From Clostridia bacterium (GTDB lineage Bacteria; Bacillota; Clostridia; TANB77; CAG-465), in NCBI GenBank assembly GCA_045536565.1, contig JAZSNU010000013.1:32001-96000 (forward strand): DNA of 64,000 nt. Reading direction: 5' to 3'. Positions 1 to 64,000 of the stretch are shown here, piece by piece; position 1 is the stretch's first letter; each line of letters opens with the position of its first letter. A program made the translations under genes and the position numbers. Under the pieces are notes generated by a model that made no database searches, had not been told where the DNA came from, and saw only the letters and a program-made list of their open reading frames with translations.

Positions 1-166
1 TTACTTTATCTGCGCCAGGAACTGTAAAAGTAAGTTCAATACTTGTGCATCCACCTTTTAGACATGCATCACTTATTTTTATAGCATGGTCTTCGTTTTC
101 TGCTCTTACTACCGCAACTAAGCCACAATCTTTAACATGAGCTAAAACTTTTTCTTTTGAAATCAT
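1..166 (-). CDS. eda: KDPG/KHG aldolase, 5' part (runs off window)
   Basis: Manual translation MISKEKVLAHVKDCGLVAVVRAENEDHAIKISDACLKGGCTSIELTFTVPGADKV matches the Eda N-terminus (VAVVR...IELTFTVP). RBS AAGGAGG upstream. Confidence 0.8.
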   Translation of the reverse strand, partial: MISKEKVLAHVKDCGLVAVVRAENEDHAIKISDACLKGGCTSIELTFTVPGADKV

Positions 167-223
167 ATAGATACCTCCTTATATGAAATTTATGTTTAAA
201 TTATATCATATTATTTTTATATT

Positions 224-535
224 TTACAGTAAATTATCAAAATCTCTCTTACCATAAATAATATGTGCCAATTCAATTATATTATCTTCCACAGTATAAA
301 ATATTGTAAAGTTACCCACCTGTATTCTATACCAACTATATTTACTATCTTTTTCTCTTTTATATATCTCATAACTTTTAGGACTTATCATCCTTCTTTT
401 TATAGAATTTTCTATTTCATCTAATAATTTTTCAGTCGCTTTACTGTTTTTTAGAATGTTTGAAATATAATATATTATTTGCGAGAGTTCATCATCAAAA
501 GAAGGAAGATAAATTAATTTATAATTATTCTTCAC
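224..535 (-). CDS. RelE/ParE-family toxin
   Basis: 103 aa, YKLIYLPSFDDEL...YRIQVGNFTIFYTV...HIIYGKRD pattern; overlaps the upstream antitoxin. Confidence 0.8.
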   Translation of the reverse strand: MKNNYKLIYLPSFDDELSQIIYYISNILKNSKATEKLLDEIENSIKRRMISPKSYEIYKREKDSKYSWYRIQVGNFTIFYTVEDNIIELAHIIYGKRDFDNLL

Positions 536-836
536 TATTTATTATCCTCCTTAATTTTGAAAAGACCTCATCATGAGTTAAATATTTAGTATTTGGATCT
601 TCTAGTTCTTTTTCCGTTTCATCTAGTAATTTATCAATATCAACATTTCCAAATTTTAATTCTAATGCTCTTTCCATATCAATTTCATTTAGCATACTTT
701 CATACCTATCTATACTCATTACTACCATAGAGCCATATCCATTTTTGGTTAAATATACTGCTTGGTCTTCTTTTAACACCAATTCCTCTATCTCAGGATA
801 TTTGTTTCTTAAATCTGACACTGGTCTAATATTCAT
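525..836 (-). CDS. Phd/YefM-family antitoxin
   Basis: N-terminal IRPVSDLRN...VYLTKNG...VVMS motif; directly upstream of the toxin. Confidence 0.85.
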   Translation of the reverse strand: MNIRPVSDLRNKYPEIEELVLKEDQAVYLTKNGYGSMVVMSIDRYESMLNEIDMERALELKFGNVDIDKLLDETEKELEDPNTKYLTHDEVFSKLRRIINSEE

Positions 837-982
837 ATTAACACCCCCTTGTATTTTGTTATCATAATTTTATCACAGTTGTGCCATTTTTACAATTATA
901 TAAACACTAACTCCTATTAATATTTATAATATTTTTGTTAAATCGTACATTTATATAAACTATATGATATAATACTCGTGAG

Positions 983-2164
983 GTGTTTATTATGATAAAA
1001 TTCTTTTTTAGAAGATTTGGTTTTATTATTGTTGGCATTGCTATAATTTTTATACTTAATAAATTGCCATATGAACAAAGTGAAAAAATATTTGATTTTT
1101 ATTTAAAGCATGAAGGAATAATATATTTATGTATAGTAGGTTTAGCATTATTTATTGCTTTCTTACCAACAATACTTTCTAAAATTATTGAACCTAAATA
1201 CATAAAAAACATATCACTCGAAAATGCTCCAATGGACTTTAAAAAAATATATGATGCTTTATATAGTTCTAATATAGATGAATTAGAAGCTTTAAGAAAA
1301 AAAGCAAAAACAAGAAAAATAATACAAACTTTTTTATTAACTATAATATTTATTGGATATGTATTCATGGATTCTGATAGAACAATAATTTCTCTTGAAG
1401 TAGATGGTATAATCGAAATTATTGCTGTAATTTCTTTTGTTATTTGGGGAATATTCACATATATAAATCATAAATCTAAAAACGAATACAAGTTATTGTA
1501 TAAAAATAACATTGTTTCAAGATTTGTTAAATTAGTAAATAGTAACTTAAACTATACACCTGATAAAGAGAAAAACAGCAATCTCTCTGAGGAATATAGG
1601 ATAGCAAATTTTGATAACAACTCTTTTAATAACTTCTATAATGATGATTGTATAGAAGGTAACATAGAAGATAATATATATATTAATGCTACTGATATAT
1701 ATGTAGAAAAAATCACAGGTAGTGGAAAAAATAGAACAGTAGAAGAATTATTTAAAGGTATATTTACATATACTAAAACTAACAAAAACATTAATTCGTT
1801 TATAAAAATAAGTAAAAACAAATATCATATTTTTAATAATGATTCCAAAATACAAATGGATGATAGCATATTTGAAAAGTATTTTGATGTATATTCAGAA
1901 GACAAACTATTAACAATGAGAATTCTTACCTCTGATGTTATGACTAGTCTAATGGATTTTTATAACAAATACCAATTAGAATTTGAAATAATGTTTAGAA
2001 ATGATACTATATATCTAAGATTTTTTACTGGCGAAATGTTTGAACCTAAATTATTCGGCAATTCGATGGATAAAGAGTTACTATTAGTATATTATGAAAT
2101 TTTAAAATTTGTAGTAGATGTTACTAAAAAAATTAATGTTACATTACAAGAGTTAGAAATATAA
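983..2164 (+). CDS. Membrane protein, DUF3137-like
   Basis: Four N-terminal hydrophobic segments; C-terminal LFKG...FEKYFDVYS.D....RILT...M motif typical of DUF3137. Confidence 0.65.
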   Translation: MFIMIKFFFRRFGFIIVGIAIIFILNKLPYEQSEKIFDFYLKHEGIIYLCIVGLALFIAFLPTILSKIIEPKYIKNISLENAPMDFKKIYDALYSSNIDELEALRKKAKTRKIIQTFLLTIIFIGYVFMDSDRTIISLEVDGIIEIIAVISFVIWGIFTYINHKSKNEYKLLYKNNIVSRFVKLVNSNLNYTPDKEKNSNLSEEYRIANFDNNSFNNFYNDDCIEGNIEDNIYINATDIYVEKITGSGKNRTVEELFKGIFTYTKTNKNINSFIKISKNKYHIFNNDSKIQMDDSIFEKYFDVYSEDKLLTMRILTSDVMTSLMDFYNKYQLEFEIMFRNDTIYLRFFTGEMFEPKLFGNSMDKELLLVYYEILKFVVDVTKKINVTLQELEI

Positions 2165-2185
2165 CTAAATTATATTTTTAAGATA

Positions 2186-2218
2186 AATAAAGTGCTTACA
2201 CTAAATAAGCACTTTATT
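2186..2218. terminator. Hairpin (probable terminator) between convergent genes
   Basis: AATAAAGTGCTTA-cactaaa-TAAGCACTTTATT inverted repeat. Confidence 0.6.
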
Positions 2219-2301
2219 ATTTTGTATTTATTTCAATCAATAGCACCTTTCATATCAAATTTTATAATTTATTCGCAAAAGGCATATCAAAACACAACCT
2301 A

Positions 2302-3051
2302 TTACCCCAACCCAAATGATGAATAATATATATCTGTTTTTCCATTATTATATGTTACTACTAACTTTACACTTTCAATGCTATCACTTGTATTATATAC
2401 ACTTAATTGAGCATTAACACCTGTTGGAATTATTCTAAATTTATTTGAAGAAACCCCATTATAATTTTCAGCACTTATTTCATTACCAGCAAAATTTAAC
2501 AAATAAACATCTATATATTTTACATTCTGTGTCTGCTCAAAAGTAAAATTCATATCAATTCTATCATGCTCAATATCATAATCATGCCAATCATTTACTA
2601 AAACAGCAGGTAAATTTTCCAATCTTTCTTTTTCTGCTGCTGCTTTTTCTGCCGCCGCTTTTTGTGCTGCTGCTTTTTCTGCCGCCGCTTTTTCTGCTGC
2701 TGCTTTTCCTGCCGCCGCTTTTTCTGCCGCTGCTTTTTCTGCCGCTGCTTTTTCTGCCGCCGCTTTTTCTGCCGCTGCTTTTTCTGCTGCTGCCTTTTCC
2801 GCTGCTGCTTTTTCTGCCGCTGCTTTTTCTGCTGCTGCCTTTTCCTCTGCTTCTTTTTCCGCTGCTGCTTTATCTTTCTTCTCATCATTTTCACTAACAA
2901 TTTGGTTATCCTGCTTATCTACTTTGTTTTCAGTTGTCTTTTTACCAATAGAACTTAACCCCCACGCTAGTGATATTCCTACAAATAATATAAAGAAAAA
3001 TATCATTAATCCTAGTACCACATTATATTTTTTATCCTTTTCCATTTTCAT
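2302..3051 (-). CDS. Membrane-anchored surface protein with (KAAAE)n helical stalk
   Basis: N-terminal TM segment, ~16 KAAAE-type repeats, ~100-aa beta-rich C-terminal domain. Confidence 0.75.
   Translation of the reverse strand: MKMEKDKKYNVVLGLMIFFFILFVGISLAWGLSSIGKKTTENKVDKQDNQIVSENDEKKDKAAAEKEAEEKAAAEKAAAEKAAAEKAAAEKAAAEKAAAEKAAAEKAAAEKAAAGKAAAEKAAAEKAAAQKAAAEKAAAEKERLENLPAVLVNDWHDYDIEHDRIDMNFTFEQTQNVKYIDVYLLNFAGNEISAENYNGVSSNKFRIIPTGVNAQLSVYNTSDSIESVKLVVTYNNGKTDIYYSSFGLG
2629..2872. repeat. 15-bp coding tandem repeat (~16 units)
   Basis: Repeating TTTTTCTGC(C/T)GC(C/T)GC units on the + strand, encoding KAAAE on the - strand. Confidence 0.9.
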
Positions 3052-3131
3052 ATCCCCTCTCTTTTGTATAAAAAAAGTTTATCATATCGATAAAAATTTA
3101 TCAACATAATAAACTATTTTTTTACTTTTTT

Positions 3132-3995
3132 CTATTCATCCGGATTTATATGCACTAATGTATCATATATTTTATTATTTTCTCTCATTTTTTCACGTAT
3201 TTTACCAGCTATTTTATGGCTTTCAGATACTGTCATATTAGGATCTACCGATATTTTAACAATCAACATATGTTTATCGCCAGTAGGTTTTGATTTTATT
3301 GTATCTATATGATTTACTCCATCAAATTGCATTATTTGCTCTTTTACTTCTTCTGATATATTTGTATCAATACATTTATCAATTAAAATATCATAAGCTT
3401 TAATTGCAATTTTTATTCCTGTAATTACAATAACAACTGATATTATACTTCCTATTATCCCATCTACAAAATAATAACCATAATATCCAAATATGATACC
3501 TATAAGTACGCCTGTTGAAATTAGCACATCATTTCTATGATCATCTGCATTTGCAGAGATAAGAAGGCTATGTTTTTTCTTACCTACTCTTTTTACATAC
3601 ATGTATAATACTGTTTTTACAACTATTGTTATAACTGGTATTAACGCAAGTAAATATGATACTTCAAATTGCTTGTTTTGTATAACAGAAAGAATCGAAC
3701 TATACAAAGTATCCATAGCAACTATTATCATAAATATTCCTATTAAAAAAGATGCAACATATTCTGCTTTTCCATGTCCAAATTCATGGTCTTCATCTTC
3801 TGGTTTTTCTGCTATTTTTCCACCTATTAATGTTATAGCAGAAGAAAACACATCCCCAAAGCTATTTACAGCATCTGCTATAAGTGCTTGAGATTTAAAA
3901 AATATTCCTCCTAAAAATTTCATACTAAGAAGGAATAAGTTGGCAATTATTCCAAGTATGCCAACTTTTTTTACTTCTTTTTTTATTTCATTCAT
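3132..3995 (-). CDS. Cation diffusion facilitator (FieF/CzcD-like) transporter
   Basis: SQALIADAVNS.GD, HEFGHGKAEY, A.ADDHRND motifs; C-terminal HINP. Confidence 0.9.
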   Translation of the reverse strand: MNEIKKEVKKVGILGIIANLFLLSMKFLGGIFFKSQALIADAVNSFGDVFSSAITLIGGKIAEKPEDEDHEFGHGKAEYVASFLIGIFMIIVAMDTLYSSILSVIQNKQFEVSYLLALIPVITIVVKTVLYMYVKRVGKKKHSLLISANADDHRNDVLISTGVLIGIIFGYYGYYFVDGIIGSIISVVIVITGIKIAIKAYDILIDKCIDTNISEEVKEQIMQFDGVNHIDTIKSKPTGDKHMLIVKISVDPNMTVSESHKIAGKIREKMRENNKIYDTLVHINPDE

Positions 3996-4007
3996 ACATA
4001 TCCACCT

Positions 4008-6062
4008 CTATTTAGATTTTTTAGCTGTGGTTTTTTTAGCTACTTTAGTGGTCTTAGTTTTTTTAGTTGTGGTTTTCTTTTTAGTAGTTTTTTTCTTTTT
4101 AACTTTCCCTTCCTGACTAGGTTTGTTCCAAGAAATATAGTCACATGTTTTGTTTTCATCGTTTGTATTATTTTCGCAAACATAAAAACTTCTTCTTGTC
4201 TTTGTTTTCTTAACTATAATCTTGCCTCCACATCTTGGACAAGTTTCATTTATTTCTTCTACAATAGGTTTAGCATTTTTACATTCGGGATATCCTGGAC
4301 AAGCTAAGAATTTTCCAAATCTTCCTTGCTTTATAACCATATTTTTTCCACAGAATTCACATATCACATCAGATACTTCTTCTTTTAATTTAACTCTTTC
4401 TATTTTGTCTTGTACTTCTTCTAGATTCTTTTTAAACGGATCATAGAATTCATGTAACATCTTAATATAATCAATATTACCTTCTGATATTTCATCTAAT
4501 TTATTTTCCATACCAGCTGTAAAAGTTATATCAACTATATCCTCAAAATGTTTAACCATAATATCATTTACTACTTCACCTAAATCAGTTGGTACTAAAT
4601 GCTTATTTTCTTTTTCTACATATAATCTATCTAAAATTGTAGATATTGTAGGTGCATATGTACTTGGTCTTCCTATTCCCTTTTCTTCTAGTACTTTTAC
4701 AAGACTTGCCTCTGTGTATCTAGAAGGTGGCTCAGTAAATTTTTGCTTAAATTCTATTTTTTCTTGTTTAAGTTCTTCATTTTGATTTACTTCAGGAAGC
4801 TTTCTATTTTCATCTTCTTCGTTTGACTCTTCTTTTGTCTCAATATATAACTTCATAAAACCATCAAACTTTATAGTACTTCCATTTGCATGGAATATAT
4901 AATCATTTGCATTTATAACTAGCTTAACTGTATCATAAATTGCAGGTTTCATTTGGCTTGCTAAAAATCTATTATATATCAATGTATATAACTTTAACTG
5001 GTCTTTATCTAAATTTAATTCATCTATATTTCCAAGCGATGTTGGCCTTATAGCTTCATGCGCATCTTGTGCTCCTGATTTACTTTTAAACACCCTACTC
5101 ATATAATATGAAGATCCAAAGTTTTTAAGAATGTATGCTTTTGCCATACTTGCTGCATCATCTGATATTCTTATAGAGTCTGTTCTCATATATGTAATAT
5201 GTCCTGCTTCATATAGTCTTTGAGCAATCATCATTGTTTTCTTTACAGGAAAACCAAACTTTTTAGATGCATCCTGTTGAAGACTAGAAGTTGTAAAAGG
5301 TGCAGGTGGATTCTTCTTCTTTTGGCTTTTTATTACATCTTCTACTATATATTTTTTTCCATCCACTGCATTTACAATTTCTTTTACTTGCTTTTCATTA
5401 GTTAATGCTATTTTGCCATTTTTATCTCCGTAAAACTTAGCAAATATTTGTGCATCACTATTTTGTTTGTTTAATAATACACTTAAATCCCAGTATTCTT
5501 CTGGCTTAAAGTTTCTTATTTCATTTTCTCTATCCATTATAATTCTAAGAGCAACTGATTGAACACGACCTGCGCTTAATCCTCTTTTTACTTTTTTCCA
5601 TAAAAGTGGACTTATTTGATATCCAACTATTCTATCTAATATTCTTCTTGCTTTTTGTGCATTAACTAAATCCATATCAATAGTTCTTGCTTTTTTTACT
5701 GCTTCTATAACTGCTGTTTTTGTTATTTCGTTAAATGCTATTCTACATTTTTCATTTTCATCTATTCCAAGTTCATTTCTTATATGCCACGCTATTGCTT
5801 CACCTTCACGATCAGGGTCACTTGCTAAGTATATAGCCTCTTTATCTTTGGCCTCAGCCTTTATTTCTTTTATAATGCTAGCTTTCCCTTTCATTTTTAT
5901 ATATTCTGGTTTAAAGTCATTTTCTAAATCTACACCCATACGACTTGCAGGAAGATCAATTATGTGTCCTTGCGACGCTATAACTTCATAATCTTTACCT
6001 AAATATTTTTTTATAGTTTTAGCTTTAGATGGTGACTCCACTATTACTAATTTTTTAGCCAC
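4008..6062 (-). CDS. topA: DNA topoisomerase I (type IA)
   Basis: LVIVESPSKAK, DPDREGEAI, SAGRVQS, ITYMRTDS, GIGRPSTY motifs and C-terminal Zn ribbons; GTG start overlaps the glyA stop. Confidence 0.97.
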   Translation of the reverse strand: MAKKLVIVESPSKAKTIKKYLGKDYEVIASQGHIIDLPASRMGVDLENDFKPEYIKMKGKASIIKEIKAEAKDKEAIYLASDPDREGEAIAWHIRNELGIDENEKCRIAFNEITKTAVIEAVKKARTIDMDLVNAQKARRILDRIVGYQISPLLWKKVKRGLSAGRVQSVALRIIMDRENEIRNFKPEEYWDLSVLLNKQNSDAQIFAKFYGDKNGKIALTNEKQVKEIVNAVDGKKYIVEDVIKSQKKKNPPAPFTTSSLQQDASKKFGFPVKKTMMIAQRLYEAGHITYMRTDSIRISDDAASMAKAYILKNFGSSYYMSRVFKSKSGAQDAHEAIRPTSLGNIDELNLDKDQLKLYTLIYNRFLASQMKPAIYDTVKLVINANDYIFHANGSTIKFDGFMKLYIETKEESNEEDENRKLPEVNQNEELKQEKIEFKQKFTEPPSRYTEASLVKVLEEKGIGRPSTYAPTISTILDRLYVEKENKHLVPTDLGEVVNDIMVKHFEDIVDITFTAGMENKLDEISEGNIDYIKMLHEFYDPFKKNLEEVQDKIERVKLKEEVSDVICEFCGKNMVIKQGRFGKFLACPGYPECKNAKPIVEEINETCPRCGGKIIVKKTKTRRSFYVCENNTNDENKTCDYISWNKPSQEGKVKKKKTTKKKTTTKKTKTTKVAKKTTAKKSK

Positions 6063-7282
6063 TAGTTTTTATACCTCCCTACTATTTCTGCTACGATTTC
6101 TTTTGATTTTAATATATTTTCTTCTGATTTAGATAATGCTAAATCAATAGCTTCTGCTAAATCCATCATGTCATTTTCTTTAAGTCCTTTTGTAGTACAA
6201 GCTGCTGTACCAATTCTAATACCACTAGTTACTTTTGGTGACTCAGTATCATTTGGCACTGCATTTTTATTTACAGTTATATTTACATTATCTAAAATTT
6301 CTTCTGCCTGCTTTCCTGTTAGGCCTTTATTTCTTAAATCAACTAGCATTAAATGATTATCTGTTCCGCCAGATACTAAATTATATCCTCTTTTTATTAG
6401 TTCATCAGCTAAACATTTTGCATTTAATACCACTTGTTTTGCATATTCTTTAAATTCCTCTGACATTGCCTCTTTAAAGCATACTGCTTTACCCGCAATA
6501 ACATGTTCAAGTGGTCCTCCTTGTATTCCAGGAAATATTGTTTTATCAATCTTCTTGCCATATTCTTCTTTACAAAGAATTAACCCTGAACGAGGTCCTC
6601 TTAATGTTTTGTGTGTTGTTGATGTCACAAAGTCAGCATAAGGCACAGGCGATTCATGCTCACCTGCTGCAACTAAACCTGCAATATGTGCCATATCTAC
6701 CATAAAATACGCACCTATTTCGTCTGCTATTTCTCTAAACTTTTTAAAATCTATCTTTCTTGGATATGCACTAGCCCCAGCTAAAATAAGTTTTGGTTTA
6801 TTCTCTATCGCTTTTTGTCTTACATCTTCATAATCAATATATCCGTTATCATCAACACCATATGATATAAAGTTATATAGTTTCCCTGAAAAATTAACTT
6901 TACTTCCATGTGTTAAATGTCCACCATTTGATAAATCCATACCAAGTACAGTATCTCCTGGATTTAGCATTGCCATATATACAGCCATATTAGCCTGACT
7001 TCCGCTATGTGGCTGAACATTTGCATATTCTGCATTAAATAACTTCTTAGCTCTTTCGATTGCCAAAGTTTCTATACCATCTATATTTATACATCCGCCA
7101 TAATATCTTTCATTTGGATATCCTTCTGCATATTTATTTGTAAGAATACTACCTACTGCTTCAAGAACACCTTGACTTACAAAGTTTTCAGATGCAATAA
7201 GTTCTATATTGTTATTTTGTCTTTTTTCCTCTTGTATAATTAAGTTATATATTTCATTATCATTTTCTTTTAGATAGTTCAT
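6062..7282 (-). CDS. glyA: Serine hydroxymethyltransferase
   Basis: [36 protein letters not shown]. Confidence 0.98.
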
Positions 7283-7403
7283 TTAATCACTTCCTAACTA
7301 TATATCTCTTAAAGATATACATGCAATCTCTTGCATTTTGTATTATATACAATATATAATATATAGTCAAGATAAGTATATTATGAATTTTAAGGAGTTG
7401 TAT

Positions 7404-8009
7404 ATGAAATTTGTAGAAAAACAAATATATGAGAATGAAATTTTTGAAGATATAGTTTATGAAGAAACAGAATTTAAAAGTTGTACCTTTATTTCTTGTA
7501 AATTTAAAAGTTGTGATTTTTCAGAAGCAAAAATATTAAATTCAAGATTTGAGTCTTGCCATTTATATATATGTGATATGAAAAATATAGAGTGTGTAAA
7601 TTCTGCATTTACAAATTGTAATTTTGAAAACACCAATTTATTTTTATCTACATTCAAAGAATGTAAAATGACTGGTTCGAATTTTGCAGGAAGTACTACA
7701 ACAGGACTTAATATATTCGGTGGTGACTTTTCTTATACTAATCTTAGAAATATGTCATTTAAAGGTCATAAATTAGAAAATATATCATTTGAAAGGGCAG
7801 ATTTATCTGAATCTATATTTGAAAATGCTATACTTAGAAATGTTAATTTTACATACGCTATTTTAAACAAATGCAACTTTAAAAATGCAGATTTAAGAAC
7901 ATGTAATTTAGCATACACACCAGTTAAAAATATGTTTTTTGAAAATACAAAAGTGGATTTAGAAACATCTGTAATGATTTCAGAGGCTTATGGAGTTATA
8001 TGCACATAA
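7404..8009 (+). CDS. Pentapeptide-repeat protein
   Basis: Continuous [F/L]xxxx pentapeptide periodicity (FKSCT FISCK FKSCD FSEAK...). Start moved to ATG 7404 behind AAGGAG. Confidence 0.85.
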   Translation: MKFVEKQIYENEIFEDIVYEETEFKSCTFISCKFKSCDFSEAKILNSRFESCHLYICDMKNIECVNSAFTNCNFENTNLFLSTFKECKMTGSNFAGSTTTGLNIFGGDFSYTNLRNMSFKGHKLENISFERADLSESIFENAILRNVNFTYAILNKCNFKNADLRTCNLAYTPVKNMFFENTKVDLETSVMISEAYGVICT

Positions 8010-8015
8010 AAAATT

Positions 8016-8037
8016 ATCGGCTATATTAATAGCCGAT
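8016..8037. terminator. Bidirectional terminator hairpin
   Basis: ATCGGCTAT-atta-ATAGCCGAT between convergent genes. Confidence 0.6.
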
Positions 8038-8043
8038 TTAATT

Positions 8044-8319
8044 TTACTTTTTCGCGATTTTTTCACTATCATCAACAAATGCAATTCCAAAAGGATGATT
8101 ATCATTATCCACTTCATTTAAAACATCTTTACGTGTTTTCATACAAGCAGTACAATAAGATGTTTTTAATATTTGCATCAAATGATTCCAACGCTTTACA
8201 GCAAAACACTTTTCATTTTTATAAATTATTTTACCGCATTTTCTACATATTCTTGTATTTTTACTTGTTATTTTTTTTATGTAACACATTCTAATTAAAA
8301 CTTTAAAGAACTTATACAT
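8044..8319 (-). CDS. Small hypothetical protein with CxxC...CxxC zinc-ribbon-like motif
   Basis: CRKCG...YCTAC; AGGAGG a few bases upstream. Confidence 0.55.
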   Translation of the reverse strand: MYKFFKVLIRMCYIKKITSKNTRICRKCGKIIYKNEKCFAVKRWNHLMQILKTSYCTACMKTRKDVLNEVDNDNHPFGIAFVDDSEKIAKK

Positions 8320-8442
8320 ACATTTTCCTCCTATATAACATATTAATATTACATTTATTATTTATATTTTACCATTTGATTATATCATAAATGTCAATAA
8401 TACATCGAAAAATACCAGCTAAATATAGCCGGTATTTTGTTT

Positions 8443-9066
8443 TTAATATTCCAAATGTTTTTTCAGAATCATACAAAATGCATAAAAATCAAATTTAGAA
8501 TAAAACTGGACTGTAAATTCTTTTTGAGATTTATCAAAAGTTGAATAAATTTCATCTTTTGGAAGATGTGGAAAATCCGAATCAAATTCCCTTAAAGGAT
8601 CAAAAAAATACATATGGTCAAATTCTTTAAGTGGTTCATTAAGTTTAAAAGATACAAACCATTCTTCACCTGTACAACTTGCTATTATTTTAAGCCCATC
8701 ATAGTACTGGCCCATATCCACTTTGAATATTGGAAATATACCATTTCCTTCTGCAAGGTGTGTTCCTAACACTTGTACCGTATCACTTGACAAATAGTGT
8801 CTAGAAGTATTATAAAAGCCACTTGCTATTTGTTCAAGCATAAAGTTTATCTGCTCTTCAATTTCATCATCTCTGCTTAAGAAATGATTTACTTGTCTCC
8901 ACGCATGTACATCAACTGGAAGATGTTTATTATAATATTCTCTTACATACTCAATAATAGCTCTATCGTCTACTATATCCCCAGCAGATTCATAGTTTAG
9001 TAATTCTTCTTCGTCCATGTACAATTTTAAATTTGCATACAATTTATCGCTTACCTTTTTTGCCAT
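8443..9066 (-). CDS. Hypothetical protein
   Basis: 207-aa ORF with AAGGAGG RBS and an upstream TTGCAT-17-TATAAT promoter. Confidence 0.7.
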   Translation of the reverse strand: MAKKVSDKLYANLKLYMDEEELLNYESAGDIVDDRAIIEYVREYYNKHLPVDVHAWRQVNHFLSRDDEIEEQINFMLEQIASGFYNTSRHYLSSDTVQVLGTHLAEGNGIFPIFKVDMGQYYDGLKIIASCTGEEWFVSFKLNEPLKEFDHMYFFDPLREFDSDFPHLPKDEIYSTFDKSQKEFTVQFYSKFDFYAFCMILKKHLEY

Positions 9067-9178
9067 TAAAATTCCTCCTTAAAATTATTTATGAGTTTAA
9101 ATTTTTTCTTTTACATATTGTATTATATCATATATAACAGAAAAATGCAAGTATTATGTAAATTACACATATGAAACA

Positions 9179-9204
9179 AAGGATAGAAATTGAATTCTAT
9201 CCTT
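9179..9204 (-). terminator. Terminator after nrdG
   Basis: AAGGATAGAA-attgaa-TTCTATCCTT hairpin. Confidence 0.6.
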
Positions 9205-9211
9205 CTTTTTA

Positions 9212-9784
9212 TTATATAAACATAAATTCTTTTTCTTTTGCTAAGCAGTCATATCCAACAAATACTTTTTCTGTGTTATACTTTTCAATCACAACCGGTT
9301 TTTGTAATTTCATACTTTCATTCATATCAAGTATTCTTTGATTTCTTGAACCTTTAAATTTCAAGTTCAAACTTCTTTTTTCAAGTTCAAACTTACCATC
9401 TACTAAAACATCTATGTTATTCATAAATTCTTTAAGTGCTGGTTTTGTTTCTGATAGTTCTAACAATTTTTCAAATGTAAAACCAGTATATGCCCATACA
9501 TTAAGTTCATTCTGTTTGCAGAACTTAGCTATTTCACCCGATGCCTCTATCTGGAAGAAAGGATCTCCCCCAGATAAAGTAACACCGTCTTGATTAGGCA
9601 CACTTAATATTTGTTTTTTTAAATCTTCTACATCTATTTCAAAACCTTTTGAATGATCATGTGTTTCTGGATTATGACAGCCTTTACAGTTATGCGAACA
9701 GCCTTGTGTCCATACTACTGTTCTTATTCCATCTCCGTCTACAATGCTATCTGATTGAAGCGGATTAGCAAGTCTAATCTTCAT
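9212..9784 (-). CDS. nrdG: Anaerobic ribonucleotide reductase activase (radical SAM)
   Basis: DSIVDGDGIR, CxxxCxxC (CSHNCKGC), DVLVDG.F, GS.NQR; follows nrdD. Confidence 0.96.
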   Translation of the reverse strand: MKIRLANPLQSDSIVDGDGIRTVVWTQGCSHNCKGCHNPETHDHSKGFEIDVEDLKKQILSVPNQDGVTLSGGDPFFQIEASGEIAKFCKQNELNVWAYTGFTFEKLLELSETKPALKEFMNNIDVLVDGKFELEKRSLNLKFKGSRNQRILDMNESMKLQKPVVIEKYNTEKVFVGYDCLAKEKEFMFI

Positions 9785-12152
9785 TTACTGAATGTTTAAC
9801 CCTGTCCCTTTCTTCTGCTCTCTTACCATTATTGAATCTATCAACAGTTCCAACAAGGTAACCTGTTATTCTTCTAATTCTTTCAAAGCCAACTCCATCT
9901 GCCTCTGTTCTTCCGCAACCTGGACACTGATCGCCTATTACTCCTGTAAATCCACAAACCGGATCTCTATCTACTGGATGGTTAATTGCTCCATAACCAA
10001 TTCCTGCTTCTTTCATAAGTCTTACAACTTTTTCAAATGCGTCTACATTATTTGTTGTATCACCATCAAGCTCAATATATGAAATATGTCCTGCATTAGT
10101 TAGTGCATGATAAGGAGCTTCTAATTTTATTTTTCTTGCAACAGATATGTTATGATATACTGGTACATGGAAAGAGTTTGTATAATATTCTCTATCTGTT
10201 ATACCTTTTAATTTACCATATATTGCTTTATCTATATTAGTAAATCTTCCTGATAACCCTTCTGCTGGTGTAGCAATTACTGAGAAATTAAGATTATATT
10301 TTTCAGCATATTCATCTGCTTTTTGTCTCATGAAACCAACTATTTTAAGTCCTAATTCTTGTGCTTCTGCACTCTCACCATGGTGTTTACCAATTAAAGC
10401 TTTTAAGCATTCAGCAAGTCCTATAAATCCAACTGTTAAAGTACCATGTTTGTATACTTTTCTTAATCTGTCACCTGGTTTTAATGACTCACTATTTAAC
10501 CATACGCCTTGTCCAAGTAAGAATGGGAAGTTATATACTCTCTTGTTACATTGAACTTCAAATCTTTCTAATAATTGATCTTTTACAAGTTCTAGTTTTT
10601 CTTCAAGCTCTGCAAAGAAACCATCTAAATCAGCTTGTCCATTTAAAGCCATACCATGTTTAATACCTATTCTTGGAAGATTAATAGATGTAAATGATAA
10701 GTTACCTCTTCCTGCTGTTACTGCTTTATTTGGAACTACAACATTTCCAAGTACTCTTGTTCTACATCCCATGTATGCAACTTCTGTATTATAGTCTTCT
10801 GGGTTATAATATTGAAGGTTGTATGGTGAATCTATAAATGAGAAGTTAGGGAATAATCTTTTTGCAGATACTTCACATGCAAGTCTAAACAAGTCATAGT
10901 TTTTATCTTCTTTATTATAGTTTACCCCTTCTTTTACTTTAAATATTGATATAGGGAATATAGGAGTTTCATTTTTACCAAGCCCTGAATCAGTTGCTTT
11001 TAAATAGTTTTTTATAACCATTCTACCTTCTGGTGAAGTATCAGTACCAAAGTTTACTGATGAGAATGGAACTTGTGCTCCTGCTCTTGAATGCATTGTA
11101 TTTAAATTATGAATAAATGCTTCCATCGCTTGATAAGTTATTCTATCTGTTTTTTGAATAGCCTTTGTATATGACATATTAAATAGTCTTTTTAACTCTT
11201 CTGACTCTTTATAGAAAGGTTCAAAAACTTCTTCTACATCTATTTCAATACTATTTATTCTGTCTATTTCCTTTGCAACTTTGTCCATATTAACAAAGTA
11301 TTTAAAATCTGTTAAATCTAAATAATCATATATAGTTTGTTTTAATTGTTTTTTGAATGTAATTAAAACGCCAGGAGCCATATAATAATCAAAAGCTGGT
11401 ACAGATTGTCCACCATGTTGGTCGTTTTGGTTAGACTGAATTGCTATTGCAGCAAGTGCTGTATATGACATTATATCTTTTGGCTCTCTTAAATGACCAT
11501 GTCCTGTTGAAAAACCATTTTTAAATAATTTATTTAAATCTAATTGACAACATGTAGTTGTTCCCATTGGCATAAAGTCCATATCATGAATATGAATTTC
11601 TCCACTATCATGAGCATCTGCAAATTTTCTTTTCATCAAATATGATTTAGCAAATTCTTTTGATACAGTACTTCCATATTGAAGCATTGTTCCCATAGCA
11701 GTATCACCATCAACATTTGCATTTTCACGCTTTGCATCTTCTTCGTTTGCAGATTTTAAACCTAACCCTTCTAATGCTTTTAAAAACTTATGTTGTTTTT
11801 TCTCATCAAAGAAAACTTTTCTTGATTGAGTTCTTCTTTCTCTATAACTTGAAAAAGATTCATATACATCTTCATAACTTTTTTCTTTTAATTCTTCTTC
11901 TATCATATCTTGAATTTCTTCAATTTTTACTTTTTCTTTTTCTTTATTTAATTGCTCTAATCTATCTATTACTGCTTGATATACTTTATGAACATCTTTT
12001 TCAGTATACTTAGCATTTTCTTCATCCTCTGTTTTAATGCTATCAAATCCCTTTTTAATAGCTAGTGCAATTTTCGCACCATTAAATTCAACCTTTTTTC
12101 CATCTCTTTTTACAACTAATAGTTTAATGTTGTTTTCTTGTAAATCTGACAT
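9774..12152 (-). CDS. nrdD: Anaerobic (class III) ribonucleoside-triphosphate reductase with ATP cone
   Basis: VVKRDG ATP cone, IHIHD, TTTCC, MGCRT, ATPAEGL, YYTNSFH, glycyl-radical motif RITGYL. Confidence 0.97.
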   Translation of the reverse strand: MSDLQENNIKLLVVKRDGKKVEFNGAKIALAIKKGFDSIKTEDEENAKYTEKDVHKVYQAVIDRLEQLNKEKEKVKIEEIQDMIEEELKEKSYEDVYESFSSYRERRTQSRKVFFDEKKQHKFLKALEGLGLKSANEEDAKRENANVDGDTAMGTMLQYGSTVSKEFAKSYLMKRKFADAHDSGEIHIHDMDFMPMGTTTCCQLDLNKLFKNGFSTGHGHLREPKDIMSYTALAAIAIQSNQNDQHGGQSVPAFDYYMAPGVLITFKKQLKQTIYDYLDLTDFKYFVNMDKVAKEIDRINSIEIDVEEVFEPFYKESEELKRLFNMSYTKAIQKTDRITYQAMEAFIHNLNTMHSRAGAQVPFSSVNFGTDTSPEGRMVIKNYLKATDSGLGKNETPIFPISIFKVKEGVNYNKEDKNYDLFRLACEVSAKRLFPNFSFIDSPYNLQYYNPEDYNTEVAYMGCRTRVLGNVVVPNKAVTAGRGNLSFTSINLPRIGIKHGMALNGQADLDGFFAELEEKLELVKDQLLERFEVQCNKRVYNFPFLLGQGVWLNSESLKPGDRLRKVYKHGTLTVGFIGLAECLKALIGKHHGESAEAQELGLKIVGFMRQKADEYAEKYNLNFSVIATPAEGLSGRFTNIDKAIYGKLKGITDREYYTNSFHVPVYHNISVARKIKLEAPYHALTNAGHISYIELDGDTTNNVDAFEKVVRLMKEAGIGYGAINHPVDRDPVCGFTGVIGDQCPGCGRTEADGVGFERIRRITGYLVGTVDRFNNGKRAEERDRVKHSVNED

Positions 12153-12521
12153 ATTTCATACCCCCTCATAAGATACTTATATATTACACCAACAAAAAGA
12201 TTTTTTCAAGTGTTTTTTTGTTAAATTTAAATTACCTCGTTATGTAATTTAAAGTGTTTTTTATTCAATTTTCCATTTTGCATTTTCGACACTTTTCATA
12301 GTAATGCCAATGGTTTGATGGAATTTTACATTTTAAACTTTTTTATAAAAAAATATAGTTTTTTAAAAAAGTATTTTTCTATTTTTTCACATTTTTTGGA
12401 ATTTTTTCAAAAAATTATGTAGTTAAAAAACGATATAAATTTCATGTATACTTATTAATTTTAAAGTTACAGAATTATTACATTATTAATACTATATTTA
12501 ACAGAAAAAGATAGCAAAAGA

Positions 12522-12553
12522 AAAAGCATGTCTATTAATCTAGACATGCTTTT
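12522..12553 (-). terminator. Terminator after tRNA
   Basis: AAAAGCATGTCTA-ttaatc-TAGACATGCTTTT hairpin directly 3' of the tRNA. Confidence 0.7.
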
Positions 12554-12558
12554 TTAAT

Positions 12559-12634
<76 letters not shown>

Positions 12635-12757
12635 AAATTTAACGCTTAATTATTATACCAAATTTTTTTGTATTTGTAAACATTTCACATAATTTTTTTA
12701 TTAATCTCTATCACAATTTATTTTTTTATGCTATACTTATCTAAATGAGGTGACAAA

Positions 12758-13342
12758 ATGAATAAAGAAAAACTTAATATTCCGCTTATCATTATAATTG
12801 TTACTATAATTGTATTAATTATATTTATATCTATATTTATTAAATACATATCAATTAAGTCAGAAGAAAGCAACCAAAATGTAAATAATAATAGTGAAAT
12901 AAAATATACCATATCTGAGGGGAACAACACAGTTATACCCGTCGATGAAAATTCCTCTATTAGAGTTATAACAGAATATGACGAAAATATGTTTAAAGGT
13001 CATAAATCATTAGTATTTTTTTGGGCATCTTGGTGTTCTCATTGTCAAGAGGAATACGATGTATTAAAAACCGCTATTTCTGAATATAAAAATAGAGGTT
13101 ATGAAATATTTGTTATCTCACACGATTACAAGATTGATGAACTTAGCGATTTTATGAAACAAAATGATTTTGATTACGAAGTATATTTTGATGAAACTAG
13201 AATAATTAGAAAAAATATAAATCCTGAAGCATCTTCTGTTCCACTTACTTATATCTTGGACGAGAATGCTAAGTTAATAGACTTTCATGATGGTGCTATA
13301 ACATTAGAAGAATTAAACGATTTAATAAATAGAAACATGTAG
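12758..13342 (+). CDS. Membrane-anchored TlpA/ResA-like thiol-disulfide oxidoreductase
   Basis: N-terminal TM helix; FWASWCSHC thioredoxin motif; cis-Pro loop SVPLTYILD. Confidence 0.85.
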   Translation: MNKEKLNIPLIIIIVTIIVLIIFISIFIKYISIKSEESNQNVNNNSEIKYTISEGNNTVIPVDENSSIRVITEYDENMFKGHKSLVFFWASWCSHCQEEYDVLKTAISEYKNRGYEIFVISHDYKIDELSDFMKQNDFDYEVYFDETRIIRKNINPEASSVPLTYILDENAKLIDFHDGAITLEELNDLINRNM

Positions 13343-13398
13343 CAAAACATCCTAGAAATTAATCTAGGATGTTTATCATTTTTTCATATTAATATTCA

Positions 13399-14412
13399 CT
13401 ATTTCTGCTTTGATTTACCATCTATCTTATTACTTATTATTTTTAAATTCTCTAAATATTCCTTTTCTACGGGACTTATTGTTTTTACTTGATATTTTTT
13501 ATACTCAGATTTAGCTTTTTCTATTGCTTTGTTGTGACTTACAGCACCAGCACCAACCAACAATTTTTCTCCTGTACTAGAAAGGATCGTATCTAACTGT
13601 GTAATATAATCATCCATATACATTGGTTTGTGTCTAATTGCTTATATTTCAGCAAAATCAAAATATCCAGATACTAAATTATTTAAAATTTTTAATTCCT
13701 CGTCGTCTAAATAATTCTTTGCAATTACGACATCACTCATAACAGGAATTTCACCCCTAAAATTGGTCAATCCCATAAATGGTTTATCTGAATCTGCTCT
13801 TTCATAAATAACCTCCGATGCCGTATGTCCATGTGCGGCAAAATGAAGTTTATTTTGAACAATTTTGAAAAATCGAATTGATTTACTATCCTTAGGATTA
13901 TAGTCAAGCGGTTGCATACAAATCAAGAACTTGCCTATATAATACTTTTTCAGATGACCTTATATCTTTAATTCTAGCAAGTAACTCTTTCCAATAATTA
14001 CCTCCGCTATTTCCTTTAAGTCTTTCATCATCCATAGTAAAGCCCTTAATCATATATTCTTTTAATCTTTCTGTTGCCCATTTTCTAAAATTAGTGGCAA
14101 CCTTAGATTTTATTCTATATCCTAAAGAAATAATCATATCTAGGTTGTAATATTTAACTTTTCTTTCAACGCTTCTATTTCCTTCTTTTTGAACTGTCAA
14201 GAATTCCTTGACAGTTGAATTCTCTATTAATTCTTCTTCATCAAAGATGTTTTTAATATGCAAGCTTATATTTTGTTTAGTCGTATCTATAACTCTGCCA
14301 TTTGTTGCTGAGATAACCATACAGTATCTTTTTCTATTTTTACATGTATTTTAGTTAATCCATCATCTGTTTGATATATAACAATATCACTATTTATCTT
14401 CTTTTCTTCCAA
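13399..14412 (-). pseudogene. RhuM-family (virulence RhuM-like) pseudogene
   Basis: TTG start at 14412 after AGGAGG gives IVIYQTDDG...TVWLSQQQMAEL, then a frameshift (~14290). Continues YYNLDMIISLGYR...IRSSEK, second frameshift (~13905), premature TAA at 13642, then the MYMDDY... tail. Confidence 0.85.
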
Positions 14413-14440
14413 TAAATAATACCTCCTAATTATTGTATTT

Positions 14441-14481
14441 AGAAGGATGTCAACATTATATTTATCTGTTTACATCCTTCT
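14441..14481 (-). terminator. Terminator after secA
   Basis: AGAAGGATGT...ACATCCTTCT inverted repeat. Confidence 0.55.
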
Positions 14482-14487
14482 CTTATT

Positions 14488-17256
14488 TTATTCTTCACTA
14501 TTTTTCCCACAACAGAACTTGTATTTTTTTCCACTTCCACATGTGCAAGGCTCATTTTTACCAACTTTTTTAGCTACTTTAACTGGCTGTTTTTTTACTG
14601 TTTCGTTACCTCCATATGCTGATACATTTTGTTTTTCATAATTTGCATTTATTTTTACTTCTTTATTTGGCACATTTGCTCTATCAAAATTTACAGTAAA
14701 TACTGCTCTTAAAACATCTTCCTTAATAGCTTCATTCATTTCTTCAAACAAATCAAAACCTTCTATTTTATATGCATCTACTGGATTGTTTTGACCATAT
14801 GATCTTAAATGAATTCCATCTTTTAAATGTGTCATATCATCTATATGATTCATCCATTTTTCATCTACTGTTTTAAGCATAATGAATTTTTCTATTTTTC
14901 TATATGCATCTATTGCACCTTTTTGTTTAAATTCTTTTATTCTTTCGTTATATATACTCTTAACTCTTTCTGATATTGTTACAAATATATTGTCTAAATC
15001 TAGCTTTTCTACATCTTCTTTTGCAATTAAGTCATGTCTTCCAAACAAATTATATAATGCAAGTTCAAATGATTCTAAATCTATTTCTTCTGCATTTCTT
15101 ACATGTCCAATGTATTCGTAAACAAATTGATTTATTTTAGAGTTAAGTATTTTCATAATTGATTCTTCAACTGAATCGTTATCTAAGATTTGTCTTCTTT
15201 GGTTATATATAACATCTCTTTGTTTATTCATTACATCGTCATATTCAAGCACACTTTTTCTTATGCTATAATTTCTGCCTTCAACTCTTTTTTGAGCATT
15301 TTTTATAAGAGGAGTTAACATACCAAATTCTATTGGCATATCCTCCGGAAATTGCATAGAATCAGCAAGTGTAGAAACTGTATCCCCACCGAAAAGTTTC
15401 ATCAAATCATCTTCTAAGGATATATAGAATTTACTTTCTCCTGGGTCACCTTGTCTTCCTGCTCTACCCCTTAATTGGTTGTCAATTCTTCTTGACTCAT
15501 GTCTTTCGCTACCTATAATTTTTAATCCGCCAACTTCTACAACTTTTTTCTTATCCTCTTCTATTTCTTTCTTAAACTCTGCTTCTAGTTCTTTGTATTC
15601 TTTTCTTATTGCTAATAATTCTGCATCATCAGTATTTGCAAAACCTGATGCAAATTCTATTTTATCCTGATCTATACCTTTTGCTAATAGTTTCCTTTTT
15701 GCTAAAAATTCTGCATTTCCTCCAAGTAATATATCAGTACCTCTACCTGCCATATTTGTAGCAATTGTTACTGTTTTATATTTACCTGCTTGTGCAACAA
15801 TTTCTGCCTCTTTATCATGGAATTTAGCATTTAATACTTTATGTGGTATTTTTGCTTTTTCCAAAAGTTTGCTTAATATTTCTGATTTTTCTATTGATAC
15901 TGTACCTACCAGAACAGGTTGCCCTTTTTCGTAACTTTCTTTTACATCTTCAACTATTGCATTAAATTTACCTTTTTCGGTTTTGTATACAACATCATTT
16001 TTATCTATTCTTATAGTTTCTCTATTAGTTGGTATTTCTACTACATCTAGTCCATATATACCTTTAAATTCTACCTCTTCTGTTTTTGCTGTACCTGTCA
16101 TACCAGAAAGTTTTGAATATAATCTAAAATAATTTTGAAATGTAATAGTAGCTAAGGTTTTAGATTCTCTTGCAATTTTAACACCTTCTTTTGCTTCAAT
16201 AGCTTGGTGAAGTCCATCGCTATATCTTCTTCCTTCCATTATGCGTCCAGTAAATTCATCAACTATTAATATTTCTCCATCTTTTTCTATGTAATCAATA
16301 TCTCTTTTCATTATGCCATGAGCCTTTAATGCCTGATTTATATGATGAGATATTTCCATATTTGACATATCCGATAATTCTTCTATACCAAAATATTTCT
16401 CACATTTTTCTGTTCCTCTTTCAGTTAAAGAAACACTTTTTGCTTTCAAATCTATTACGTAATCATAGTTTTCGTTGCCCGCATCAAACTCTTTATCGTT
16501 ACTTTCTACTATAATTCTTGGAGTAAGTTTTCTAACTAATTTATCAGTTTTTTCATATAAATCAGTTGATTTGTCTCCCATACCAGATATTATTAAAGGA
16601 GTACGAGCTTCATCTATTAATATACTATCTATTTCGTCTACTATTGCATAGTTAAGCTGCCTTTGAACCATGTCTGATTTTGACATACACATATTATCTC
16701 TTAGATAATCAAATCCAAGTTCATTATTTGTAGCATATATAACATCACTCTCATATGCTTTTTTCTTATCCCTAGGCTGCATTCCAGGTACAACAAGTCC
16801 CACAGTTAGCCCTAAGAATTTATATACTTTTCCCATCCATACACTATCACGAGATGCTAAGTAATCATTAACAGTTACTACATGTACACCTTTTCCAGTA
16901 AGTGCATTTAAATATACAGGAAGTGTTGCAACTAATGTTTTACCTTCACCAGTTTTCATTTCAACAATTCTTCCTTGATGTAATATTATTCCACCTATTA
17001 ATTGAACTCTAAAATGTTTCATATTAAGTACACGAAAAGATGCTTCTCTTACAACAGCAAATGCTTCAACAAGCAAATCTTCCAATGTTTCTCCATTTTT
17101 ATATCTTGTTTTAAATTCTTCTGTTTTTGCTCTTAACTCATCATCAGATAATTTTTGCATATCTTCATCTAATGCTTCTATTTTATCTACAAGCGGTAAT
17201 ATTTTCTTTATTTCCCTTTTACTATATGAGCCAAAAATTTTTTCCATTATTCCCAT
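14488..17256 (-). CDS. secA: Preprotein translocase ATPase SecA
   Basis: [51 protein letters not shown]-terminal SEC-C motif [13 protein letters not shown]. Confidence 0.98.
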
Positions 17257-17374
17257 TTATATATTTACCTCCATTTTTGCTACAATTATATATAACAAAT
17301 ATTTTTGTAATTATATCACAAAAGATAATAAAAAAAAAGACCAATAATTATTTAATTACTAGTCTTTTTTAGGT

Positions 17375-18355
17375 TCAGTCAGGTGGCGTTACAATAAACA
17401 GCTCACCAAAATAACTTGCATCTTTTAAAGCTTCTACTCTTTTCTGAATATGGTTACCATATTTTCCAAGATACTCAGCATTATGTCCGGAAAACTCGAA
17501 TTTTTCTATCAGCGTATTTATTAACTCACTTGCATTTATAGTACCATATTTTATTTCCATTACAATCAAATCGGCATATGCTTTTGGAATCATAAGTGTT
17601 TCTGGATCGTCAGAATAAATTTGAGCAAACAGGTAATTATTTACTACTTTCTCAAATAAATTAAACGGCATATACATTCCTAAATTATCTAAGTATTGTT
17701 TTAATATCTTATTTATGTTCTTTTCTTCAAAAACAGTAAGTATTGATAATTCGTTGTATAATGAATATATCGTTTCTTCAAAAGCAATAAGTCCTGTTGT
17801 GTTAGATATGGTTGTTGGTACGCACTGCCAGTAATCTCTGCCGAAATAAAAATCGGATAACTTAGCAGATGTACTTGGAAATCTCTCGCAAATGCTTAAA
17901 TCCTTATCGAGTTCCATTAAAAGATTTTTTGTCTCTTTAAAATATTCGTTTCCTCTTGGTATTTTCCGTTTAGACTTTGCGATTATCTTTTTAAGTCTAT
18001 TAATATGAAGATTATAATTAGCATGAGCCATCTCTATAACTTCTAATGCTTTATTATTTTTTATTAAATTTATAAATTCTTCATAGGTTAATGTACATTC
18101 TTTGTTCTTCAAATACAGTTCAATAACATAATATACATTACATACCGCATTGTATACCCACTCTGGTTTTATATTTCCACCTGTTTTGCTAACGGCATAA
18201 TCCATTGCTGGAAAAGATAAGTTGTTTTCAAGAGTCAATTCATCACAAATTCCCATTTCTTCTGCAAGCGAAAATAAAGTTAAAACAAGTTTACCTTCTT
18301 CTATATTTTTTGTTTTTTCTTTTAATATATCTTCTCTGGAAATTATTCCATTCAT
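17375..18355 (-). CDS. Hypothetical protein (possible DUF6179-like)
   Basis: Start moved to ATG 18355 behind AGGAGG, since the ORF-track start lies in the promoter. The C-terminal half loosely recalls DUF6179 (unverified). Confidence 0.6.
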   Translation of the reverse strand: MNGIISREDILKEKTKNIEEGKLVLTLFSLAEEMGICDELTLENNLSFPAMDYAVSKTGGNIKPEWVYNAVCNVYYVIELYLKNKECTLTYEEFINLIKNNKALEVIEMAHANYNLHINRLKKIIAKSKRKIPRGNEYFKETKNLLMELDKDLSICERFPSTSAKLSDFYFGRDYWQCVPTTISNTTGLIAFEETIYSLYNELSILTVFEEKNINKILKQYLDNLGMYMPFNLFEKVVNNYLFAQIYSDDPETLMIPKAYADLIVMEIKYGTINASELINTLIEKFEFSGHNAEYLGKYGNHIQKRVEALKDASYFGELFIVTPPD

Positions 18356-18416
18356 TATGATACCTCCTATAATAAAATTATTTATATAAATATATAGTGT
18401 ACAAATATACAATAGT

Positions 18417-18445
18417 ATTATAACATATATTACATTTTTTGTCAA
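18417..18445 (-). promoter_or_regulatory. Consensus sigma-A promoter
   Basis: TTGACA-17 bp-TATAAT with TGn extension on the - strand. Confidence 0.8.
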
Positions 18446-18472
18446 TTATGTATATAAATTATGTATACTTTA

Positions 18473-18501
18473 TTGACATTTTTGCCTAACAATGGTATAA
18501 T
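18473..18501 (+). promoter_or_regulatory. Consensus sigma-A promoter
   Basis: TTGACA-17 bp-TATAAT with TGn extension. Confidence 0.8.
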
Positions 18502-18572
18502 AGTATTGTATTAAATAGTTAATATATCTTGATATTGCAAGGTATAAATATATATTATAATTATGAAGGAGG

Positions 18573-19103
18573 ATGTTCTATATGAACACAAAAAATTTAA
18601 CTAATGAGGTAACTATTGCTGACAGCCAAAAGGCTATTCTTTCTTTACGCACATACGGACTAGCTCCTGAAAAGTGCGAAAAGATTTTAGCAGAAGAATG
18701 TGTAATTGCATCTGAAATCTTAACACCACAGTTTGCTATTTCCCCATCTCTTATAGAGATGTTTGGTGAACAGTTTATCTCAGATTCAATGTCATATGCT
18801 TATTTGTTTATGGAAGAGTATGGTTTGGAATGGTGTGATTATGAGCTTATCTTAAAAACACTATTAAAAGTATTTAGACCAGAAGATGTAATGTTTAGCC
18901 CTGAAAGAATACGAATGTTTATTAAAAACATTCGTAGAAAGGTATATTACAAGATTGCATCTGGTGATATGGATACATTCCATTCAGGATTAGTTGCAGC
19001 AATTGAAGAAATCGGAGATTTTGAAGACATCAAAGAGTTAAGTGAAGACCTTGACATTTTTGATGATATGGCTCCGGTGGATGAAGAAATTGAAGAAGAC
19101 TAA
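18573..19103 (+). CDS. Hypothetical acidic protein
   Basis: 176-aa ORF, AAGGAGG RBS (likely start 18581/18582 region), own promoter and terminator. Confidence 0.7.
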   Translation: MFYMNTKNLTNEVTIADSQKAILSLRTYGLAPEKCEKILAEECVIASEILTPQFAISPSLIEMFGEQFISDSMSYAYLFMEEYGLEWCDYELILKTLLKVFRPEDVMFSPERIRMFIKNIRRKVYYKIASGDMDTFHSGLVAAIEEIGDFEDIKELSEDLDIFDDMAPVDEEIEED

Positions 19104-19108
19104 ACTTC

Positions 19109-19143
19109 AAGCTAGCCCCTTAATTTTTGGGGCTAGTTTTTTT
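19109..19143 (+). terminator. Rho-independent terminator
   Basis: GCTAGCCCC...GGGGCTAGT followed by a T-tract. Confidence 0.75.
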
Positions 19144-19200
19144 GCATATATTACCTACTTGTGAATATGATTTAGTAAAGATTATTTTATGAGGTGATTT

Positions 19201-19695
19201 ATGTTTGTCTTTAATGTAAAAGTTAATATAAAAAAAATAATGATTATACTTGGTGTTATTGCAGTATTAATTGCTATTTTCATAGAACTAGACTTGTTTA
19301 GTTCAAATACTAAAAATATTGAAATATATGAGGATAAATTTGATTATGTTATTACAGAACAAAATTTCACCAATATGTTAAAAACAATTCACGATAACAT
19401 TGATAAAAACATAGGTAAAACTGTAAAAATTTCAGGATTTGTATTTACTATGCCAGATTTTAAGGATAATTATTTTGTATGTGGAAGAAATATGATTCTA
19501 TCCGGAAATGAAAAAGTAGTTGGTTTTTTGTGTGATTATGAAAAGGCATATAATCTATTAGAATCAGAATGGGTAGAAGTTACGGGAGTTATAGAAAAAG
19601 GATTTTATCATACCGATATGCCAATCATTAAAGTAGAAACTCTGAATAAAATTACTGCACCAGAAAATACTTTTGTAAATCCTCCTTCTAACTAA
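19201..19695 (+). CDS. Membrane-anchored OB-fold protein (DUF1980/YcgQ C-terminal-like)
   Basis: GKTVKISGFV...WVEVTGVI...PII.V..L.KI..P pattern; N-terminal TM. Confidence 0.6.
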   Translation: MFVFNVKVNIKKIMIILGVIAVLIAIFIELDLFSSNTKNIEIYEDKFDYVITEQNFTNMLKTIHDNIDKNIGKTVKISGFVFTMPDFKDNYFVCGRNMILSGNEKVVGFLCDYEKAYNLLESEWVEVTGVIEKGFYHTDMPIIKVETLNKITAPENTFVNPPSN

Positions 19696-19742
19696 TAAAT
19701 ATATAGCAGCAGTTAAATAAATTAGCTGCTGCATTATTAATT

Positions 19743-20837
19743 TTATACTTTTGTGTTTTTATCTTCTTTTGTATATACAATTAAATTTTTCAAATATCCA
19801 TATTCAAAAAGTTGTGAGAAAACATTTTTAAATATAACCATAACAACTGGACCAATTATCAATCCAAATAAACCAAATATTTTAAACGCAATATACATAG
19901 ATATTAAAGTTAAAAATGGATGTACACCTAAATTATTACTTACTATCCTTGGTTCTACAAGCTGTCTTACAACTAATATAACAATATATGTAATTATTAA
20001 ACCTATACCCAAAGACATATTCCCTACTATCGCAGAATATATTGCCCATGGGATTAATACTCCCCCTACACCAAGTATTGGTAAAGCATCTATTAATGCT
20101 ATTACAAACGCAAGTGTAAACGGATATTGTTGTCTTAGTATTAAGAAAGCAATTAATAGTTCTACAAATGTTATACATATCATAACAAATTGTGCTTTTA
20201 AATATTGTGATAATGACACTATTGTTGCTTTTAAAATATTAGAAATCTTCCTTACAAATCTTTTCGGAAACATATCATGCACATACATTGATAGTTTTCT
20301 TCTATCAGTTACTAAAAATAACGTAGCTAAGATTGTTATTACCGTGTATATAAGTATATTTGGTATAAACATTATAAAGTTTAATGCAGAATTGAAAATT
20401 TTAGTTATATATTTTGATAAAGTACCCAAAAATTCAATTCCTATCTCATATATTTTATTTGATACAGAATCCGGTATGTTATTCATTGCGCTCACGTATT
20501 TTTCATATATAACCTCATATTTTTCTTTTATATAATCAAATATTATAGGTAAATCAACTGCAATTGAAACAGCCTCTTTAACAAGTCTTGATACAAGTAA
20601 ATATACTAAAAAACCAACTAATGCATATACAAATAGAACTAATACAGTACCAACAATCTTTCTTGATATTTTTGTTCTCTTTACTATATACTCAACTATT
20701 TTTTCTAATATTATAGCAACAGCAACTGCTATAAGGAAAGGCCAAAAGAAAACAGCAAGTGCTAAACTAAGTAATACTAAACCAGATATTGCAACCAGAC
20801 CTAATACTTTTAATATTGTTTTTTTATAATCTATCAT
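19743..20837 (-). CDS. ytvI: Sporulation integral membrane protein (AI-2E family)
   Basis: DALPILG.G..LIPW, VRQLVEPRIV..NLGVHP..TL, GLIIGP. Confidence 0.88.
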   Translation of the reverse strand: MIDYKKTILKVLGLVAISGLVLLSLALAVFFWPFLIAVAVAIILEKIVEYIVKRTKISRKIVGTVLVLFVYALVGFLVYLLVSRLVKEAVSIAVDLPIIFDYIKEKYEVIYEKYVSAMNNIPDSVSNKIYEIGIEFLGTLSKYITKIFNSALNFIMFIPNILIYTVITILATLFLVTDRRKLSMYVHDMFPKRFVRKISNILKATIVSLSQYLKAQFVMICITFVELLIAFLILRQQYPFTLAFVIALIDALPILGVGGVLIPWAIYSAIVGNMSLGIGLIITYIVILVVRQLVEPRIVSNNLGVHPFLTLISMYIAFKIFGLFGLIIGPVVMVIFKNVFSQLFEYGYLKNLIVYTKEDKNTKV

Positions 20838-20972
20838 TATTTCTCCCTTTCATGCATTTATATTATGCCAATTATATCACATGAAAATACACAATACAAA
20901 AATATTACATTTTTGTATAAAAAATACCAGAAAAAAAGATTTCAGATATCTCTATCCGAAATCTTTTTATTT

Positions 20973-23900
20973 TTAATCATAATCCGATGATGCTTTTGCA
21001 TCTGTATCATAAAGAATAACTGTACCTTTAATTTGATTATACAACTCATTATTAGATATATGCCATACACCTTTTTCTAGTCCTATTCTTAATGAATTAA
21101 CTGTTTTACCTAAATTTTCTTTTGTAAAACCTAGATATCCTTCATAATCCCATTGAGATGTATTCATATTATTACCATCATAATTATTATTATCTCGTGA
21201 ATAACTAATTACCCTTTTTAAAGTTCCTCCATTATATTCATGAACTTCAATATTGAATTTAACTCCGATATATCCATCTTTTAATGGTGAATCTATATCA
21301 TATTTATCATTATCATCTAACGCGACTGCTATTGTAGAGTTTGGTAATTTATATTCACCATACCAAATCTGAATAAAACCATTATCTGCAATTTGCATCA
21401 TTTGATTTGTTAAAGTAATTTTAGAAGCAGTTCCTAAATATGTAGTTGTCTTTTTAAATGCTGGAGAAGGTTCAAACCTATATCTTTCTTCACTTTCTTC
21501 AAAAGTCAATCTATAACCATCATCTGGAACAAAATACAATTTATAGTTTTCTATCCCTACATATTTATTTTTGCTATCTTTATAGAAAAGTTTTACTCTA
21601 GGTATATAATTACCTTCCTTACTTACATAAAAGAATGATGGTGTTATAACAACATTTTTATTTTTATACTCCCCTGTCGTTTTTAAATCAAAACTAAATC
21701 TATAACCTAATTTCGGCGCTTTAGTATATGCGGCATTAGTATTTTTATATGGTCCTAATGGTAATGTAAATTGTTTCGTTATACCTATTTCTTTTGAATC
21801 CCTATCTAACATTTCATTAGTCTTAGTAGTGTATGTGTTCCATCTATATATTCCAGAATAATATGCTTTATTAGTATGCTTATTAATTACCGCTGATGTA
21901 GAAGTTCTAAATATATTTTTCCAGTCAACATCTTTTAAATCTGTAACTTTAAAATCATACACTCTATTTAGGTTTTCCGTTTTCTCCTTTATCTCTGCAA
22001 CATAATTATTATGTCCTATTATATTTTTTCTATCATAATACACTTGATGAGTCTGCCCATTGTTATCATTGCCTAAAAATTTATTTTCCTCTGTTGTTAC
22101 TGCTATTGCATCATCTATTCTTAATCTACCTATAGAAACATCATATGCTAAAGAAGATGGTGTATTATATGCTATTGCCCTTACTGTATAACTGTTTGTT
22201 TCTTGATTTACTACTCCCACAGCTTCATTAGCATCTGCCAATGCAAATGCGCTTATTTGTACTTTTCCATCCGAATCATATACCCCTGAGTATGAATTAT
22301 ATATTGGCCCAATCCAAGTGCCACTATTAACAACCCCAGTAAAATATCTCCTTCCACTTGAAGCTTGAGCATCTGTGATAATCACATCCTGCACATCAAA
22401 ATTAAAACTAATGTAATACTCTTTTAGATATTTATTAGTATTTAATGATGCATATTCACTATTAGCTGTTGTAGATTGCATCTCTATTGTAAAACGTGAG
22501 TTCTTCTGTATTTGTTTACCAGCAACATTTAAATTTGATGTAGTATGATCTACATACTTGTTATCAGAAGTTTCATTTGCTATAACACTTGTTGAAAATG
22601 ATATAGGAGTAAAGACATTAACAACATCTATATCTTTTGAAGTTTTATTATTTTCTCCATATTCCCATTTTATATCCGCAACCGCTGCTGGCGAAATAGT
22701 TGTTGATGAGCCTCCTACTTTTCCTTCTTTATTTCCCATTTCTGTATCACTAAAAGTAGCCTTTCCATTCGTTCTTGTCCATGAGAAATCATCTTTTTTA
22801 CTTTCTTCTTCTGTAACATCGAAATTCAATTTTGTATTATTAGTAATTAATTTATATTGAATATTTCCAAATGAATATGCCTTTCCATTTAATCTTGTTT
22901 TAGGAATTGTTAAAGCTTGCTCTTCAAAATACTCTTTAGTTGTTACATTACTTGTTGGCATATATTTTGAGCCTTCTGCATTATCACTTGTTCCTCTTAT
23001 AGATTTTGGATATACCGTAGATGTTTTTATAGTATTTGCCGTTGAATGCTTATATCCTTGAATACCTCCAATGCTCTCTAATCCCCTATTTGTTGTTAGA
23101 GAACTAGTATATTTAGACAAATCAATCCTTACTACTGACTTTTCTTCTGTTGCATATTTTTCAGTTTCATAGGCTTGTCTGCTTAGAGTTGTATTATTTT
23201 TATCCTCTCCCATTATATATATTGTTTTATCAGTATTTGGTATTGTATCAACAAAATATATTTGATCGTTCGTAAGCTTTATTTTAGCCACTGCTGACGC
23301 TCCTACTATTGGCTTACCAGCAGTTTTAATTTTTAAATTCTCATCCCCGCAATACTTAGATGCATTTTCTTCTGTAGCCTCAAATCCTTTTATAGTTGCG
23401 GCTAGTGAGTGAGTAGTTATTTTTTCATATATTAGTTCATTTACTTCGCTGTTTGCCATAGAAGTTGGAGTAGTTATATCATCGCCATTTTCATTATAAT
23501 AATACAAATCAATATTAGATAATTTAATAGTGTTTGCTTCTGCTTCTGTATTTTCTGCCGTTCTTCCTAAACTTGTCGTAGTTCCTACTATCATACCTCT
23601 ACATGCCGATTCATTAAATGTTGCATTTGTGAATATATTTTTATATTCTTGTGTAGGATTAATAGTATGTTTTCGTCCATCAAATAATGGTAAGCCTGAA
23701 TTTGAATATCCATCTAATAATTCAATTTTACTAATTGTATATAATCTTAAATTCCTAGCTTTATAATAGGTAACCTCATATGGAATACTAAACCAAAATG
23801 GCATATTTTTCTCATTCCTATCAGCTACTGCCCAACTCCAAGAACTAGACCATGTCCCCCCACATGATTTATATTTAGGTTTGCCTTTATCATCTGTACC

Positions 23901-26105
23901 ATTAGGAACAGATTTACTACATGTGCCCGTCTCTTTATCAGAAGAAGTATGTCCATTACTACAACTTGCAGACCAATTTTTATAATATACTGTATATGGT
24001 TGATAAATTGTATATAATAAATTTATTGTTCCAGTCTTATCCTTTTGTTGCTGTATATTTATAGCACCTAGCATGTATACATATGCATTATCAACTGACA
24101 TTCTTAATTTTTCACCCGATGGTATTACATCGTATATAATATTCCCATCATTGTTACTAACTTTATTATTTATATTCGCACTATAACTATCATCTCCTGA
24201 TAATATTGCTGGATTAGTCTCATCTTTTAATGTATAAAAAGATAATCTTCCTTTTTTTATTCTTTCAATTGGTGGTTCTACATTACTTGAATAATAGAAA
24301 TCTATTACCACAATGTCATTTTCTATTCCAGTCTCAACATATTCCTCTGGTGCATCATACAATTCATCTGATAATCTTTCATCTAATTTGGATTTTGCAT
24401 CCGCCAAATTTGTTCTAGAATAGGTTTTATTAGTACCTATACAAATATAGTTAGAATCAGTATTATCTGCTAATATTCTTAAATCTATATTATTAGCTAC
24501 CATAAATCCTTCTTGATATCCAGTTTGAGTTAGATTTTCTGCTATAGTATCAGATTCTCCAAATGGATAAAATTTAGCTACACCAGTTCCATCTAATATT
24601 TTACCTCTACTTATTGCTTCATTTACATTTTCTAGATTTACTTTTTCATCGTAATCTGTTAAATCTATATGTCTAACATAAACTTTTTTATCTTCTTGTT
24701 TTTCCACAGGTTTCTTTCTATAGAAAAAATCTATTACTACATATTCTCCTTGGTCATACCCTGCTATAAGTTTATTTGTCCACTTATTTCCTTGTATATT
24801 TGTACCTAGATTTTGATTACAATTATTAGTTGCTTCTGTCAAATTATTACCTGTTCCCATTGCAGAGCCTATACATTCATACTCACTATTAATCTTATTA
24901 GACCATGTAGTTGCTTCTCTTATATATTGAACATCCTTTTTAGCAGAACCAGTCTGGCTTGTATAATATGAATGTGTATATTGAACGTTTCCAAATATAT
25001 ATAAACTGTTTGTATCAGTCAGTCTATAATAATCTGTATATCCTGTTTTCGCCTCATCTTCTGCTTTATATTCTTTAAATATTGGTGTACTTCCTCTATA
25101 ATCACTTACTTTAATCGCTTGTCCTATAATTTCAGAAGGATTTAAAGTTCTATTTCCTTCATCTGCCAATCTATGTCTTATATATACATGCTTTTCATCT
25201 GATTCTATTGGTATGTCAAAAGTATTATCATAATAATTTATGAATGAATTAGCCGCTTGTGATTTAACAGAAGCTGTCGTTGGACTACTAGACCAACCCG
25301 AACTATTATTTCCTCTCAAAGTAGTTTCCCAAAATTTATATGCAGTGTCCATATTCATATAATATTTTCCATTACCAGAACCTGTTCTAAGAACAGCAGA
25401 GTTATATATACGAAGCGTCTTGGAAGTTTCCCCCTCAGTAAATTTTTCTTTTATCTGATTTATAGTTTCATCTTCAAGATAGTTGTCTGTTATATATACA
25501 CCATCTACAACTGCATATCTATATGAATTGTTTTTCATTATAACTATATCGCCTATTGATAGTTTTAATATGTCTGATAGTCTCAGGTGATAATTTCTAT
25601 TGTTTCTTTCTGAAGCTTGTGCCTCTTTGGTACTATATATCCCCTGATACAAACCAGTTTCTTCCAAAACATTCCACACAGATGCAACATACTCGTTTTG
25701 AACTTGCGGTTTTGATGTGTAATTTAATGTTTCCGTTAAATAATATCTTTGTACCTGACCAGCTGCTGCTTCAAGGGTATAGTTACTATTTATGTTTTTA
25801 TGAAAATACTCAAAGGCTCTATGATATGTATTCCATTCAAAGTGTTCAGTTTCGTTATTAGCTTCTGTTTCATTTGCATATACCCAACCATCTGCATTCT
25901 TAGTAGCCTTATTATACTTTTCTTTTTCTTCATACGCTGCATCAATTTGTTTTCTATATGAATATCTTGTTTTGCCATTTATATTTTCTATTGGTTGTAA
26001 CTGATAATTAATCTCATAACCTACTACATGATTAAAAGAAGTAATACTAATAAAGAGCAGTATAAAGAAATATATTATATTTATTTTTACTATGTGTTTT
26101 TTCAT
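20973..26105 (-). CDS. Large secreted protein (1710 aa), distal gene of the Tad-like locus; putative adhesin
   Basis: N-terminal signal peptide; Thr/Asn/Tyr-rich beta composition; two internal repeats; translationally linked to the upstream pilus genes. Confidence 0.75.
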   Translation of the reverse strand: MKKHIVKINIIYFFILLFISITSFNHVVGYEINYQLQPIENINGKTRYSYRKQIDAAYEEKEKYNKATKNADGWVYANETEANNETEHFEWNTYHRAFEYFHKNINSNYTLEAAAGQVQRYYLTETLNYTSKPQVQNEYVASVWNVLEETGLYQGIYSTKEAQASERNNRNYHLRLSDILKLSIGDIVIMKNNSYRYAVVDGVYITDNYLEDETINQIKEKFTEGETSKTLRIYNSAVLRTGSGNGKYYMNMDTAYKFWETTLRGNNSSGWSSSPTTASVKSQAANSFINYYDNTFDIPIESDEKHVYIRHRLADEGNRTLNPSEIIGQAIKVSDYRGSTPIFKEYKAEDEAKTGYTDYYRLTDTNSLYIFGNVQYTHSYYTSQTGSAKKDVQYIREATTWSNKINSEYECIGSAMGTGNNLTEATNNCNQNLGTNIQGNKWTNKLIAGYDQGEYVVIDFFYRKKPVEKQEDKKVYVRHIDLTDYDEKVNLENVNEAISRGKILDGTGVAKFYPFGESDTIAENLTQTGYQEGFMVANNIDLRILADNTDSNYICIGTNKTYSRTNLADAKSKLDERLSDELYDAPEEYVETGIENDIVVIDFYYSSNVEPPIERIKKGRLSFYTLKDETNPAILSGDDSYSANINNKVSNNDGNIIYDVIPSGEKLRMSVDNAYVYMLGAINIQQQKDKTGTINLLYTIYQPYTVYYKNWSASCSNGHTSSDKETGTCSKSVPNGTDDKGKPKYKSCGGTWSSSWSWAVADRNEKNMPFWFSIPYEVTYYKARNLRLYTISKIELLDGYSNSGLPLFDGRKHTINPTQEYKNIFTNATFNESACRGMIVGTTTSLGRTAENTEAEANTIKLSNIDLYYYNENGDDITTPTSMANSEVNELIYEKITTHSLAATIKGFEATEENASKYCGDENLKIKTAGKPIVGASAVAKIKLTNDQIYFVDTIPNTDKTIYIMGEDKNNTTLSRQAYETEKYATEEKSVVRIDLSKYTSSLTTNRGLESIGGIQGYKHSTANTIKTSTVYPKSIRGTSDNAEGSKYMPTSNVTTKEYFEEQALTIPKTRLNGKAYSFGNIQYKLITNNTKLNFDVTEEESKKDDFSWTRTNGKATFSDTEMGNKEGKVGGSSTTISPAAVADIKWEYGENNKTSKDIDVVNVFTPISFSTSVIANETSDNKYVDHTTSNLNVAGKQIQKNSRFTIEMQSTTANSEYASLNTNKYLKEYYISFNFDVQDVIITDAQASSGRRYFTGVVNSGTWIGPIYNSYSGVYDSDGKVQISAFALADANEAVGVVNQETNSYTVRAIAYNTPSSLAYDVSIGRLRIDDAIAVTTEENKFLGNDNNGQTHQVYYDRKNIIGHNNYVAEIKEKTENLNRVYDFKVTDLKDVDWKNIFRTSTSAVINKHTNKAYYSGIYRWNTYTTKTNEMLDRDSKEIGITKQFTLPLGPYKNTNAAYTKAPKLGYRFSFDLKTTGEYKNKNVVITPSFFYVSKEGNYIPRVKLFYKDSKNKYVGIENYKLYFVPDDGYRLTFEESEERYRFEPSPAFKKTTTYLGTASKITLTNQMMQIADNGFIQIWYGEYKLPNSTIAVALDDNDKYDIDSPLKDGYIGVKFNIEVHEYNGGTLKRVISYSRDNNNYDGNNMNTSQWDYEGYLGFTKENLGKTVNSLRIGLEKGVWHISNNELYNQIKGTVILYDTDAKASSDYD

Positions 26106-26113
26106 ATTATCTC

Positions 26114-27493
26114 CTATAATTCATTTAATTTGCTTGCCTGTGTGTCATTTACAATTAAATCTATTATTGGTTCCATATCCAAGAATAAAGAATTACTCAT
26201 AAGTGTTGTTCCCATTGGAACATCTACATATATTTCATATTGTTTATTCTTATATGTAACTTCTGTATTTCTTGTCAAATCTGCTAAAAGCAGATTTTTA
26301 TCCGTATCAGAATTTTTAATTTCAAATTCAAGTTTTACTCTTGCTCTATATCTTGTTCCATCTAAATAAAATATTGGAAATTGTACTGTTGCTTTACCTT
26401 CTATTTGTATTTTATTCTCTTTTACATAATCAACATATTTGTTAATCTGCTCAGTATAATCATATCTTGAATATTCATTTATTGAATTAAGGAAAGTCTC
26501 ACCATCAATTGTTTCATAATCAACATTTAAAAGCGCGTTATAATAAAGTTCTGTTCGATATTTCACTTGCGAATAATAATCTTTTCTATATTTATACGTT
26601 TCAGCAGGTGTTTTGTAATCTCTTCCACCCTCATTTATTCCTTTGTATTCATATGTAGCCTTATCCACAGAATATAATATATATGGATATATGTTAGCAT
26701 TTTCAGGTTTGCTTTCTTCTTTCAAAACTAGTGTCTCGTTTTCAGGAGCCACAGTATTATATTTTTCAACAAATGTTATTACTAATTTATTAAATTCACC
26801 CTTGTTTAAATCGTTTGTTAATTTTATTTTTTTATTACTGTTTTCTATAAGACCACTTTGGGCAGCCTCATCAATATATCTTCTTTCATTTAAAGTGTAT
26901 TCTTGCAAATTTTTAAAACTACTTTCTTTTTGACTAGCTATAGGAATTTCTAATAGTTTACTTCTTGCATTTAAGTATACCTCTAAACATTCCAGCATAC
27001 TAACATTGTCGTCATAATTTTCCTTAGATATATAATTTTTATCTATTATTTCAAATGCCATTGCTAAATCTGACCATTCATCTGATTCAAATTCTCCTTT
27101 TGAATTAAACCCTCTACTTTCAACTTCGGTTGCATTATATATCGATGCTATTATTATTTTTACCATTTCTGCTTTAGTAAGCTTTTGTGATGATTTTGCG
27201 CTTTTATTAAAATATAAATCATCATAACCATATAATTCCATTTTTTCTTCATATTTAGCGTATTTTTTATTAATAATAAAATTTCTAATGCCTATATATC
27301 CTAAAGCAATAACAAGAAGAGAAATTAAAGCTAATAGAGTTATATTATATACTTTTTTATGCTTATTATAATGATTTAGTAATCTGTTTTTTCTTTTTTT
27401 GTTTGCTTTTAATTTCGAAGTTCTTTTTTCCTTTTCGTTATTTTTAGTTGTTTCTTTTTTTTCTGGTTGTTTAATAATATTCTTTTTTTCCAT
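26114..27493 (-). CDS. Membrane-anchored protein with degenerate SLH-like repeats
   Basis: Basic N-terminus, one TM, three segments ending LTKAEM / VSMLEC / LNKGEF that recall SLH TRAE motifs. Confidence 0.55.
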   Translation of the reverse strand: MEKKNIIKQPEKKETTKNNEKEKRTSKLKANKKRKNRLLNHYNKHKKVYNITLLALISLLVIALGYIGIRNFIINKKYAKYEEKMELYGYDDLYFNKSAKSSQKLTKAEMVKIIIASIYNATEVESRGFNSKGEFESDEWSDLAMAFEIIDKNYISKENYDDNVSMLECLEVYLNARSKLLEIPIASQKESSFKNLQEYTLNERRYIDEAAQSGLIENSNKKIKLTNDLNKGEFNKLVITFVEKYNTVAPENETLVLKEESKPENANIYPYILYSVDKATYEYKGINEGGRDYKTPAETYKYRKDYYSQVKYRTELYYNALLNVDYETIDGETFLNSINEYSRYDYTEQINKYVDYVKENKIQIEGKATVQFPIFYLDGTRYRARVKLEFEIKNSDTDKNLLLADLTRNTEVTYKNKQYEIYVDVPMGTTLMSNSLFLDMEPIIDLIVNDTQASKLNEL

Positions 27494-27513
27494 ATTTTCT
27501 AATTCCCCCTCTT

Positions 27514-28587
27514 TTATGGATTACAAATAGGACATGGATAATATCCACTTGCCGCAGCATCTACTTTACTTGTAAAATATCCCCTAAATTCTTTATAACA
27601 TCCTATATATATATAACAACTAGTTGAATTATGATAATAATCTAAATTAGCAATACCACTTCTTGCTTTTGATACATAATATTTTTCAGAAGTCTTTAAT
27701 CCTGAAATACCATGACCTACATAATTTAGCTTTTCATTCCCTATATTTATACCTTGTATAAATGAAATTATACCTATATTGCTAACCATATCATCCCAAT
27801 CAGATACCGATATGCTTGGGAATACAAATTCATAATCGGTATCAGAGTATAAATTATGGTTACTAACCGCAAAGGACATTTCATCTGACACTATAGATGA
27901 TATTACCTGTGATCTACTATACTTTAAATGCTCAACAACTTCTGGTATTAGTTCAGGATTACTTGGACATAGTATAGAATTATTTTTTGAATCTTCTAAA
28001 TAAAACCAAGTTATAGCAGAATTATCACCTATAACTCCTATATAATCATCCATGGTAAATATTACCGTTATTGGTTTTACTGAATCATCTAAATCATCAC
28101 TAAATTGTTCAATGGCTTTTATTCCTGTCGTAGTTACCGCATAAGTATATGTAAAATATCTTTTTGGCTTTAAAATATAATCTATATTTTTACCCTCCGA
28201 ATATGTATCCATAGAATATATATATACTCCGTTATAATCTACAATTGCAATAACCGGAATATGACTTTTTATATATTCTTCCGCTGTTTTATCTCCTTTT
28301 ATTTCAAAATTATCAAACAAAGATTCAAAAAATGTATCAACTGCAACATTAGCATTGACCGCTACTTTATTTTCTGATACGCCAGAATAACCATAATCAA
28401 TATCTTGTCCAATATTTTCAACATTTTTCATAGCATATGTAGCATCATCTATGGCAGAATCTATAATGTTTTTATAATATAATGTTGCTTCTTCTTTTTT
28501 TAATAAGAAAGATACATCAACATAAACTACTACTGCTATTGGTATTATTATCGCAATAAATATCATTGCTAAGTCAGTTGTTTTCAT
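27514..28587 (-). CDS. Pilin/TadE-G-like protein with C-terminal Cys4 motif
   Basis: N-terminal hydrophobic helix, IDSAIDDA motif, C-terminal YYH...C...AAASGYYPCPICNP. Confidence 0.6.
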   Translation of the reverse strand: MKTTDLAMIFIAIIIPIAVVVYVDVSFLLKKEEATLYYKNIIDSAIDDATYAMKNVENIGQDIDYGYSGVSENKVAVNANVAVDTFFESLFDNFEIKGDKTAEEYIKSHIPVIAIVDYNGVYIYSMDTYSEGKNIDYILKPKRYFTYTYAVTTTGIKAIEQFSDDLDDSVKPITVIFTMDDYIGVIGDNSAITWFYLEDSKNNSILCPSNPELIPEVVEHLKYSRSQVISSIVSDEMSFAVSNHNLYSDTDYEFVFPSISVSDWDDMVSNIGIISFIQGINIGNEKLNYVGHGISGLKTSEKYYVSKARSGIANLDYYHNSTSCYIYIGCYKEFRGYFTSKVDAAASGYYPCPICNP

Positions 28588-28598
28588 TTTTCCTCCTT

Positions 28599-30998
28599 TT
28601 ACATATCATAAAATTCATATTTTATATAATATGCTTCTATTGTTCTATTAAACAATCCTATTGAGTGAATATCATTATTTCCTATTGAGCTATTTTTTCT
28701 TAATTCTGCCATTGTATATTTTCTATCAGTATAATTGTTATAATTAAAATATATACCGTACAAAGTATTTGTTGCTGGTGTATAAACATCTAAATGCCTT
28801 GGATATCTGGAATTTTCTACATTAATTCCAGGTGTAGTTGAACTACTAACATCCGTTCCTTTAATCCAAAAATCTACTATATGTGCATTTAAAATATGAG
28901 GAATATCTAAATTATATCCTTCGTACCAACCACTTGTTTGTACTTGTGCATTTGTTTCATTCTTAAACACTCCATATTGATAAGCCAAATCTTTGTTACT
29001 ACACTCATCTACAGCGTATTTAAACTTGAATGTATATGTAATATGAGCTGATTGTTTACCTGGCCTAGCTGCATCTTCAATATAATAATCATATGTATAA
29101 GTTTTGCCAGGTTTAATTGCTAAATGAATATCTATAGGCTTTTTTCCACCAATTTCGTTTGCTGAATCATACCATGTAAATTCTTCGGTAGGTGAAGCAG
29201 GAGCAGGATCCACTCTCATACTACCTGTATAATTTCCTAACATTGTATGTGTATAATCAATTGCACCACTTCTAATTACAGTAGAACCACTACTTAAAGT
29301 ATAGTGTAAAACTGGATTAATTGCATTACTTACAACAGAGAGTGGAAGAGATATTTCGAGCATAGATATTCTTCTATCAACATACCAATATCTAGGAGTA
29401 TTATTTATAGGAATATGTACTGCTTCACCACTTGGAAAGTTATTCTTATCTTGTTGAGTAACATGATAATACCACCTCTGATTATATGGTATTGTTCTAT
29501 TTAAATTGAATACAGAATTCATCATATCTGTACCATAACCCCATGTATTATTAGGAACATTCAAAATAACATCAGGCATATTAATAGTAAAGTTAAATGT
29601 TATTTTATCAGATTCTTGACCCCTATCATCTACTGCCCATGCTTTCACATAACAATCACCTATATAAAATGTTTCTGATATATTGGTAGTCATATTTATT
29701 TGACCTGTTCCTGACGCATTTACCTCTCTTGGTATAACCTCTTTTCCATTATTTATTTCGAATTTTATTTTCTTTATTTTTGATATAGCACTATTCGTTT
29801 TTGCTTTTGCAGTAAATTCAAATTCGACATTTCCTGTTGATGTAGTATATTGTCCATTATTATTAATTATTCTATTTGGATTAGATATGTATAAATCTTC
29901 CATAACTGGTTTGGTAGTATTATAGAAAACTATAAATTCTTCCGAATTTATTTGAGCTAACTCACCTGTTCTAGATTGCGCTGAGCCAGGTTTTATTTTA
30001 AGATTAGACCTCATATATGCATTATTCTCAAAATCATAAGTTATCTGTTTTAAAGTTATAAGATACTCAACTGAATATAAGTTATTTGCATCTCTTTTAT
30101 ATGAATTAGCTATTTCATTAACAACTATCTCATTAGCTGTTATGCCTGAAACCTCAACATGATTTTTTACATGATTTGCTCTTTGTTCTGGTGTAGTTAA
30201 TATGTTATCACTTTCTCCTATAAATTCACTTATACCTTTATATGTTAATATAAAATGTATTTCCGATGAATTCCCTATTGCATCTTCAAGCCTTACTGCT
30301 ATTCCATATATTTTTCCGTTTATCTCTCCTGTTATTTCGTCAATACTATCGGCTATTGCTTCGTATGGATAATTTTTATATTGATTGTCTTGTAAATACA
30401 TTGGTTTTGATATAAAAGCATTTGTATTGGCAACTGTTGCATATTCTCCTCTTTCCCAATTATTTTCATATACAATTCCACCATAATTTACTACTATTCT
30501 TTCTTCAGTATTTCCTCCTAATAACCACGTCATTAATACTTGTGCCTGTGTTATATTAGTGTTTTTTACTCTCACATAAAATTTGTATCCTTCATCTAGT
30601 TCATAAAAATTAGTATTTATTATACTTTCAGTGTTTGCAATTATTTCGTTACTATATACTTTTTCTAATATTGCATCTGTATAATCAATTTTATACCTTT
30701 CATCATATACTTTTGAATCTCCCTCTAAAATTCCTTCTTCGATTAGTATTGGCTTATATGCTTCCAATTCTACTTCATAAGTATTGCCTGTTCTATCTAG
30801 TTCAGCTAAATAGCTCTCATACAACTTTTTACTTACATATCCATTATTTCTTACTTCATCTACAAAATTTGTTGTTGCTTCTATTACTATATTATTTGCT
30901 ACACTATCATTTCTCATTGCTATATTATATATAGGGAATAATACTATTATAATAACTGCTAATATTGTTGCTAATAACACACTTATATTGTCTTGCAT
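28599..30998 (-). CDS. Large minor pilin-like protein with Ig-like extension
   Basis: N-terminal pilin-like helix; TNFVDEVRNNGYVS domain paralogous to the N-terminus of 32918-34855; VKAWAVDDRG Ig-like strand. Confidence 0.6.
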   Translation of the reverse strand: MQDNISVLLATILAVIIIVLFPIYNIAMRNDSVANNIVIEATTNFVDEVRNNGYVSKKLYESYLAELDRTGNTYEVELEAYKPILIEEGILEGDSKVYDERYKIDYTDAILEKVYSNEIIANTESIINTNFYELDEGYKFYVRVKNTNITQAQVLMTWLLGGNTEERIVVNYGGIVYENNWERGEYATVANTNAFISKPMYLQDNQYKNYPYEAIADSIDEITGEINGKIYGIAVRLEDAIGNSSEIHFILTYKGISEFIGESDNILTTPEQRANHVKNHVEVSGITANEIVVNEIANSYKRDANNLYSVEYLITLKQITYDFENNAYMRSNLKIKPGSAQSRTGELAQINSEEFIVFYNTTKPVMEDLYISNPNRIINNNGQYTTSTGNVEFEFTAKAKTNSAISKIKKIKFEINNGKEVIPREVNASGTGQINMTTNISETFYIGDCYVKAWAVDDRGQESDKITFNFTINMPDVILNVPNNTWGYGTDMMNSVFNLNRTIPYNQRWYYHVTQQDKNNFPSGEAVHIPINNTPRYWYVDRRISMLEISLPLSVVSNAINPVLHYTLSSGSTVIRSGAIDYTHTMLGNYTGSMRVDPAPASPTEEFTWYDSANEIGGKKPIDIHLAIKPGKTYTYDYYIEDAARPGKQSAHITYTFKFKYAVDECSNKDLAYQYGVFKNETNAQVQTSGWYEGYNLDIPHILNAHIVDFWIKGTDVSSSTTPGINVENSRYPRHLDVYTPATNTLYGIYFNYNNYTDRKYTMAELRKNSSIGNNDIHSIGLFNRTIEAYYIKYEFYDM

Positions 30999-31013
30999 TT
31001 ATTATTCCCTCCT

Positions 31014-32471
31014 TTATTTCAAATACAATGCTACTCTAAAACCAACTTCTTCTTTATTTAATGCATGTACACCTGCCGATTCATAATGCACATGAAAATT
31101 ATAATTCATAGGCTTTCTTGTTGTTGCACGTTTATGAGTTAAAAATCCTCCTCCTCTGCTAACCCAGAATGCACTCTCTCCACATCTTAAATCTTTATAT
31201 GATTCAGATGTCCACTCCCATACATTACCAGCCAAATCATAAATATTTTTTGCTTTATAGGTTTCGCTACTTCCTGTTTTCTTTAAATAACCGCTATAAT
31301 TTCCCCATGTGCTATCTGAAAAATCAACTTCATCACTAATAAAACTCATTGTAGCATCCCATTGGGTACCTGTACATACCATTGAATAAACAGAGGCCGA
31401 TCCCCTATACATTTGTCTTCCTAAATCAATACAAGCAAATCCAACTGTTGGATCACCATAGCCAGTATTGGCATAATGTGCATAATTAAAAACATATTTA
31501 TTTTTTTTACTTACAACATAACTTGGTGGTCTATCTAAATAATTTGTCCTCTGAGAAGTAAGTTTTTCATCTCCCATTTCGTATCTTGCTATATAAAAGC
31601 CACCATACTTTTCTACACTATCTCTCATATTCATATACTCTGGTAAAATCCCATTAAAATTACCATATATAGTGTAATATGGATCTATAACTCTCCATTC
31701 TTGATTTGCACCATAATCTCTTGCAACATACGAATAATTTACATGAAATTCATTTATATCAGGAACTGGAATCCACACAAATTGATTATAATTTTCTTGC
31801 GCATATTCCTGTTCTTTACCTTCCAAAGAATTTGTTTCATATATTACGAACCCATCATTAATACTTGTTTCTCCTTCATATATTGAGTAAGTAAATCCCG
31901 CTGGCAAAGGTGGATGATTTACATCACCTGGAATTACACCACCGCCCGAAACACTTGTTCCAGTCATTTCTTCTGCGTTTGAAGCACTACTATTAGCTTT
32001 TTCAGTCGTTTCTACAAGTTTGATTTCAATATAGTCATTTTCTTTTGAATAATCGCTTACTATTACTTCATATTTTTTTAAAAGATCGACATTTAATTCC
32101 TCTACTAATATTTTTTCTAGGGATTTCCCTACATTTTCTGGTTTATTACCCTTAGATATTATATCATCTACTGTGATAGTAGTTCCATCCAACTTTTGCA
32201 ACCATATATTATAGTCTGTGGTTTGTGGATTATTAATTTCAGTCATATAATTTGAAAAATATGATAATATTTCATATCCATTTATTGTTCTTTTTTTTAC
32301 ATCATCTACCGATACCGTTCTACTTCCAGTAGGAAGAGATGCATCATATTCTTTTGCTATTTCAGTTATATCTTTAACACTCATCATAAGATTTAAACCT
32401 ACTGATAATGCCACAATAAGAATAAATATATTTACTCCTAATTGTATTGCTTGTTGTAATGATTCATCCAC
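31014..32471 (-). CDS. Minor pilin-like protein with C-terminal FGE-sulfatase/C-type-lectin domain
   Basis: MDESLQQAIQLGVNIF helix; NQFVWIPV, YGGFYIARYE, NIYDLAGNVWEW, SRGG, GFRVALY. Confidence 0.8.
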   Translation of the reverse strand: MDESLQQAIQLGVNIFILIVALSVGLNLMMSVKDITEIAKEYDASLPTGSRTVSVDDVKKRTINGYEILSYFSNYMTEINNPQTTDYNIWLQKLDGTTITVDDIISKGNKPENVGKSLEKILVEELNVDLLKKYEVIVSDYSKENDYIEIKLVETTEKANSSASNAEEMTGTSVSGGGVIPGDVNHPPLPAGFTYSIYEGETSINDGFVIYETNSLEGKEQEYAQENYNQFVWIPVPDINEFHVNYSYVARDYGANQEWRVIDPYYTIYGNFNGILPEYMNMRDSVEKYGGFYIARYEMGDEKLTSQRTNYLDRPPSYVVSKKNKYVFNYAHYANTGYGDPTVGFACIDLGRQMYRGSASVYSMVCTGTQWDATMSFISDEVDFSDSTWGNYSGYLKKTGSSETYKAKNIYDLAGNVWEWTSESYKDLRCGESAFWVSRGGGFLTHKRATTRKPMNYNFHVHYESAGVHALNKEEVGFRVALYLK

Positions 32472-32496
32472 AAAACCTCCCCCTTCCTATATTAAT

Positions 32497-32865
32497 TTAT
32501 TTCCTATTAAAATTTATTATATAAATTCCGTTTTTTTGTTCTAGATTTGAAATATATGGCTTACTATATTCTTCTCTTGTTAATTCTATACTATCAGAAC
32601 AATTCTCGCTTACACATACATCTACCGATTTATCATTTTCATATTTATCAATAGTATTTTGTACATCTATTCCATAAAATTCTGTGTTTGAATCTCTATA
32701 TTTATCAAATTCATCTAGTCTACCTTCAAATGTAATATTTGTTTCCGCTGTTTGTTTGTATAATTGCTTTATTTCTGAAAATTCAAAAATAACAACTGTT
32801 ACTATTAACAAAGTGACAAATATTGATACTCCAATCACGACTGCCTTTACTGCAATTTCATCCAT
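32497..32865 (-). CDS. Small minor pilin-like protein
   Basis: MDEIAVKAVVIGVSIFVTLLIVTVVI N-terminus paralogous to the major pilins; FDKY...G.DV motif. Confidence 0.7.
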   Translation of the reverse strand: MDEIAVKAVVIGVSIFVTLLIVTVVIFEFSEIKQLYKQTAETNITFEGRLDEFDKYRDSNTEFYGIDVQNTIDKYENDKSVDVCVSENCSDSIELTREEYSKPYISNLEQKNGIYIINFNRK

Positions 32866-32917
32866 GTTATACTTCTTCCTCCTAACAAAACATTCTCAAC
32901 TTTTATTATATTAAAAG

Positions 32918-34852
32918 TTAAAAATTATTTTTCCAAGCCTCGCTATTGAAATTTTTATACCCTTCATCTGCTAACTTCGCATTAGCAGCAGCACTAGGAT
33001 AAATCCCGATATTATTATTAAAAAATGTTATATATTGATTTGATTCTATCTTTCTAATTCTAACGTATCCATCACCATTGTTTTGAAAATTTACTGTTTC
33101 CTCAAAAGAATTATCTAACGGATCTCTCATTTGTTCAGAACCTCTTTGTGCTCTTGTATCTCTATGCTCTGGTGAAACATCTCCCGGGTTAACCCAAGAA
33201 TACGAATTACCATCCCACAAATTAATAATATTCTTCCAATGGGCTGTCTTTGTATTATATTTCAAATGCTCTATTTGATTTAAATAAGCAGCATATGTTG
33301 ATTCAACTAAACCCGGTAATGGATATACTGTACTATTATTTGAAAAAGCAAACTCCGTTTCTGGCCAAAGATATGAAAGTCCTCCGCCGCCACCAGCATT
33401 TGGGTCATGTGAAGCACCACCACCATAGTAACCTCCGCCGCCACCACCGGCGCCATCTACTGTTGCATTCCCACCTTGTAAAAGGCCGCCTTTTTCAACA
33501 GCTGGTACTCCATCATACCCAACAGATATAGTTGCAACCCCAGCGGTAGCTCCAATTCCTTCATAACTAGAAGATGCAGGTTTTCCATTTCCGGCACCTC
33601 CAAAATTTCCTCCATCTCCGCCATAACCATTATTTGATTTACTACTACACCCGCCGCCACCACCAGCGACCATTATTCTCGTAAGAAGGGATGCAGTATC
33701 CTTTTCGGTTTCTCCCTTTATTAATCTTATGTCTGTGGCTCCTCCGCCACCATATCCGCCATATGAATTTCCTCCTCCGTTGTATCCACCATTTTCGGTA
33801 TTACCAGATGAATATAGAGTACCTTTTCCGCCTATATACAAATATATAGTAGTATCTTTATGAACATAATAATGTGTTTTTATATATGCTCCAAAGCAGT
33901 AGTTTAGTCGTCTTGTTAGATCATCAGGATTTCCAAAATAATTAGTAGTAGAAGGATAACCGCCAGATGCTCCCCATAATTCTATTTCATATACATTTCC
34001 ACCTTCTAATGTAACTTCTTGAACATCGCCAGTATAATAATACACACTTCCTAAATCTGTTTTAATATAACCATTATTAATCACACCATCATTGTTTACT
34101 GTCCCGCCATATTCAACAAATATTTTAGCTACATCGTCTGATCCAACATTAGCTGTCAACATATTATATAAAACACCTGCCATAGTTTTATTCGAATTTT
34201 TAACAGTAACAATTATTTTGTCACCTTTATTCATAACATATGAATTTTCGTTTTTATATGCATTAGAAATATATGTATCTATTTCTCCTAATCTACACAA
34301 TCTCAAAAATTCTAATTTAGTAAGTCCAGTTCCCCTAAAAATTCTTTCTACTATTTGTTTATCAGAAATTATCTCTTCATTTATAGCTTGCGCTGTTTCT
34401 ATAAGCCAAGGCCCTGCATCATTGAAATAATAAATTTCTGTTCCTACGTGTAATGCCGAGTCACCATCTAGATAATCATCTATATATTTTTCATAATCTA
34501 GAATCATAGAAACTTTCCCTTTTTTGTATGCATTGTTTTCAATTACGTAATTTCCGCTATTATCTTTAAGCTTTTCATAAATATAAATCACGGGGTCATA
34601 TCTTTTTTTTACATGTTCTAGCGTGATTTCATACGAATTATTTGTAGCATATACTCCTGATACAAATTCATTGTACATATCGGGCGAAATATATCCTTTG
34701 TTTGTAGCATTATCAACAAAATTTTGAGTTATTTTTAGTACTAAACTATATGATATGTCATCTATTTTCTCAAATGCAACATATATAGGTACTATAAACA
34801 AAACCAAAACACCTACTATAGCTGATATTATTTTTTGTAATGAAGATTCCAT
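32918..34852 (-). CDS. Minor pilin-like protein with glycine-rich (ALK/LTK-type Gly_rich) domain
   Basis: Pilin-like N-terminus; YEIELWGASGG, GGYNGGG...GGGGATDIRL, RIMVAGGGGG, GGGGGGYYGG. Confidence 0.75.
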   Translation of the reverse strand: MESSLQKIISAIVGVLVLFIVPIYVAFEKIDDISYSLVLKITQNFVDNATNKGYISPDMYNEFVSGVYATNNSYEITLEHVKKRYDPVIYIYEKLKDNSGNYVIENNAYKKGKVSMILDYEKYIDDYLDGDSALHVGTEIYYFNDAGPWLIETAQAINEEIISDKQIVERIFRGTGLTKLEFLRLCRLGEIDTYISNAYKNENSYVMNKGDKIIVTVKNSNKTMAGVLYNMLTANVGSDDVAKIFVEYGGTVNNDGVINNGYIKTDLGSVYYYTGDVQEVTLEGGNVYEIELWGASGGYPSTTNYFGNPDDLTRRLNYCFGAYIKTHYYVHKDTTIYLYIGGKGTLYSSGNTENGGYNGGGNSYGGYGGGGATDIRLIKGETEKDTASLLTRIMVAGGGGGCSSKSNNGYGGDGGNFGGAGNGKPASSSYEGIGATAGVATISVGYDGVPAVEKGGLLQGGNATVDGAGGGGGGYYGGGASHDPNAGGGGGLSYLWPETEFAFSNNSTVYPLPGLVESTYAAYLNQIEHLKYNTKTAHWKNIINLWDGNSYSWVNPGDVSPEHRDTRAQRGSEQMRDPLDNSFEETVNFQNNGDGYVRIRKIESNQYITFFNNNIGIYPSAAANAKLADEGYKNFNSEAWKNNF

Positions 34853-34861
34853 CAATACCTC

Positions 34862-35281
34862 CTAAAATCTAAAAGTTGCTATTATTTTTTCTTTATTCCC
34901 CTCTATCTTTTTTTCTAAATCAAAGAAATAATTTGGTCTTATATTGCTATCACGAACTATTGTGTTACTTGTTGAATAATAATCTGTATTATCAAATATT
35001 AGTTTTTTATCATTAATTTTATCATCAACCGACATGTATACAGTAACAACATCATCGTTCCAATAATACTCCATCAGATGTCTAAGATCTCTTCCCGTTA
35101 TTAGTTCTGATTCAAGTATAGTATCTATATATTTCTTATCCGCATTTGCTATATCATGACGATTAGCCATAGTAGCTGTACTTTTTGCTGTATCATAGAA
35201 GTTTATAATTAAACTTATAGTTATAATCGAAACAAAAACACTTACCCCTATAAATACAGCCCTACTTGCATTTTCATCCAT
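34862..35281 (-). CDS. Small minor pilin-like protein
   Basis: Start moved to MDENASRAVFIGVSVFVSIITISLII (ATG 35281, AAGGTG RBS); ITGRDL motif. Confidence 0.7.
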   Translation of the reverse strand: MDENASRAVFIGVSVFVSIITISLIINFYDTAKSTATMANRHDIANADKKYIDTILESELITGRDLRHLMEYYWNDDVVTVYMSVDDKINDKKLIFDNTDYYSTSNTIVRDSNIRPNYFFDLEKKIEGNKEKIIATFRF

Positions 35282-35371
35282 ATTTATCACCTTTTTATAC
35301 AATTAAATTTTACCATAAAACAGGCTTAAAATATATGTCTCAAAGTATATGTAATATAAATATATTTAATT

Positions 35372-35388
35372 TGTAATATTTTTGTAAT
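35372..35388. promoter_or_regulatory. Direct repeat TGTAAT-N5-TGTAAT (WalR/OmpR-family-type box)
   Basis: TGTAAT-ATTTT-TGTAAT in the divergent intergenic region of the pilin genes. Confidence 0.4.
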
Positions 35389-35458
35389 CATATACATGAA
35401 ACACGGATAATTACTAGCTTTTCTAAACATTATTTCGACATTATCTTTGATAAAAAAC

Positions 35459-35595
35459 TTATGCGCAAAATATCAATTTTGCAAAAACAACACAGCTGGT
35501 TAACACACGAGTTATTTACCGTGTTTAACATATATGTACATATATCTAAACAAAAGATATATTGAGATAAATCTATAAAAATTAAAGGAGGAAAA
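35459..35595 (+). promoter_or_regulatory. Conserved structured leader of pilin A
   Basis: Aligns with 38279-38412 (- strand); conserved hairpins, 16-bp palindrome ATATATGTACATATAT (35530-35545), AAAGGAGG RBS. Confidence 0.65.
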
Positions 35596-35677
35596 GATTA
35601 TGGATAACGCTCAAAAAGCAATTATGATTGGTGTTGGTTTATTTATAACAATCATTATTATTTCAGCAGTACTATTA
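35596..35677 (+). repeat. 82-bp perfect inverted repeat, left arm
   Basis: Identical by manual comparison to the reverse complement of 38197-38278. Confidence 0.92.
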
Positions 35678-36121
35678 ATAGTTAATCTAGGTACTGATTT
35701 AATTGACGAATCAACTGCAAAACTTGATTCAATAAGTTCATCACTACAAGGGTCATTAACAGAAAATTATGATGGTAAAATAATGACTGGATCTCGTGTA
35801 ATAAATGCAATAAAAGAATATGCAAATGGTGGTGAAGTTTCAATTGTTCTTTATAACAAATCGAATGTAGCAGTAGCTTGGACAGGTGCAAAGAAAATTG
35901 GAGATTTAGCTGATGTTTCTAAAATAGGTACTACAGATGTTAAGTTAGCTAATGATTCAACGGGTTTGACAGATTGGGCTGGTGATAAAACTAATTTAAG
36001 TGATTTTTCAAATAATACAAAAGGAGAGGTATATGTAAACCCATCTAAACAATACAAAGTATCAGTTGTAAGAACATCTGCTGATGCAGTTGTAGGAATT
36101 GTATTCCAACCAGTAGCCTAG
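35600..36121 (+). CDS. Major pilin-like protein A (antisense to the operon)
   Basis: MDNAQKAIMIGVGLFITIIIISAVLL; NYDGKIMTGSRV; YVNPSKQY; paralog of 37696-38274. Confidence 0.8.
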   Translation: MDNAQKAIMIGVGLFITIIIISAVLLIVNLGTDLIDESTAKLDSISSSLQGSLTENYDGKIMTGSRVINAIKEYANGGEVSIVLYNKSNVAVAWTGAKKIGDLADVSKIGTTDVKLANDSTGLTDWAGDKTNLSDFSNNTKGEVYVNPSKQYKVSVVRTSADAVVGIVFQPVA

Positions 36122-36135
36122 CTAATTATTATTAA

Positions 36136-37658
36136 AAGTTAATAGTGGGGTGCGGATAACTAAAAAGTTATGGCTGTATAATTTAGGTTGGGGTGTGTAA
36201 AAACACTTCAACCTTTTTATTGCATAAAAATTGCAATTAAATCATTTTTACCTTAAAATGTAGTTGATTAGAAAACAAAGAAAGGTTTTGGTGATTTAAT
36301 TGCGTAAAAATGATATAACAGATTTCTTTAATTTGCAAGAGGTTAAAGTAGATTTTCATAAATGTTCTAAAAGTTTAATTGAACTTTGGATTAAATGTCC
36401 TGTTAAGGAACATATTTGTCCTGTTTGTAATTCTTCTACTTCTCGTATACACGACTACTATACTCGTTCTTTTAACCATATTAAAGTTGGTCAAAAAACT
36501 ACTAGGATATATTACAAGCAGCGCAGATATGTTTGTTTACATTGTGGTAAAAGATTTGCTGAGAAGAATACTTTTATACAGAAATTTTACAGGCATTCCA
36601 ATGATGTTGTTAATACTGTATTTGATCAACTTACTCAGATTCGTAGTCTCTCTCAGATAGGCTATGATAACAATATGTCTGCTCAAAATGTTTCTAGACT
36701 TATGAATAAATTTATGCCTATCTTTCATAATACTACTTCTCTTCCAGAAGCTATTGGTATTGATGAATTTAAAGGTAATGCTGGTGGTAACAAATTTCAA
36801 GTTTATATTACTAATCTTAAAACTGGTAAAGTTATTGATATTATCTCCGCCAGGTCAGAAGATGCTTTGTATAATTTCTTTAGAAAAATTTCTAATCCTA
36901 AAGATGTTAAATTTGTTGCTATGGATTTATCTCTTTTCTTTAAAAGTATTATTGCAGACATTTTTCCTAATGCTAAAATTATTGCTGATACTTTTCATTT
37001 TACTAGACTTATGCATTGGGCCTTAGATAATGTTAGAAAAGATGTTCAAAAAGGATTACCAAAAGATATGCGTATCTACTTTAAACACAGTAGATATGTT
37101 CTTCACAAAAGAATTATCGACTTAAATCCTGATCAATATCATCAACTTACTAATATGCTTGATTACAATGAAAATCTTAGATGGGCTTATTCTATTGTTC
37201 AAAACTTGTTTGAGATTATTGATGAAAAAAATCCTGGTAAGAAAGTTACTCTTTTTAAAGAGTTTATGACATATGCTAGCAATTGTGACTTGCCAGAATT
37301 TAACAAACATATTCAAACTTACTTTAAATGGCATAAATATATTATCAATTCTTTTTATACCAACTATTCTAATGGTATTACAGAAGGTTTAAATACTAAG
37401 ATTAAAACTTTAAAAAGAGTTTCTTTTGGATTTAGAAATTTTCAAAACTTTAGATTAAGAATTTTAATGGCTTGTTCTTAAATCTAATATATTAATTTGT
37501 TTTAATTAAATTAGCCGTTAGGCTTGCGTTAGCATGCCCAAAAATATATATTTCAATTACTTTTTAAGTGTATTAACACTGCATACCTAAAAAGTCCATA
37601 AAAAGTGAGATGCAGATAACTTTTTAGTTATCCGCACCCCAACTATTGACTTAGAGTC
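36136..37658 (+). mobile_element. ISL3-family insertion sequence
   Basis: Perfect 25-bp inverted repeats GGGGTGCGGATAACTAAAAAGTTAT (36147-36171 / 37616-37640), extended by imperfect matches, enclosing a transposase. Confidence 0.85.
36300..37481 (+). CDS. ISL3-family DDE transposase
   Basis: CPVC...C..CG zinc finger, IGIDEF, VAMDLS, DTFHF, SNGITEGLNTKIK.LKR..FGFRNF; intact frame. Confidence 0.93.
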   Translation: MRKNDITDFFNLQEVKVDFHKCSKSLIELWIKCPVKEHICPVCNSSTSRIHDYYTRSFNHIKVGQKTTRIYYKQRRYVCLHCGKRFAEKNTFIQKFYRHSNDVVNTVFDQLTQIRSLSQIGYDNNMSAQNVSRLMNKFMPIFHNTTSLPEAIGIDEFKGNAGGNKFQVYITNLKTGKVIDIISARSEDALYNFFRKISNPKDVKFVAMDLSLFFKSIIADIFPNAKIIADTFHFTRLMHWALDNVRKDVQKGLPKDMRIYFKHSRYVLHKRIIDLNPDQYHQLTNMLDYNENLRWAYSIVQNLFEIIDEKNPGKKVTLFKEFMTYASNCDLPEFNKHIQTYFKWHKYIINSFYTNYSNGITEGLNTKIKTLKRVSFGFRNFQNFRLRILMACS

Positions 37659-37695
37659 TAAATTCTGTATATTTTTTAACTTTTGAATTAATATA

Positions 37696-38274
37696 TTATG
37701 CTGATGGTAAAACAGTTATATCACTAGTTCCTACAAGATCAGAAGGTATAAATATTACTCCAACCATTGCATCACCGTCTACACGAATTACATAAGCATT
37801 GTATCTTGCACTAGTATTTACATAAGTAATTCCTGCAAAATTAACATCAGTAAATCTAGTCATAGCAATAGTAGCAGCATCATCTGAGTTTGTATAATGA
37901 TCTGAGCTGATTTCAGCAGTTCCATCAACAGGATCGATTGTTATTTGTATATCAGCACCATTAGCTTGACCAGCTAAATTTCTAGCACCAACACTTGCAA
38001 CAGAATTTCCATCATCATTAACTAGAACTATTGATAGGTCTGTTGCTGTCATGTATTGTTGTATAGCACCTCTTACTTGTGTTCCTGATACTACTTTAGC
38101 ATCATAGTTTTGTAATATTTGGTTTTGTAATGATGATGACATTGAACTTAAATTACTTGTTGCGTCATCAACTAATCCAGTACCCAAGTTTACTACTAAT
38201 AGTACTGCTGAAATAATAATGATTGTTATAAATAAACCAACACCAATCATAATTGCTTTTTGAGCGTTATCCAT
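37696..38274 (-). CDS. Major pilin-like protein B (co-oriented with the operon)
   Basis: ATG 38274; first 26 residues identical to pilin A, divergent C-terminal domain; NYDAKVVSGTQV, YVNTSARY. Confidence 0.8.
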   Translation of the reverse strand: MDNAQKAIMIGVGLFITIIIISAVLLVVNLGTGLVDDATSNLSSMSSSLQNQILQNYDAKVVSGTQVRGAIQQYMTATDLSIVLVNDDGNSVASVGARNLAGQANGADIQITIDPVDGTAEISSDHYTNSDDAATIAMTRFTDVNFAGITYVNTSARYNAYVIRVDGDAMVGVIFIPSDLVGTSDITVLPSA

Positions 38275-38278
38275 AATC
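38197..38278 (-). repeat. 82-bp perfect inverted repeat, right arm
   Basis: Reverse complement identical to 35596-35677. Confidence 0.92.
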
Positions 38279-38412
38279 ATTTCCTCCTTTTATTTTATAG
38301 ATTTCTCTCATATATATCTTTTGTATAGATATATGTACATATATGTTAAACACGAGATATATTCGTGTATTAACCATTTTGTTTTTTTGTGCAAAAATGC
38401 TATTTTGCGTAA
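38279..38412 (-). promoter_or_regulatory. Conserved structured leader of pilin B
   Basis: Entire tadBC-pilin intergenic region; 29 bp (38326-38354) identical to 35520-35548. Confidence 0.65.
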
Positions 38413-40473
38413 TTACATTGCACCCATTTGAGTAAAGTATGTTGCCATTTGCATTATACTTACTATCATTAGTGGCCCAACGAAATATCCTGCTACAAGA
38501 ATAATCATAGGTGTAAAACCAATTGCTTTTCCCATTGCAACTTTCTTCTGTATAACCCTTTCGTTTGCCTCTTTTCTTTTTTCATAGTAAAAGTTTCTTT
38601 CAGTTTCTAATTCATCAAAAGCCTCTCTTACTGGTATTCTCTCAACTGCTGAAAGTAATCCATCTACTATTCTCTTAAAATCTTTATTTGGTACTCTGTC
38701 TTTAAGTTCTTCTAATGCTTCTGATGCTCCTGCTTCATAATTGTTAAGCGCTGTTGCTATTGCATCTTTAAAAGCATATGAATATCTTTCAAGCCATTCT
38801 AATATCGTTTGTACATCAACTCTTTCTATATACATAAGCATAAGAATAATTGATTGAAATTGCATTATTTCATTTTCTTTTTCCATTTCTCTCATTTTGT
38901 TTCTAACAAACATTATGACATCTGGTACAAAATACGCAATAAATCCAACTCCCAATGATATTATTAATTCCCAATATTTCAAGTATATCCCTTGAACTTG
39001 TGTTACTTTGTTATATATTCTATCAACTTGTTCCTCTGTTGCACTACCTTCTTTTGCCTCTATATCAGCCTTAATTTGGTCTTTTGTTATTTTAGAATCT
39101 CCTCTATATTCTTCTACATACACCGCATCTTGCTCTGCCATAAGATTTGCCGCTGCCTCATCTTCTTCTGAAAGCTTACCAAGTTCTAAAAACTCGTCTG
39201 CTATTCCAGTAAATACAGCATTAAAATCTATGTGATGCATATTTAGTATAAGTGTAAGTGAAAATACAAAACCAATTAATGCCGCTGCGACTTTATTTAC
39301 ATAAAACCACTCTAATGTCAAAAATGCGTTTGTGTTTTTTATCATTTCCGTTTTCTTTTTTCGCTTGGTAGTGTATTCTGCTGGTATTAAACCATCAACT
39401 ATCTTTCTTACTAGTGGAATAGAATATGCTCTATCTTGCCACTTTTTAGTTGCTATCCTATCAAATTTTATTTGATCTGAATCTTCTCTTATTACTCTAA
39501 GAGCAAAATAACAAACAAATATTGATATAAGTATAAGTGCTTTTATTATAAAGCCAAAGCTACTGTTGTAGAAGTTTATAAGTGCTGCAAAATTGCTCTC
39601 AGCCCAACTTTGTATAATATTTGTAAAGAATATTGGTGCTACTGCAATTGCTGTTAAACTTCTAAACATATAATTAATTTTATCTCTTTTTAATATTTCA
39701 AGATATACATCATTAACTATATTATTAAGATTCTTTAAATATATTGATGTACCGTCTACTTTTCTATCTCCTAGTTCCATAGTAAGATACGAAACACCTG
39801 CAAATAGTTTTAAAAATCTATTTGGTGCAGTATCATAATATTTTTCTAATTGAACTTCTGGATTATCTGCAAGTATTGCCTCTTTTATTCTTTTTACTTG
39901 TGGTGTAATTTCTTTATCTTCAAGTTCATCAATAGCATCATTAAAAGCCTCTTCTATCATTCCATGTTCATGGAATGAGTGTCTTATTTCAGTAAACACT
40001 TCTGGTATCTGTCTTAATATCTTATCTGCAACTCCATTAACTCTGTAATTAGTTATTACCTCATTAACTAAAAGAACTGCAATAATTACTATAAGTTGCA
40101 TGTATAAATCGTTCGTAACATTTATAAATATAAATAGTGCTACAAATATAAATATTACGGATGAAAGCATTATACTTCCTGTTTTTCTTCTTATTTCATA
40201 TTCAGTATAATCGTTAACCATTTCAAGTTTCAAACGAACTTTTCTAGTATAGTATTTAACAACTGGTATTGATATACATATTATATAAAATGCTTGATAT
40301 ACTCTATCGAATATATCTGAAAAACTAGTTTTTTTCTTTACAACAATCTGATCTTTTTGGAAAAGAGCACTATTTTTTTTATATTTTTTCTTCATCATAT
40401 TAAAATATATTAATAATGCTGCCATTCCTACAACAGAGAACGCGACTAAACCAATTGCTATATAAACTATCAT
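38413..40473 (-). CDS. Fused TadB/TadC-like (T2SS-F-like) pilus platform protein
   Basis: Two repeats of TM pair plus cytoplasmic helical domain; directly downstream of the assembly ATPase. Confidence 0.7.
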   Translation of the reverse strand: MIVYIAIGLVAFSVVGMAALLIYFNMMKKKYKKNSALFQKDQIVVKKKTSFSDIFDRVYQAFYIICISIPVVKYYTRKVRLKLEMVNDYTEYEIRRKTGSIMLSSVIFIFVALFIFINVTNDLYMQLIVIIAVLLVNEVITNYRVNGVADKILRQIPEVFTEIRHSFHEHGMIEEAFNDAIDELEDKEITPQVKRIKEAILADNPEVQLEKYYDTAPNRFLKLFAGVSYLTMELGDRKVDGTSIYLKNLNNIVNDVYLEILKRDKINYMFRSLTAIAVAPIFFTNIIQSWAESNFAALINFYNSSFGFIIKALILISIFVCYFALRVIREDSDQIKFDRIATKKWQDRAYSIPLVRKIVDGLIPAEYTTKRKKKTEMIKNTNAFLTLEWFYVNKVAAALIGFVFSLTLILNMHHIDFNAVFTGIADEFLELGKLSEEDEAAANLMAEQDAVYVEEYRGDSKITKDQIKADIEAKEGSATEEQVDRIYNKVTQVQGIYLKYWELIISLGVGFIAYFVPDVIMFVRNKMREMEKENEIMQFQSIILMLMYIERVDVQTILEWLERYSYAFKDAIATALNNYEAGASEALEELKDRVPNKDFKRIVDGLLSAVERIPVREAFDELETERNFYYEKRKEANERVIQKKVAMGKAIGFTPMIILVAGYFVGPLMIVSIMQMATYFTQMGAM

Positions 40474-40477
40474 TTAA

Positions 40478-42391
40478 TCACCCCCATGCTGTATCTATGA
40501 ATTTGTCAAAATCTTTCATGTCTTCTGGTGACATATTCTCTCTCATTGCTTTTATATTTTCTTCACTTATTGGATGAACCATTACATATTTTCCATCTCT
40601 AAACTCAACTATGTTATGATATTCATAGTTTGCTGTTTGTGTCATATGTCTAAAATACTCAGTGGCATTATCCATAAACGCTGTCCATTTATCTTCCATT
40701 GTCTTTTTATTTCTATAATTTTCGTTATAATTAAATGTTTTTTCCTTAGGTACACATTCAGTTATTCTTTCTATATACCTAGAACCATCTACACCTCTTT
40801 TTAAGTGTACATCAAAGTTTATAACATTAACAACTTGCACTTCTGCAACATCTTCATCATTAAACATTCCTATTTTTAAAAGTGAGTTTCTAAGCGCTGT
40901 TATCAAGTTAGGGAAAGTTTTAGCATGGTGAGTAAATAGCGTAAACTTAGATGCAACCTGTGCCATTTGTATCATCCACGCAGCAACCGGATCAGTTGCA
41001 ACCTCTCCTAGAATGTTAACACCACCATCTGTCTTTTTCTGAACATCAAGTCCCATTTGACCTGTTATTGTTTCAGTCTCTCTTAAAGACAAGATGTTGT
41101 TATGTGGATATATTTTTCTTAAATGCAACTCGAATGCTGTTTCTTGTACCCTGATTGTTATTGTAGGGTAGATATATTTCATTATTGCCATAAGCAATGT
41201 AGTTTTACCACAACCTTGCTCACCAGTTATTGCTGTTACCCTTGCTCCTCTGATTAAGAATTTAAGCATTTGTATAACTGGTTCTTTACCTTCGTGTGTT
41301 AATAATTGTTCTGTATTAAGTAATGTTGGTGGAGCAAACTTTCTTACGAAGAATGCCCAAGATTCAGAAAAGTTTGGTCTTAAAACAACTACACGGGAAC
41401 CATCTTTCATTTCGTTAATTTTGAAACCAACTGATTCTGAAAGTTGTCCAGGGTTATTATATTTGTATATGTTCTGACAAACTCTTTTAAGTTCTGACTC
41501 TGACCCAAATGATAAGAACGATAAATACATTGCTTTACCTTTATAGAATACCCAAACTGAATCATAAGACATTGGTATGTTTATCTTTCCAGTAGCATCA
41601 AGGTATTCTTCCATATCACCTACTTGATCAAGGAATGACGGAGGTATACCAGATACACCACCAGATACACCATCTATATTTTGGTCTCTAACCTCATCTA
41701 TAACACTGTATCCTTTATATCCTTGATATACTCTTTGAACAACAATTTCTAATTTATCATCAAAACTCAGTGTTATGTTTTCCATTTGCTCATTAAATAT
41801 TTTATCTATTTCTTCTGCTGTTACCACATATGATGGAACATTAGGGTCATACTCGAATTTAGGAACATCCAGTTCATATTCAGTAACAATTTGAGAAAAT
41901 GCATTATTCCCATATTTTTTCTTATATTCATGAAGTAATATTTCAAATTTATCTTGCGCCGTTAGTTTTTCGTAATTATCAAAATTTATTGCGTAATTTA
42001 TGTTTTTCGAATTTACTTTATAGTTATTTGATAAAAGATCAAACATTAAGGTTTTAACATACTTTTTATCACTAGAATCTGCATATGCTGCACCTTTTAA
42101 AGCCTTTTTAAGCTCATATTTTGTATTTTTTCTTCTTTCAAATTCATCTTCTGAAAGAGCTAAATCATACAAATTCATTCTTGTTATTTCATCAAATTGA
42201 TTTTTTATATAATCAGTTAACCCTTGCAAATTATATGCAAGTCTTTCTCTTTCTACTTCACTAACCTCTGCCGTTTTCTTTCCACCTTTTGCTAAAGAAT
42301 ATATAGCTAGTACAACAAAAGCAATTATTACAACTATAAGTATAAAGTTTATTATAAAAGTTGTTGACACGACATTAGCTCCTCCTTTCAA
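40478..42391 (-). CDS. TadA/CpaF-like pilus assembly ATPase
   Basis: Walker A GEQGCGKTT, E.AFEL Asp box, ILGEV Walker B, FTHHAKT His box, DGSRVVVLRP...FFVRKF; N-terminal TM. Confidence 0.85.
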   Translation of the reverse strand: MKGGANVVSTTFIINFILIVVIIAFVVLAIYSLAKGGKKTAEVSEVERERLAYNLQGLTDYIKNQFDEITRMNLYDLALSEDEFERRKNTKYELKKALKGAAYADSSDKKYVKTLMFDLLSNNYKVNSKNINYAINFDNYEKLTAQDKFEILLHEYKKKYGNNAFSQIVTEYELDVPKFEYDPNVPSYVVTAEEIDKIFNEQMENITLSFDDKLEIVVQRVYQGYKGYSVIDEVRDQNIDGVSGGVSGIPPSFLDQVGDMEEYLDATGKINIPMSYDSVWVFYKGKAMYLSFLSFGSESELKRVCQNIYKYNNPGQLSESVGFKINEMKDGSRVVVLRPNFSESWAFFVRKFAPPTLLNTEQLLTHEGKEPVIQMLKFLIRGARVTAITGEQGCGKTTLLMAIMKYIYPTITIRVQETAFELHLRKIYPHNNILSLRETETITGQMGLDVQKKTDGGVNILGEVATDPVAAWMIQMAQVASKFTLFTHHAKTFPNLITALRNSLLKIGMFNDEDVAEVQVVNVINFDVHLKRGVDGSRYIERITECVPKEKTFNYNENYRNKKTMEDKWTAFMDNATEYFRHMTQTANYEYHNIVEFRDGKYVMVHPISEENIKAMRENMSPEDMKDFDKFIDTAWG

Positions 42392-42402
42392 TGATATATT
42401 GG

Positions 42403-43218
42403 CTATAAATCTCTAATCTTTGATATTTCCATTATTTTCTTAACAATTTTTCTTACTTCGCTTATAAAGTAACCATTGTAATCTCTTGCATCTGCTTTCG
42501 CATTTTTATAAAAGAAATCAATAGCGGCACCATCGTTACAAGCATCCATAAATATATAATTATGCGGAACCGCAAATATTGGTGTTTTTGTTTTATATCT
42601 ACCTTTTATATTAAACAAATTGCATTTTGATTTATTCTCATAATCACCAATAACAATAATTTTGTTTTTATCTTTTATATATTCATTTTTCTCAATTTCT
42701 TCAAAAAACTCATCTAATCTTGCAATATCTTGATTAATAGTACATACTAACAAATCTGCATCTTCTATTACTTCCCTTACATAATCATTAATAGTTCCTT
42801 TTGGCAAATCTACAATTGCAAAATCATAAGCCTCATCTGCTTTTCTAACAATAGCAGGGAATGTTTCAGATAGAGATACAAATTGTTCTCTTGTTGTTAC
42901 ATTCGTACCATACATAATATCCAATCTTTGCTTTAAAACTGGTTTTGCATAGTTTCTTATACTTTCAGGTGTTAGTTTGTTGCTATCAACCAATCTAGAT
43001 AAAGCAGTCATACCTATGTTAGAATTAGAAAATATATTCATATTTTTTAATTGATCATAGTCTGTAAAAGAACTCTCAATTTTTCTTGTTTGCCAATGTG
43101 CATGTAAAAGTATTGCGTTTATATCTTCTTCCATTCCCATAAGAGTACTTACTGCTATCGCTGCATGTGTATTTCCTGTCATTCTTGAAACTGGGCTCCA
43201 AAACACTATTTTAGGCAT
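42403..43218 (-). CDS. Degenerate ParA/MinD-like (TadZ/CpaE-like) protein
   Basis: IVFWSP...TGNT deviant P-loop; YDFAIVDL; ADLLVCTINQD. Confidence 0.65.
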   Translation of the reverse strand: MPKIVFWSPVSRMTGNTHAAIAVSTLMGMEEDINAILLHAHWQTRKIESSFTDYDQLKNMNIFSNSNIGMTALSRLVDSNKLTPESIRNYAKPVLKQRLDIMYGTNVTTREQFVSLSETFPAIVRKADEAYDFAIVDLPKGTINDYVREVIEDADLLVCTINQDIARLDEFFEEIEKNEYIKDKNKIIVIGDYENKSKCNLFNIKGRYKTKTPIFAVPHNYIFMDACNDGAAIDFFYKNAKADARDYNGYFISEVRKIVKKIMEISKIRDL

Positions 43219-43220
43219 AT

Positions 43221-43946
43221 TTATCTATTCCTCCTACTACCGTTTTTTATTTCTCTTTTCATTTCATTAGATGTTACATCTTTTAAAATATCCGAACTAA
43301 TTTCTGCAACCAAATTAACAAACATCTTAGTATGCTTCATTATATCAATGATTCCACTATGTTGTGCCTCTATATCAGCAATTCTATCTTGATCTTCATA
43401 ATTTAATTCATACATGTTTTCGTTCCATTCAATTGCAAAATTTATTAGTTTATTTTCATAATAAACTTCACTTGCTCTTGTTATATAATATTTAAATAAA
43501 ACTTTCGTTAATTCTAACTTCTTATCTAGTGGTTTATATATCATCATTGTTTTAAGAAGCTCTGAATTTTTAGACATAGAAATATTTGAATATTCTACAA
43601 AGAAATATGTTTTACTTATTCCTCTTGCTCTAAAATTTTCATAAGCGACAGGATTATCTATATCAAGAAGTATATAATCATATAAAGCTATATTTAACTC
43701 TCTTTTGCAAATGTAATTTTCTACATCATGCATATTTTTAAATCCAACTGCAAAATCAATAGAATCATATTGGGTAATATACTCTTTTTCCTTAACTGAC
43801 AAAGAAGGTATTGTGTATTTCATTCTTTCTTCAACAGTTCCATCTATAACTAAAACTGTTTTCCCTGTATAATTTATTGCTTTTGCTAGATTTATAACAA
43901 AATCCGTTTTATTAACATATCCTGCTAGTGCAATTACTTCTTGCAT
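43221..43946 (-). CDS. Degenerate ParA/MinD-like protein
   Basis: G.VNKTD...NLAK...GKTVLVIDGT; YDYILLD. Confidence 0.6.
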   Translation of the reverse strand: MQEVIALAGYVNKTDFVINLAKAINYTGKTVLVIDGTVEERMKYTIPSLSVKEKEYITQYDSIDFAVGFKNMHDVENYICKRELNIALYDYILLDIDNPVAYENFRARGISKTYFFVEYSNISMSKNSELLKTMMIYKPLDKKLELTKVLFKYYITRASEVYYENKLINFAIEWNENMYELNYEDQDRIADIEAQHSGIIDIMKHTKMFVNLVAEISSDILKDVTSNEMKREIKNGSRRNR

Positions 43947-43967
43947 TTTATCCTCTCCTTAATATAA

Positions 43968-45155
43968 TTACTGTCCTAATGTTTGATTTCTTAAAGCTTG
44001 TTGTGCTGATATTTGACTAGATAATCCAGAAACTGCTGCTTGATATCCATCTCCACTTGCAGTAACGAATTCTGCCATGTTTGTTTCTATCTGCATTCTA
44101 ATATCGGCACTTAATTTAGCCTTTGCTTCCTCTGCAATATATTTATTGTTTTCCATATGTCTTCTTATTATATCGCTTGGTTGATATGTTCTTTCAACCA
44201 CATCATAAGATTCAATATAATATCTATATTCAATTGCATATTTTAATAATAAGTCAGTTAAATTATTTGTGAAATTAATATACTCTTGTGTTGTTTCTTC
44301 TTTTTTATCATCTTTGTTTTCATCAGCAGAATTTTCAGTATTAATATCTGTCTCAACATCTTCTTCTACTTCACTTGTTACATCTTTTGCAACTTCATCT
44401 GGTACTGATAACGCAACTGTTCCATCTGCAACATCTTTTTCTATTTTTTCTACCAAGTCTCTTTTGGCTATGTCTGTAATACTAACCTGGTTTCCATCTT
44501 CGTCAATAATAAAGTCTCCTACTTTTATTTGTGTTGCTGGATCTACATATCTAACACCATAAAGTTCCGAAGCACCTTCTGACAGATACACATCGACAAT
44601 AGCGCTGTTTAAATAGTATAAGTTTTCTTCATCTAAATACAAGTCAATAGCATTACCAGTAATTTTTCTAACTTTTATTTGTGGAATTACAATATACTCT
44701 AAACCACTTGCCATTTTCATTTTTATATCTATATATTCACCCTCAACTAATCCTGATGGTAACTTTACAGATGTTACTTCTTGTATTCTTTCATCAACAG
44801 TAACAACTTCATCTCCAAACATACTTCCAACCAATGGTATATTTGCTGGTATATTATATTTAGCTATTTTGCCTACTGCTCCATACCCAATAAGATTTGT
44901 AGGAGATGAACTAATATGAACTCTTGCAGATGTTAACATATCATCTGTAATTGTTTCACCTTGAATAACATCTCTATTTAGCATTACAACCTCTGTTGTG
45001 TAATTTGCTATATATTCTTCATTTGTCCCCTCTTTATATGAATTTACAACACTAATTGACCATATAAGAGTTATTGCAATACCGATTATTCCTATACCTG
45101 CGCCAATCAATATTCCGTATATTAATCTCTTTCTTATTTGACTCATTCCTATCAT
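43968..45155 (-). CDS. SAF-domain (RcpC/CpaB-like) pilus assembly protein
   Basis: TM then VVMLNRDVIQGETITDDML...VGKIAKYNIPAN (SAF) and LPSGLVEGEYIDI; start moved to ATG 45155 behind GGAGG. Confidence 0.75.
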   Translation of the reverse strand: MIGMSQIRKRLIYGILIGAGIGIIGIAITLIWSISVVNSYKEGTNEEYIANYTTEVVMLNRDVIQGETITDDMLTSARVHISSSPTNLIGYGAVGKIAKYNIPANIPLVGSMFGDEVVTVDERIQEVTSVKLPSGLVEGEYIDIKMKMASGLEYIVIPQIKVRKITGNAIDLYLDEENLYYLNSAIVDVYLSEGASELYGVRYVDPATQIKVGDFIIDEDGNQVSITDIAKRDLVEKIEKDVADGTVALSVPDEVAKDVTSEVEEDVETDINTENSADENKDDKKEETTQEYINFTNNLTDLLLKYAIEYRYYIESYDVVERTYQPSDIIRRHMENNKYIAEEAKAKLSADIRMQIETNMAEFVTASGDGYQAAVSGLSSQISAQQALRNQTLGQ

Positions 45156-45183
45156 ATGTACAACCTCCAATAATTCTCTTAAA

Positions 45184-45212
45184 ATAATATCGTATTTAAG
45201 TTGTATTTTCAA
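45184..45212 (-). promoter_or_regulatory. Putative sigma-A promoter of the Tad-like operon
   Basis: TTGAAA-17 bp-TATTAT. Confidence 0.55.
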
Positions 45213-45253
45213 CACATTTTTTTGAAATAACAATGTCTTTAACTAAAATATAA

Positions 45254-45288
45254 AAAAAATGTAATATTATTGTAATATTACATTTTTT
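45254..45288. terminator. Hairpin after the dacF-like gene, containing TGTAAT-N5-TGTAAT
   Basis: AAAAAATGTAATATTA-ttg-TAATATTACATTTTTT. Confidence 0.5.
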
Positions 45289-45333
45289 ATCTAACAAAAT
45301 ACTATGTTTTTCGCTTTAAAAATACTCTTTCTC

Positions 45334-46599
45334 TTAGAATATTTTTTCGTTCATCACATATATATTTAATGCTTTTTTCACATAGTCAAGAACCTTTGAT
45401 TTTTGCACATCTTGTTTTATTATGACATTTACTTTTCCTATTTGATTACCCTCTTTACTTGTATATATAACCTCACCTACTTTATCACCTTTTTTGAGCG
45501 GAGCACATAGTTTATTGTCCATTTTAATTTCTTTATGGCATTCGATTTTTTTACCTTTTTCATTTAATATACTTATGTCATTTTCAAGTATCGCATCAAC
45601 TTTTCCGCCTAAATATTTATTAATGTTTATTTTATCTATAACTTCACCTTTTTCACATATTTTTTGTGTTTCATAATTTGCAAATCCATAATTAAGTAGT
45701 TGCTTTGCCTCTTCATTTCTTATATCCGAACTTGGAGCAGTAAGTATAACAGCAACAAGAGACATTCCATTTTTTGTTGCAGTAGCACTTAGGTTATATT
45801 TAGCAATTGATGTATAACCAGTTTTTAAACCCGTAGCACCATCATAGTATCTTATTAATTTATTTGTATTAGATAATGCAAAAGTTCCTCCTCTTATACT
45901 ATCCATCCATATTGTTGTATATTTTGTTATATCTTTATGTTTTGTCATAAGTTCTCTTGACATAGTAGCTATATCTCTTGCCGTTGTATAGTGATTTTCA
46001 TCATCTATACCATGTACATTTACAAAATTAGTACCTGTCATTCCTAACTCTTTTGCCTTATCATTCATCATTTTTACAAAATTTTGTTCATTCCCACCTA
46101 TTAATTCTGCCATTGCTATGCATACATCATTTGCGCTAACTACACATATGCATTTTAATGCTTCATCTACTGTTATCTGTTCTCCAACTTTAAACCATAT
46201 TTGAGATCCACCCATAGATGCTGCATTCTCACTACATGTTACCATATCTGTGTATGCAAGTTTTCCCGAATCAACAGACTCCATTATTAAAAGAAGTGTC
46301 ATAATTTTAGTAACACTTGCAGGATAAGCCTTTTCATCTGCATTATTTTCATATATTACAGTTCCAGTATCCATATCCATTAATATTTGAGATTTAGAAG
46401 TAAAATTAAAATTAGCATCGCTTACCGCCGTTTTGGTTTCTACCTCTTTAACAGTTTCTACACTTTCTTGCATGTTATTTTCGCTTACTACTTCTTCTAC
46501 AACCGCAAATGTTGGAAGCTCTTCTGCTGCATATATAACTGGTATTATAATATTTACTATTAAACATATAATTAGCATTAAGCATATTTTTCTTTGCAT
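45334..46599 (-). CDS. dacF: D-alanyl-D-alanine carboxypeptidase (S11, DacF-like)
   Basis: PASVTK (SxxK), SAND (SxN), KTG; TKYTTIWMD DacF-like segment; signal peptide. Confidence 0.85.
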   Translation of the reverse strand: MQRKICLMLIICLIVNIIIPVIYAAEELPTFAVVEEVVSENNMQESVETVKEVETKTAVSDANFNFTSKSQILMDMDTGTVIYENNADEKAYPASVTKIMTLLLIMESVDSGKLAYTDMVTCSENAASMGGSQIWFKVGEQITVDEALKCICVVSANDVCIAMAELIGGNEQNFVKMMNDKAKELGMTGTNFVNVHGIDDENHYTTARDIATMSRELMTKHKDITKYTTIWMDSIRGGTFALSNTNKLIRYYDGATGLKTGYTSIAKYNLSATATKNGMSLVAVILTAPSSDIRNEEAKQLLNYGFANYETQKICEKGEVIDKININKYLGGKVDAILENDISILNEKGKKIECHKEIKMDNKLCAPLKKGDKVGEVIYTSKEGNQIGKVNVIIKQDVQKSKVLDYVKKALNIYVMNEKIF

Positions 46600-46659
46600 A
46601 AAAAATCACTCCTTATACCTATATTAAAGTATATGGAATGATTTTAATTTTATGAAAAT

Positions 46660-47751
46660 TTAAGTAATTACTTTTCTAAACTTTCCTATTAAATATATCA
46701 CGACAGGTACTACCACACCAAATAATATGTATAACAGACCTCCTATTCCTCTTGAATAATCTTCAAGTTCAAAAATATTGTTTACAGCGTAGATACTTAA
46801 TATATACTCTAAAAAAAGTACTGGAATAATCATATTCTTTCTACTATCAGTATTAAATATTTTTGTGATTAGTTCTGTAATAACATAGATAAGGGCAATT
46901 ATAAGTACAATATCTGTTACTATCCAAAATGTTATTGCTAGTGCTTCCATTCTTTCTAAAACCGTAAAAAGTTCAATATTTTTTAGTGCTATAAAATACG
47001 GCTGAGTAAAAGCCTGAGAAAGTTTAGAGCCAAACACGCCAACCGTTGTAAGTGTTATAACAGCACCTATTGATGCTGCAACAGTTACATATTTCATACC
47101 CGTTTTTAAGAAAATTTCTTTATCTTTTACATGCTCTACCAGAAACAACATACAAGGTAAGTACACAAAAATTGCAGTTATAGGTAAAACTCCCATAAAT
47201 ATATTATCTATATCATATATTGTTGTTGGATATATGTTTGCTATTTTAATTTCAGGTATTGTTATAAAAAAGACTGCTGCTATAAAAAAGAGAAGAGGTA
47301 TCCATATAAACTCACTGAATCTAGCAAAACCTTGTATATTATTTCTTGTAATTAAATACACTACGAAAAGAAGTGATATTATAAAGAACTCTATTTGAAC
47401 ACTTGTAAATATTGATGCCATGCATTTTTCTGCAAAATATCTAATTCTAAATGTTAAAAATATTATGCACATTATAAGATATAAAGCCATTACAATTTTA
47501 GCCCCTGTTTTTCCAAGTATTCTCTCAAAACTTCGTTCTAAGGATTTATCTTTTCCCTTCCTCATTATAGCGTAGAAAATATATAATAACACAAACATTG
47601 GAATAAGGGCAGCAAGAGAAGATATCCATGTGTTTTGCTCTGCAAAATATGCGCTATATTTAGGTACTATTCTTATTACAAGTGCTGCTACTCCTATAAC
47701 AAATATTATAAAGAATTGTCTCATACTTATCTTGCTTTCTATTTTATCCAT
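46660..47751 (-). CDS. Spore germination receptor B subunit (GerAB family)
   Basis: ~10 TM helices; KISMRQF, LERMEALAITFW. Confidence 0.85.
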   Translation of the reverse strand: MDKIESKISMRQFFIIFVIGVAALVIRIVPKYSAYFAEQNTWISSLAALIPMFVLLYIFYAIMRKGKDKSLERSFERILGKTGAKIVMALYLIMCIIFLTFRIRYFAEKCMASIFTSVQIEFFIISLLFVVYLITRNNIQGFARFSEFIWIPLLFFIAAVFFITIPEIKIANIYPTTIYDIDNIFMGVLPITAIFVYLPCMLFLVEHVKDKEIFLKTGMKYVTVAASIGAVITLTTVGVFGSKLSQAFTQPYFIALKNIELFTVLERMEALAITFWIVTDIVLIIALIYVITELITKIFNTDSRKNMIIPVLFLEYILSIYAVNNIFELEDYSRGIGGLLYILFGVVVPVVIYLIGKFRKVIT

Positions 47752-47954
47752 ACAAACCTCTCTAAATTAATTTTATTATTTAGCATTCCTAAAAGACTAT
47801 TGCTGTATTCATCCGAATAATAACTAATACATAAAACCACACTAAGCAGCACAACACTTCCATATATTATTAACTCTTTTTTATCTTTTGCTATTTTATT
47901 ACAAATTATATCTTGCACCGCAACTATTAAAAAAATAATCCATATAAATTTCAT
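47739..47954 (-). CDS. Small two-TM protein in the ger operon (putative D subunit)
   Basis: 71 aa, two hydrophobic helices with KKELIIY linker; AAGGAG RBS; overlaps gerB. Confidence 0.6.
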   Translation of the reverse strand: MKFIWIIFLIVAVQDIICNKIAKDKKELIIYGSVVLLSVVLCISYYSDEYSNSLLGMLNNKINLERFVWIK

Positions 47955-47965
47955 TTTTGTTCTCC

Positions 47966-49183
47966 TTACTTGTGAATTTGATATGTATCATATGTTCTTT
48001 CAATATCTACTTCAACTTTTATTTTTATATCTAAGCTCCCATATGTTTTATTAAAATTTTCTTTTATCTTTCTATACTTATATGGGTGTGTTACATTTAA
48101 CTTTTCGCCTATACTAAATATATCAAGATTTAACTCCTGACTTTTATTTACGAGTTGTTCAACTTGTTTTTTTACCTTCTTTTCCTGCAGCTCTTTATAC
48201 TTTTTCAAGACCCTTTCATCTGTTATATCTTCTTTTGATAATACTTCTTCAAAATTACTTCTATATTTTAAACTTATAACAACTTGTTTTAAATTATTTT
48301 TATTATCAAAATTAAAAGAATAACTAGTCGTAATATCATTTATTCCAAATGACACTATTTCGCCATTTTCATTTTCTACATCTACATTTCCACCCTTAGA
48401 CTCATTTATTAACATGTTATATATAATAGCCTCTTTATCATCTAAAAAGTCTATCAGTTTATTATCCTTCATTACCGCATAACCGTAAAATTCAAACTGT
48501 TTTGTAAGTTCATCTGACTCTTCTTCACCGCCCTCGGTTTCTGTAATCTTTTCTATATTACTTGTAAATTCTAATGTTGGCACTAAATATATTTCAGAAT
48601 CTGATAGTTTACTAGATAATATTTCAGATATTGTTATATACTTTGCAATTGTTTTTTGCCCACTATTTTTTTCTATATTGTCCAGCATATCACTTAACTT
48701 GTACTCTGAATTTATAACTTGGTTTAAAAACTCTTGTGATGTCATATCTTTTATAATATACACATTACTTGATAGTCTTATTTCTTGATCTTTTGATAAT
48801 ATATCTAGCACTTTATCTATATCATTTTTAGCAGTTTTTTCTCCAATTAAAAAATATTTAACATGTGAACCTGCCATAGTCTTATCAGTATAAAACTGCA
48901 TTGACCTTACAGCCTCATTAAAACTACTTGCTTTATATGTTAATACCTTTTGCTTTTTAGTTTGTGGCTCTTTTTGAGCAGAATCACTTCCGCCTTCTTC
49001 TTTTTCTATTAAAAATGAAAGACTTGCTTTACTATCATTTTCTTCATCTTTTATATAATCTAGTCCTGTAAGTTTTAATACTTCCATATCATCAATCTCA
49101 TTACTTGTAGGAAGAAGTGATTTGCTTGTAAGCGATATAAATATTACAATTATTAGTATTGTTATAACCTTTATTACTTTCAT
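47966..49183 (-). CDS. Spore germination receptor C subunit (GerAC family)
   Basis: EIDDM...GLD, SHVKYFLIGE, G.AVMK.NKL, DIFSIG...HP motifs; no lipobox Cys. Confidence 0.85.
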   Translation of the reverse strand: MKVIKVITILIIVIFISLTSKSLLPTSNEIDDMEVLKLTGLDYIKDEENDSKASLSFLIEKEEGGSDSAQKEPQTKKQKVLTYKASSFNEAVRSMQFYTDKTMAGSHVKYFLIGEKTAKNDIDKVLDILSKDQEIRLSSNVYIIKDMTSQEFLNQVINSEYKLSDMLDNIEKNSGQKTIAKYITISEILSSKLSDSEIYLVPTLEFTSNIEKITETEGGEEESDELTKQFEFYGYAVMKDNKLIDFLDDKEAIIYNMLINESKGGNVDVENENGEIVSFGINDITTSYSFNFDNKNNLKQVVISLKYRSNFEEVLSKEDITDERVLKKYKELQEKKVKKQVEQLVNKSQELNLDIFSIGEKLNVTHPYKYRKIKENFNKTYGSLDIKIKVEVDIERTYDTYQIHK

Positions 49184-49193
49184 ATAATGTCTC

Positions 49194-50690
49194 CTAATTT
49201 TGCTCCTTTTTTGTCATCATCCTTCGGACTATAGTATCTTTTGTTATATTCTTAAATCCGTTTGATGTAAATGGTACTAGATATGGAACACCAAATGATT
49301 CTTTACTTGCTAGATAATATGTAACAAGTATAACTCCTAGTGAAAGTCCATAAAGCCCCATCATTCCCGCAACTATTACAAGAAGAAACCTAATTATTCT
49401 AAATGAATTTGCTAAATCTTGATTAGGAACTAAAAATCCGGTTATTCCTGCTATTGCAACAACTACTACAACCGCCGGAGATGTAAATTTGGCATTTACA
49501 GCAGCTTCTCCAACTATAAGACCACCAACAATGGATATCGTTTGTCCTATTATTTTAGGAAGCCTTGCACCAGCCTCTATAAGCATCTCAAATGCTATAA
49601 GCATAAATATAACTTCGAGTATAGAGGTAAAAGGTACTCCCTCTTTACTCTTAATAATGGATATCGAGAGTTCTGTTGGTATCATTTCCGGATGGAATGT
49701 AGCTATCGCAACATAAAAACCCGGTATAAATATTGTAAAAAATGCTGCTATATACCTTATAACTCGTATAAAAGATGATAATACATAGTTAAACGAATAA
49801 TCTTCAGGTACTTGAAAGAACATATTAAATACAGCAGGTAAGTTATATCCAATAGAAAGTCCATCAACTATTATTCCTATTTCACCTTCTATTAGATTAG
49901 CTGTAAATTTATCTATTCTTTCCGTATATATCATCGATGGAAAGATAGACCTACTTCCTCCTAAAAGCCCTTCTTCAAAACTTGCTGGTGCTATTATACT
50001 ATCTGTATCTATATCCTTTATTCTTTTTATTACATTATCTAGTATTTCTCTATCTGCTGCACCTTCTAAATAAACTACTGCAACCTTAGTATTAGTTTCA
50101 TTTCCTACATCAAATTCTAGTATTTTTAAGTCTTTACTTTTAATCCTTCTTCTAATCATTGATGTGTTATCTCTTAAAGTTTCATTAAAAGATTCCTTTG
50201 AACCCTTAATTATATTTTCGTTAGCCGGCTCTGAAATAGATCTTTTTTCAAATCCTTTAACATCGAATATTGCTACTTTATCCTCAATACCTGGAAATGC
50301 TATACAAGCCGCACCTGATAAAATACTTCCTATTATATCTTCCATCTTTGTTTGTATTTTCATTTCGATATGAGGAATTATTCCATCTTCTATTTTTCTA
50401 AAAATTTCACTAGAACTTATTTTTTTATCATACAGTTCTTTTTCCTGTAACGCTTTATTTTTTAATTCTATTATTGGCTTTATTACATTTTCATCAAGTA
50501 TAAGTGAATTAATAAGTCCATCAATACAGATTATATTTATTTTTTTACTACCATATAGCACTATTTCCCTTATTATTAAATCATCACTATTTGATAACTC
50601 TTCTTTAATAGTCTCAACCGTTATCTTGCCTTCTTTTATTGTTCTTTTTGGTACAATAGGTCCTCTTTTTAATCTCCAATCACTAAGCAT
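49194..50690 (-). CDS. Spore germination receptor A subunit (GerAA family)
   Basis: RSISEP..E..IKGSKESF.E, YTERID, FFQ.PEDY, EAGARLP, IVGGLIVGEAAV.A, SFGVPYL.P. Confidence 0.93.
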   Translation of the reverse strand: MLSDWRLKRGPIVPKRTIKEGKITVETIKEELSNSDDLIIREIVLYGSKKINIICIDGLINSLILDENVIKPIIELKNKALQEKELYDKKISSSEIFRKIEDGIIPHIEMKIQTKMEDIIGSILSGAACIAFPGIEDKVAIFDVKGFEKRSISEPANENIIKGSKESFNETLRDNTSMIRRRIKSKDLKILEFDVGNETNTKVAVVYLEGAADREILDNVIKRIKDIDTDSIIAPASFEEGLLGGSRSIFPSMIYTERIDKFTANLIEGEIGIIVDGLSIGYNLPAVFNMFFQVPEDYSFNYVLSSFIRVIRYIAAFFTIFIPGFYVAIATFHPEMIPTELSISIIKSKEGVPFTSILEVIFMLIAFEMLIEAGARLPKIIGQTISIVGGLIVGEAAVNAKFTSPAVVVVVAIAGITGFLVPNQDLANSFRIIRFLLVIVAGMMGLYGLSLGVILVTYYLASKESFGVPYLVPFTSNGFKNITKDTIVRRMMTKKEQN

Positions 50691-50691
50691 A

Positions 50692-51120
50692 CTAAGTATT
50701 ATCCTCTATCTTTAATATCTGTGTTGTCTTATTCATATTTTTATCAACTAAATTAGATATTTTACTTATTACATCTGGTGCTAAATCAATAATTCTATCT
50801 AATGCTGTATTATTACTATCTAGTGTAAGTAATTTTACTACATCTCCTGTTACAACTAAAAAAGCTGCTGGCGATATATTTACACCTGCTCCACTACCTC
50901 CTCCAAATGGTAATTTCTTATCTTGCATTTCTTTTGTAACATTTTTAGAATTAAATTCACTTCCCCCTGCTGCAAAGCCAAACGACACCTTAGATATTGG
51001 TATTATACTTGTTCCTTCCTGTGTTTCCACTAATTCTCCTACTATTGTATTTACATCAATCATATCTCTTAAAGAACTCATTGCTGTCATCATTAAATTT
51101 TCTATTGGATGTTCTGCCAT
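50692..51120 (-). CDS. gerW: Sporulation/germination protein GerW (YtfJ)
   Basis: MAEHPIENLM.TAM..L.DMIDVNTIVG, IIPISKVSFGFAAGGSEF, PFGGGSGAG. Confidence 0.93.
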   Translation of the reverse strand: MAEHPIENLMMTAMSSLRDMIDVNTIVGELVETQEGTSIIPISKVSFGFAAGGSEFNSKNVTKEMQDKKLPFGGGSGAGVNISPAAFLVVTGDVVKLLTLDSNNTALDRIIDLAPDVISKISNLVDKNMNKTTQILKIEDNT

Positions 51121-51284
51121 ATTTTTTCCACCTTTCTAACAAAAAATACTTTATGTTTTATTTTCTATATAATGTATTATTTGTAATTTTTTACAAGTTA
51201 TACTAAATATTAATATATTACAAATATTAAATTTTAATTTTTATTTTTTAAAAGTTATGGTTTTTATATTTACAATTACATCAA

Positions 51285-51313
51285 TTGACATAACTACGCA
51301 ACAATGGTATAAT
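51285..51313 (+). promoter_or_regulatory. Consensus sigma-A promoter
   Basis: TTGACA-17 bp-TATAAT with TGn extension. Confidence 0.8.
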
Positions 51314-51361
51314 ACTCTTACAATTTATTATTAATATATTAACAAATGGAGGTATAAATTT

Positions 51362-51832
51362 ATGATTAAAGAAACAAATAGAGAAACATTGGCTAATTTA
51401 GATTTTGATTCTCGAAATGAAATTTTTAGAATTACTGAAAAGTTAAGAGGAATTTCTTTTAAAGACAGTCTTACAATTATTAATAACTATTTAAAAGAAA
51501 ATGTTAAAGCACGCCATTTTATAGAGAATGATGAAAAATATTCATCTGCTCGGTCTGCACTTGTAGATAAAGTAGCAAACAGCGAAGGTTTTATTAAGGC
51601 TTTCTTGCTTATTTTAGAAGAAGCTGGATTAATTAATCACAACCAAAGATATGCATCACTTAATTTTTCAGATTTTAATTATCAAGGAAAAACTTATACA
51701 TTCGCTTATCTTATTGCTAATGATAACAAAGAGCTTACTAGTTATACATTTTCACCGTATACCGAAAAACTTTGTAGTAACTGGCTGGTAGACCATGAAA
51801 CATGGTTTAAAACTATGACATATAGTCTCTAA
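51362..51832 (+). CDS. Hypothetical protein (possible degenerate transglutaminase-like fold)
   Basis: GGAGG RBS; SARSAL....ANSEGF.KAF..IL..AG resembles a transglutaminase-like helix lacking the Cys (weak). Confidence 0.6.
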   Translation: MIKETNRETLANLDFDSRNEIFRITEKLRGISFKDSLTIINNYLKENVKARHFIENDEKYSSARSALVDKVANSEGFIKAFLLILEEAGLINHNQRYASLNFSDFNYQGKTYTFAYLIANDNKELTSYTFSPYTEKLCSNWLVDHETWFKTMTYSL

Positions 51833-51841
51833 TAAAACGAT

Positions 51842-51872
51842 AACACAGTGGTAAAATTATTACTACTGTGTT
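51842..51872. terminator. Bidirectional terminator
   Basis: AACACAGTGGTAA...TTACTACTGTGTT. Confidence 0.65.
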
Positions 51873-51877
51873 TATTA

Positions 51878-52714
51878 TTATCCTTTTACTAATTTATTTA
51901 TATTTTCCTTTTCTATTTGTTTTAAACTCTTTTTAGGGGTAGGCATATCTTCTGGCATAGTAGAACCATTTTTAGCAATTACTTCTCTTATATTTTTACC
52001 AATAATATAGTGAGTATTATTTGCCTCATTTTCTGTTTTTATATTATCCCTTTTTAATTTTTGTTCCGTTTGAGATATTCTAAATAGATTCGCTATAAGT
52101 TCATCACTTCCCATATTATCAAGAATATCCTCTCTATATCTTAATCCTTTTCTTTTAGCAATATCATTTGCTGTTTCACCATTATATAACCCTTTGTAAC
52201 CAGAATTATGAAATTTATCAAAATTTTTAACACCGGCTTTTTTAGCAGCCTGATTTAATGAATAGTTTCCTTTTCTTGTTAAGTCTCGTTGATAAAATCT
52301 TTTTTCATCTTCGGTAAGCAAACTATATTCCTTTTCACTTAATTCTTGTTTTCTTGTTTGAACAGCAAAATATGTTTGAGCAAGTGCAATTACTTCCTTT
52401 TTAGGATCACCATTTTGTACAATTAAATAACATGCATATCTAGAAAGTTCATAATCAACAACTTCTTTTTGAGCATTATTAGGCATTTTTATCGTTTTCC
52501 TGACCTCAGGAAAATGTTCAACAAGTTTATTTCCACTATTCTCACATGCAATTTTAGCCTTATTTATTACTTTGCTAAAATTCTCCCACTTTTTATACAC
52601 TAGAACTTTACTCAAATCTCTTGCATACCAATATTCAGTACCATCCTCCCTTACATTTCGTATTTCCTCAAAACTTCTATACTCCTTTACTGCTAATTCA
52701 TTCAATATAATCAA
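51878..52714 (-). CDS. dinD: DNA damage-inducible protein D
   Basis: SFEEIR...EYWYARDL, DYELSRYACYLIVQNGDP.K..IALAQTYFAVQTR.QE, ILDNMGS.EL.ANLFR. Confidence 0.9.
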   Translation of the reverse strand: MIILNELAVKEYRSFEEIRNVREDGTEYWYARDLSKVLVYKKWENFSKVINKAKIACENSGNKLVEHFPEVRKTIKMPNNAQKEVVDYELSRYACYLIVQNGDPKKEVIALAQTYFAVQTRKQELSEKEYSLLTEDEKRFYQRDLTRKGNYSLNQAAKKAGVKNFDKFHNSGYKGLYNGETANDIAKRKGLRYREDILDNMGSDELIANLFRISQTEQKLKRDNIKTENEANNTHYIIGKNIREVIAKNGSTMPEDMPTPKKSLKQIEKENINKLVKG

Positions 52715-52741
52715 CTCCCTTCAAGATGGGAATATTATATC

Positions 52742-52753
52742 AAACATTTGTTC
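52742..52753 (-). promoter_or_regulatory. LexA (SOS) box upstream of dinD
   Basis: GAAC-AAAT-GTTT on the - strand, matching the Firmicute GAAC-N4-GTTY pattern. Confidence 0.6.
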
Positions 52754-52905
52754 TAAAATCAAGTGATTTGTGGAAAATATTTACATTTCATTTGATATAT
52801 ACTTATGGTTGTACAAATTACAATAACGCTGATATATCAACATTTAACCATATTTATTACAATTATGTTACATAATATTTTTACATATTAATATTATTGC
52901 TCTAT

Positions 52906-53616
52906 CTAAGTAATATCAAATTTATTTTGTATATTAATATAACTGTTATTTATATAATTTGTTTCATTATTACTAATATTTTGTTTGTTTTTATATTTCT
53001 TTTTCTTTCTAAATGTATGAACTATGTTTAATATAGTTTTAAATACATCTCTGTTATTAATTAAAGGAAAAGATAATACAGTATAAAGTTTTAAATAATA
53101 TTTATAATCTGAAATAGAAACTTGATAATACAGTTTATTAAGATTAAATCTATCTTGGTTTGCATTTATATACATGCATATTGTAGAGTTTATACTTGCA
53201 TTTATATATGCATTTTTTACATAATCTTCTGTATTAAAACCACCTATTAATATTAACTTATTAAACTTTACTCCTTTTACCCATTTAAATATCTTACTTA
53301 TTAACTCGTTTAATTTTAACTCTTCTTTTGAAACAGATACTTTTAAAACATCTAATATTTCTGTTACAGTCAAATTATCATTATTTCCTTTTTTAATATT
53401 TTTCTTTTTTTTATCATTGTTGTTATACTTATATACTGGTATAAACCCCAGTATTTTTATAACTACTGTGATATCATTATTCTTCTTTGTGTTATCCACA
53501 TAATAAACATTATCACCATTAAGTCTAGTATCTATTACTACTCTTATAGGGATTAAAAAAGCAGTTACAATAACTACTGCTAATATAATTAAAAACCAAA
53601 TCATATTATTCACCAA
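52906..53616 (-). CDS. YtfI / DUF2953-like membrane protein
   Basis: N-terminal TM ending FLIPIRV; IKILGFIPVY; position upstream of gerW. Confidence 0.6.
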   Translation of the reverse strand: MVNNMIWFLIILAVVIVTAFLIPIRVVIDTRLNGDNVYYVDNTKKNNDITVVIKILGFIPVYKYNNNDKKKKNIKKGNNDNLTVTEILDVLKVSVSKEELKLNELISKIFKWVKGVKFNKLILIGGFNTEDYVKNAYINASINSTICMYINANQDRFNLNKLYYQVSISDYKYYLKLYTVLSFPLINNRDVFKTILNIVHTFRKKKKYKNKQNISNNETNYINNSYINIQNKFDIT

Positions 53617-53653
53617 TAGTATTGTTTACTGCTTTTTATATTTTATACAAATA

Positions 53654-54451
53654 TTATTCTTCAATTAAAGATAAGTCGATTGATTTCATATCTTTTTTCT
53701 TAACAACTATATCTCCAAACATTGTTTTTTGCTCTAAGTCTACATGTTTAAGTCTAGACAGTTCTAAAACACTTAAAAATGCTGTGACTATATCTATCTT
53801 TTTATCTTTTTTAGGATCATATACTTTTGTAAATACAAAACTTGTTTTTTTCTTAAACAAATCTATTATCTGTTTTACCTTACTTCTTATAGTAACCTTT
53901 TCATATGTTACAATATTATCAACATCTTTCGCCTTCTTATTAATCTTTTCTTCGTTTCTACTTATTATGTTTTGATATATGTTATAGAAATCATCAAGAG
54001 ACACCCTAAAACCTTCTTTGTCAAACTCTCTTTTTACTTTTATAGTTTCTGCTTGTTTCTCAAAAGAGCCAAAATTTTGTGCATACATCTCTTTGAAGTC
54101 ACCGATTTTTTCTTTATACTGCTTATATTCTATTATTCTATTTATAAGTTCCTCTTCTGTTAAAACTTCATCTTCTTCATCATCTTCTGGCTCTATTACA
54201 GGAAGTAATTTTTTAGATTTAATATATAACAAATTAGATGCCATAACTAGAAATTCAGTAGCTATATCTAAATTCATATCTTGCATATGATTTAAATACT
54301 CAATATATTCATCTGTAATTTTACTTAAAGATATATCAAAGATACTCATTTTATTTTTCGAAATAAGGAAACATAGTAAATCAAGCGGTCCTTCAAAATT
54401 ATCAATGGTAATTTTAAAAGTTTCTTCTTTTTTATCTAGTAAATCATTCAT
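53654..54451 (-). CDS. scpA: Segregation and condensation protein A (kleisin)
   Basis: NFEGPLDLL, EFLVMA..L.YIKSK.LLP, IVTAFLSVLEL; probable ATG at 54451 behind GGAGG. Confidence 0.93.
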   Translation of the reverse strand: MNDLLDKKEETFKITIDNFEGPLDLLCFLISKNKMSIFDISLSKITDEYIEYLNHMQDMNLDIATEFLVMASNLLYIKSKKLLPVIEPEDDEEDEVLTEEELINRIIEYKQYKEKIGDFKEMYAQNFGSFEKQAETIKVKREFDKEGFRVSLDDFYNIYQNIISRNEEKINKKAKDVDNIVTYEKVTIRSKVKQIIDLFKKKTSFVFTKVYDPKKDKKIDIVTAFLSVLELSRLKHVDLEQKTMFGDIVVKKKDMKSIDLSLIEE

Positions 54452-54452
54452 G

Positions 54453-55313
54453 TCACATAACCTCCGTAGCAATTTCTAAAACTTTCCTCATATTTGCTGA
54501 CGCTTTACTTGCATTTTCTACTACACTATTATGAGTATCAATTTCATTTCCCTTTGATACATTTGTTATACAAGAAAATGCTAGCACTTTCATATTTGAG
54601 TGAGCAGCCACAATTATTTCAGGAACAGTTGACATTGCTCTTGCATCAATTCCTAATATTCTCATAGCTTTAACTTCCGCATCAGTTTCATATGATGGTC
54701 CTGTAAAATATGCAAATACACCTTTATGAATAGCAATATTATTTTCAACCGACTTATTATATACTGTATCTATTAAATTAGAATCATATATTCCATTTAT
54801 TGCTGGAAATCTAACTCCGAATTCTTCTAAATTTTCTCCTATAAGAGGATTAATTCCAGTAAAATTAACATGATCTTTCAAAATCATTATATCTCCAACA
54901 TCGTATTCTAAATTAGAAGCACCTGCTGAATTAGTAACAATCATTTTTTTTATCCCTAGGACACTAAATATTCTTTGTGGCATAGTAATTTCTCTTACAT
55001 GATATCCTTCATAATAATGAAATCTACCATCCATAACTACTACATCTTTATTATTAAATGTTCCGAAAACAAATCTTGATTTATGACCTTTTACAGTAGA
55101 AACAGGCATAAAAGGCATATCATTATATGGTATTTCAAAATCAATATTCATATCATCTATTACACTAGAAAGGCCAGAACCAAGAACTATTGCTATTTCG
55201 TATATGTCTGTTTCAATATTATTTTCTTTGGCAATCTTTTTTATATACATCGCATTTTGATTTATCATATTCATATACATATCATTATTCATTAATTCTT
55301 TTACATTTATCAT
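54453..55313 (-). CDS. punA: Purine nucleoside phosphorylase (trimeric, PunA type)
   Basis: VLGSGL, STVKGH, GRFHYYEG, TNSAG, GPSYET, MSTVPE, SCITN. Confidence 0.92.
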   Translation of the reverse strand: MINVKELMNNDMYMNMINQNAMYIKKIAKENNIETDIYEIAIVLGSGLSSVIDDMNIDFEIPYNDMPFMPVSTVKGHKSRFVFGTFNNKDVVVMDGRFHYYEGYHVREITMPQRIFSVLGIKKMIVTNSAGASNLEYDVGDIMILKDHVNFTGINPLIGENLEEFGVRFPAINGIYDSNLIDTVYNKSVENNIAIHKGVFAYFTGPSYETDAEVKAMRILGIDARAMSTVPEIIVAAHSNMKVLAFSCITNVSKGNEIDTHNSVVENASKASANMRKVLEIATEVM

Positions 55314-55732
55314 ATATCTTCTCCTAGATTATTTAAACCAAAACCTCTTCTATATAGATATTCTTTTTTTTTAATATCCTCATAGTCTTTTAATTTTCCA
55401 TTTACAAGTTTATCTATTACATCATATTCGTATGACTGAGGTAAGTTATTTTCAAATTCTAAATCAATTATACTAGTTTTTACACCTTTTTGCAATAGTT
55501 TTTGTTTTAGCTCATATTTACTATACTTTAACATCTTAACATTTTGTCTAATATATGATCTAACATAATCTACATCATCAAGATAATCTAATTCATTTAA
55601 ATACTCTATTACCTTAGATATTGTTAAAGAGTCTACTCCTAGACTCTTTAACTTTTTATTAACTTCAAATTCTGTTTTTTTTGATATACCTATATATTTA
55701 ATTGCTTTTTCCTTAGCAACAATATACTCCAT
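55310..55732 (-). CDS. recX: Regulatory protein RecX
   Basis: A.KYI....KTE.EV..KL, YLDD.DY, L.QKL.QKGV, YLYRRGF; follows recA. Confidence 0.88.
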   Translation of the reverse strand: MEYIVAKEKAIKYIGISKKTEFEVNKKLKSLGVDSLTISKVIEYLNELDYLDDVDYVRSYIRQNVKMLKYSKYELKQKLLQKGVKTSIIDLEFENNLPQSYEYDVIDKLVNGKLKDYEDIKKKEYLYRRGFGLNNLGEDI

Positions 55733-55742
55733 AGCATTTCTC

Positions 55743-56798
55743 CTATTCTTCAATATCTTCTAGTGAATCATCATCTTGTTCTTCCATTTCACCTAAGCTT
55801 TTTTCAAAAGCAAGATTGAAATTATCTCTAACCTTCTTTTCAATTTCCTTCATAACTTCTGGATTATTTTTCAAATAAGTTTTAGCCGCTTCTCTACCTT
55901 GACTAATTTTTTCTCCATTATATGAGAACCAAGCACCCGCTTTATTTACTATATCAAGATTTACTGCTAAATCAAGTACGCATCCTTCTGATGAAATACC
56001 TTCGCCGTATACTATATCAAATTCTGCTTCTCTAAATGGTGGTGCAACTTTGTTTTTAACAACTTTAACTTTTGTTCTTGTACCCATAACTTCGCCATTT
56101 ATTTTTATAGCTTCTTGTTTTCTAACATCTAATCTAACTGATGAATAGAATTTTAAAGCTCTTCCTCCTGGTGTTGTTTCAGGATTTCCAAACATTATTC
56201 CAACTTTTTCTCTCAATTGGTTAATAAATACAGCAACTGTTTTTGATTTAGAAAGTACACCAGTTAATTTTCTTAAAGCCTGTGACATCAATCTTGCTTG
56301 AAGGCCAACATGTGAATCTCCCATTTCACCATCGATTTCTGCTTTTGGAACAAGTGCTGCAACTGAGTCTACAACAATTATATCAATAGCGCCACTTCTT
56401 ACAAGTTGTTCTGTTATTTCAAGCGCTTGCTCACCTGTATCTGGTTGAGAAACTATTAAATTATCTACATCTACACCTAATTTTTTAGCGTATACCGGGT
56501 CTAATGCATGCTCGGCATCAATAAAAGCGGCTACCCCACCTAGTTTTTGTGCTTCTGCAATCATATGTAATGATACTGTTGTTTTTCCTGACGACTCTGG
56601 TCCGAATACTTCAATTACTCTTCCTCTTGGAACTCCACCAATACCTAATGCTATATCCAAACTTAATGCACCAGTAGGAATAGAATCTACATTTACACTT
56701 CCTACCTCTCCTAATTTCATTATTGCACCTTTCCCGAAATTCTTTTGAATTTGTGACATTGCCACATCTAGTGCTTTTTTCTTTTCTTCTGATATCAT
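55743..56798 (-). CDS. recA: Recombinase A
   Basis: [47 protein letters not shown]. Confidence 0.99.
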
Positions 56799-56845
56799 AT
56801 ATATTCTCCTCCCGTTTCGTTCTTTAAGAACATCTCTTTGAATAT

Positions 56846-56874
56846 ATTATATATATTGAACAGATGTATGTCAA
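56846..56874 (-). promoter_or_regulatory. recA sigma-A promoter with overlapping imperfect LexA box
   Basis: TTGACA-17 bp-TATAAT; GAAC-AGAT-GTAT at 56858-56869 overlaps the spacer. Confidence 0.75.
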
Positions 56875-57175
56875 CACTTTTTTATAATTTTTTTAAATTA
56901 TACCCAAATTATATATTCTGATATTAAAAAAGTCAATTAAAATCGTATTACAAAAAAACACACAAAAATTTAAAGCTACATATATCTACATAAAAATTGT
57001 AGTAATCATCATAGAATTGTCGAATTTTGTAACACGATTTGTTATTTTTCTACCCTAAAAGTTTTTACAATAACACACTCCGCTTTTATAATGTATTTAT
57101 TCTATTTATATATTTTCGAGTGGAGGTGAAATTAATAGATATATAAATAGGTATGAAGAAAGGAAGAGAGTTTAT

Positions 57176-58112
57176 ATGAAAAATAATGAAATAATTATAT
57201 TTGAAAATCAGAATGTTAAATTAGAGGTTAATATGAAGGATGAAACAGTATGGCTTACCCAAGCACAAATGGCTAGTCTTTTTGGAAAGTCAAAATCAAC
57301 AATAAACGAGCATATAAAGAACATTTACAGAGAAAATGAACTCGCAGAAAATGATACCATGTCTAAATTCGGAAATTCCGAATTTTCTGATAAACCTACT
57401 AATTATTATAATTTGGATGTTGTCATATCAGTTGGCTATCGTGTTAAATCACAAAATGGTATTATATTCAGACGTTGGGCAAACAAAATTCTAAAAGATT
57501 ATCTATTAAAAGGGTATGCAATTAACCAAAAAAAGATTAGACTATTTAGAAAAAACTGTACAACTTATTGATATTGCAAATAGAATAGATGATAGATTAG
57601 AAGGAAATGATGCAAAAGAAATACTAAAAGTAATTGCTTCATATTCAAAAGCACTTGATTTATTAGATGATTATGATCACAAAACTCTAAAAAGACCTAA
57701 GAGCAATATTAATTCCAAACTAATAAATTATGAGGATTGCGTAAATATAATTAACACATTAAAGTTTAGTGCAACTGGTAATTTGTTTGGTGTAGAAAGA
57801 GACAAAGGATTAGAATCAATAATTAATAATATATATCAAACTTTCGGTGGCAAAGATATCTATCCGAGTATTGAAGAAAAATCAGCTAACTTTTTATATC
57901 TTATAGTTAAAAACCATGTTTTTGTTGATGGTAATAAAAGAATTGCAGCAACTTTGTTTATTTATTTTTTAAATTTCTATAATATTTTATACAAACAAAA
58001 TAGACAAGTAATTGATAATAATACTTTGACTGCTTTAACATTGCTTATTGCAGAATCTAACCCAAAAGAAAAGAATATAATAATTGACTTAGTAACGAAC
58101 TTTTTATCATAA
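57176..58112 (+). pseudogene. RhuM-Fic/Doc fusion gene, frameshifted
   Basis: RhuM N-domain (ETVWLTQAQMA.LF, YYNLDVVISVGYRV) and Fic motif HVFVDGNKRIA in different frames, split at an A7 run (57528-57534). Confidence 0.85.
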
Positions 58113-58241
58113 CATCTTAATTTAATAATTAACTCTTTCCATGTGAGGCTGGGCGTTAATATAAACAGTGCTGCGGGAAATAGCAATATTTATAAAGGTT
58201 TGAGAGATTTTGATAAACTTCGAAAAATATTAAAAAAGCCA

Positions 58242-58263
58242 TTTAGATAAGTTTTAGATAAGT
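58242..58263 (+). repeat. Tandem 11-bp repeat TTTAGATAAGT x2
   Basis: Near-identical pair recurs at 59018-59040. Confidence 0.75.
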
Positions 58264-58347
58264 TTTTTGGAGCAAAGTATATGAATTTTGCTCCTTTTAT
58301 TATATAATAATGAAGAAACAAATAGTAAGTTGTAGGGAGAATAGAAT

Positions 58348-58986
58348 ATGCAAAATTTAATTAATAAAACGATTGAATATGTAAAAAAGTTTTTTGAAAA
58401 GGATTATAGTGGACATGATTTTTATCATACATTAAGAGTATATAATCTGGCTAAAAGTATTGCCGAATCTGAAAAATGTGATATAGAACTAGTTTGTCTA
58501 GGAGCCTTATTACATGACGTGGATGATTACAAATTAATAGGAGAAGAAAAGGAACCATTTAATAATCTGAAAAACTTTTTAAAAAACCAGAATTATTCTA
58601 ATGAAAGAATAGAACAAATATGTCACATTGTTTCTCAAGTCTCATTTAAAGGGAAAAATATTATACCAGATACGATAGAAGGAAAAATTGTACAAGATGC
58701 AGATAGATTAGACGCAATAGGAGCAATTGGTATTGCTAGAACATTTTCATATGGTGGAAGTTGTAACAGACCTATGCATATTCCTAATGAAAATTATAAA
58801 GAAAATATGTCTTCTAAAGAATATTATAAAAATCTTGGTACAAGTATAAATCATTTTTATGAAAAATTATTAAAATTAAAAGATTTTATGAATACAGAAA
58901 CAGCTAAAAATATGGCAATTCATAGGCATGAATACATGCAAGAGTTCTTGCAGGAATTTTATGATGAATGGGAAGGAAAAATTTAA
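58348..58986 (+). CDS. HD-domain phosphohydrolase
   Basis: GHDF.H..RV, LLHDVDD, IVQDADRLDAIGAIGIAR, HFYEKLL. Confidence 0.92.
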   Translation: MQNLINKTIEYVKKFFEKDYSGHDFYHTLRVYNLAKSIAESEKCDIELVCLGALLHDVDDYKLIGEEKEPFNNLKNFLKNQNYSNERIEQICHIVSQVSFKGKNIIPDTIEGKIVQDADRLDAIGAIGIARTFSYGGSCNRPMHIPNENYKENMSSKEYYKNLGTSINHFYEKLLKLKDFMNTETAKNMAIHRHEYMQEFLQEFYDEWEGKI

Positions 58987-59017
58987 AACAGCGACAAATT
59001 ACAATTTATAGGTTATA

Positions 59018-59040
59018 TTTAGATAAGTTTTTAGATAATT
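59018..59040 (+). repeat. Paired TTTAGATAA repeat
   Basis: TTTAGATAAGT-T-TTTAGATAATT. Confidence 0.7.
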
Positions 59041-59376
59041 GATTAATACAAAAAAATAAAAAAGTGAATATTATTACCATAAATATGAAAATTGTTGCTA
59101 AAAAAGTGAAAAAACTTCCAATGTGGTTCGGGAAAAAAATATAAGCAATGCTGTGGAAAGTAAAATAAAGCCCATAAAATAAGGGCTTTTCTAATACAAA
59201 AATTTAGAAGATATAAATTAAATACGATTTTGGATACGTTCTACATGTATCTAATTTGTATCTAAAATGAAAATAATGTACTAAAAACACTGAAAAATAA
59301 AGCATTTTTGAGAAAAGTGACCAATGTCCCGTGCGTAGTAGGCATTTTGTGATATAATTGATAAGAAGGTGATAAT

Positions 59377-60186
59377 ATGTCAAGAAAAATAGTAGCAATA
59401 GGTGGAGGAAAAAATGGAAGATTATGTTCTGATGGAACATATGATCCTTATGAAACAGGTCCAATGGACCAAGAAATTATAAGATTAACAGGTAAAGAAC
59501 AACCACATTTTCTATTTATCGGACATTCCGTTCCATTAGAAGGACAAGAGTTTTATTTCAATACTATGAGAAATATTTATGAGAAAATGTATGGCTGTGA
59601 ATGTAGAGATATTAAAAGTAGTGAATTAAATGATTTAGACGAAGTACAAAAGAAAGTTGACTGGGCAGATATCATATATGAGGGTGGAGGCAATACGCTG
59701 GATATGATAAAATTGTGGAAAGAAACAGGTTTTGACAAAATTTTAAGAACTGCTTGGGAAAACGGTAAAGTAATGTGCGGGGTATCCGCAGGAGCAAATT
59801 GTTGGTTTAAAGAATGCTCAAGTGATTCTTTACAAATTAAATATGGACCAGACCAACCATTAATTGCTATGGATTGTTTAGGTTTTATAGATGGATTATT
59901 TGTTCCTCATTGTGATGCTCCAGGAAGATATGAATCAGTTAAAGAATTATTAAAGACAAGAGATACATTTAGTTTATCGATGTCAAACTGTACTGCATTA
60001 GAAATTATTGATGATGAATATAGATTGATAACAAGTGATTCTTCAGATTATGGAATCGAGGCATATGGATTAAAAACATATTGGAATGATGGGGAATATA
60101 TTGAAGAGCGAATAGAAGTTACAAAAGAATTTAGAAGTTTACCAGATTTATTGTCAAAATCTGCAATTAAAAAAGTCTCAAAATAA
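59377..60186 (+). CDS. Peptidase E (S51) / class I glutamine amidotransferase-like protein
   Basis: IVAIGGG, ADIIYEGGGNT, nucleophile GVSAGA, FVPHCD. Confidence 0.88.
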   Translation: MSRKIVAIGGGKNGRLCSDGTYDPYETGPMDQEIIRLTGKEQPHFLFIGHSVPLEGQEFYFNTMRNIYEKMYGCECRDIKSSELNDLDEVQKKVDWADIIYEGGGNTLDMIKLWKETGFDKILRTAWENGKVMCGVSAGANCWFKECSSDSLQIKYGPDQPLIAMDCLGFIDGLFVPHCDAPGRYESVKELLKTRDTFSLSMSNCTALEIIDDEYRLITSDSSDYGIEAYGLKTYWNDGEYIEERIEVTKEFRSLPDLLSKSAIKKVSK

Positions 60187-60374
60187 AGTTTTTCACCTAT
60201 AAATTAGATACAAATTTAAATACATTCTGCTAGCAAAACAAAGTGTATTGTAGTGAAAATCAGTGCAAAAATGTGCGATTATAAGCATAAAAATGCAGTA
60301 AAGTGTAGTAGAATGAGGCAAACTGCAAGTCCATGTGGCAGTGCTAAAAAATATAAATTATGTTTTAATAATAC

Positions 60375-60410
60375 AAAAAATTTCACCTATATAACGGGTG
60401 AAATTTTTTT
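60375..60410. terminator. Terminator after bofA
   Basis: AAAAAATTTCACC-tatataacg-GGTGAAATTTTTT. Confidence 0.65.
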
Positions 60411-60413
60411 ACA

Positions 60414-60665
60414 TTATAATATAAATTGTAATATTGCAAGTATTACTACACCTGGTATTCCAAGAAGTCCAACAACGAGTGCTGATACCCAGTTTATCGG
60501 AATATTAAAGTCAAAATAGCCACCTATGTAATTTACTATAAATAGTAACACTGCACCTATACCTATGTTTATTAATATTTTAATTATTTTTTTGATTGGC
60601 CAAGCAAGTATTTTTAATATTATAAACACTGCAACTACTGCACCTATAAAAACTAAATATTGCAT
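60414..60665 (-). CDS. bofA: Pro-sigma-K processing inhibitor BofA
   Basis: 83 aa; N..IG..LL..VN.IG....F.IPIN......G.LGIPGV..L. Confidence 0.88.
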   Translation of the reverse strand: MQYLVFIGAVVAVFIILKILAWPIKKIIKILINIGIGAVLLFIVNYIGGYFDFNIPINWVSALVVGLLGIPGVVILAILQFIL

Positions 60666-60812
60666 ATTCTACCTCCTAATTTTTACTAATAAATTACTGT
60701 ATATATATACATTATATACTTGTCTTTATATTTTATTCCTTTTGTATCATTTTTTATTATATCACATATAATGTAATGTACAATATCTTAATACACAATT
60801 TTAATTAAAGGA

Positions 60813-61151
60813 GTGATCATTATGAGAAGAGATTTTACTCTTGAAAATGGTATCTACTGTAAAGGATTAAAAAATGACTTTAAACTATATTTTGATACAC
60901 TTGAACTAACTCCAAGTTGCACAAAAATAACATATATACCTAATACTTTATTAGTATATAAATCCGGAAAGAAAGTATATATATGCGAACCTAAGATTTC
61001 ATATGCAAGTGGAGAACCAAAATTAAAGGAAATAATGAAGTTTGAAGGAATAATGACAAATGGTTATGCACTAATCTATTTGCACGGAAAAACATATATT
61101 GTAGACTATAATCTTCAAATATGCAGATGTAATCCCAAAAAGTCATTTTAA
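60813..61151 (+). CDS. Hypothetical protein
   Basis: AAGGAG RBS; 109-112 aa; followed by a hairpin at ~61157-61192. Confidence 0.55.
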   Translation: MIIMRRDFTLENGIYCKGLKNDFKLYFDTLELTPSCTKITYIPNTLLVYKSGKKVYICEPKISYASGEPKLKEIMKFEGIMTNGYALIYLHGKTYIVDYNLQICRCNPKKSF

Positions 61152-61190
61152 TCCAAAGAAAAATCACATGATAACTCATGTGATTTTTTC

Positions 61191-62471
<1,281 letters not shown>

Positions 62472-62478
62472 CTAACTT

Positions 62479-63519
62479 TTATTTTTCATTAAAATAGTCT
62501 GTTCTCATTGAATATCTCACTTTTTCCATAGTTTCTTTTGTTATTTTTCTTGCTTTTTCAGTACCTTTTCTTAATATTTCTTTTACAATTTCAGGATGCT
62601 CTTCGTAATATTTTCTTCTTTCTTTTATAGGTTTTAAGTATTTTATTATATTGTCTGCTAGTTCTTTTTTACAAGCAACACATCCTCTTTCACCTTTTCT
62701 ACATTCAGAACATATTGTTTCTAAATTGTCCTCACTGAATAATTTGTGATAATATCCTATCATGCATACATCTGGATTAGCAGGATCGTCTTTACGGATT
62801 TTAGAAGTATCTGTTATTGCTCCTCTAACCTTTTCTCTAATTGTATCCTCATCATCTGCTAAATATATTGCATTACCCAAACTTTTACCCATTTTTGTTC
62901 CGCCATCTAATCCTTTAATTCTTTTGTGCTCACTTAGTAGATATTCTGGCTCCTTCATAGTTTCGCCATATAGCGAATTAAATTTTCTTACTATTTCCTT
63001 AGTTTGTTCAATTAATGGAAGTTGATCTTCACCAACCGGTACTAAATCTGCATTAAATGCAGTTATATCTGCTGCCTGACTTACTGGATATCCTAAAAAA
63101 CCATAAGTTACAGATTCACCACTATTTCCAAACAATTCTTTTTTCTGAGCTATTTCTGTCTTTATTGTAGGATTTCTTTGAAGTCTAGAAACAGTAACAA
63201 GATTTGAATAGAAAACTGTAAGTTCTGCTATCTCTGGTACCATTGATTGAACAACAAATGTACATTTTTCTGGATCAAGTCCAGCTGCTAAATTATCCAT
63301 AGTTGTTTCTAATATATTTTCTCTTATCTTTTCTGGATTATTAAAATTATCTGTTAAAGCTTGCACATCTGCAACTAATATATATGTTTCATATTCATCT
63401 TGTAATTTTACTCTATTTTGAAGCGACCCAAAGTAATGACCAATATGTAATTTCCCTGTTGGTCTGTCACCTGTTAAAATTCTCTTTTTATTTTTTTCTA
63501 ATTCTTTCATTTTATTCAT
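62479..63519 (-). CDS. trpS: Tryptophanyl-tRNA synthetase
   Basis: TGDRPTGKLHIGH, YPVSQAADI, VPVGEDQ, KMGKS. Confidence 0.97.
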   Translation of the reverse strand: MNKMKELEKNKKRILTGDRPTGKLHIGHYFGSLQNRVKLQDEYETYILVADVQALTDNFNNPEKIRENILETTMDNLAAGLDPEKCTFVVQSMVPEIAELTVFYSNLVTVSRLQRNPTIKTEIAQKKELFGNSGESVTYGFLGYPVSQAADITAFNADLVPVGEDQLPLIEQTKEIVRKFNSLYGETMKEPEYLLSEHKRIKGLDGGTKMGKSLGNAIYLADDEDTIREKVRGAITDTSKIRKDDPANPDVCMIGYYHKLFSEDNLETICSECRKGERGCVACKKELADNIIKYLKPIKERRKYYEEHPEIVKEILRKGTEKARKITKETMEKVRYSMRTDYFNEK

Positions 63520-63813
63520 CTCCTATTTAATATATATTTATTCTAAATTTATATATTTAATTTTGCCAACATAAAACTATATCATAGAAGATTTTTAATC
63601 TACTTATTTCTTGTATTGTCATACTATCTCTCCATTATATATACTATATTAAAATTATACCTTTTTTTACATAAATATTCAATAGTTAATTTTAAAAGAT
63701 ACTACAAAATATTGTATTTTATCCTATTCCATGTTATACTAATCAAAATTTATATTTTACTTTTTGATATTATATATATCATATCATTTAATTAAATGAA
63801 AGGGCGTGTTTTT

Positions 63814-64000
63814 ATGAATTGGTTAGTTGGTCTAGGAGTAGCACTATATGCTTTATCTGGTTATCTTTGTTTCATTTCTATGTGGGATAAAGGAATAACA
63901 CAAAAAACAAGCGACACTTTGGCTAATGTTGCTTTCACACTATATATAACAGCATCTGTGCTAATAGCAATAAATTGTATTTTCTTTTATTGGCTTGATT
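63814..64000 (+). CDS. Hypothetical membrane protein, 5' part (runs off window)
   Basis: Manual translation MNWLVGLGVALYALSGYLCFISMWDKGITQKTSDTLANVAFTLYITASVLIAINCIFFYWLD, open to the window end. Confidence 0.5.
   Translation, partial: MNWLVGLGVALYALSGYLCFISMWDKGITQKTSDTLANVAFTLYITASVLIAINCIFFYWLD

Follow-up and report, generated by a model that had tools for sequence, protein, structure and literature searches.

Organization of the pilus locus

The window analysed here is a 64,000-nt stretch of contig C14 from the genome of a Clostridia bacterium (G000). It contains a Tad-like pilus locus in which the assembly genes (38413-45233), the pilin B gene (37696-38274; 192 aa, or 194 aa from an alternative ATG at 38280) and a downstream group of pilin-like genes (32497-35302) all lie on the minus strand. 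Pilin A (35600-36121; 173 aa) is the sole plus-strand gene of the locus and converges with pilin B. The gene strands thus confirmed an earlier reading made from the sequence only, in which pilin B alone is co-oriented with the assembly operon.

Three assembly genes (42403-45233, minus strand), with weak CbiA and SAF matches, encode proteins of 421 aa (SAF domain, CpaB-like), 241 aa (ParA/MinD-like, TadZ-like) and 271 aa (CpaE-like by position). They are followed by a TadA/CpaF-like ATPase of 637 aa (40478-42391, minus strand), whose weak matches to T2SSE (E = 0.0015) and to the TIGR03819 TadA family (E = 2.1e-7) both fell below the cut-offs, and by a 686-aa membrane protein resembling a TadC/TadB fusion platform (38413-40473, minus strand). 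The platform protein had no Pfam or NCBIfam match, and its nearest named Protein Atlas cluster, TadB (score 0.87), serves as a lead only. Beyond the pilins lie genes for pilin-like proteins of 146 aa (34862-35302), 645 aa (32918-34855) and 122 aa (32497-32865), all on the minus strand. These share one type of N-terminus, MDE..A..IGV followed by a hydrophobic helix, and the 645-aa protein carries a glycine-rich domain (ALK_LTK_GRD, E = 2e-35).

The order of the locus (421, 241, 271, 637, 686, 192/173, 146 and 645 aa) fits Table 1 of the report of a conserved Tad-like pilus cluster in the uncultured gut order TANB77 (Kim et al., Nat Commun 2024, PMC11680825). The cluster described there runs from CpaB-like, TadZ-like and CpaE-like proteins through a TadA-like protein of ~640 aa and a TadC/TadB fusion of ~690 aa to the pilin-like genes, several of 140-240 aa with one N-terminal helix and then one of 620-650 aa. 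In order and size, the first three assembly proteins follow proteins 927, 928 and 929, the ATPase matches protein 930 (640 aa), and the platform protein matches in size and position protein 931 (693 aa, 8 TMH, TadC + TadB by structure). Pilin-like proteins with no recognizable sequence family are a further likeness. The pilus locus matches the TANB77-type cluster, and by this match the organism of the window would belong to TANB77. In the representative of that paper the pilin-like genes are drawn along one cluster, whereas in the window and in two related genomes (G005 and G003) an inverted duplication takes in the first pilin and its leader, with an ISL3 element between the copies in the window. 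Neither 'orientation' nor 'paralog' appears in the text of that article. Since the TANB77 pilus cluster has been linked to cancer immunotherapy responses (PMC11680825), variation of its exposed subunits is of practical interest.

Both pilin genes are full length, each with an ATG, a ribosome-binding site and a homologous leader. Their proteins share 46% identity over the full length, almost all of it falling in the N-terminal third, in agreement with the strong C-terminal divergence described before. The globular part of pilin A was the most divergent among those compared, its variable part showing 30-34% identity to every compared copy. The variable part of pilin B matched pilin 1 of G005, a sister species, at 57/124 positions and pilin 2 at 38/128. 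These sequence comparisons place pilin B in one lineage with the operon-proximal or sole pilins of G005, G001 and G002.

An AlphaFold2 model of pilin B (42 sequences, pLDDT 81.9) consisted of a helix at residues 3-57 followed by a beta-rich domain, consistent with the pilin-like topology of a short N-terminus, one hydrophobic helix and a folded outer domain. Foldseek of this model against the PDB returned nothing at E <= 0.001, VIA-align (wide) gave long-helix matches only (Z 6.4), and the Protein Atlas placed pilin B among unnamed Bacillota clusters only. No Pfam or NCBIfam family matched the pilins. The Flp-type motif, a glycine followed by a glutamate-tyrosine pair, was not visible in the pilin N-terminus.

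The inverted repeat shared by the two pilin genes

When recomputed, bases 35596-35677 (arm A core, plus strand) were the exact reverse complement of 38197-38278 (arm B core, minus strand), with no mismatch over 82 nt, as reported in the sequence-only reading. The core consists of 4 nt ahead of the ATG and 78 coding nt (codons 1-26), and the first mismatch between the two genes is at coding nt 79 (Ile/Val). The number of such 82-nt pairs expected by chance within the window is ~2e-35. Weaker inverted homology (78% over 243 nt, 35578-35820 / 38054-38296) encloses the core.

The inverted homology also continues upstream past both ATGs, a feature that had gone unnoticed. One block (35513-35562 / 38312-38361) is 92% identical and a second (35464-35510 / 38363-38409) 79% identical, so that the arms reach ~135 nt upstream of both start codons. 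The upstream part of arm A (35464-35599, plus strand), with inverted homology to 38312-38409, is the pilin A leader. Its counterpart in arm B (38279-38409, minus strand) is a homologous leader that occupies the spacer between the platform gene stop (38413) and pilin B.

The pilin A leader contains a ribosome-binding site, AAAGGAGG, and a promoter-like TGTACA-17-TATATT at 35535-35563. The latter is a consensus match only, and a consensus scan of this AT-rich region gave no more matches than chance (27 against 22.7 expected). The TGTACA / TATAT(T/A) block was present in the arms of G000, G003 and G005. It was absent from the pilin spacer of the single-pilin species G001 and G002, which is much shorter and is without the leader block of arm B. 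Pilin A faces away from all neighbouring genes and therefore needs its own transcription. We infer from these sequences that both leaders have promoter activity and that pilins A and B would be co-expressed. Special RNA structure was considered as a cause of the nucleotide conservation in the arms and rejected, as folding of both leaders with the first 90 nt gave z = -1.25 and -1.50.

An ISL3-family element between the pilin genes

The interval between the pilins holds an insertion sequence of ~1.49 kb (36172-37658, plus strand). Its ends were placed by homology to copies in G144 and G023, which spanned query positions 169/173 to 1657/1661 of window segment 36000-37800, and by end alignments. 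The 393-aa transposase (36300-37481, plus strand) matched DDE_Tnp_ISL3 (E = 7.7e-66) and Zn_ribbon_ISL3 (E = 8.9e-11), giving the element a family identity that it had lacked. It is present as a single copy in this genome, and its terminal inverted repeats are imperfect, starting GGCTGT / GACTCT.

Members of the ISL3 family typically have ends starting GGCT and an 8-bp target-site duplication. The element resembles them in its two domains, its ~1.5 kb length and its GGCT-starting terminal repeats. It differs in that no 8-bp duplication was seen at its ends (flanks AAAGTTAT and TAAATTCT) and in that the sub-terminal sequence of its right end is repeated, in inverted form, directly beside the left end. 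This copy, a fragment of 36-37 nt at 36136-36171, lies outside the element and is an inverted repeat of 37616-37652 at 95% identity. The pair forms a second inverted repeat (26-37 nt; 36136/46-36171 and 37616-37641/52), which the sequence-only reading had also missed. The possibility that its 26-nt perfect part is a duplicated pilin terminator was rejected, as the right copy lies inside the element by homology to the copies in other genomes.

The internal transposase had been put forward as a possible flipping enzyme for the pilin arms. This could not be upheld: the enzyme is an ISL3 DDE transposase, the ends at 36172 and 37658 are unrelated to the arms, and the layout in G005 is the same without any insertion sequence.

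The inverted layout in related genomes

The first, major-type pilin of these clusters is hypervariable: 796 homologues were found, and of the 120 listed clusters at 90% identity most contain one sequence only. Multiple copies are common, and one genus has an inverted duplicate with a homogenized leader. The inverted layout recurs in at least one, and probably two, of the five other species of the genus. In G005, which is fully assembled across the locus, convergent pilins of 185 aa (plus strand) and 180 aa (minus strand) share arms of 352 nt at 95% identity, of which 272 nt (131 nt upstream and 141 nt coding) are perfect. The same 50-nt terminator-like repeat follows each gene. In G003, the probable second case, an operon-side and a distal-side contig both end inside the arm, and the stretch that they share is exactly 141 nt, the assembler word size.

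A collapsed or misjoined repeat in a metagenome-assembled genome might also produce perfect identity; the genome is in 22 contigs and the assemblies of relatives break at the same place. However, the perfect stretch of 82 nt is shorter than the 141-nt word at which the G003 contigs break, neither gene is disrupted, and beyond the core the arms differ in both directions. The same architecture was moreover found in the separately assembled G005 and G003. An assembly artefact is thus very improbable.

Comparison of the arms gave the pattern expected of concerted evolution. In G005 and G003, copies within a genome were closer to each other than to those of other genomes, with species-specific variants common to both arms and perfect identity over 272 nt and at least 141 nt, respectively. 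G000, in which recA is present, followed this pattern only partly. Its 82 nt were as close to the copies of other species as to each other, differing from G005 and G003 by 1-2 nt. The absence of synonymous differences over 26 codons, pointed out in the sequence-only reading, is not evidence of recent exchange within the genome, as the same 82 nt are nearly identical between species.

Codons 1-27 were 25-26/27 identical among G000, G003 and G005, against a background of 0.65-0.67, while codons 28-86 of the same gene gave 28/43 (Fisher P = 0.002 for the contrast). Gene conversion within genomes does not account for this nucleotide conservation between species. Codon constraint across the order was rejected as the cause of the perfect identity, since synonymous variation was seen at most of positions 1-27 among 71 loci.

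Tandem same-strand pilin copies were found at 12/74 loci of other species. Their 18 pairs are 78-100% identical over the first 90 nt, with upstream regions that are unlike (0.32-0.63 ungapped identity). Because these paralogues cannot invert, identity at the 5′ end is not specific to inversion. They lend weight to an account in which the duplication is static and never inverts, the arms being kept alike by constraint on the leader and N-terminal helix together with non-reciprocal gene conversion. We consider this possible, though on balance rather unlikely.

Orientation in related genomes had been proposed as a check on switching. The same convergent layout was found in G005 and probably in G003. 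In both fully assembled species the B-type head was operon-proximal, so flips would be rare or one orientation favoured. Heads conserved by position fit a static duplication. The single lineage of the proximal heads of G000, G005, G001 and G002 would be unexpected if orientation were frequently randomized.

Recombinases and a flipped junction

A recA gene lies on the minus strand at 55992-56777 (PF00154, E = 2.5e-143; G000:C14:87992-88777 minus 32000). Family searches of contig C14 found no match to PF00589, PF00239 or PF01548 (tyrosine, serine and Piv-type recombinases), bearing out the earlier statement that the window holds no dedicated recombinase. Across the whole genome there was no Resolvase or IS110/Piv family match, and the three Phage_integrase (PF00589) matches were all on other contigs, one with an internal stop. 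RecA is likely to be the catalyst of any exchange between the arms.

A scan of metagenomes for the arm pattern identified two loci, and a scan of viral contigs identified none. A flipped junction was found in L029, an independent 1,088-nt metagenome contig of a G005-like strain from another sample, in which the operon flank is joined to the distal pilin head of G005. The operon flanks were identical at 321/330 positions. Past the arm, L029 was identical to the distal pilin 2 of G005 at 375/402 positions, compared with 222/376 for pilin 1, and its last 11 nt beyond the terminator matched the pilin-2 side at 8/11 positions and the pilin-1 side at 3/11. By its sequence the junction is the expected product of a flip, and the flip probably happened in the sister species. 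L029 is a single contig crossing a repeat that is 272 nt and perfect in G005, and either it or the G005 assembly could be a chimera.

For a static duplication, L029 would have to be chimeric, or its head cassette replaced by conversion or transfer. The short contig runs through a long perfect repeat, and the conserved 5′ and 3′ repeats that bracket each G005 pilin could guide such a replacement. However, a conversion tract ending in the terminator repeat would not place L029 on the pilin-2 side 11 nt beyond it. Inverted repeats that undergo conversion are also expected to invert by crossover, as described for the tuf genes (PMC6735719).

In public runs, the best run contained 0.18 of the sampled words of the window. 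Runs X1, X2, X5 and X6 yielded short Logan contigs only, mostly relatives of the insertion sequence, with none bridging an arm. In X2, one record of depth 2.2 links 35661 with 38213 by way of a 21-nt palindrome, and we took it as a fold-back artefact. A 239-nt contig in X6 was identical to 38247-38485 and, ending inside the arm, is uninformative on orientation.

A probable inverted duplication of a pilin expression unit

The best explanation, and one we regard as fairly probable, is an inverted duplication of the whole major-pilin expression unit, whose interior RecA occasionally flips, for the most part silently. Both genes are intact, and each is equipped with a leader, a ribosome-binding site and a start codon. 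The arms would correspond to the shared leader and the N-terminal membrane helix needed by every pilin-like protein of the family. While the globular heads are hypervariable, selection on the N-terminus and recombination between copies would keep the arms alike, with recombination between related strains a probable further source of likeness. The ISL3 element would have landed between the pilins, and a RecA crossover between the arms would flip the 2.5-kb interior, ISL3 element included. As a crossover in the arms would yield two genes that are again complete and carry leaders, there would be no on/off or either/or switch. At most, a flip would affect which head receives read-through from the operon.

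The sequence-only reading had proposed an invertible switch, which is supported only in part. What survives of it is that the arms are real, the layout recurs, the G005 arms are homogenized, recA is present and L029 carries the flipped junction; against it are the two complete genes with leaders and, as that reading itself noted, no dedicated recombinase nearby. In its full form, a programmed switch would have RecA under selection, or a recombinase acting in trans, flip the arms at high frequency and so change the dominant head. In its favour are the perfect inverted core within two pilin 5′ ends, the layout common to G000, G005 and probably G003, the unusually slow synonymous change of the arms across G000, G003 and G005, and L029 itself. 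'Pilin' and 'CpaF family protein' are also enriched among predicted gene-altering inversions, with odds ratios of 8.4 and 4.2 (PMC9881135, Table 1). Against these stand the two full-length genes, each with leader and ribosome-binding site in place of a gene-pseudogene asymmetry or single upstream part, the recombinase searches and the constant proximal heads, and we judge such a switch unlikely. It is similarly doubtful that the locus is a symmetric invertible cassette with the arms as selected recombination substrates, acting as a dosage switch rather than an on/off switch and without a neighbouring dedicated recombinase. The near invariance of the promoter-bearing leader and first 26-27 codons across three species of one subclade would then be due to regular flips that re-assign the operon-side head and thus the one dominating the fibre.

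Comparison with known inversion and paralogue systems

In tfpQ-tfpI of Moraxella bovis and M. lacunata, Piv inverts a segment such that one promoter and 5′ end outside it are joined to alternative 3′ parts, the unused part being promoterless, and piv adjoins the segment. The likeness to the window locus, two pilin variants on opposite strands with repeats in the conserved 5′ coding part, is the parallel drawn earlier. It does not extend to a single expression site: here both genes are complete, each with an ATG, a ribosome-binding site and a 135-nt leader, and no Piv/IS110-type family was found in the genome. Of the features of a switch, inverted repeats in the 5′ coding part were thus found, while a single expression site and an adjoining recombinase were not; a trans-acting enzyme is possible.

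Gene-altering programmed inversions (Milman et al., NAR 2023, PMC9881135) similarly involve inverted repeats within coding sequences of variable surface or specificity genes. Their hallmark, as described there, is a gene-pseudogene size asymmetry with a single upstream part, whereas the window locus is symmetric. It resembles the starting state proposed by those authors, an inverted duplication before one copy loses transcription. If flipping is frequent, the locus would count as a rare, symmetric type of gene-altering inversion and possibly as an evolutionary precursor of asymmetric switches; if it is rare, these would be ordinary inverted paralogues in concerted evolution.

The preferred explanation, an inverted duplication with occasional flipping, has a counterpart in the Salmonella tufA/tufB genes. 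These inverted paralogues undergo concerted evolution through RecA-dependent recombination, and as many as 50% of the events yield an inversion (PMC6735719). As reported in that source, the tuf genes are likewise two complete, separately expressed copies homogenized by homologous recombination, and inversion swaps promoter-terminator pairings and destroys neither gene. They differ in being 761 kb apart and alike throughout, whereas the pilins are 2.5 kb apart and alike only in the leader and 26 codons.

Pilus locus and pilin family

Upstream of pilin B, on the same strand, lie genes for a 686-aa membrane protein, a 637-aa ATPase weakly similar to T2SSE and to the TadA family, a 271-aa protein, a 241-aa ParA/MinD-like protein and a 421-aa protein with a SAF domain. 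Downstream, proteins of 146, 645, 122 and 485 aa have the same kind of N-terminus as the pilins. In gene order and sizes the locus corresponds to the 'conserved pilus gene cluster' (proteins 927-938) that Kim et al. described in the uncultured gut order TANB77; there the order is CpaB, TadZ, CpaE, a 640-aa TadA, a 693-aa TadC/TadB fusion and pilin-like proteins, and the cluster is reported as essentially exclusive to TANB77 (PMC11680825). The window therefore probably belongs to a member of TANB77. The window locus is a new arrangement of this published cluster, comprising an inverted leader-bearing duplication and an ISL3 insertion. The 645-aa pilin-like protein (32918-34855, − strand), which strongly matches the ALK/LTK glycine-rich domain (E 2e-35), corresponds by size and position to 'pilin 938', the protein which that paper tested on dendritic cells (PMC11680825). 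Base composition is strand-asymmetric over the whole window (T 39.9%, A 31.4%, C 17.2%, G 11.5%), and between 27.5 and 46.6 kb nearly all long ORFs are on the − strand.

Neither pilin A nor pilin B matched a family in Pfam or NCBIfam. An AlphaFold2 model of B, built from 42 homologues (pLDDT 81.9), predicts an N-terminal helix of 55 residues and, after it, a beta-rich domain, much the overall form of type IV pilins; structure searches with B found no match beyond the helix. The pilins form a large, hypervariable family: 796 homologues were found (E <= 1e-5), and of the 120 clusters listed at 90% identity most had a single member. A third, longer pilin paralogue lies elsewhere in the window's genome: a 488-aa open frame (contig C21, 29075-29704) that shares 51% identity with pilin A over its first 90 residues.

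Inverted arms and leaders

Pilin A (35600-36121, + strand, 173 aa) and pilin B (37696-38274, − strand, 192 aa, or 194 aa from an ATG six bases upstream) are convergent, and bases 35596-35677 are the exact reverse complement of 38197-38278. This 82-nt core consists of four bases before the ATG and 78 coding bases, coding position 79 being the first mismatch; about 2e-35 such pairs would be expected by chance in the window (29% G+C). Coordinates and alignment bore out the sequence-only reading, which had described convergent pilins with a perfect 82-nt inverted repeat. The proteins are 46% identical overall, nearly all of it in the N-terminal third.

Upstream of the ATGs, inverted homology extends about 135 nt further on both sides (35513-35562 against 38312-38361, 92%; 35464-35510 against 38363-38409, 79%), so that A and B each have their own AAAGGAGG ribosome-binding site and leader copy. 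Within the leader are an invariant 25-nt block and a promoter-like pair, TGTACA-17-TATAT(T/A); a consensus promoter scan of this AT-rich region gave matches not above chance (27 against 22.7 expected). Pilin A is the sole + strand gene of the locus and its upstream neighbour is divergent from it, so transcription of A has to start in its own 297-nt intergenic region.

A conserved imperfect palindrome (GTTAAYACACG ... CGTGTTTAAC) lies 5′ of every major pilin copy, at 35500-35545 and 38329-38374 in the window and likewise in four other species of the genus (G001, G002, G003 and G005). Where the pilins form an inverted pair, a self-complementary ACATATATGT, repeated twice, follows the palindrome. 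This region may serve as an operator or form a 5′ stem-loop.

Distribution of the inverted layout

Matches to pilin A occurred in 28 of the 41 genomes searched, the window's own included, and in 23 of 24 from the same family; with this query no major pilin was found in the relative G004. The window's architecture is fully assembled in G005: operon, pilin 1 (185 aa, +), a 142-aa pilin-like gene (+), pilin 2 (180 aa, −) and minor pilin genes. The G005 arms span 352 nt at 95% identity and are perfect over 131 nt upstream plus 141 nt coding, and the same 50-nt terminator-like repeat lies 3′ of each pilin. In G003, an operon-side and a distal-side contig each stop inside the arm and have exactly 141 nt in common, the assembler's word length. 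G001 has one pilin only, and the only assembled copy in G002 lies 143 nt from a contig end; in both, the spacer is short and lacks the promoter-like block. Between the major and minor pilin genes of G001 (L025, 5259-6074) is a 271-aa protein, NAD-kinase-like as judged by eye from a GGDGT motif alone.

A wider survey covered 74 loci from species representatives. The strict N-terminal motif was present in 67, tandem copies (two or three on one strand) in 12, and a contig end inside the pilin gene in 4. An inverted second copy within 4 kb was found at one locus only, L037, whose layout (185 aa, +; 180 aa, −) is that of G005. The inverted arrangement is thus peculiar to a single subclade within one genus.

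Identity of the arms

Perfect core identity does not by itself mark inversion: tandem paralogues, where inversion is impossible, are 78-100% identical over the first 90 nt (18 pairs, 12 loci). The upstream regions of these tandem copies are unlike one another (0.32-0.63 ungapped identity), whereas over the upstream 60 nt the two inverted pairs have identities of 0.73 (window) and 1.00 (L037). Duplication of the leader is confined to loci where co-transcription of the second copy is impossible, as would suit two independent transcription units.

Over coding nt 1-82, A and B have 0-1 differences between them and 1-2 from the G005 and G003 copies; the window's 82 nt are as near to the copies of other species as A is to B. 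Between these species, 25-26 of 27 codons for identical amino acids are identical, against 0.65-0.67 in the neighbouring 686-aa gene, 13/24 at the minor pilin N-terminus and 28/43 further along the same gene, in codons 28-86 (Fisher P = 0.002). In the order as a whole (71 loci), most of the 27 positions show synonymous variation. RNA structure analysis of the leaders found nothing unusual (z −1.25 and −1.50). This cross-species nucleotide conservation, found precisely in the inverted-pair subclade, is real. Our preferred guess is that strains and species recombine through the constant 5′ end; a bolder one is selection on the arms as recombination substrates.

Evidence for and against flipping

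Scanning metagenomes for the arm pattern yielded two contigs. L030 came from a G002-like strain and adds nothing on flipping. L029 (1,088 nt) starts within the 3′ part of the 686-aa gene, matching the G005 operon side at 321/330 positions, and beyond the arm its head is 375/402 identical to the distal pilin 2 of G005, against 222/376 for pilin 1. This is the junction that would be predicted if the interior were inverted relative to G005. A chimeric assembly path, in L029 or in G005, is a possible source of the junction, L029 being one short contig that crosses a repeat which is 272 nt long and perfect in G005. Cassette replacement is another possible source, against which stand the last 11 nt of L029, past the common terminator (8/11 for the pilin-2 side, 3/11 for the pilin-1 side).

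The proximal (operon-side) heads of the window and G005 form one lineage with the single pilins of G001 and G002 (variable-part identities 57/124, 76/129 and 69/131), and each distal head is far from everything (~30% identical). This positional lineage counts against frequent flipping. Public sequencing runs located for the window yielded no more than short contigs.

Expected consequence of inversion

A crossover inside the arms would place leader-B and head-A beside the operon and leave leader-A and head-B distal. Both products would be complete genes, each behind an equivalent leader; the two leaders are identical in G005. The head next to the operon would be exchanged, as had been proposed, and the only phenotypic effect expected is that read-through from the assembly operon would reach the other head. 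The Moraxella Piv pilin system contrasts with the two complete, leader-bearing pilin genes seen here.

The gene-altering inversions of Milman et al. have a target with a single upstream part and truncated alternatives, unlike the complete genes with their own leaders in the window (PMC9881135). The same study proposes that these switches originate from an inverted duplication of which one copy later loses transcription, and the window locus looks like that starting state (PMC9881135). We consider it fairly probable that the pilins are inverted paralogues that evolve in concert, with RecA driving occasional inversions that are largely silent. A programmed switch is improbable. The original observation was confirmed, and its interpretation supported in part only.

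The window's genome has no Resolvase-family or IS110/Piv-type match, and recA lies within the window (55992-56777); homologous recombination is therefore the simplest flipping mechanism. Three Phage_integrase matches are all on other contigs, one with an internal stop. A direct precedent is the inverted tufA/tufB pair, which shows concerted evolution with both genes left intact, and inversion in up to half of recombination events (PMC6735719).

The ISL3 element

Between the pilins is an ISL3-family transposase gene (36300-37481; DDE_Tnp_ISL3, E 7.7e-66; ISL3 zinc ribbon, E 8.9e-11). Copies in two other genomes (G144 and G023) set its ends by homology at ~36172 and ~37658, and the element is single-copy in the window's genome (1.13 Mb, 22 contigs). 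The internal transposase had been suggested as a possible flipping enzyme. We rejected this role: the enzyme is of the DDE type, the element's ends share nothing with the arms, and G005 has convergent pilins without any IS. The element is thus a passenger.

A perfect 26-nt inverted repeat (36146-36171 / 37616-37641) was considered as a pair of pilin terminators and rejected, since its right copy belongs to the ISL3 right end; the left copy repeats a piece of that end in inverted orientation. The sub-terminal right end (37616-37652) has an inverted copy at 36136-36171, directly outside the left end, and no 8-bp target duplication was seen at the flanks. The arrangement points to either a leftover of a second copy or a rearrangement when the element inserted. 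In G005 the position is taken by the 142-aa pilin-like gene. Contigs of several relatives begin inside ISL3 copies (G003 C26 and C34; G004 C18 and C41; G129 C50 and C68), so the element is multi-copy and assembly-breaking in those genomes.
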